IMG/VR virus record: IMGVR_UViG_2703719354_000003
Reading direction: 5' to 3' (one strand)
Source of the DNA: a virus
Lineage: Duplodnaviria; Heunggongvirae; Uroviricota; Caudoviricetes
Length of the DNA: 13,572 nucleotides
Shown here: positions 1 through 13,572 of the stretch, in pieces
Layout: every line of letters begins with the position of its first letter
Position numbering within the stretch: position 1 is the stretch's first letter
Notes under the pieces: model-generated
What the model was told of the DNA's origin: nothing
Database searches by the model: none
The model's input: only the letters and a program-made list of their open reading frames with translations
Position numbers and translations under genes: made by a program

Positions 1-7984: not shown

Positions 7985-8170
7985 GCGGATCCACCGGCAG
8001 GCATTGCAGGTCCTGTTGTTGTACCGATGCCGACGGATATTTCCGCATCGGATACAGCGCACCGGATATCTCAGTCTGAAGGTTAACCGTCGCTGGCGGC
8101 TGTTATCGAAAGACGACGGCCGGAACTGGGAAGTAATGAGTCATGAACGTTATTCGGGAGAAATAAAGAA

Positions 8171-8563
8171 ATGATCGACAACCGCACCGCCAGCACCATT
8201 GACCAGGCATTACAGAAACATGATACACCCGTCGGCCCGTTATTTTTTGTAACACGCCACGGAAGAACAAAAAAATGCCTCACCCGAAAAACGGCAATTC
8301 GTTACCTGGCATTCTTTATGACCACCCGCGCTTTTGAACGTTCAGGATTCCGACAACGCTATCCTGACAAGCGTTTTATCTTCAACAGGAATGAGATATG
8401 GAAACGTGGAGAATCAACCACAGAGTATACCCGCGCACACCAGCGAACAATCAGACGACTGCGCAGACTCATCGCCAGGAAACAGTATACAGAAAAATGG
8501 TTCAGAAAATATGACACATGGAGCGCCGGATATTACGAACTGATGGCAACAAAACCATTCTGA
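8171..8563 (+). CDS. Hypothetical basic protein (130 aa)
   Basis: Arg/Lys-rich ORF in the operon orientation; GGGAG about 10 nt upstream of the ATG; function unknown. Confidence 0.45.
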   Translation: MIDNRTASTIDQALQKHDTPVGPLFFVTRHGRTKKCLTRKTAIRYLAFFMTTRAFERSGFRQRYPDKRFIFNRNEIWKRGESTTEYTRAHQRTIRRLRRLIARKQYTEKWFRKYDTWSAGYYELMATKPF

Positions 8564-8623
8564 CGTAAACGAAATTAACCATGACGCAATTAAATAAGGC
8601 AAGCCGAATACATCAGGAGGACC

Positions 8624-8812
8624 ATGAACATTTATTTCAGAATAGTTATATCACTGGCAATTATCACATGTATTTACGGATTAATCGTTCCGGCCCTCAT
8701 ATCAATGAAGGATACGGTAGCAGTGATTTCTGGCTTTGCTCTGGCGTGTCTGACCCCGCCCTGCATTTATGCCATTTATAAGGGTCTTTCTTTTTCTAAG
8801 GATAAAAGATGA
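8624..8812 (+). CDS. Small membrane protein (62 aa, two predicted hydrophobic helices)
   Basis: Two hydrophobic stretches (IVISLAIITCIYGLIVPALI and VAVISGFALACLTPPCIYAIY); GGAGG just upstream of the ATG (short 3-nt spacer); stop overlaps the start of the SPFH gene (ATGA at 8809-8812). Confidence 0.55.
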   Translation: MNIYFRIVISLAIITCIYGLIVPALISMKDTVAVISGFALACLTPPCIYAIYKGLSFSKDKR

Positions 8813-9636
8813 AAAAATTACTTTTTGCTTTAGCCCTTGTTCTGCCGACCATTGGCCTTGTCGGTTGCGATCGCGTTGAGCCTGGTAATGTGGGCATCAA
8901 AGTAAACAAACTGGGCGACGATAAAGGCGTCGGTGAAGTGGTCGGTGTTGGGCGCTACTGGACGGGATGGAACACTGAGGTTTACATCTTCCCGACCTTT
9001 AAGCAGATGAAGACCTACGATGATCCATTCAGTTTCCAGATGAGTGACGGTACAACCATCGGCTATCACATCGGCGTGGCCTACAAAGTTGATCCATCCA
9101 AAGTTACCACAGTCTTTCAGACCTACCGCAAAGGCGTGGACGACATTACCGACACCGACCTGCGCCAGAAGATAGCCGACGCACTCAACCGACTGGCCAG
9201 CAAAATGACCACCGACAAATTTATCGACGGCGGCAAGTCTGAGCTGCTGGATGCAGCTCTTAAAGACATTCAGGAAGAAATGACGCCCATCGGTATTCAG
9301 GTAATGAGCCTCTCATATGTGGGTAAGCCGGAGTACCCACCTACTGTTATCGACAGCATTAATGCCAAAGTCACGGCGAACCAGAAAACCCTGCAACGCG
9401 AGCAGGAAGTAAAACAGCGCGAAGCGGAAGCCAACATGTTGCGCGCGGAAGCTGCCGGACAGGCAGATGCGATTCGCACAAAAGCCCAGGCCGAAGCCGA
9501 TGCTATTCGTTTACGCGGTGAAGCTCTGCGCCAGAACCCCGGTGTTATGGAGCTGGAAGCCATCAACAAGTGGAACGGTACACTGCCGCAATACATGACC
9601 AGCGGTGCCAACACACCATTTATTCAGGTTAAGTAA
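8809..9636 (+). CDS. SPFH/band-7 (stomatin/prohibitin/HflK-C-like) domain lipoprotein
   Basis: Signal peptide with lipobox LVGC (Cys 20); SPFH-like core followed by an Ala/Glu/Arg/Gln-rich coiled-coil (QREQEVKQREAEANMLRAEAAGQADAIRTKAQAEADAIRLRGEALRQNP) typical of HflK/C and stomatin-like proteins. Confidence 0.75.
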   Translation: MKKLLFALALVLPTIGLVGCDRVEPGNVGIKVNKLGDDKGVGEVVGVGRYWTGWNTEVYIFPTFKQMKTYDDPFSFQMSDGTTIGYHIGVAYKVDPSKVTTVFQTYRKGVDDITDTDLRQKIADALNRLASKMTTDKFIDGGKSELLDAALKDIQEEMTPIGIQVMSLSYVGKPEYPPTVIDSINAKVTANQKTLQREQEVKQREAEANMLRAEAAGQADAIRTKAQAEADAIRLRGEALRQNPGVMELEAINKWNGTLPQYMTSGANTPFIQVK

Positions 9637-9679
9637 TACATATGCCCGGTATTACACGCCGGGCTGTCTGGAGATAAAA

Positions 9680-10429
9680 ATGAATATTGTAACCATCAAC
9701 AACAAACAGTTTCCGGTAATCGAATATCGCGGTCAGCGTGTTGTGACATTTGCAATAATTGATGACGTCCACCAGCGCCCGGAAGGTACCGCCCGTGCTG
9801 CGTTTAACCGCAACCGTTCTCACTTTATCGAAGGGGTGGATTTTCTTGAAATGACTGCGGACGTAATACGTACGGAGTCACTTTCTGATGCCTTTGCCGC
9901 GCGAACTGCCAAAGGGATCATTCTTTTCGAGTCTGGTTACCTGATGTTGACGAAGCCTTTTAACGATGCTCTTGCATGGCAGGTTCAGCGCGAACTGGTT
10001 AACAGCTATTTCCGAACTCACGCGCCGCTGACGGAAATGGAGATGATCGCTGCAATGGCCGCCGATGCCGTTCGCCAGCAGAAGCGCCTGAGTCATGTTG
10101 AAGAGAAGATCGAAACGGTCACCAAAGCTGTGGAGAACATCAAACGCGGCACAATGCGCACCGGATATGTCGGTTACCGCCAGGTGGTAGCCAAAAGCGG
10201 AATGAGTGACGCCAAGTGTCGGAATCTGGTCAACGCCTACCACATCCCTACCGACACGCACGAATTTATGACTCCGGACGGTCTGTTGTCTCGCAGGGCT
10301 GTCGTCGAGCTTGAGACATTTATGGCGGCGTTCCACCAAATGATGTCAGAGGCTGAACCACGCGGCACACGCTGGTATCACCCGAAGATGGGGCTTTTTC
10401 AGGTAATCGGATGGGAGGATAAAGCATGA
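9680..10429 (+). CDS. KilA-N/ORF6N-domain protein (phage antirepressor-like)
   Basis: N-terminal MNIVTINNKQFPVIEYRGQRVVTFAIIDDV...GYLMLTKPFNDALAWQVQRELVNSYF resembles KilA-N/ORF6N domains of phage antirepressor or Rha-like proteins; GGAG 6 nt upstream of ATG 9680 (the ORF-track start 9605 is an in-frame upstream GTG). Confidence 0.6.
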   Translation: MNIVTINNKQFPVIEYRGQRVVTFAIIDDVHQRPEGTARAAFNRNRSHFIEGVDFLEMTADVIRTESLSDAFAARTAKGIILFESGYLMLTKPFNDALAWQVQRELVNSYFRTHAPLTEMEMIAAMAADAVRQQKRLSHVEEKIETVTKAVENIKRGTMRTGYVGYRQVVAKSGMSDAKCRNLVNAYHIPTDTHEFMTPDGLLSRRAVVELETFMAAFHQMMSEAEPRGTRWYHPKMGLFQVIGWEDKA

Positions 10430-10994
10430 TCATCCAGTCAAAACTTATTCGCGCCGCTCTGGTGTGCGCTGCTAAAAACGACGTTCGTTATTACCTGAAC
10501 GGTCTTCACATCACGCCAAAACATATTGAGGCAACCAATGGTTTCGTAGCACTGCGCATGACTCACGGCATCCGGACGAAGAAAAACATCATTGTCCAGT
10601 TCGAAGGTGGCGTCCCGGCCAAAGCCGAAACGACAGAGCTGATTTTTAGTAAAGAGCCGATCCTGTTCATCGCGACCAGTTTCAGCGCCGGCTGTCCATT
10701 ACCGGCATTAAATTGGTGGACGGTTGTTTTCCGGATTTGGAACGCATCATTCCGAAAAAATTTGACCTCTGTACACACCCGGTGATCCAGGCGGGTTACC
10801 TGAGTTATCCAGAGAAGATGTTTGGTCGTGAGCGTAAATTTATTCCCGTCCAGTTACGTTCCTCCGGTGACGGGCAAGCGGTCAGAATTCAGTTTGATTC
10901 CATCATCAACTCAATGTATGGCAATCCTGAATTTGTTGTGATGCCTTGTCGTGATCATGGCGATTTCAATGTGGCTCAGGAGCATCCGGAATGA
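10426..10994 (+). pseudogene. DnaN (DNA polymerase III beta sliding clamp) domain II-III homologue, interrupted by a frameshift near 10687-10697
   Basis: Frame 1 (10426-10785) encodes ...AKNDVRYYLNGLHI...ATNGFVALRM..., matching the E. coli DnaN domain II start (QDVRYYLNGM...ATDGHRLAV); frame 0 (to 10994) encodes ...RLSITGIKLVDGCFPDLERIIPKK...EFVVMPCRD, matching DnaN FIFTSKLVDGRFPDYRRVLPK and the C-terminal AYVVMPMRL. Homology continues across the frame change, so the two ORFs are one disrupted gene. Confidence 0.6.
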
Positions 10995-11113
10995 AAATCG
11001 AATACCAGGACGCCGCAGGAGGTGAATCAATGAGCTGGCCTGATGCAATCGTAACTCTGGGGGTGGTATTCGCAGTAGCGTTTGTTGTGTTCTCAATTTG
11101 TCGATGGGGATAA
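10991..11113 (+). CDS. Small single-pass membrane peptide (40 aa; alternative start at 11030 gives 27 aa)
   Basis: AGGAGG (11017-11022) 7 nt upstream of ATG 11030; in-frame ATG 10991 overlaps the upstream stop (ATGA); hydrophobic core AIVTLGVVFAVAFVVFSI. Below the ORF-track length cutoff. Confidence 0.4.
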   Translation: MKIEYQDAAGGESMSWPDAIVTLGVVFAVAFVVFSICRWG

Positions 11114-11117
11114 CCAC

Positions 11118-11360
11118 ATGTTCGCTTTGATTCAACGCGGTCAGATATACACGGACAGAGCCGGATACCCCGTGGTGATTACTCGCATCACTGAGCACTC
11201 AGTGTTCTTTCGACGGATGGACGGACGATCCGGGCGGGTACGCATTGGTGAGTTAAACTGCCTGTTCGAACATATTGACCACCAGGAGTACCGCAAAATT
11301 CTCGCGGACACTGAGCAGGAAAAGCACCTGAAAAAATTACGAGCCATAAAAAGGAAGTAA
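11118..11360 (+). CDS. Hypothetical protein (80 aa)
   Basis: ATG 11118 with GGGGA 8 nt upstream, 4 nt after the preceding stop; the ORF-track start 11082 is an upstream TTG. Function unknown. Confidence 0.5.
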   Translation: MFALIQRGQIYTDRAGYPVVITRITEHSVFFRRMDGRSGRVRIGELNCLFEHIDHQEYRKILADTEQEKHLKKLRAIKRK

Positions 11361-11363
11361 AGA

Positions 11364-11510
11364 ATGAATAAAGCATTTGAACAATGGGTCCACCAGCGTT
11401 ACGGCAATCGCTATGACCTGACGCGAGATGTTGACGGCTTCTACTGTCGTGAAGTTGTGAAGCGAATGTTTGACGTGTGGTGCCACTGCCGTGGGCTGAG
11501 TGTTATGTGA
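11364..11510 (+). CDS. Small Cys-containing hypothetical protein (48 aa)
   Basis: AGGAAG (11352-11357) 6 nt upstream of ATG 11364; fills the gap between flanking genes exactly; contains YCRE...WCHC, a possible metal-binding pair. Below the ORF-track cutoff. Confidence 0.4.
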   Translation: MNKAFEQWVHQRYGNRYDLTRDVDGFYCREVVKRMFDVWCHCRGLSVM

Positions 11511-11518
11511 GGTGATGT

Positions 11519-11728
11519 ATGGGGCTGGATTGCGTGCCTATATCAACCTACTGCCGCGACGCGGGAGAAACGGTTGATGCCGTTAACAAACGGATACAAA
11601 GAGGAATATGGAAAGAAGGGGTTCATGTATTAAAAGTCGACGGAGTTAAAGAACGCTGGGTCGACTTAATAGAGGTTTCAAAATGGGCAAGAAAGAACAA
11701 GGATTATTATCTCTGCCAAGAGGAGTAA
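11519..11728 (+). CDS. Excisionase-like small protein (assigned by position upstream of and overlapping int)
   Basis: 69-aa basic protein immediately upstream of and overlapping the integrase gene, the typical xis-int arrangement; sequence resemblance to excisionases is only tentative. Confidence 0.45.
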   Translation: MGLDCVPISTYCRDAGETVDAVNKRIQRGIWKEGVHVLKVDGVKERWVDLIEVSKWARKNKDYYLCQEE

Positions 11729-12861
11729 CTATTCGTAAGCATAAAACTGCTTCAACACTAGTTATCACTTTCACATATAAAGGGGTTCTTTGCAGGGAGC
11801 CCCTGTCTCGGCTTGAGGCAAATACACGTGGTATTAAATATGCTGAGCGCCTGCTAGGGGAGATACAAAATCAGATCGCCAGCGGAACGTTTGAATATGC
11901 GAAATATTTCCCCAGTTCCAAAAAACTGGAGTTATTCGGTGTAGTAAAGAAAACCAAAAATATTAAGTCCTATCTTGATGAATACCTGAAAATTTGCATG
12001 AACCGCAATCTGTCGCCGTCAACCATTGGCGGTTACGAAAAATGTCTATCAGCACTATCAGAACTACATAAACTACATGTAACAGAATTGACGCCTGCGG
12101 TACTAAAAAATTGGATAGCCAGCCGAAAAACTAAGCTGAAAACAATCAGGAATAACCTGTCATTTCTGCGCAGCGCCATTGATGAGGCTGTAACTGATGG
12201 CCTGTTGACTATTAACCCGGTAACTCTTGTCAGCGCCAGCCGGTATCACGTGGTCGACAGTAAACCGAACGCCGACGATTACGAAGTTGATCCGTTTGCG
12301 CCTGCGGAAACCAGTGCCATATATCAGCACTGCAAGTATCAGGAATGGCAGAATCTGTTCCGCTTCGCCTTCAATACAGGGCTACGCAGCTCTGAGCTAT
12401 GCGCATTACGTTGGACCGATATCGACTTTATAGGTAATACAGCGCACATACAGGCGGCCAGTGTCGTAGGGGTACTTAAAGGCACCAAGACAAAAGCCGG
12501 TACCCGTAAGGTGGAGCTGAACAGTGAGGCGCTGGCGGCCCTGCAGGCGCAGAAGCAATACACCTTTATGAAAAGTGAGTTCATATTCAGCGATCCGAAA
12601 ACGGGAGATCCCTGGACGAACGCCGACGCTATCCGTAAAAAAGCATGGGTGCCGACCCTGAAAAAAGCTGGTGTGCGCTACCGTAACCCGTACCAGACGC
12701 GCCACACATTCGCCACCAGACACATTAGCCAGGGTGTAAACCTTTTCTGGCTTGCCGGGCAGATGGGGCATAAGGGGCCGGAAATGCTGTTCCGCAATTA
12801 CGGTAAATACCTGGCTGAATACGACGGGAAAACCGCAATGGAATCTGGAATGAAGAAGTGA
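11683..12861 (+). CDS. int: Tyrosine recombinase / phage integrase (lambda-Int family)
   Basis: C-terminal catalytic signature: R in NTGLRSSELCALRW, H-x-x-R in RHTFATRHI, and the nucleophile Tyr in HKGPEMLFRNYGKY; N-terminal arm-type region; 392 aa. Confidence 0.9.
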   Translation: MGKKEQGLLSLPRGVTIRKHKTASTLVITFTYKGVLCREPLSRLEANTRGIKYAERLLGEIQNQIASGTFEYAKYFPSSKKLELFGVVKKTKNIKSYLDEYLKICMNRNLSPSTIGGYEKCLSALSELHKLHVTELTPAVLKNWIASRKTKLKTIRNNLSFLRSAIDEAVTDGLLTINPVTLVSASRYHVVDSKPNADDYEVDPFAPAETSAIYQHCKYQEWQNLFRFAFNTGLRSSELCALRWTDIDFIGNTAHIQAASVVGVLKGTKTKAGTRKVELNSEALAALQAQKQYTFMKSEFIFSDPKTGDPWTNADAIRKKAWVPTLKKAGVRYRNPYQTRHTFATRHISQGVNLFWLAGQMGHKGPEMLFRNYGKYLAEYDGKTAMESGMKK

Positions 12862-12873
12862 TTTGAAGAAAAA

Positions 12874-12897
12874 ACCCGGCAAATGCCGGGTCTTTTT
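12874..12897 (+). terminator. Intrinsic terminator after int (potentially bidirectional)
   Basis: ACCCGGC-AAAT-GCCGGGT hairpin (12874-12891) followed by CTTTTT; A-run upstream gives a T-run for the convergent minus-strand gene. Confidence 0.7.
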
Positions 12898-12902
12898 GAT
12901 GG

Positions 12903-13572
12903 TTATTCTGTCGCGCCACCTATCGAAACATAATCATGAAATTGATCGTCAATGAGTCGGTCCTTACAGATAACATGTACAATGTGACGACAACAGTTTT
13001 CATCATCATACGCACGACCCCAGCGAACAATCTCATCTACAGACAGATCATTCGCACTCCATGGCAAAGTACCTGAAACGCCACGCGCACCTGGACCAAG
13101 TATGTCCATAAATTTCTTCGTGCGTGAATTGTAGATCCGTACCTCGGCAATTCGAATGATGCTACTAGCCCAAAGAGCACCACCGGCAATACTTTGAATG
13201 TTATCGCAGATGAGAAACTCATGCTTTCGCGCAAGCATTTTATAGATCTCACGCGCCAAACCTGCTGATTGGAAATCCTGTGCGATAACAGCGCTTTTCA
13301 CTTGCTTTCCGGTCATCATCTGACCGTTCTCTTCGATAAAATTAAAGTCGTTGAACTGTATACGACCTATTCTTATCGTTTTGTTATCGTCTACCATATC
13401 AAGACCCAAGAGGGTATTGACCAGATCCTGCATTGGAACCTTCGAATCAAGAAGGTCACTGTGAACCGCCCCGGGTTTCCTGGAGAGTATTTTATCTGTG
13501 AACTCAGGCTGCCAGATCATCGTTTCCGATGGAAGCATAATAAGCTTTTTCTGCTTCTGCCGGAGGAGTATG
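12903..13572 (-). CDS. Hypothetical protein, 5-prime-partial (N-terminus beyond the window end)
   Basis: Reading frame stays open upstream of the first in-window Met through position 13572; appears AT-richer than the prophage replication genes by eye; no motif confidently assigned. Confidence 0.55.
   Translation of the reverse strand, partial: ILLRQKQKKLIMLPSETMIWQPEFTDKILSRKPGAVHSDLLDSKVPMQDLVNTLLGLDMVDDNKTIRIGRIQFNDFNFIEENGQMMTGKQVKSAVIAQDFQSAGLAREIYKMLARKHEFLICDNIQSIAGGALWASSIIRIAEVRIYNSRTKKFMDILGPGARGVSGTLPWSANDLSVDEIVRWGRAYDDENCCRHIVHVICKDRLIDDQFHDYVSIGGATE

Follow-up and report, generated by a model that had tools for sequence, protein, structure and literature searches.

The window, by which we mean the whole stretch of 13,572 nucleotides analysed here, comes from a phiP27-like prophage of E. 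coli. ORF calling in the window placed two overlapping genes on the + strand, one encoding a 62-aa protein (8624–8812) and one encoding a 275-aa protein (8809–9636). The features of the gene pair are listed below.

8615–8620, + strand: Shine-Dalgarno sequence AGGAGG of the small gene, 3 nt 5' of the first ATG; sequence CAGGAGGACCATG
8624–8812, + strand: gene for the 62-aa two-transmembrane (2-TM) inner-membrane partner (phrog_1130), predicted N-in/C-in
8690–8716, + strand: family-defining motif P-A-L-I-S-M-K-D-T of the partner, codons 23–31, at the TM1 end and in the loop predicted to face the periplasm
8798–8802, + strand: ribosome-binding site AAGGA of the SPFH gene, within the end of the small gene and 6 nt 5' of the second ATG
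8809–8812, + strand: start/stop overlap ATGA, coupling translation of both genes
8809–9636, + strand: SPFH/Band 7 lipoprotein gene (phrog_200), 275 aa
8809–8868, + strand: lipoprotein signal peptide, residues 1–19, with an MKK n-region, a hydrophobic core and the lipobox L17-V-G-C20
8872–9432, + strand: Band_7/SPFH domain, residues 22–208 (Pfam PF01145)
9340–9534, + strand: alanine/glutamate-rich helix of 65 residues (178–242), in the structural model the counterpart of the coiled-coil wall of SPFH cages
9568–9588, + strand: C-terminal signature K-W-N-G-T-L-P, residues 254–260, the probable oligomer cap or contact element

The products of both genes matched PHROG families, the small one phrog_1130 (E = 1.5e-23) and the SPFH protein phrog_200 (E = 9.7e-115). 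Both genes are annotated by RefSeq in E. coli E110019, where the small protein is WP_001028879.1, and in a comparison with phiP27 the small gene had a pN/pS of 0.35 and the SPFH gene one of 0.04. An overlapping alternative-frame ORF (8581–8781) showed no conservation. Collectively, these observations indicate that both genes of the pair are real. Scanning IMG/VR with one of the proteins returned only copies at 97–100% identity, approximately 10% of the complete E. coli genomes contained a DNA match to the pair region, and the element of the window was present in human E. coli isolates. A sequence-only reading of this DNA had described a two-helix membrane protein, coupled through ATGA to a lipobox-bearing SPFH protein with a long HflK/C-like coiled-coil tail, and had placed both in an early leftward operon; this description was borne out by the ATGA overlap at 8809–8812 and by the protein and operon analyses that follow.

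The 275-aa protein falls within the SPFH family, matching Pfam Band_7 with E = 8e-31 and 107.9 bits (cut-off 23.6). Its AlphaFold monomer model (pLDDT 92.5) comprised a beta/alpha SPFH core (residues 20–175), a single long helix of approximately 95 angstrom (178–242), which is the coiled-coil tail of the earlier description, and a further helix (244–254), followed by a C-terminal tail of low pLDDT. Across 75 SPFH relatives with a mean identity of 35%, W255 and G257 of the C-terminal signature were invariant, and P260 was conserved in at least 90%. Foldseek matched the model with a probability of 1.00 to HflK/C, prohibitin, erlin, stomatin, flotillin, QmcA, and MVP; the top matches were all cage-forming SPFH proteins, the first being HflK/C (7vhq, E = 5e-14), with the QmcA-YbbJ structure (8z5g) also included. 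As modelled, the large protein combines all elements of a cage-forming SPFH subunit, namely core, long helix, and conserved C-terminal tail, a lipoprotein signal peptide replacing the TM anchor. Many GenBank entries name the SPFH member “serine protease”, to which Pfam gives no support, and we correct this label of phage SPFH proteins here as an unsupported annotation.

The signal peptide ends in a lipobox (LVGC) of the type found in Lgt/LspA substrates, and the protein is predicted to be lipidated; the lipobox Cys was conserved in at least 90% of the 75 diverse SPFH relatives. The +2 residue, right after Cys20, is Asp21 (8869–8871). In E. coli, Asp at +2 keeps lipoproteins in the inner membrane by Lol avoidance, and this residue, as the inner-membrane retention signal of Enterobacterales, predicts the localization of the window protein. 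The sequence C-D-R was found in 90 of approximately 114 close enterobacterial homologues. Among representatives at 50% identity the +2 position was variable family-wide (T, S, G, D, and others), N4 gp20 having Tyr (C-Y-D), and because this residue is not conserved across the family, inner-membrane retention cannot be generalized. As a caution for an inner-membrane model, the SPFH protein of a Pasteurella prophage has been reported in outer-membrane vesicles (OMVs; PMC9872710).

The 62-aa protein contains two hydrophobic segments (approximately residues 7–26 and 32–52) and a basic C-terminus. Mean K+R counts in 20 members of the partner family were 1.3 for the N-tail, 0.5 for the loop, and 3.85 for the C-tail, a distribution that satisfies the positive-inside rule and thus predicts an N-in/C-in hairpin. 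The family is marked by the invariant loop motif G-x3-P-x-[LM]-[IV]-S-[AS]-x-[SD]-T between the two helices; column composition in 20 diverse partners showed P23 to be invariant, and S27 and G37 to be conserved in at least 90%. No Pfam family was matched by the 62-aa protein itself. When the 20 diverse partners were searched at E values up to 1, NfeD was absent among the 25 listed of the 36 Pfam families matched, and a search of the PDB with the partner profile gave chance TM matches only, with no NfeD or YbbJ chain. A relationship to T4 Imm was considered and rejected, the partner HMM scoring approximately 0 bits against T4 Imm. A holin or antiholin reading was set aside; the prophage encodes a separate lysis cassette, and a holin-family match, weak at that (E = 0.038), came from just one of the 20 partners.

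The pair sits in a PL-like early operon. A cI-like repressor gene with HTH and Peptidase_S24 domains (5597–6289) is followed by two regulatory elements:

6308–6325, + strand: intrinsic-terminator-like hairpin and T-run, with a 7-bp stem containing 5 GC pairs, then TTTTTTTTTG
6356–6384, + strand: PL-like sigma-70 promoter candidate TTGACG-17-TATTAT, 10/12 matches

The hairpin would close the immunity transcript upstream of the early operon, and the candidate promoter would drive the early operon with the pair. From this promoter an unbroken run of + strand genes extends to int (11683–12861), consistent with the early leftward position that had been proposed. Sequence scans gave no promoter-like site in the DNA immediately 5' of 8624 and, up to 11189, no terminator-like site on the + strand. 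The prophage also contains a match to a CII-like regulator (phrog_4836). If transcribed from the predicted PL-like promoter, the pair would be expressed after induction or infection and not in the quiescent lysogen. The early or middle location of the pair in virulent phages agrees with early-lytic expression; early-gene neighbours (DNA polymerase, thymidylate synthase, and others) were observed in CKB-S1, Pokken, ORM_20, phiEa21-4, N4, and TL.

To describe the distribution of the pair, we searched phage records and bacterial genomes. An SPFH homologue was present in 423 of 50,697 phage records. The two-gene module was found in virulent phages, namely N4 (gp19/gp20), rV5-like 4MG, Bruynoghevirus TL, the Schitoviridae member Pokken, crAss-like IAS virus, and phiCbK-like phages. 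The partner accompanied the SPFH gene in lambdoid, P2-like, P1-like, N4-like, rV5-like, and Bruynoghevirus phages, adjoining or overlapping it on the 5' side in the window, phiP27, P88, RCS47, N4, Maja, CKB-S1, Pokken, and ORM_20, and lying upstream with one gene between in 4MG (gp235) and TL (gp10). A more distant, single-TM SPFH homologue was present in haloarchaeal tailed viruses, and a cellular locus in Leptospira carried the module between Sdh/Frd and EAL-domain genes.

Bacterial genomes were scanned with a profile built from a 10-sequence alignment, yielding 63 species-level GTDB loci of 8.8 kb each. The partner HMM detected the partner in 43/63 loci, directly 5' of the SPFH gene or fused to it in frame in 41 and separated from it only by an IS1-like insertion in 2; there was no comparable match elsewhere within the 8.8-kb loci. 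Intergenic gaps ranged from −14 to +12 nt in 39/41 unfused loci, and a 4-nt overlap as in the window occurred in 12 other species-level loci. Loci in which the partner was undetected (approximately 20/63) were mostly those with an identity of 35% or less. In-frame fusions, in which the partner is followed by a signal-like TM segment with a Cys and then by SPFH, made up approximately 19 of 150 representatives at 50% identity, and the AlphaFold model of one natural fusion showed a hairpin (2–27 and 32–52), a third helix, and then the SPFH portion. Downstream searches across lineages found no third conserved gene beyond genus level. A non-conserved pair, separable across homologous prophages, would have counted against the sequence-only reading; the comparisons clearly show the opposite, a conserved two-gene module with very strong linkage. 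Since it occurs in unrelated phages, lytic ones included, and in some chromosomes, the module is probably a general envelope module and not a lambda-style switch. In the Vi01-like phage PhiSH19, a “superinfection exclusion protein” adjoining the SPFH gene is soluble and unrelated; the PhiSH19 SPFH protein itself belongs to a more distant lipoprotein subfamily without the KWxGxLP tail. In the literature searched, neither phage SPFH proteins nor N4 gp19/gp20 had an experimentally established function.

We consider it reasonably probable that the pair forms a membrane module, made early in lytic growth, in which a lipid-anchored SPFH ring or cage facing the periplasm surrounds the 2-TM partner. 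The 275-aa protein would be exported by Sec and then lipidated at Cys20, and because of Asp at +2 it would be held in the outer leaflet of the inner membrane. Oligomerization by way of the long helix and the KWxGxLP tail may then build a ring or cage at the periplasmic surface, which would be oriented like HflK/C and, like QmcA-YbbJ, would combine 1:1 with a small membrane protein. The 62-aa protein would be the membrane-embedded subunit, produced in matching amounts through translational coupling. Its predicted periplasmic loop (P-x-L-I-S-x-x-D-T) may contact the membrane-proximal SPFH domain, and the partner could thus nucleate or line the cage. The likely outcome during lytic growth would be the fencing-off or stabilization of inner-membrane patches, through which a client in the host inner membrane could be sequestered or the membrane protected.

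Other roles for an early envelope complex were weighed against the same evidence. The sequence-only reading had proposed that the SPFH protein tunes FtsH, the protease that degrades CII and CIII, and thereby the lysis–lysogeny decision. The phage SPFH assembly would in that case mimic or replace HflK/C around FtsH on the periplasmic side, alter the degradation of CII/CIII-like regulators or other FtsH substrates, and bias the decision, a proposal that we regard as distinctly improbable and that was not supported as a general role. Virulent phages, in which the module is common, and the crAss-like virus that carries it have no lysogeny decision to make; the module is found in cellular Leptospira loci, and a distant single-TM homologue exists in haloarchaeal tailed viruses. 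This distribution makes a lysis–lysogeny role through FtsH and CII unlikely as the general function. The protein has no orthology to HflK/HflC, scoring 5–7 times under the cut-offs of those models, prohibitin, erlin, and stomatin are equally similar to it in structure, and the single SPFH gene, lipid anchor, and 2-TM partner are absent from HflK/C. What speaks for FtsH is the predicted periplasmic orientation, the same as that of HflK/C, together with HflK as the best sequence match in solved structures, the NCBIfam matches to HflC and HflK, the HflK/C-FtsH complexes among the top Foldseek matches, the CII-like regulator match in the prophage, and the frequent pairing of SPFH proteins with membrane proteases. 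A different prophage-encoded SPFH protein has been the subject of the same speculation in print (PMC4936722).

Superinfection exclusion or anti-phage defence, which we judge unlikely, corresponds to the exclusion or abortive-infection alternative of the sequence-only reading. It would have the early envelope complex block DNA entry or membrane penetration by secondary phages or trigger membrane collapse upon infection, to the benefit of the infected or lysogenic host and of what the phage has invested in it. Classical exclusion makers are early small membrane proteins or lipoproteins (T4 Imm/Sp, T5 Llp, P22 SieA, HK97 gp15), and the module lies in variable accessory regions: the pair of P1-like RCS47 is in an accessory locus between upl/plp and a tRNA gene, near a dnaB-like helicase gene, presumably the place of tciABC on the P1 map, and in a metagenomic phage contig the module adjoins an Acb2/Tad1-like gene. 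Between phage types, the partner and signal peptide share 46–50% DNA identity, as against 86–91% for the SPFH core; such fast divergence, also reflected in the pN/pS values (0.35 vs 0.04), is compatible with an arms race. However, the T4 Imm HMM comparison and the PADLOC profiles revealed no sequence relationship to phage exclusion proteins (in PADLOC-DB v2, no family was matched by either protein or by 7 neighbouring ORFs at E values up to 0.01), the stable chromosomal copies in Leptospira have housekeeping neighbours, unlike defence islands, and a cage covering a membrane patch would pose no obvious barrier to DNA entry. Very improbable, in our assessment, is a lysogenic-conversion or virulence lipoprotein, expressed from the prophage, that reaches the outer membrane or OMVs and acts as a TLR2 agonist in an animal host. 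In Pasteurella multocida, PM0222 (Pmorf0222), an HflK/C-like SPFH protein of a lambda-like prophage, was found in OMVs and signals via TLR1/2, and its deletion attenuates virulence (PMC9872710); this favours such a role, as does the occurrence of the element in human E. coli isolates. Asp at +2, however, predicts inner-membrane retention in E. coli, the gene lies within a repressed early operon without a promoter-like site of its own, and the presence of the module in virulent environmental phages would be left unexplained. Moreover, any lipoprotein activates TLR2, and a phenotype of the PM0222 type is therefore not specific.

The cages of SPFH proteins (HflK/C, prohibitin, stomatin, flotillin, erlin) attract much structural work, but their clients and purpose are still poorly understood. 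Phage-encoded SPFH proteins have repeatedly been flagged as unexplained in genome papers (PMC13239085, PMC4936722). What is new here is that the phage SPFH lipoprotein comes with a previously unremarked 2-TM partner, that the two are fused naturally in some cases, and that the module extends over temperate and virulent phages as well as some cellular genomes. Control of lysogeny through FtsH by prophage SPFH proteins is not supported as a general rule. Taking the inner-membrane ring or cage further, the module could represent a widespread new class of phage envelope device, an early, lipid-anchored periplasmic SPFH nanocage with a dedicated 2-TM subunit, ranging from coliphages to crAss-like phages; we put this forward tentatively, as a rather unlikely extension. 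If true, the device may capture a specific host machine of the inner membrane (FtsH, for instance, or some other complex for quality control or transport) or seal the membrane against attack by secondary phages, and the fast-evolving partner and signal-peptide segment would be its specificity or arms-race determinant. Should the module exclude phages or hijack a host membrane protease, it would constitute a new mechanism in phage–host conflict. With two small, host-dispensable genes, present in the model phage N4, it offers a compact and tractable system for the purpose of SPFH cages.

Among known systems, HflK/C, historically linked to lambda lysogeny, is alike in its periplasm-facing SPFH domain (predicted here for the window protein), alanine/glutamate-rich helix, and C-terminal cap region. 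Of the solved structures, HflK matched best by sequence (E = 2e-4, residues 114–240), and in Foldseek HflK/C, prohibitin, erlin, and stomatin scored alike at 14–18% identity. The only NCBIfam models matched were HflC, HflK, and, marginally, FloT, all sub-threshold: TIGR01932 (hflC) gave 25.4 bits against a cut-off of 134.4, and TIGR01933 (hflK) 23.4 bits against 159.4. HflK/C consists of two paralogous SPFH genes with TM anchors and is without a dedicated 2-TM partner, whereas the window has a single SPFH gene with a lipobox anchor and such a partner. By these scores and this gene content, the window protein is not an orthologue of HflK or HflC. The exclusion proteins T4 Imm/Sp, T5 Llp, phi80 Cor, and TP-J34 Ltp are likewise small early membrane proteins or lipoproteins of the envelope, and none of them, to our knowledge, is an SPFH scaffold. 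PM0222, characterized as an OMV-borne TLR1/2 agonist and virulence factor, is comparable as an HflK/C-like SPFH protein encoded by a prophage. The families are catalogued in PHROG, with no functional assignment, as “lipoprotein” (phrog_200) and “membrane protein” (phrog_1130), with relatives in phiP27 (L05), P88 (gp11/gp12), and N4 (gp19/gp20).

The SPFH-NfeD operons, namely QmcA/YbbK-YbbJ and YqiK-YqiJ of E. coli, PH1511-PH1510 of Pyrococcus, and FloA-NfeD of S. aureus, are like the window in that the gene of a small integral-membrane partner adjoins the SPFH gene and is co-expressed with it. The QmcA(YbbK)-YbbJ cage, solved as 8z5g, comprises 26 heterodimers, and NfeD partners have been proposed to promote SPFH oligomerization (PMC13086221). 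NfeD partners have a C-terminal OB-fold domain (PF01957), whereas the window partner is a 62-aa 2-TM hairpin only, and the profile searches indicate that the partner of the phage SPFH protein is not NfeD. QmcA faces the cytoplasm, whereas for the lipid-anchored SPFH protein of the window a periplasmic orientation is predicted, and the window module, unlike the SPFH-NfeD operons, is phage-borne. The pair is a variation on the theme of SPFH-plus-partner operons.

The pair consists of the following two genes of the window:

8624-8812, + strand, partner gene, encoding a 62-aa protein with two hydrophobic helices and a basic tail
8809-9636, + strand, SPFH gene, encoding a 275-aa Band_7 protein

The two ORFs are joined by an ATGA overlap, with AGGAGG located 5' of the partner gene and AAGGA 5' of the SPFH gene, within the partner gene. 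The 275-aa protein matched Pfam Band_7 at residues 22-208 (E=8e-31), and its signal peptide is of the classical lipoprotein type, ending in L-V-G-C20 followed by Asp21. Inspection of the ORFs, Pfam searches and AlphaFold modelling bore out the ATGA coupling, two-helix small protein, lipobox and SPFH family assignment proposed in the sequence-only reading. Relative to phiP27, pN/pS was 0.35 for the partner gene and 0.04 for the SPFH gene, indicative of purifying selection on both. Hundreds of copies nearly identical to this instance exist, and both genes already have annotations and catalogue entries, in phage families phrog_1130 (partner) and phrog_200 (SPFH).

The AlphaFold model of the 275-aa protein (pLDDT 92.5) comprised an SPFH core, a 65-residue helix (residues 178-242) and, after it, a short helix and flexible tail. 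A Foldseek search against the PDB retrieved all structurally characterised cage-forming SPFH proteins with probability 1.00 and comparable scores, at 14-18% identity, namely HflK/HflC (7vhq, E ~5e-14), prohibitin, erlin, stomatin, flotillin, QmcA-YbbJ (an E. coli SPFH-NfeD pair) and the major vault protein shoulder. The protein is thus a bona fide SPFH scaffold subunit. It is not an HflK/HflC orthologue, because the NCBIfam HflK and HflC equivalog models scored 23-25 bits against cut-offs of 134-159, and the match to HflK, its best solved relative by sequence, was weak (E=2e-4, residues 114-240). It also differs from HflK/HflC in being lipid-anchored and encoded by a single SPFH gene. The label "(putative) serine protease" is common in GenBank (hits H1, H3-H13, H19 and H22) and is unsupported, as Pfam gave Band_7 only, with no protease domain; it probably goes back to the literature on NfeD/stomatin proteases. 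The family comprises 3008 clusters (50% identity) at E <=1e-3 and 227 at E <=1e-30, most members being 270-300 aa and aligning end to end. Among 75 diverse members, the lipobox Cys was at least 90% conserved, and W255 and G257 were invariant in a C-terminal K-W-x-G-x-L-P signature.

The dedicated two-TM partner is the real finding at this locus. Diverse annotated phages carry a two-TM ORF of 54-80 aa directly 5' of the SPFH gene, mostly overlapping its start by 4-20 nt. The partner is adjacent in phiP27, P88 (gp11), RCS47, N4 (gp19), Maja, CKB-S1, Pokken and ORM_20, and one gene intervenes in 4MG (gp235) and TL (gp10). The partner gene was left unannotated at the following positions:

phiP27 (locus L002), 5006-5194
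RCS47 (locus L004), 3731-3967
Pokken (locus L094), 1296-1508

These phage partners are only 16-34% identical to the 62-aa protein, yet could be aligned without difficulty, sharing a motif, G-x3-P-x-[LM]-[IV]-S-[AS]-x-[SD]-T, that covers the end of TM1 and the loop, plus a Gly near the start of TM2; P23 does not vary, and conservation of S27 and G37 is at least 90%. By the positive-inside rule, the charge distribution fits a predicted N-in/C-in hairpin with the motif on the periplasmic side. The partner gave no match in PDB, PADLOC or NCBIfam, and no NfeD match among the Pfam families listed; T4 Imm, tried as a relative, was unrelated by HMM comparison.

A partner HMM built from 20 sequences was applied to 63 loci, obtained by scanning GTDB with one genome for each species. 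The partner accompanied the SPFH gene in 43 of the 63 species-level loci, and no comparable match was found elsewhere in these 8.8-kb loci. A gap of -14 to +12 nt before the SPFH start was seen in 39 loci (12 of them ATGA overlaps), two loci carried fusions, and two (Shigella, E. coli) had an IS1-like element exactly between the genes. Loci in which no partner was detected belonged mostly to SPFH relatives at the far end of the range (<=35% identity), and no third gene conserved across lineages was found. The insertion in the Shigella flexneri and E. coli chromosomes (loci L098 and L099, ~3230-4000) is ~770 bp long, with InsA/InsB-like ORFs on the opposite strand; read from these ORFs it is IS1-like, and it breaks translational coupling there.

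About 19 of the 150 best SPFH representatives were in-frame fusions of 330-390 aa, in the order two-TM partner module, basic linker, signal-peptide-like third helix with the lipobox Cys, and SPFH domain, and the AlphaFold model of one fusion had exactly this architecture. Examples include the SPFH representatives P0151, P0157, P0159, P0163 and P0169, and loci L121 and L125. An internal Met before the third helix (e.g. MARSVRSK... in P0169) could allow separate initiation of the lipoprotein. P0169 is encoded on a phage-like metagenomic contig (L096), where a gene two positions upstream (218-520) encodes an Acb2/Tad1-hairpin domain, of the anti-CBASS/anti-Thoeris sponge family; there the module therefore belongs to an early region of anti-defence or accessory type.

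The window derives from an E. coli lambdoid prophage. Around the pair, 1141 bases are 99.9% identical to chromosomes such as that of E. coli E110019, whose counterpart is a phiP27-like prophage with the region flanked by a cI/cro-type immunity region and an integrase. The surrounding features are:

5597-6289, + strand, LexA/cI-like repressor gene (HTH and Peptidase_S24)
6308-6325, + strand, strong terminator-like hairpin
6356-6384, + strand, PL-like promoter candidate (10/12 matches)
7956-8174, + strand, 72-aa GTG-initiated ORF overlapping the 3' end of 7769-7984 (RefSeq "ParE family toxin-like protein")
9677-10429, + strand, ORF6N-domain protein gene directly 3' of the pair (anti-repressor PHROGs; phrog_1726, E=7e-70)
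10426-10785 and 10713-10994, + strand, overlapping ORFs in different frames, matching the N-terminal and C-terminal halves of phrog_3007
11683-12861, + strand, integrase gene ending an unbroken series of + strand genes

No promoter-like site was found directly 5' of the pair in the window, nor any + strand terminator-like site ahead of 11189, and "early leftward operon" is therefore a fair name for this arrangement of repressor, terminator, PL-like promoter candidate and continuous genes to the integrase. The "cIII-equivalent" position also claimed for the pair holds as a positional analogy and nothing beyond. A short GC-rich hairpin without a T-run (~9644-9665) separates the SPFH and ORF6N-domain genes. 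The two phrog_3007 ORFs look like one gene broken by a frameshift, and RefSeq tags the E110019 equivalent as "frameshifted".

Between lambdoid, P2-like and P1-like phages, the mature SPFH core retained 86-91% DNA identity, whereas the partner (46-50%) and signal peptide (52-64%) were essentially unalignable; the mosaic boundary is sharp and coincides with the site of signal-peptide cleavage (window 8624-8868 against 8869-9594, with P88, L003, and RCS47, L004, as the comparison). This boundary reflects either module exchange or fast evolution of the partner and signal peptide.

DNA resembling the pair region was present in 535 of 5426 complete E. coli genomes, located in prophages on chromosomes and in P1-like phage-plasmids. 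An SPFH homologue was detected by tblastn in 423 of 50,697 phage records (387 full length), including N4-like Schitoviridae, Bruynoghevirus, rV5-like Vequintavirinae, FelixO1-like phiEa21-4, phiCbK-like Caulobacter phages, Lak megaphages, a crAss-like virus, jumbo phages and haloarchaeal tailed viruses. Most of these groups are strictly virulent, and in virulent phages the module has early or DNA-metabolism genes around it. Viruses are not its only carriers: six Leptospira species (loci L132, L136, L137, L142, L151 and L158) have a chromosomal locus with the pair followed by a conserved, genus-specific gene for a 156-aa putative lipoprotein. At the one locus examined, the neighbours encode a succinate dehydrogenase/fumarate reductase flavoprotein, an EAL-domain protein and a beta-lactamase-fold protein, suggesting a stable cellular form. 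In Caulobacter phage CcrSwift (L090, 2657-3825), an RtcB-like gene lies two genes 3' of the band 7 lipoprotein gene, and PaFlo8, an SPFH protein of P. aeruginosa PA14, is encoded within the rtc RNA-repair locus (PMC13086221); this parallel may be coincidence.

This distribution bears on the main proposal of the sequence-only reading, that the SPFH protein could act through FtsH on CII and CIII to tune the lysis-lysogeny decision. The proposal has some plausibility, given a predicted orientation shared with HflK/C, the weak resemblance to HflK and the fact that SPFH proteins are known to associate with proteases, but it is unlikely to be the general function, because the module is abundant in virulent phages, occurs in cellular loci and failed the tests of HflK/C membership. 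Superinfection exclusion or another anti-phage role would fit the predicted early envelope expression, the accessory-locus placement and the conserved SPFH core set against a divergent partner and signal peptide, although no known defence model (PADLOC) was matched. A virulence-lipoprotein role like that of PM0222, an HflK/C-like SPFH protein of a Pasteurella multocida prophage, is improbable, the gene lying in a repressed early operon and its product bearing an inner-membrane sorting signal.

Gene coupling, co-inheritance and fusion, cage-type SPFH architecture, a lipoprotein signal peptide, a partner hairpin by the positive-inside rule and early-operon placement in the window are shown, and a mechanism can be proposed. 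The SPFH protein would be exported and lipidated at Cys20, and Asp+2 would keep it at the inner membrane by the E. coli Lol-avoidance rule; C-D-R is kept in 90 of ~114 close homologues, and the +2 residue varies outside Enterobacterales and is Tyr in N4 gp20. The presence of the Pasteurella prophage SPFH protein in OMVs (PMC9872710) would be a caveat on this inner-membrane reading if that protein belongs to the subfamily. The long helix and conserved tail would drive oligomerisation, forming a ring or cage at the periplasmic side, with the two-TM protein as a stoichiometric membrane-embedded subunit whose periplasmic loop may touch the SPFH lobe. Patches of inner membrane would thereby be fenced off or stabilised in lytic development.

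The literature searched gave no function for any phage SPFH protein, which is called unexplained or linked to repeated HflK/C speculation (PMC13239085, PMC4936722), and no mention of a dedicated two-TM partner. The finding is not surprising in kind, but it gives a compact, tractable handle on what SPFH cages do and corrects the lysogeny interpretation, which is tempting and has poor support. The proposed subunit role of the two-TM protein would parallel the 26 x 2 cage of QmcA-YbbJ and the oligomerisation-promoting role proposed for NfeD (PMC13086221). The system fits best as a variant on the theme of operons that pair an SPFH protein with a small membrane partner, differing in that the SPFH protein is lipid-anchored and predicted to face the periplasm, the partner is not NfeD, and the module is spread by phages.

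Follow-up and report, generated by a model that had tools for sequence, protein, structure and literature searches.

The locus and its frame break

Two overlapping plus-strand open reading frames (ORFs) in a lambdoid prophage raise the questions of whether a phage can carry a gene for part of a beta sliding clamp, whether the copy at hand is alive, and what an intact version would do. The prophage sequence, called the window here, is the whole 13,572-nucleotide stretch of IMG/VR record IMGVR_UViG_2703719354_000003 (Caudoviricetes). ORF1 (10426..10785, 119 aa) and ORF2 (10713..10994, 93 aa) lie in different frames and overlap by 73 nt. The features of the locus are as follows.

9680..10429, plus strand: ORF6N-domain gene, antirepressor-like, on the upstream side; stop codon and mini-clamp start overlap in ATGA (10426-10429)
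10426..10994, plus strand: whole mini beta-clamp pseudogene; 189 codons after restoring one G; one gap and five substitutions relative to the intact 570-bp allele
10426..10662, plus strand: codons 1-79, the N-terminal part that remains in frame; covers the greater part of the domain II-like fold, with helix 1
10486-10497, plus strand: RYYL, pocket residues in the N-terminal part, equivalents of beta R152-L155
10534-10545, plus strand: TNGF, pocket residues in the N-terminal part, equivalents of beta T172-H175
10662..10663, plus strand: 1-nt deletion site; the G of codon 80 (GCT) is missing, ATC^CTG, by pairwise DNA alignment
10663..10994, plus strand: codons 80-189, the C-terminal part thrown out of frame, which shares the reading frame of ORF 10713..10994; includes the last domain II strands
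10719-10748, plus strand: connector DGCFPD..RI, with the P242/R246/V247 equivalents
10783..10785, plus strand: premature stop ending the frameshifted ORF1, whose product has 79 native residues and then 40 read out of frame
10788-10799, plus strand: QAGY, N320/Y323 equivalents
10935-10952, plus strand: VVMPCR, V360-R365 equivalents
10991..11113, plus strand: ORF of 40 aa on the downstream side, C-terminal end hydrophobic; start codon and mini-clamp stop overlap in ATGA (10991-10994)

The region 10426-10994 is 100% identical to E. coli E110019 (CP035751), in which PGAP labels exactly the same span 'hypothetical protein, frameshifted'. The orthologue in strain JNEC-KY202 is 570 bp long, runs in one frame and encodes WP_000586690.1 (189 aa), which PGAP names 'beta clamp domain-containing protein'; the two frames of the window are thus one gene. 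Intact alleles read ATCGCTG where the window reads ATC^CTG, a single G being absent after 10662, and restoring it at 10662/10663 yields the 189-aa conceptual translation. A first-pass annotation, made from the letters of the window, had placed the frame change at 10687-10697, about 25–35 nt from the site located by alignment to the intact allele; its remark that no slippery heptamer is present holds at 10662 as well. Inspection of the sequence revealed no such heptamer near 10662/10663, and the deletion lies outside any homopolymer.

ORF1 retains native residues 1-79 and ORF2 residues 96-189. The connector and the C-terminal strand are missing from ORF1, and domain II is missing from ORF2. The peptide-binding pocket described below can therefore be formed by neither fragment, and mini-clamp function is lost in this strain. 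Since the start of the downstream 40-aa ORF (10991..11113) overlaps the mini-clamp stop codon, the 1-nt frameshift would probably also uncouple its translation.

The deletion is an inherited inactivating mutation

The gene is present in 60 of 5,426 complete E. coli genomes, in 58 of them in the 570-bp one-frame form. The exceptions are E110019, with 569 bp, and DETEC-S792, which carries a different lesion, a +1 insertion in an A-run. A search of NCBI, ENA and Logan contigs found the exact 119-aa ORF1 product of the window on 203, E. coli E128010 among them; the exact intact allele is on at least 1000 contigs. The window and CP035751 differ at 10 positions and in where an IS3 copy is located, yet the deletion is common to both. 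Because an identical truncated product recurs on so many contigs and the same deletion stands in a second, non-identical record, the deletion is a genuine, clonally inherited inactivating mutation. Of the two causes offered by the first-pass annotation, mutation thus stands, while sequencing error is ruled out by the same two observations.

It could also be asked whether programmed ribosomal frameshifting joins the two ORFs, or whether the break is an assembly artefact, so that the gene is functional here after all. The 73-nt overlap of the frames contains an A-rich run, CCGAAAAAATTT (10751-10762), that would suit the first idea. The native protein, however, needs a shift within a few codons of 10662, where a slippery sequence is absent, and a shift delayed until the A-run would come too late for residues 80-110, DGxFP among them, which would still be read in the wrong frame. 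Both ideas are also hard to reconcile with a one-frame protein in 58 of 60 genomes and with an identical truncated ORF on 203 contigs of independent assemblies and in a second, non-identical record. Recoding is accordingly rejected, and we consider a functional gene in this strain highly improbable.

Further independent inactivations were found in E. coli/Shigella, Klebsiella and Salmonella alleles. Among intact alleles, dN/dS ratios of 0.08–0.22 indicate that these are under purifying selection, as would be expected of a gene that is functional where intact. The window copy itself is an ordinary pseudogene, functionless in this strain.

The mini-clamp derives from DnaN

Taken alone, this allele resembles DnaN only marginally: it scores 17.4 bits against PF02767, under the cut-off of 27, and 19.1 bits (E=5e-4) against TIGR00663, for which the cut-off is 137.65 bits, and it matches E. 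coli beta 136-253 with E~0.003. An exhaustive profile search retrieved 1,172 clusters (50% identity) at E<=1e-10; in nearly all of the best 150 of these 1,172 clusters the length is 170–210 aa. A profile of 100 family members matched E. coli beta with E=1.6e-18, and all 41 of its 41 PDB matches were beta clamps. PF02767 was matched by 24 of the 100 family representatives, individual relatives scoring 34–38 bits across the whole domain, above the cut-off of 27; PF02768 was matched by only 2 of 100 relatives, and PF00712 gave no match. The AlphaFold2 (AF2) model of an 82%-identical member (P0001) has a pLDDT of 90.4 and a pTM of 0.86, and its structural alignments to beta clamps show about 15–27% identity. 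The mini-clamp is DnaN-derived, the family-level evidence being decisive where the single sequence is marginal. The view of the locus as a prophage-encoded, frameshifted DnaN derivative without domain I is thereby borne out, both by the family profile and by the single gap relative to the intact allele.

Derivation from DnaN does not make the mini-clamp a member of DnaN proper, because it departs from DnaN in domain count and interface and falls below the TIGR00663 threshold (189 aa versus about 366 aa). In databases the family goes under 'DNA polymerase III beta subunit', 'beta clamp domain protein' or 'RusA-like Holliday junction resolvase'. PHROG 3007 is the source of the RusA-like name, which many RefSeq phage records also carry, and the match to phrog_3007 itself is strong (E=5.8e-65 over 1-179). 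Pfam searches nevertheless gave no RusA match, PF02767 being the sole match, and all significant structural and profile matches are sliding clamps. We give the resolvase identification practically no credence: the likeliest origin of the PHROG 3007 label is a mistaken annotation that was propagated. The RusA-like label is wrong, and 'DNA polymerase III beta subunit' is misleading.

One and a half domains, without the ring interface

A family HMM was built from 147 sequences, most of them representing clusters at 50% identity, and scored against pieces of E. coli beta, the sequence of which was checked against 1MMI. The scores were as follows.

chimera of beta 129-253 + 314-366: 88.8 bits, aligning end to end with the family HMM
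beta 129-313: 66.2 bits
beta 129-253: 59.6 bits
beta 314-366 alone: 21.8 bits
beta 254-313 alone: 2.5 bits

These scores identify the C-terminal part of the intact 189-residue protein as the second beta-alpha-beta-beta-beta half of domain III only. The secondary structure of the AF2 model agrees, with a helix at 123-133 and strands at 142-146, 153-157 and 169-172; besides the one expected helix of the half-domain (123-133), the model has a short extra helix at 159-164. The domain II-like part of the model has one long helix, versus two channel-lining helices per domain in DnaN, and between its strands 55-59 and 69-73 lie nine helix-free residues forming a loop (60-68). By the family HMM alignment and the structure of beta, this loop sits where a channel-lining helix of E. 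coli beta (about residues 197-208) falls. The replacement GxIP loop carries a family-specific proline, Pro64, which is 96% conserved.

Domain I has no aligned counterpart in the family, and neither has beta 254-313, the approximately 60 residues of the first half of domain III. I272 and L273, which belong to the dimer interface of beta, fall in the latter stretch together with the acidic cluster E298-E304 (PMC11139829). The head-to-tail interface, in which I78/F106 of domain I face I272/L273 and E298-E304 of domain III, thus has no aligned counterpart at any of these positions. The architecture is domain II without its second helix, followed by the interdomain connector and the second half of domain III (beta 314-366). 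An original description as 'domains II-III' is accordingly right for domain II, the connector and the second half of domain III, and wrong in that beta 254-313 and helix 2 of domain II are missing. With domain I and the first half of domain III gone, the protein has neither face of the beta dimer interface, which makes a canonical or PCNA-like ring unlikely. The two-domain, PCNA-like trimeric ring first suggested for this protein founders on the same absences, those of domain I and of the interface residues within about beta 254-313.

The nearest surviving form of that mini-ring idea is an unconventional oligomeric sliding clamp, in which 1.5-domain protomers would pair their half-domains (for example, four protomers providing six domain equivalents) and encircle DNA. 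Clamp domains consist of two similar beta-alpha-beta-beta-beta halves, and an isolated half clamp domain, itself unusual, would normally expose hydrophobic surface; pairing of half-domains is geometrically conceivable, and so is homo-oligomerisation by such pairing or an unconventional ring. E. coli beta*, the C-terminal two-thirds of beta, reportedly behaves as a trimer. The canonical interface is, however, missing on both faces and each protomer is one inner helix short. The AF2 monomer is predicted with confidence, with the half-domain packed as in beta; no clamp-loader gene accompanies the family in the prophage and phage loci examined; and conservation is strongest on the pocket rather than on any putative interface. 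We regard an oligomeric clamp of this kind as unlikely.

Compared with DnaN (E. coli beta, 1MMI/2POL), the mini-clamp has 189 residues rather than 366, with no domain I, only the second half of domain III, and the conserved Pro64 loop in place of helix 2 of domain II. It is mostly basic where beta is acidic, and it is phage-borne and dispensable whereas DnaN is essential. It also invites comparison with the UV-inducible 26-kDa beta* made from an internal dnaN start, reportedly described by Skaliter, Paz-Elizur and Livneh (J Biol Chem 1996). Both are N-terminally shortened clamps, and the start of beta*, near the boundary of domains I and II at about beta residue 135, agrees with residue 136, at which the mini-clamp alignment begins. 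The mini-clamp is not beta*, however: beta* is a host dnaN product with complete domains II and III, while the mini-clamp is the product of a separate, diverged phage gene and has 1.5 domains.

Conservation of the clamp-binding-motif pocket

The beta pocket that receives clamp-binding motifs comprises subsites I and II, for which 18 residues have been listed (PMC11139829). Aligned family positions exist for all 18. At ten of them the family keeps the beta residue, with conservation of at least 75% among the 147 sequences (R152, L155, T172, G174, H175, P242, Y323, M362, P363 and R365), and five more are exchanged only for similar residues (R/K at R246, V/I/L at V247, I/V/L at V360, L/A/M at L177 and N/Q at N320). 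Of the 20 most conserved aligned positions, 10 belong to the pocket, which contributes only 18 of 156 overall (Fisher p=2.7e-6), a test that is partly dependent in that the alignment to DnaN is anchored on the same conserved motifs. Other highly conserved positions mostly flank pocket residues (Y154, G157, D173, G239 and D243). As judged from these alignments, the family's most conserved feature is the predicted clamp peptide-binding pocket. The first-pass suggestion that such a protein could bind or sequester clamp-binding partners fits this strong conservation.

Two observations concern the reading of the pocket residues. They sit at the subdomain interface, and their conservation may be partly for folding. 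The equivalent of H175, which is His in 90% of the family, is S or F in the E. coli alleles, and this counts against a pocket-docking reading.

Genomic context and spread of the family

In the window, the gene belongs to the early-left operon of the lambdoid prophage, with the immunity region on one side and xis/int on the other. ATGA overlaps couple the mini-clamp translationally to the upstream ORF6N-domain gene and to the downstream 40-aa ORF; a DUF4222 gene and the integrase lie downstream of the mini-clamp. The replication genes of the prophage encode an SF2 helicase and a Zn-ribbon/Toprim primase, and annotation of the window revealed no polymerase gene. Across Enterobacterales prophages the general position is kept while the adjoining genes differ, the gene directly upstream being variously of the ORF6N, BRO-N, pRha or DUF5406 type, or unknown.

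The family extends well beyond prophages of this kind. A tblastn search found it in 253 phage genomes, and BFVD models of 160–250 aa align to the mini-clamp model with TM-scores of 0.7–0.8. Dhillonvirus TheodorHerzl and Shewanella phage 1/41 carry it as a solitary opposite-strand gene within the structural module, and in Deseoctovirus C1 and phage LPST49 it is the last gene of a small ParB-like/methyltransferase cassette. Primase or helicase genes are close by in some phages. TheodorHerzl encodes a PolA; C1 encodes no polymerase.

Two kinds of partner were considered and rejected. A conserved partner gene is at odds with neighbours that vary among Enterobacterales prophages and with the solitary gene of some lytic phages, and a tie to a phage-encoded polymerase is at odds with the occurrence of the family in phages with and without one. 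The lack of a fixed partner gene and of a tie to phage polymerases points to a host-encoded target. When PADLOC-DB defence models were searched, no family matched at E<=1. Among the window's ORFs there is one match to a clamp-binding motif, QLLLRF in ORF 7410-7769, with roughly 0.5 expected by chance on our estimate.

Short phage proteins annotated as 'DNA polymerase III beta subunit', such as AH2 gp20, TheodorHerzl bas14_0007 and the members of PHROG 3007, belong to the same family and do not differ in kind from the mini-clamp, except that the window copy is frameshifted. Burkholderia phage AH2 gp20 (209 aa) is annotated by homology (PMC3483164). In the literature searched we found no functional or structural study of the short family, its annotation being by homology only. 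The existence of the family in databases and phage genome papers was therefore already known; what is unexpected is the pared-down, pocket-only architecture.

A candidate stand-alone docking module

The reading that we consider most likely, with moderate confidence, is that the intact mini-clamp would serve in soluble form, and without encircling DNA, as a stand-alone module on which clamp-binding-motif peptides dock, a decoy or an adaptor; the gene for it is dead in this strain. The retained elements would together build the clamp pocket for clamp-binding motifs (QLxLF-type peptides), and the intact protein would be expressed during lytic growth, not encircling DNA. As a decoy, it would titrate a clamp partner off the host clamp, candidates being translesion polymerases, Hda, MutS/MutL and the clamp-loader delta subunit. 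As an adaptor, it would tether a clamp partner for use by the phage.

Family charge bears on this choice. The median pI is 8.3 and that of the E. coli allele 9.1, compared with 5.2 for beta, while 39% of members are acidic. A mildly basic pI suits direct DNA binding better than a purely soluble decoy, which counts against the decoy mode. So does the reliance of several carrier phages on host Pol III, since indiscriminate sequestering of its partners would harm the phage.

The same observations lead to a different reading by analogy, in which the protein would be a non-ring tether or processivity factor with its basic surface on DNA, holding a polymerase (host Pol III alpha or phage PolA) by its clamp-binding motif. 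Like monomeric herpesvirus UL42, it would aid phage replication instead of sequestering host factors. The conserved pocket is as expected on this account, as is the mostly basic family (the pI values above exceeding that of beta). Carriage by polymerase-less phages would make a positive role with host Pol III sensible, and the proximity to primase or helicase genes in some phages points the same way. That linkage to replication genes is inconsistent, however: in TheodorHerzl, Shewanella phage 1/41 and C1 the gene lies among structural genes, away from the replication module. Domain II has kept only one of its two channel-side helices, and 39% of family members are acidic. We consider a tether possible but doubtful. 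The herpesvirus factors themselves (HSV-1 UL42, HCMV UL44 and KSHV PF-8) have a non-ring clamp fold but two full domains, belong to a eukaryotic-virus lineage and have documented DNA binding via a basic face; they show no detectable sequence relationship to the mini-clamp.

Phages are known to exploit the same pocket/motif interaction surface from the other side, as with Twort Gp168 (PDB 7EVP) and MuC of Mu, a phage protein with a clamp-binding motif that targets the host clamp (PMC12867686). Gp168 and MuC carry the motif and bind the host clamp, whereas the mini-clamp carries the pocket and would bind the motif, as a mirror image of them.

The stand-alone docking reading also has a broader, more tentative form. 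It is possible, though we hold it rather improbable, that phages of Proteobacteria widely carry a pocket-only clamp decoy that soaks up selected host clamp partners or clamp-directed toxins and so rewires replication and repair in lytic growth. If true, such a decoy would be a class of host takeover or counter-defence not described so far.

The beta clamp pocket, an antibiotic target, is also the hub for competition among polymerases, repair proteins and replication regulators. A phage family pared to this pocket, with the ring-closing parts dropped, suggests that phages manipulate the competition among partners from the 'receptor' side, a strategy of which the literature searched holds no description. 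The family would also offer a natural minimal pocket scaffold for inhibitor work.

Recurrent inactivation of the mini-clamp gene

Inactivation of the mini-clamp gene is not confined to a single lineage: several independent events have occurred (alleles P0041, P0054 and P0061; locus L007:301-871). E. coli and Shigella alleles carry an A6-to-A5 change at codons 111-112, found in 25 contigs, and a Klebsiella allele is frameshifted at the same site. DETEC-S792 has gained one base (+A) at codons 17-18, and yet another frameshift is present in a Salmonella allele. In Salmonella phage Fels-1, the match (2529-2849; phage record H114) is limited to mini-clamp residues 80-187, with 72% identity, and straddles two 'hypothetical protein' annotations, which suggests that this copy is truncated or split too.

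Variation at the beta His175-equivalent position

The mini-clamp residue equivalent to beta His175 bridges both subsites of the pocket, and 90% of family members have His at this position. The codon lies in the window as follows:

10543-10545, mini-clamp codon 40, equivalent of beta His175

E. coli alleles (loci compared: L002, L008, L009 and L010) have Ser or Phe here, with Phe in the window and A34 and Ser in JNEC-KY202 and CFSAN029787; His is present in strain G3/10 (L008).

Upstream antirepressor-like genes

The gene 5' of the mini-clamp gene encodes an antirepressor-like protein:

10240-10429, C-terminus of the ORF6N gene (counterpart in G3/10, L008:3189-4004)

The N-terminal domain of this protein is ORF6N in the window and BRO-N in G3/10, while a C-terminal region ending in RWxHPxxGxF is common to both. 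This RWxHPxxGxF end immediately precedes the translationally coupled mini-clamp gene.

Family annotation

PHROG 3007, the phage protein group to which the clamp-fold family belongs, bears the label 'RusA-like Holliday junction resolvase', as do many RefSeq phage records (H116-H153). The label is at odds with both fold and profile evidence and therefore looks like a propagated annotation error.

Differences between the window and CP035751

Two of the differences between the window and CP035751, the near-identical RefSeq record of E. coli E110019, concern the following features of the window:

628-1029 (-), Q-antiterminator ORF, 133 aa, intact
13462-13572, first 111 bp of an IS3-family element, at the window end

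The C-run around position 983 (window 976-989) is C6 in the window and C7 in CP035751; the Q-antiterminator ORF is consequently unbroken in the former, whereas its counterpart is annotated as 'frameshifted'. The difference may reflect either a homopolymer error in one of the assemblies or real variation. In CP035751, an IS3-family element of 1,310 bp, flanked by a 3-bp target duplication, is inserted in the DUF4222 gene after window position 11166. IS3 is absent from this site in the window (11164-11166), but the same element begins at 13462, so that the position of the IS differs between the two.

Other features of the window

1-78 (-), STnc100 (Rfam sRNA), partial match interrupted by the window edge, 48.7 bits (gathering score, 47)
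7410-7769 (+), hypothetical early-left protein, 119 aa
7956-8174 (+), ParE-family toxin-like gene
8809-9636 (+), SPFH/Band-7 domain gene

Residues 52-57 of the hypothetical protein, QLLLRF, fit the hexameric clamp-binding consensus QLxLxF. This is the sole such match in the window, and its occurrence is compatible with chance. The ParE-family toxin-like and SPFH/Band-7 genes, which lie in the same early-left operon as the mini-clamp gene, are prophage accessory genes.

Follow-up and report, generated by a model that had tools for sequence, protein, structure and literature searches.

The window analysed here, a 13,572-nt stretch of prophage DNA, very probably holds a real, conserved membrane-peptide gene of 27 codons, as judged from its sequence and that of its relatives. 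With moderate confidence, we read this gene (ATG 11030, stop 11113) as encoding a genuine single-pass membrane microprotein of 27 residues that would act as a modulator at the inner membrane. The initial annotation had placed an ORF at 10991–11113 in a lambdoid early operon. Both points were borne out: an ORF of 40 aa is present at that position, and it lies inside the early-left operon of a lambdoid prophage, with cI at 5597–6289 followed by + strand genes through xis (11519–11728) and int (11683–12861). The features of the locus are as follows.

10426–10994, + strand: beta-clamp-like gene (phrog_3007), a pseudogene here, with a 1-nt deletion near 10662/10663
10991–11113, + strand: 40-aa ORF from ATG 10991 to the stop TAA at 11111–11113, from sequence reading and the ORF list
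10991–11029, + strand: context-specific 13-codon N-terminal extension, MKIEYQDAAGGES, which gives the annotated 40-aa ORF
11010–11033, + strand: vestigial 3' tail of an Ea22-like/DUF551 gene in another frame, T-P-Q-E-V-N-Q-stop, ending in the ATGA stop/start overlap
11017–11025, + strand: Shine–Dalgarno (SD) sequence AGGAGGTGA, a 9-nt perfect match to the anti-SD
11030–11113, + strand: core gene, 27 codons plus TAA, MSWPDAIVTLGVVFAVAFVVFSICRWG, the conserved family unit
11036–11107, + strand: predicted transmembrane helix, Trp3 to Trp26, from AlphaFold and Kyte–Doolittle analysis
11118–11360, + strand: DUF4222 gene (Pfam PF13973, E 8e-14; annotated in L001), which starts 4 nt past the peptide stop

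The near-perfect SD reported earlier proved to be perfect over all 9 nt of AGGAGGTGA and to lie 5' of an internal ATG at 11030–11032, with a spacer of 7 nt from its GGAGG. As a check on chance, the window was scanned for an ATG with GGAGG at −15 to −5, an ORF of 20–60 aa and hydrophobicity ≥2.0 over 19 residues. The only match was the peptide ORF, and the same pattern occurred 0.007 times per dinucleotide shuffle of the window (2 in 300). The TGA of the upstream beta-clamp-like ORF (10992–10994) overlaps ATG 10991 as ATGA, and DUF4222 begins 4 nt after the peptide stop; the description of the ORF as embedded between coupled genes is therefore correct. A frameshift fusion with the upstream protein was considered and set aside, there being no slippery site at the overlap. 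The antisense ORF at 10911–11198 was likewise rejected as a gene; it is open only because the sense frame avoids TTA, CTA and TCA.

For evidence of conservation, 253 family copies were collected, all of 27 codons, representing 43 distinct peptides and 64 distinct DNA versions; the finder behind these copies required a 27-codon ORF and was looser, being based on identity. A pattern scan had fixed seven residues by construction, and gene-anchored sets together with the identity-based finder served to offset this. Conservation of the frame and its ribosome-binding site in related prophages, proposed earlier as a way of checking the peptide, was indeed observed. When loci were anchored on DUF4222, the ORF was intact in 84 of 85, the sole frameshifted copy being L074. 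When they were anchored on the upstream PPQEVxQ-stop tail (n = 122), the exact 27-codon family ORF was found in 90 and truncated copies in 2 (90 of 92 copies intact). Of 108 distinct family segments, 106 have an SD-like core and all keep the ATGA overlap.

The substitution pattern is that of a coding sequence. Pooled pN/pS for the 27-codon ORF is 0.36, and pairwise dN/dS ranges from 0.11 to 0.43 at 20–31 nt differences out of 81, these pairwise values being phylogenetically non-independent and much of the sample E. coli prophage DNA of shared descent. Entropy at the first, second and third codon positions is 0.57, 0.30 and 0.97, respectively, the third being about three times the second, and stops interrupt the remaining two sense frames in 54 of 54 and 51 of 54 sequences. 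Nucleotide divergence within the family reaches 38%. Pairwise identity is 0.73 at columns −13 to −1 as against 0.35–0.45 further upstream, and the conserved block runs exactly from the SD through the stop (identity 0.73 and 0.78, compared with 0.35–0.45 in the flanks). These comparisons show that purifying selection has preserved the frame and its exact length along with the SD and the ATGA overlap, in contrast to the mosaic sequence on either side of the block. The conserved residues are W3, P4, D/E5, A6, G11, A13, A15, A17, Y/F21, C24, R25, W26 and G27, among which the small ones (A6, G11, A13, A15, A17 and C24) are interspersed with variable positions. Hardly any variation is seen in the last four residues (C-R-W-G), and 61 of 64 DNA versions end in TAA; conservation at W26-G27-TAA and at codon 2 could partly serve the neighbours, through a weak SD for the next gene and the upstream TGA.

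Hydropathy and structure prediction agree with the small, hydrophobic, single-helix peptide described at the outset. The 19-residue Kyte–Doolittle mean is 2.76 over residues 6–24 of the 27-aa form, and AlphaFold2 predicts one helix, residues 16–39 of the 40-aa form, with pLDDT of 87–94 across the final two blocks of ten residues. The hydrophobic moment of the helix is very small (0.05–0.18). With its acidic N-terminus (Asp5) and a C-terminal Arg25, the peptide would be expected to lie N-out/C-in. By analogy of topology only, the Pf3 coat protein has a very short acidic N-tail, a single helix and then a basic residue, an arrangement that leads to N-out/C-in, YidC-type insertion; this 44-aa protein from the virion of a filamentous phage has no homology to the peptide. 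A lipoprotein or signal peptide was rejected on inspection of the sequence: in lipoproteins the n-region is basic and the lipobox places a small residue directly before the Cys, and the peptide has an acidic N-terminus, Y-S-I-C with Ile at −1 and three residues after the Cys.

Of 5426 complete E. coli genomes, at least 1012 (about 19%) carry the family, with up to 4 copies per genome; it is also found in 93 phage records and 181 plasmids. Carriers include lambdoid and Stx prophages, P1-like phage-plasmids and some large E. coli myoviruses; among reference Shiga-toxin phages, the peptide is present in 933W, VT1- and VT2-Sakai, BP-4795 and Min27. The usual upstream gene is of the Ea22-like/DUF551 type, joined by the ATGA stop/start overlap, and is the only constant neighbour (at least 98 of 116 loci); on the downstream side, the gene varies or has given way to sequence that lacks an ORF close by. 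A DUF4222-anchored scan of genome contigs gave 2 loci only and no taxonomic breadth.

Database searches returned little beyond the family itself. No Pfam family was matched at E ≤ 1 by the 27- or the 40-aa form, NCBIfam gave no match for the peptide, and the only PHROG hit was a non-significant one to phrog_8826 (unknown function, E 0.3–0.4). With the 40-aa form as query, three clusters only were recovered from a collection of 5.8 billion proteins. A search of 1.84 billion protein representatives yielded only the peptide family, with artefactual N- or C-terminal extensions, and neither distant relatives nor any larger protein with the peptide as a domain. The string SICRWG found no match in the literature, the exo-xis literature checked gives no sign of the peptide as a membrane or hydrophobic product, and the main text of the Fozo 2010 survey of type I toxins contains neither CRWG nor WPEA. 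In a 2025 review of small membrane proteins, prophages come up solely where type I toxins are discussed. The family thus appears to be undescribed in Pfam, NCBIfam and the literature searched.

The peptide had also been called unannotated, and missing because of its length. Both statements apply to the 27-aa form, which at 84 nt including the stop is missed by gene calling because it falls below the 90-nt minimum gene length of Prodigal; it is a clean case of a gene under gene-caller length limits. It is unannotated in the other-context records that were opened (PhiR12_1, YYZ-2008, 933W, ArgO145, Av-05, an IncY plasmid, Sakai Sp6 and Stx2-II); the 'hypothetical protein (x2)' lying under the match in Stx2-II is a long antisense ORF call and not the peptide. 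The 40-aa form, on the other hand, does carry an annotation: PGAP lists it as 'hypothetical protein' in a near-identical prophage of E. coli E110019 (WP_001467557.1) and in strain CAU16175 (WP_021501359.1).

Translation data that bear on the locus come from the Sakai prophage Sp6. There, XECs145 (ECs_5710), a 34-aa ORF that neighbours the peptide, has a Ribo-seq RPKM of 346 and a coverage of 0.99 in LB (PMC5597208). As defined in that study, XECs145 overlaps the last ~25 nt of the peptide ORF; because ORFs of <30 aa were left out, the overlap signal is only suggestive for the peptide itself (PMC5597208). The Sakai counterpart of the peptide ORF spans NC_002695.2 positions 1550843–1550926. ECs_5710/XECs145 occupies the same slot, directly downstream of the peptide in Sp6 and in 14 related loci, and is likewise a single transmembrane helix that long went unannotated and has Ribo-seq support; unlike the peptide, to which it is unrelated in sequence, it is long enough for the 30-aa cut-off (PMC5597208). 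In the K-12 prophage CPS-53, yfdT comes straight after yfdS (DUF551) and no copy of the peptide lies between them; K-12 small-protein Ribo-seq data therefore cannot be used.

A length of 27–40 aa had been given for the peptide; the 40-aa ORF exists, and the 27-aa form is the evolutionary unit and, we conclude with good confidence, the functional one. By sequence comparison, the 40-aa ORF is the 27-codon gene plus a 13-codon extension made by a recombination joint. The joint with the present upstream gene lies around 11008–11011, just 5' of the DUF551 tail: phage homology starts at query position 612 (window 11011), and the string CGCCGCAGGAGGTGAATCAATGA forms the end of DUF551 genes in L002, L003 and many other loci. 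Were the 40-aa product from ATG 10991 the protein that matters in the window, with the internal start secondary, one could point to the ATGA overlap with the upstream stop, to an AGGAG 8 nt before this ATG, to the call by PGAP and to retention of the longer form in all window-type loci. Yet the extension is found only behind the beta-clamp-like gene, and in the commonest context (59 loci) it is missing, the in-frame upstream stretch there reading ANAGRQAGGES with no possible start codon. It is identical across P0001–P0003, where the core diverges to 68%, and so travels with the upstream gene. AlphaFold predicts it to be disordered (mean pLDDT of 54 over residues 1–10, without secondary structure), and the AGGAG is far weaker than the internal SD at 11017–11025. 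Coupling from the beta-clamp-like gene is moreover lost because that gene is frameshifted in the window; in E110019, PGAP flags it as 'frameshifted'. The extension may or may not be translated in the window context, and it is quite unlikely that the 40-aa product is the relevant one. The same family data bear on two further readings. A cis element, either a recombination linker at mosaic boundaries or a coupling spacer that passes ribosomes on from the Ea22-like gene, would fit the placement of the ~100-nt block precisely at module boundaries, flanked by different genes, and the double use of part of it as upstream stop and weak downstream SD. Against it stand the concentration of substitutions at third codon positions (dN/dS 0.1–0.4), the single frameshifted copy (L074) among 85 neighbour-anchored loci in a family whose nucleotide divergence reaches 38%, the retention of W3, P4, G11, C24, R25 and W26 through synonymous change, and a downstream gene that is variable or absent; we regard the cis element as highly improbable. 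A regulatory leader, in which C-R-W-G-stop would arrest the ribosome and control the downstream genes, draws on the near-invariance of the last four residues, on the prevalence of TAA (61 of 64 versions) and on a next start only 2–4 nt away in several contexts. However, the downstream genes vary, and in some loci other sequence takes their place and leaves no ORF close by. Conservation also extends to the N-terminal WP(D/E)A motif and the hydrophobic core, and a Trp on each flank and the length of the hydrophobic stretch suit a membrane span. No attenuator-like structure was predicted, and this reading is extremely improbable.

The initial annotation had likened the peptide to Kil-like factors and type I toxins. 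On that reading it would kill the host or arrest its growth, harming the inner membrane once the early operon is turned on. A small hydrophobic product from an early operon in which lambdoid phages keep host-shutoff genes suits such a role, and one attribute of type I toxins, a small hydrophobic membrane peptide (27 aa, Kyte–Doolittle 2.76, one helix), was found. Two further attributes, an antisense or divergent sRNA with its own promoter and a structured, translationally repressed mRNA of its own, were not. No promoter-like site was detected on either strand between 10400 and 11800 by a crude consensus scan, Rfam placed no RNA family at the locus, the mRNA folds less well than its shuffles (z +1.5) and the antisense strand is unstructured (z +1.2). 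The ORF lies within a polycistron and forms no repressed unit of its own; its ATGA coupling and perfect SD are the opposite of the tight translational repression of type I toxins. Among the Pfam and NCBIfam models, there was no match to Kil or Hok (if the library includes them), nor was similarity to any other family seen. With no antisense promoter, structured mRNA or Kil/Hok similarity, the proposed toxin function is unsupported.

Comparison with individual toxins points both ways. Members of the Hok/Gef family (hokW/sokW of 933W and the hokC-like module of Sakai Sp6) are also small, hydrophobic, single-helix proteins of the same prophage region. Modules of this kind adjoin the peptide in 933W, Sakai Sp6 and about 35 of 121 related loci, with hok/sok 150–240 nt downstream, so the slot attracts membrane toxins. 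The hydrophobic moment of the Hok helix is also low (0.14), and a uniformly hydrophobic helix is thus compatible with toxicity; values for TisB, DinQ and ShoB, at 0.27–0.52, are higher than that of the peptide. Hok, however, is about 50 aa long and has a Cys in its periplasmic tail; it comes with the mok leader ORF and the Sok antisense RNA, and its mRNA is folded. The peptide shows none of these features. Lambda Kil, Rac KilR and Qin DicB are, similarly, short lambdoid early-left products, dispensable for phage growth, but they are soluble and act on FtsZ or MinC, whereas the peptide is a predicted membrane helix and does not resemble them in sequence; hydrophobicity is lacking in lambda Kil (Kyte–Doolittle 0.67). 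Also weighing against toxicity are a helix without charged or polar residues, the lack of an extramembrane domain, the presence of up to 4 copies in one genome and, indirectly, the growth of Sakai in LB with the region transcribed and ribosome-covered and no evident harm. We therefore consider a toxin unlikely.

The reading that we prefer, a modulator at the inner membrane, would proceed as follows. Translation of the peptide would start from its own strong SD on the early-left polycistronic mRNA, with termination–reinitiation coupling to the upstream gene contributing in most contexts. The peptide would insert into the inner membrane N-out/C-in, with the acidic N-terminus outside, Arg25 on the inner side and one Trp (Trp3 or Trp26) at each interface. 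Having almost no extramembrane part, it would act inside the bilayer, by helix–helix packing through A6, G11, A13, A15, A17 and C24, and would modulate a membrane protein of the host or the phage in the manner of other small bacterial membrane proteins, without forming a pore. Features of the small-membrane-modulator class found here are a length of ≤50 aa, one transmembrane helix and conserved packing residues (G11, A13, A15, A17, A6 and C24). MgrB, AcrZ, KdpF, MgtS and PmrR are likewise of ≤50 aa with about one transmembrane helix, operon-encoded and often missed (PMC12648545). They act by binding larger membrane proteins (PMC12648545). The likeness to the peptide is one of functional analogy only; the peptide has no sequence similarity to MgrB-type proteins, is phage-borne and is shorter than most of them. 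Small single-helix proteins are thus a known, under-annotated class, and the kind of protein is not new. The helix-packing mechanism as such, drawn from composition and analogy, is put forward tentatively.

There is a small chance that the peptide is a membrane-embedded partner or effector of the translationally coupled Ea22-like developmental regulators. If so, part of the lysis–lysogeny and host-physiology phenotypes ascribed to ea22 and exo-xis-type regions of Stx phages would depend on the 27-residue gene, and deletions or clones of the upstream gene would disturb it. In either case, the peptide start codon overlaps the stop of the Ea22-like gene and the peptide SD consists of the last codons of Ea22-like genes, so that engineered deletions or C-terminal tags of these genes would also alter the peptide, a practical caveat for work on Stx-phage development.

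The initial annotation had described a small hydrophobic ORF with a strong Shine-Dalgarno (SD) sequence at 10991-11113. This was correct, and both the ORF and a 9-nt SD were present in the following arrangement.

5597-6289: LexA-family (cI-like) repressor
7956-8174, plus strand: ParE-family toxin-like ORF (RefSeq annotation of the identical prophage)
8809-9636, plus strand: SPFH/Band-7 membrane-associated protein (same RefSeq annotation)
9605-10429, plus strand: ORF6N (KilA-N-type) protein (same RefSeq annotation)
10426-10994, plus strand: beta-clamp-like gene (phrog_3007; weak DNA_pol3_beta_2), pseudogene
10991-11113, plus strand: 40-aa ORF, from ATG 10991 to TAA 11111-11113, product MKIEYQDAAGGESMSWPDAIVTLGVVFAVAFVVFSICRWG
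11017-11025, plus strand: SD AGGAGGTGA, 9-nt match to the anti-SD, GGAGG-to-ATG gap 7 nt
11030, plus strand: internal ATG start, yielding the 27-aa peptide MSWPDAIVTLGVVFAVAFVVFSICRWG
11118, plus strand: start of the DUF4222 gene (Pfam E 8e-14), 4 nt past the peptide stop
11519-11728, plus strand: xis, near the end of the plus-strand gene run
11683-12861, plus strand: int, closing that run

With a repressor at 5597-6289 followed by a plus-strand run ending in xis and int, a location inside the early-left operon is a fair description; the ParE-family, SPFH/Band-7 and ORF6N ORFs belong to the same operon. A lambdoid prophage of E. coli E110019 is 99.9% identical to the window. The upstream ORF stops at a TGA (10992-10994) overlapping the ATG at 10991. 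A search for GGAGG 5-15 nt 5' of an ATG that opens an ORF of 20-60 aa, with a Kyte-Doolittle mean of ≥2.0 over 19 residues, returned this ORF alone in the window, versus instances in 2 of 300 dinucleotide shuffles. At the opposite end, 1-78 (minus strand) gave a partial match to Rfam STnc100 (48.7 bits against a gathering score of 47), clipped by the window edge.

Relatives were collected in three ways. The first set, anchored on the DUF4222 neighbour and blind to the peptide, comprised 85 loci (80 IMG/VR contigs, 2 genome-scan loci and 3 annotated records). Conservation of the frame and its ribosome-binding site in related prophages, which the initial annotation had proposed as a check, was indeed found: the peptide ORF is intact in 84 of these 85 loci, with a homopolymer frameshift in the other, and 106 of 108 distinct 204-nt segments have an SD-like core. 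A degenerate DNA pattern for M-x-W-P-[DE]-A-x18-R-W-G-TAA matched at least 120 loci. The third set was anchored on the upstream protein tail PPQEVxQ-stop with an overlapping start (122 matches); the exact 27-codon family ORF comes next in 90 and a shortened copy in 2, the remainder being followed by other genes, mostly a xis-like one.

At the 59 loci with the commonest context, what follows the preceding stop in frame reads ANAGRQAGGES and holds no ATG, GTG or TTG, so that the 27-aa product alone is possible there. The 13-codon extension MKIEYQDAAGGES of the 40-aa form accompanies no upstream gene other than the beta-clamp-like one found in the window, and stays unchanged while the core diverges to 68% (P0003, a relative of the 40-aa form). 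Phages with another gene upstream are homologous to the window from position 11011 onward, and the window retains CGCCGCAGGAGGTGAATCAATGA, which in those phages is the (P)PQEVNQ-stop end of a DUF551/Ea22-like gene. Given the context-bound extension, the homology edge and this retained stretch, comparison of the sequences presents the 40-aa ORF as the family gene with an added part, which is a by-product of recombination at a joint near 11008-11011.

A copy finder that demanded a 27-codon ORF returned 253 copies, corresponding to 64 different DNA versions that encode 43 different peptides; nearly all copies in the sets anchored on flanking genes keep exactly this length. Entropy at codon positions 1, 2 and 3 was 0.57, 0.30 and 0.97 (residues 7-24), and stops interrupt the two alternative sense frames in 54/54 and 51/54 sequences. 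Pooled pN/pS was 0.36 (codons 2-27), and dN/dS between the window and YYZ-2008, 933W, ArgO145, Av-05, an IncY plasmid and Sakai Sp6 ranged from 0.11 to 0.43 (20-31 differences in 81 nt). Among the 108 segments, mean pairwise identity was 0.73 for the SD plus spacer and 0.78 for the ORF, falling to 0.35-0.50 upstream and to 0.38-0.45 from the first base past the stop. All 108 contain ATGA. The second residue is T, S, N or I throughout, and their codons begin with A, which preserves the upstream TGA. With TTA, CTA and TCA avoided in the sense frame, one antisense frame is left mostly open, as expected; the synonymous pattern is not located there. Long antisense ORFs cross the peptide gene in the window (10911-11198, minus strand) and in the related locus L291 (101-850, minus strand), and the one in phage Stx2-II is annotated (ORF C38); these antisense ORFs show no coding-type conservation. 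Judged from sequences that are related and phylogenetically non-independent, the 27-codon ORF is a protein-coding gene under purifying selection.

Upstream genes vary, but at least 98 of 116 show one of three features: a tail of the DUF551 type, another recurrent tail at the C-terminus (...RNGLISVEDILR) or, N-terminally, the motif IAL[AV]SL, taken as an Ea22 marker. Several otherwise unrelated upstream proteins (e.g. L147 11203-12148) share a tail ending in QEVNQ-stop or QEVRQ-stop, because those codons are the SD of the peptide; in one Ea22-like class only the first 16 DUF551 residues are left, joined directly to this tail. Downstream, DUF4222 is found in ~35 loci, and a hok/sok-type type I toxin module, absent from the window, lies 150-240 nt away in ~35 of 121 related loci. 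A second, unrelated 34-aa small membrane ORF, MSDDISLAMEGALAVIAVVGVYCLVVFLMDRLGN, directly follows the peptide in 14 loci besides Sp6 (including L091), and the remaining loci have downstream sequence without a consistent ORF.

L206, 2176-2450: hokW/sokW of 933W
L210, 2463-2567: 34-aa ORF ECs_5710 of Sakai Sp6, which is XECs145 (PMC5597208)
L210, 2756-2968: hok/sok-type module of Sakai Sp6

In some prophages, the 27-aa peptide, the 34-aa ORF and hok further downstream make three tiny hydrophobic ORFs in a row, and small membrane peptides seem to accumulate in the slot that follows Ea22-like genes. On the minus strand of L257 (anchor match at 874), the same slot holds a different 40-aa hydrophobic ORF, MNKCNALLYAMVIGFGLAAGIRVYIAWESLINLAWSAIRG, with the same PPQEVxQ-stop tail upstream and an ATGA overlap. 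Since the neighbours on both sides vary, the peptide and its SD are a small mosaic module of their own, with the upstream Ea22-like gene as sole fairly constant partner. In the window this partner is replaced by the beta-clamp-like gene, which is itself frameshifted: compared with its intact 189-aa homologue in strain CAU16175, it lacks one nucleotide (G) near 10662/10663, a frameshift that PGAP also marks in E110019. In the E110019 RefSeq sequence, the DUF4222 gene is interrupted by an IS3-family element (L211 11907-13120), absent from the window (~11200).

AlphaFold2 predicted a single helix over residues 16-39 of the 40-aa form, equivalent to Trp3 to Trp26 of the core, with mean pLDDT of 94 and 87 for the last two 10-residue blocks; the extension is without secondary structure (mean 54, residues 1-10). 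Across variants, the Kyte-Doolittle mean over residues 6-24 is 2.1-2.8, and their hydrophobic moment is 0.05-0.18. W3, P4, D/E5, A6, G11, A15, A17, C24, R25, W26 and G27 are near-invariant, A13, Y/F21, S22 and I23 are largely kept, and positions 8, 10, 12, 14, 16 and 19 are free. From the acidic N-terminus, Arg25 and two Trp residues 23 apart, the helix would just span the bilayer, N-out and C-in, with virtually no extramembrane part, so that any activity would lie within the membrane. The conserved small residues would be of the sort used in tight helix packing.

An early-operon membrane-peptide gene, as first proposed, is thus borne out by the cI-like-to-int gene order, the predicted helix and codon-level selection. 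The best-supported reading, for which we infer both location and mechanism, is a membrane microprotein with a helix-packing action. It would be made from the early polycistronic mRNA via its own strong SD and termination-reinitiation at ATGA, and would pack against another membrane helix, either in its own copies or in a host or phage membrane protein. The further proposal of a Kil-like or type I-like toxin is unsupported: no promoter-like site was found on either strand in 10400-11800 and no Rfam RNA at the locus, neither the mRNA nor the antisense strand was predicted to fold stably (z +1.5 and +1.2), translation appears strong and coupled, not repressed, and there is no similarity to Hok or Kil. 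In Sakai Ribo-seq in LB, the adjacent XECs145, which as defined overlaps the last ~25 nt of the peptide ORF, had an RPKM of 346 and coverage of 0.99 (PMC5597208); this signal, indirect for the peptide itself, weakly suggests that the region is expressed harmlessly. A purely cis-acting role for the ORF block is unlikely, as is a leader or arrest peptide, given codon-level selection and the variable downstream genes.

Eight records (PhiR12_1, YYZ-2008, 933W, ArgO145, Av-05, the IncY plasmid, Sakai Sp6 and Stx2-II) leave the peptide unannotated, in a gap of ~82 nt beginning 4 nt inside the upstream gene. Prodigal has a minimum gene length of 90 nt, under which the 84-nt peptide ORF falls. The suggestion that the ORF is missing from annotation because of its length holds for this 27-aa form; the 40-aa form, the only one annotated, is listed as a 'hypothetical protein'. 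The peptide was likewise too short for the Sakai Ribo-seq survey (PMC5597208), which applied a 30-aa cut-off. Neither Pfam nor NCBIfam has a family for it, PHROG gave a non-significant match only, a search of 1.84 billion representative proteins returned nothing beyond its own family, with artefactual extensions, and a literature search found no published description. The peptide is an unnamed addition to a known class, the single-helix microproteins of phages and bacteria. It stands out mainly for how common it is in E. coli and Stx phages, and also for its overlap with Ea22-like genes, themselves under active study.

Searching by tblastn with the consensus peptide matched 93 phage records, including 933W, VT1-Sakai, VT2-Sakai, BP-4795, Min27, Stx2-II, ArgO145, YYZ-2008 and the large phages Av-05 and vB_EcoM_TH18; also among them is P1-like SJ46, matched weakly over 70% of the query (E 0.4). 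The 181 plasmids matched (Escherichia 155, Salmonella 25, Klebsiella 1) are mostly 90-100 kb and non-mobilizable, and are probably P1-like phage-plasmids, since one examined is IncY. By blastn, window 11011-11117 was found in 1012 of 5426 complete E. coli genomes, at up to 4 copies per genome. An 81%-identical copy lies in Actinobacillus phage vB_Apl-pPE4 (PP818812.1 13106-13183), whose recorded host, Actinobacillus pleuropneumoniae, is far outside a range otherwise confined to Enterobacteriaceae and may be a mis-assignment.

What the first reader, a model, noticed from the sequence alone, without database searches (positions are those of the whole stretch)
12862..13572. Convergent gene of unknown function immediately beyond the integrase terminator
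The gene abuts the probable attachment-site end of the prophage, looks compositionally foreign (AT-richer by eye), and its 220-plus-residue visible portion has no motif I can assign (no Walker, HExxH, DPPY or clear PLD HKD motifs seen). Integration sites next to int are frequent landing pads for defence or cargo islands, and the rest of the gene and its neighbours lie outside the window.
Basis: partly seen in the sequence, partly recalled or inferred. Interest (0 to 1): 0.45.

Follow-up and report, generated by a model that had tools for sequence, protein, structure and literature searches.

The report
IS629-truncated GNAT-like phage cargo gene
The "unknown gene" beside the integrase is the broken remainder of a rare two-gene cargo cassette that many kinds of temperate phage carry. 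It encodes a very distant relative of acetyltransferases whose function nobody has tested, and in this window an insertion sequence has cut it.

Summary
A convergent gene does lie beyond the int terminator, but it is not an intact gene running off the window. Only 12903-13461 (- strand; codons 71-255 plus the stop) belongs to it. From 13462 the sequence is the end of an IS629 (IS3-family) element, so the 211-aa ORF is an IS::gene chimera.

In intact relatives (E. coli E110019, NCTC9112, PhiR12 phages) the gene encodes 255 aa. A 113-aa gene sits 11 nt upstream of it. Both lie inside the prophage, between int and the att core, which is the 3' end of ssrA (tmRNA). The gene is therefore phage cargo, neither a host gene nor a separate island.

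The pair is rare: 10 of 5,426 complete E. coli genomes and 56 representatives among 1.84 billion proteins. It always travels as a pair and sits in at least seven contexts: lambdoid int-att, Q-lysis, siphovirus tail, myovirus baseplate, SSU5-type phage-plasmids, a filamentous prophage after zot, and a stand-alone chromosomal site. That pattern is typical of a moron.

Pfam, NCBIfam and PADLOC find nothing. The predicted structure and weak profile links place the large protein in the GNAT acyltransferase fold, and the partner looks like a partial GNAT fold.

Function is untested. I favour a self-regulated toxin-antitoxin- or defence-like module with a GNAT-fold effector; a two-subunit acyltransferase is nearly as likely. 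The copy in this window is dead.

The parts
11519..11728 (+). Excisionase gene (69 aa). It overlaps the int start by 46 nt.
   Evidence: phrog_2917 excisionase, E=2.5e-41; ORF list.
11683..12861 (+). Tyrosine integrase (392 aa) of an ssrA-integrating lambdoid prophage.
   Evidence: Pfam Arm-DNA-bind_2 (E=4e-21) and Phage_integrase (E=2e-19); phrog_1 integrase. Integration at ssrA is shown in related loci.
12869..12897 (.). Bidirectional intrinsic terminator shared by int and the convergent gene. Stem 12874-12891, A-run upstream, T-run downstream.
   Evidence: Terminator scan; sequence read directly. Identical in E110019, NCTC9112 and PhiR12_1.
12903..13461 (-). 3' remnant (codons 71-255 plus stop) of the 255-aa GNAT-fold gene, the large gene of the two-gene moron (phrog_3307). 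A pseudogene here.
13254..13271 (-). Codons for QSAGLA (residues 134-139 of the intact protein): a GNAT motif-A-like loop (Q/R-x-x-G-x-G/A) immediately before predicted helix 138-149.
   Evidence: Alignment A2 (G137 and L138 invariant, A136 and A139 nearly so); secondary structure of the model. Not conserved in the wider family.
13462..13572 (-). Right end of an IS629 (IS3-family) insertion: the terminal inverted repeat starts at 13462, and the 3' end of transposase orfB (...YYASIGNDDLAA*) occupies 13504-13572. The window ends inside the IS.
   Evidence: 100% identical to the end of the 1,310-bp IS3-family element in E110019 (L001 6001-6111); 99% identical to copies annotated IS629 OrfB in Stx phages (H35); orfB C-terminus translated.
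13462..13538 (-). IS-derived 5' part (25 codons plus 2 nt) of the chimeric 211-aa ORF 12903-13538. It is not part of the cargo gene.
   Evidence: Residues 7-34 of the chimera hit PHROGs 33794 and 31974, which match only this N-terminal stretch of the chimera.

Best explanation
WHAT IT IS (shown). Window 12903-13461 (- strand) is the C-terminal 185 codons of a 255-aa gene cut by an IS629 insertion at 13461/13462. The intact gene is the second gene of a two-gene moron cassette. The cassette consists of its own promoter and leader, a 113-aa gene (phrog_2594), an 11-nt gap, the 255-aa gene (phrog_3307), and a bidirectional terminator. In this lambdoid prophage the cassette sits between int and attP, and the att core is the 3' end of ssrA. 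The same obligate pair occurs as cargo in unrelated temperate phages: siphovirus, myovirus, phage-plasmid and filamentous. The large protein has a divergent GNAT (acyl-CoA N-acyltransferase) fold. The small one is predicted to be a partial GNAT-like beta-sheet protein.

HOW IT PROBABLY WORKS (inferred; about 40% for this version). The pair is a self-contained, probably self-regulated module expressed from the prophage. The GNAT-fold protein is an acyl-transferring effector that modifies a cellular or phage target. The more conserved small protein, translated just before it, binds and controls or neutralises it. This would be a toxin-antitoxin, addiction, or abortive-infection type of arrangement that benefits maintenance of the element or excludes other phages.

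IN THIS WINDOW. The effector gene has lost residues 1-70, which include the invariant N-terminal M-x-P..Y-x-K-x-L motif and the first strands. It is also cut off from its promoter and partner. It is a dead remnant. Any product would be an IS-fused, truncated protein.
For: IS junction and truncation. The alignment with three intact copies breaks exactly at the IS terminus. The blastn map of the window on E110019 agrees.

Cargo status. Empty site smpB-ssrA-ypjA in strain 144. The 27-nt identical ssrA core lies 334 nt beyond the partner gene. The pair is present in five PhiR12 phage genomes. It is present in only 10 of 5,426 complete E. coli genomes. A related int carries alternative cargo.

Obligate pair and moron behaviour. 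The partner lies immediately upstream in every context examined: Yersinia tail module, Pantoea baseplate module and Q-lysis interval; SSU5, next to parA; next to another integrase; stand-alone between pgl and ybhC; after zot in a filamentous prophage; a ParA-linked contig. The two families are of matching size, 31 and 35 clusters.

TA-like features. Small upstream gene with an 11-nt gap, or a 16-nt overlap in SSU5 and L019. A conserved promoter-like element followed by the inverted repeat GATAAC-N4-GTTATC across contexts. Residence on many mobile elements and next to partition genes. Two independent knock-outs hit the large gene while the partner stays intact: IS629 here, and a -1 frameshift in a T8 run in PhiR12 phages.
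Against: No experiment exists for any family member, and no paper cites the accessions.

The motif-A glycine is not conserved in the wider family (SSU5 has DSARIG), so acyl-CoA binding is unproven.

The partner has no RHH/DUF1778 or other recognisable DNA-binding domain. It is more conserved than the large protein, the reverse of the usual toxin-antitoxin pattern. Its GNAT-like fold fits an accessory-subunit role at least as well as an antitoxin role.

The promoter and operator are consensus or conservation matches only. Two inactivating mutations could equally be neutral decay in a prophage that is degrading anyway.

What lies beyond the IS in the source strain is unknown.
Confidence: 0.8

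Rival explanations
1. Two-subunit acyltransferase. The 113-aa GNAT-like protein is an accessory or acceptor-binding subunit of the 255-aa GNAT-fold catalytic subunit, i.e. a 'split tandem GNAT', as in enzymes with one degenerate GNAT domain. The enzyme would acylate a small molecule, a cell-envelope precursor, or a host or phage protein. The outcome could be lysogenic conversion, resistance, or anti-defence (AcrVA5 is a precedent for a mobile-element GNAT that acetylates Cas12a; this is from my own knowledge).
Against: No substrate clue and no linked biosynthetic or envelope genes in any context. Motif A is variable in the wider family. The conserved inverted repeat at the promoter and the recurrent loss of the large gene fit a toxic effector somewhat better.
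Confidence: 0.33
2. One reading: an intact gene of more than 220 residues continues beyond the window edge and belongs to the host or to a separate island at the att site.
For: The reading frame is open from 12903 to the window end.
Against: The last 111 nt are IS629 and not gene sequence; intact alleles diverge at 13461. The gene lies inside the att-bounded prophage and in phage genomes. It is absent from 5,416 of 5,426 complete E. coli genomes and from the empty ssrA-ypjA site.
Confidence: 0.02
3. Non-catalytic GNAT-fold pseudoenzyme pair. The proteins act by binding only, for example as an inhibitor of a host or phage factor or as a superinfection-exclusion protein, without acyl transfer.
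For: The pyrophosphate-loop glycine is not conserved family-wide. No GNAT Pfam model reaches threshold. The conserved segment 159-166 is modelled with low confidence.
Against: Invariant polar residues (K11, Q123, Y143, D156, Q159) across proteins only 20-30% identical suggest chemistry and not merely a scaffold. Motif A is well kept in the enterobacterial clade.
Confidence: 0.15
4. The IS junction is an assembly chimera, and the gene is actually intact in the source strain.
For: The window ends inside a multicopy IS, which is typical of draft contig ends. No public contig with this junction was found. All ten complete genomes carry an intact gene.
Against: The break is exactly at the first base of the IS terminal inverted repeat (TGAACCGCC...), as a real transposition gives, and not at an arbitrary point inside a repeat. 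IS629 occupies another site in the same prophage of the sister strain E110019, flanked by a clean 3-bp duplication, and the window has that site empty. This indicates the IS inserts at different sites in this prophage lineage.
Confidence: 0.07

Closest known systems
GNAT-type type II toxin-antitoxin systems (TacAT, AtaRT, KacAT, ItaRT)
   Different: The large protein is 240-260 aa, against about 160-175 aa for the known toxins, and has an extra N-terminal beta region and a C-terminal insertion. It hits no Acetyltransf Pfam model at threshold. The partner has no DUF1778/RHH domain and is predicted as a beta-rich GNAT-like fold. Toxicity and aminoacyl-tRNA acetylation are untested.
GNAT superfamily enzymes with a degenerate second GNAT domain (FemX, MshD, N-myristoyltransferase, SidF, VipF)
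   Different: Here the two folds are separate polypeptides encoded by a phage moron. The partner has only about 110 aa, a partial fold. No activity is known.
Phage morons (for example lambda lom/bor, HK97 gp15, stx operons at the Q-lysis position, ctxAB after zot in CTXphi)
   Same: An autonomous transcription unit with its own promoter-like element and terminator, inserted between conserved phage genes at the classical moron positions: int-att, Q-lysis, tail module, after zot.
   Different: A two-gene cassette of unknown function. It is unusually promiscuous, occurring in tailed, plasmid-like and filamentous phages.
IS629 (IS3 family) insertions in EHEC/EPEC prophages
   Same: Terminal repeat TGAACCGCCCCGGG..., 99-100% identity to annotated copies, insertion within prophage DNA, and a 1,310-bp element with a 3-bp duplication in the sister strain.
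   Different: Nothing unusual. Only one end lies in the window, so the target duplication at this site cannot be checked.

Membership tests
GNAT (acyl-CoA N-acyltransferase) superfamily | Mixed alpha/beta GNAT fold (beta1-alpha1-alpha2-beta2-4-alpha3-beta5-alpha4-beta6-7). | tested here: met
GNAT (acyl-CoA N-acyltransferase) superfamily | Motif A pyrophosphate-binding loop Q/R-x-x-G-x-G/A between beta4 and alpha3. | tested here: inconclusive
   Present as QSAGLA or RGAGLA at residues 134-139 in all 29 enterobacterial sequences. The glycine is replaced in SSU5-type and other distant members (DSARIG, EGVHIT).
GNAT (acyl-CoA N-acyltransferase) superfamily | Sequence match to a curated GNAT model at or above threshold. 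| tested here: not met
   No Pfam or NCBIfam hit for the protein. Only sub-threshold Acetyltransf_1 hits in 3 of 34 relatives, best E=0.007. The family profile does reach GNAT-domain proteins at E of about 1e-4 to 1e-5.
GNAT (acyl-CoA N-acyltransferase) superfamily | Binds acyl-CoA and transfers the acyl group. | not testable with these tools
   Needs biochemistry.
GNAT-toxin / DUF1778-antitoxin TA systems (TacAT, AtaRT, KacAT) | Antitoxin with a ribbon-helix-helix / DUF1778 domain encoded upstream. | tested here: not met
GNAT-toxin / DUF1778-antitoxin TA systems (TacAT, AtaRT, KacAT) | Bicistronic operon, small gene first, on mobile elements. | tested here: met
   11-nt gap in the enterobacterial clade and a 16-nt overlap in SSU5 and L019. 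Found in phages, phage-plasmids and next to integrases.
GNAT-toxin / DUF1778-antitoxin TA systems (TacAT, AtaRT, KacAT) | Toxin arrests growth by acetylating aminoacyl-tRNA and is neutralised by the antitoxin. | not testable with these tools
   No experimental data found.
Known anti-phage defence systems (PADLOC-DB v2.0) | HMM match of either protein to a catalogued defence protein. | tested here: not met
   No PADLOC hit for the 255-aa protein or for the 113-aa partner as read from NCTC9112. The 81-aa short annotated form of the partner in E110019 gave only a weak chance-level match, Cas8b at 13 bits.
Phage moron | Independent unit (promoter, gene(s), terminator) inserted between conserved phage genes, at different positions in different phages. 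| tested here: met
   At least seven contexts. Terminator. A promoter-like -35/-10 conserved across four contexts. Promoter activity itself was not tested.
IS629 / IS3 family | Terminal inverted repeat and near-identity to annotated copies; orfB C-terminus. | tested here: met
   13462-13572 is 100% identical to the end of the 1,310-bp IS3-family element of E110019 and 99% identical to IS629 OrfB-annotated copies. The orfB C-terminus was read.
IS629 / IS3 family | 3-bp target-site duplication flanking the element. | not testable with these tools
   The other end is outside the window. The junction was not found in public contig collections. The E110019 copy shows a 3-bp duplication.
ssrA-integrating lambdoid prophage | Tyrosine integrase plus an att core identical to the 3' end of the tmRNA gene. 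| tested here: met
   int domains. A 27-nt identical core at the int-side junction in NCTC9112 and E110019, compared with the empty site in strain 144. The core itself is not in the window.

The most novel reading that the evidence does not exclude
The 113-aa/255-aa pair could be a previously undescribed, self-regulated two-protein system built from two GNAT-like folds: a 'split GNAT' toxin-antitoxin, abortive-infection or exclusion module. It would spread as a moron among tailed, plasmid-like and filamentous temperate phages of Gammaproteobacteria and act by acylating a translation or phage component. The window holds an IS-killed copy, but intact alleles (E110019, NCTC9112) would allow a direct test.
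Probability: 0.3. Interest if true: 0.6.

Novelty: new variant of a known kind. Interest (0 to 1): 0.35.

Why it matters
As it stands in the window, the locus is a pseudogene fragment plus an IS end, which is ordinary prophage decay.

The value lies in the family it points to. This is a rare and strictly paired two-gene cassette, with no Pfam, NCBIfam or PADLOC assignment and no literature. It has been captured at the classical cargo positions of very different temperate phages, including the ctxAB position of a filamentous phage and a site next to parA in phage-plasmids. Cargo of that kind has repeatedly turned out to be defence, exclusion, addiction or virulence functions.

A divergent GNAT-fold effector with a GNAT-like partner would be a new architecture for such a module. 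It is cheap to test from existing strains.

The analysis also fixes the integration site (ssrA) and shows that the int-att interval of this integrase type is a variable cargo slot.

Tried and rejected
- Pfam, NCBIfam and PADLOC scans of the chimeric ORF, the full-length protein and the partner gave no usable hit.
- PDB sequence searches with three profiles returned only chance matches: a MAP kinase, ferritin and fascin at E>0.2.
- Foldseek against AFDB50 was not available. BFVD gave only weak NAT_SF-type hits with TM below 0.5.
- Exact search for the IS::gene junction in genome, metagenome and viral contig collections, and look-up of the chimeric protein, found nothing, so the sequence beyond 13572 could not be recovered.
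- Literature searches for the accessions, the PHROG ids, the PhiR12 phages and GNAT-based anti-phage systems found nothing relevant.
- DNA-level comparison of the cassette between contexts showed homology only from the ribosome-binding site onward. The conserved leader was seen only after aligning the 160 nt upstream.
- Rfam found no RNA family in the region or in the leader.
- Host housekeeping gene: rejected, because it is absent from the empty site and from 99.8% of genomes.
- Separate island outside the prophage: rejected, because it lies inside att and inside phage genomes.
- Compositional foreignness as evidence: rejected, because the 4-point GC difference is smaller than the variation within the prophage.

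Full report
THE OBSERVATION

The window ends with xis (11519-11728, +), int (11683-12861, +; Pfam Arm-DNA-bind_2 and Phage_integrase), and a GC-rich hairpin (stem 12874-12891). The hairpin has an A-run before it and a T-run after it, so it can terminate transcription from both sides. A - strand ORF follows, ending at 12903. The convergent gene is therefore real.

The ORF tool lists it as 12903-13538 (211 aa), and the frame stays open to the window edge. I aligned the window with three intact relatives: E. coli E110019, NCTC9112 and phage PhiR12_1. Identity is 99-100% up to 13461 and stops there. From 13462 the window reads TGAACCGCCCCGGGTTTCCTGGAGAG...

This stretch is 100% identical to one end of the 1,310-bp IS3-family element annotated in E110019. 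It is 99% identical to copies annotated IS629 OrfB in Stx phages, and it accounts for the thousands of hits in E. coli genomes. The C-terminus of the transposase (...YYASIGNDDLAA*) lies on the - strand at 13504-13572.

The 211-aa ORF is therefore a chimera. Its first 25 codons are IS sequence, codon 26 spans the junction, and the remaining 185 codons are residues 71-255 of a 255-aa protein (WP_000035091.1 / WP_042199616.1). PHROG 3307 matches it only from profile position 74 onward, which agrees.

GC content is 44.2%, against 48.3% for the window. That is a real difference, but it is smaller than the variation inside this prophage.

WHERE THE INTACT GENE SITS

In NCTC9112 the order is:
- int stop;
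- 41 nt containing the terminator;
- the 255-aa gene (- strand);
- an 11-nt gap;
- a 113-aa gene (- strand);
- a 334-nt non-coding stretch;
- a copy of the last 36 nt of ssrA;
- 160 nt;
- the stop of the host gene ypjA.

Strains with an empty site have smpB-ssrA-ypjA. Their homology to the prophage junction begins inside the 3' end of ssrA, with a 27-nt identical core, CGGGTTCAACTCCCGCCAGCTCCACCA. The prophage is therefore integrated in the tmRNA gene, and both small genes lie inside it, between int and attP.

Five PhiR12 phage genome records, with K-12 or E. coli C given as host, contain both genes.

The ssrA core is not in the window. In this strain it must lie beyond the IS, if it is still present.

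THE SLOT IS VARIABLE

Integrases 94% identical to this one, in O26/O103 EHEC prophages and in phage phi467, lose homology about 28 nt before the int stop. They are followed by a different gene (DUF4760) in the same position. The cassette itself is present in only 10 of 5,426 complete E. coli genomes. In each it is single-copy, chromosomal and covers the full query at 99% identity or more.

THE SOURCE STRAIN

The window is nearly identical to the E110019 prophage: 8 mismatches in 6 kb, then 100% over 2.3 kb. It lacks the IS629 copy that E110019 has at window position 11164-11166, where E110019 shows a 3-bp duplication. Instead it has an IS629 end in the cargo gene.

The break lies at the exact IS terminus, which argues for a real transposition and against a mis-join. 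I could not find the junction in any public collection, so I cannot show the other side.

WHAT THE PROTEIN IS

Neither the full-length 255-aa protein nor the partner hits anything in Pfam, NCBIfam, PADLOC or PDB sequence searches. They belong to PHROGs 3307 and 2594, both of unknown function.

Homologues are few. There are 31 clusters at 90% identity among 5.8 billion proteins, all from Enterobacterales. A profile search of 1.84 billion representatives found only 56 hits.

The weakest of those hits are proteins whose Pfam GNAT domains cover the matched stretch. Three of 34 family members give sub-threshold Acetyltransf_1 hits.

Residues 134-139 (QSAGLA; RGAGLA in relatives) lie just before helix 138-149 and fit motif A. 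However, the glycine is not kept in distant members such as SSU5.

Across proteins only 20-30% identical, the invariant positions are P3, K11, Q123, Y143, D156, Q159, W167 and W204. Nearly invariant are M1, L13, R103, G163 and Y180.

I conclude that this is a distant GNAT-fold family. Catalysis is plausible but unproven.

THE PARTNER

The 113-aa protein has a matching distribution, 35 clusters, several from contigs of the same length as those that carry the large gene. It is more conserved than the large protein.

THE PAIR IS AN OBLIGATE, MOBILE CASSETTE

In every locus I fetched, the small gene lies immediately upstream of the large one. The contexts are:
- between the tail tube and tail chaperone/tape-measure genes of Yersinia siphovirus-like prophages;
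- inside the baseplate module of a Pantoea myovirus-like prophage;
- between Q antiterminator and the lysis genes, on the opposite strand, in Enterobacter/E. coli prophages;
- between the lysis genes and parA in phage-plasmid SSU5 and a similar contig;
- next to a different integrase;
- as a stand-alone pair between pgl and ybhC;
- after zot in a tandem filamentous prophage, the position that ctxAB occupies in CTXphi (the CTXphi comparison is from my own knowledge).

The upstream genes are homologous in all cases (hhalign probability 97-99%).

DNA homology between contexts starts at the ribosome-binding site. Aligning the 160 nt upstream nevertheless shows several conserved features:
- a -35/-10-like element (GTTGAA ... 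TAtACACT / TATCAT);
- an inverted repeat, GATAAC-N4-GTTATC, just downstream of it;
- in three of four contexts, a terminator-like hairpin with a T-run about 45 nt before the start codon.

Together with the bidirectional terminator, this is the anatomy of a moron.

MECHANISM

Shown: the anatomy, the pairing, the mobility and the fold. Inferred: everything about function.

I favour, at about 40%, a self-contained effector-plus-controller module of the toxin-antitoxin, addiction or abortive-infection type. The reasons are:
- the order small-gene-first with tight coupling;
- a palindrome at the promoter;
- residence on many kinds of mobile element and next to partition genes;
- the precedent of GNAT toxins;
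- two independent knock-outs that hit the large gene and leave the partner intact. One is IS629 here. The other is a -1 frameshift in a T8 run in PhiR12_1, with a matching two-piece protein match in all five PhiR12 records.

Against this reading:
- the partner has no DNA-binding or DUF1778 domain;
- the partner is the more conserved of the two;
- the partner itself looks GNAT-like, which fits an accessory subunit of a heteromeric acyltransferase (about 33%);
- a non-catalytic binding role (about 15%) cannot be excluded, given the variable motif A.

Membership in the TacAT/AtaRT family is rejected, because the antitoxin type and the toxin model match were tested and not met. 'Works like' remains open.

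THIS WINDOW'S COPY

It lacks residues 1-70, which include the invariant N-terminal motif and the first strands. It is also separated from its promoter and partner by the IS. Any expression would have to come from read-out of the IS, and the product would be a truncated fusion. I regard it as a pseudogene.

The prophage is degrading in other ways too. In the near-identical E110019 copy, Q antiterminator, a TerB-family gene and another ORF are annotated as frameshifted or interrupted.

VERDICT

The locus itself is ordinary decay, an IS-killed cargo gene. The family it belongs to is an uncharacterised, strictly paired, widely travelled phage moron with a divergent GNAT-fold protein. It is a reasonable candidate for experimental follow-up using the intact alleles.

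Noticed in passing
window 11164-11166, compared with L001 6001-7310: The sister strain E110019 carries a 1,310-bp IS629 copy here, flanked by a 3-bp duplication. The window has this site empty and has an IS629 end at 13462 instead. IS629 therefore occupies different sites in this prophage lineage.
   Followed up: yes
L002 about 6034-6070 (PhiR12_1); corresponds to L003 about 8065-8075: All five PhiR12 phage records give a two-piece protein match to the large gene. In PhiR12_1 the cause is a 1-nt deletion in an A8/T8 run (codons D-F-F-L-D) that splits the gene into two annotated ORFs, while the partner gene is intact. It could be a real second knock-out or a homopolymer sequencing error.
   Followed up: partly
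L003 8625-8775 (- strand); L005 5500-5650; L009 5497-5647; L011 5500-5651: The cassette has a conserved leader: a -35/-10-like element, the inverted repeat GATAAC-N4-GTTATC, then a terminator-like hairpin with a T-run about 45 nt before the partner's start codon. It could be an operator and an attenuator. No Rfam family matches it.
   Followed up: partly
L016 5940-6848; L017 4941-5849: Prophages and phage phi467 with a 91-94% identical integrase carry a DUF4760 gene instead of the GNAT-like pair downstream of int, followed by a CP4-57-type integrase (tandem elements at ssrA). The int-att interval is a variable cargo slot.
   Followed up: partly
L023 5656-6735: A distant version of the pair (108 aa and 244 aa) sits directly after zot in a tandemly duplicated filamentous prophage (Rep_trans, DUF1293, Zot), at the position where CTXphi carries ctxAB.
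   Followed up: partly
L019-L021 4603-5792: A stand-alone version of the pair (137 aa and 263 aa, overlapping by 16 nt) lies between pgl and ybhC near bioA/bioB in some enterobacterial chromosomes, with no phage genes nearby.
   Followed up: no
window 1-78 (- strand): A partial match, cut by the window edge, to the Rfam sRNA family STnc100 (48.7 bits; gathering threshold 47).
   Followed up: no
window about 627-1023 and 10426-10994: In the 99.9%-identical E110019 prophage, the Q antiterminator gene and a hypothetical gene at these positions are annotated as frameshifted, and a TerB-family gene has an internal stop. The prophage is probably defective.
   Followed up: partly
window 7956-10429: The early-left region carries several accessory genes: a ParE-family toxin-like ORF (7956-8174), an SPFH-domain protein (8809-9636) and an ORF6N-domain protein (9680-10429), according to the E110019 annotation.
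   Followed up: no
L001 9829-10170: RefSeq annotates the partner gene in E110019 as 81 aa from an internal start. The full 113-aa frame is intact and identical to that of NCTC9112.
   Followed up: yes
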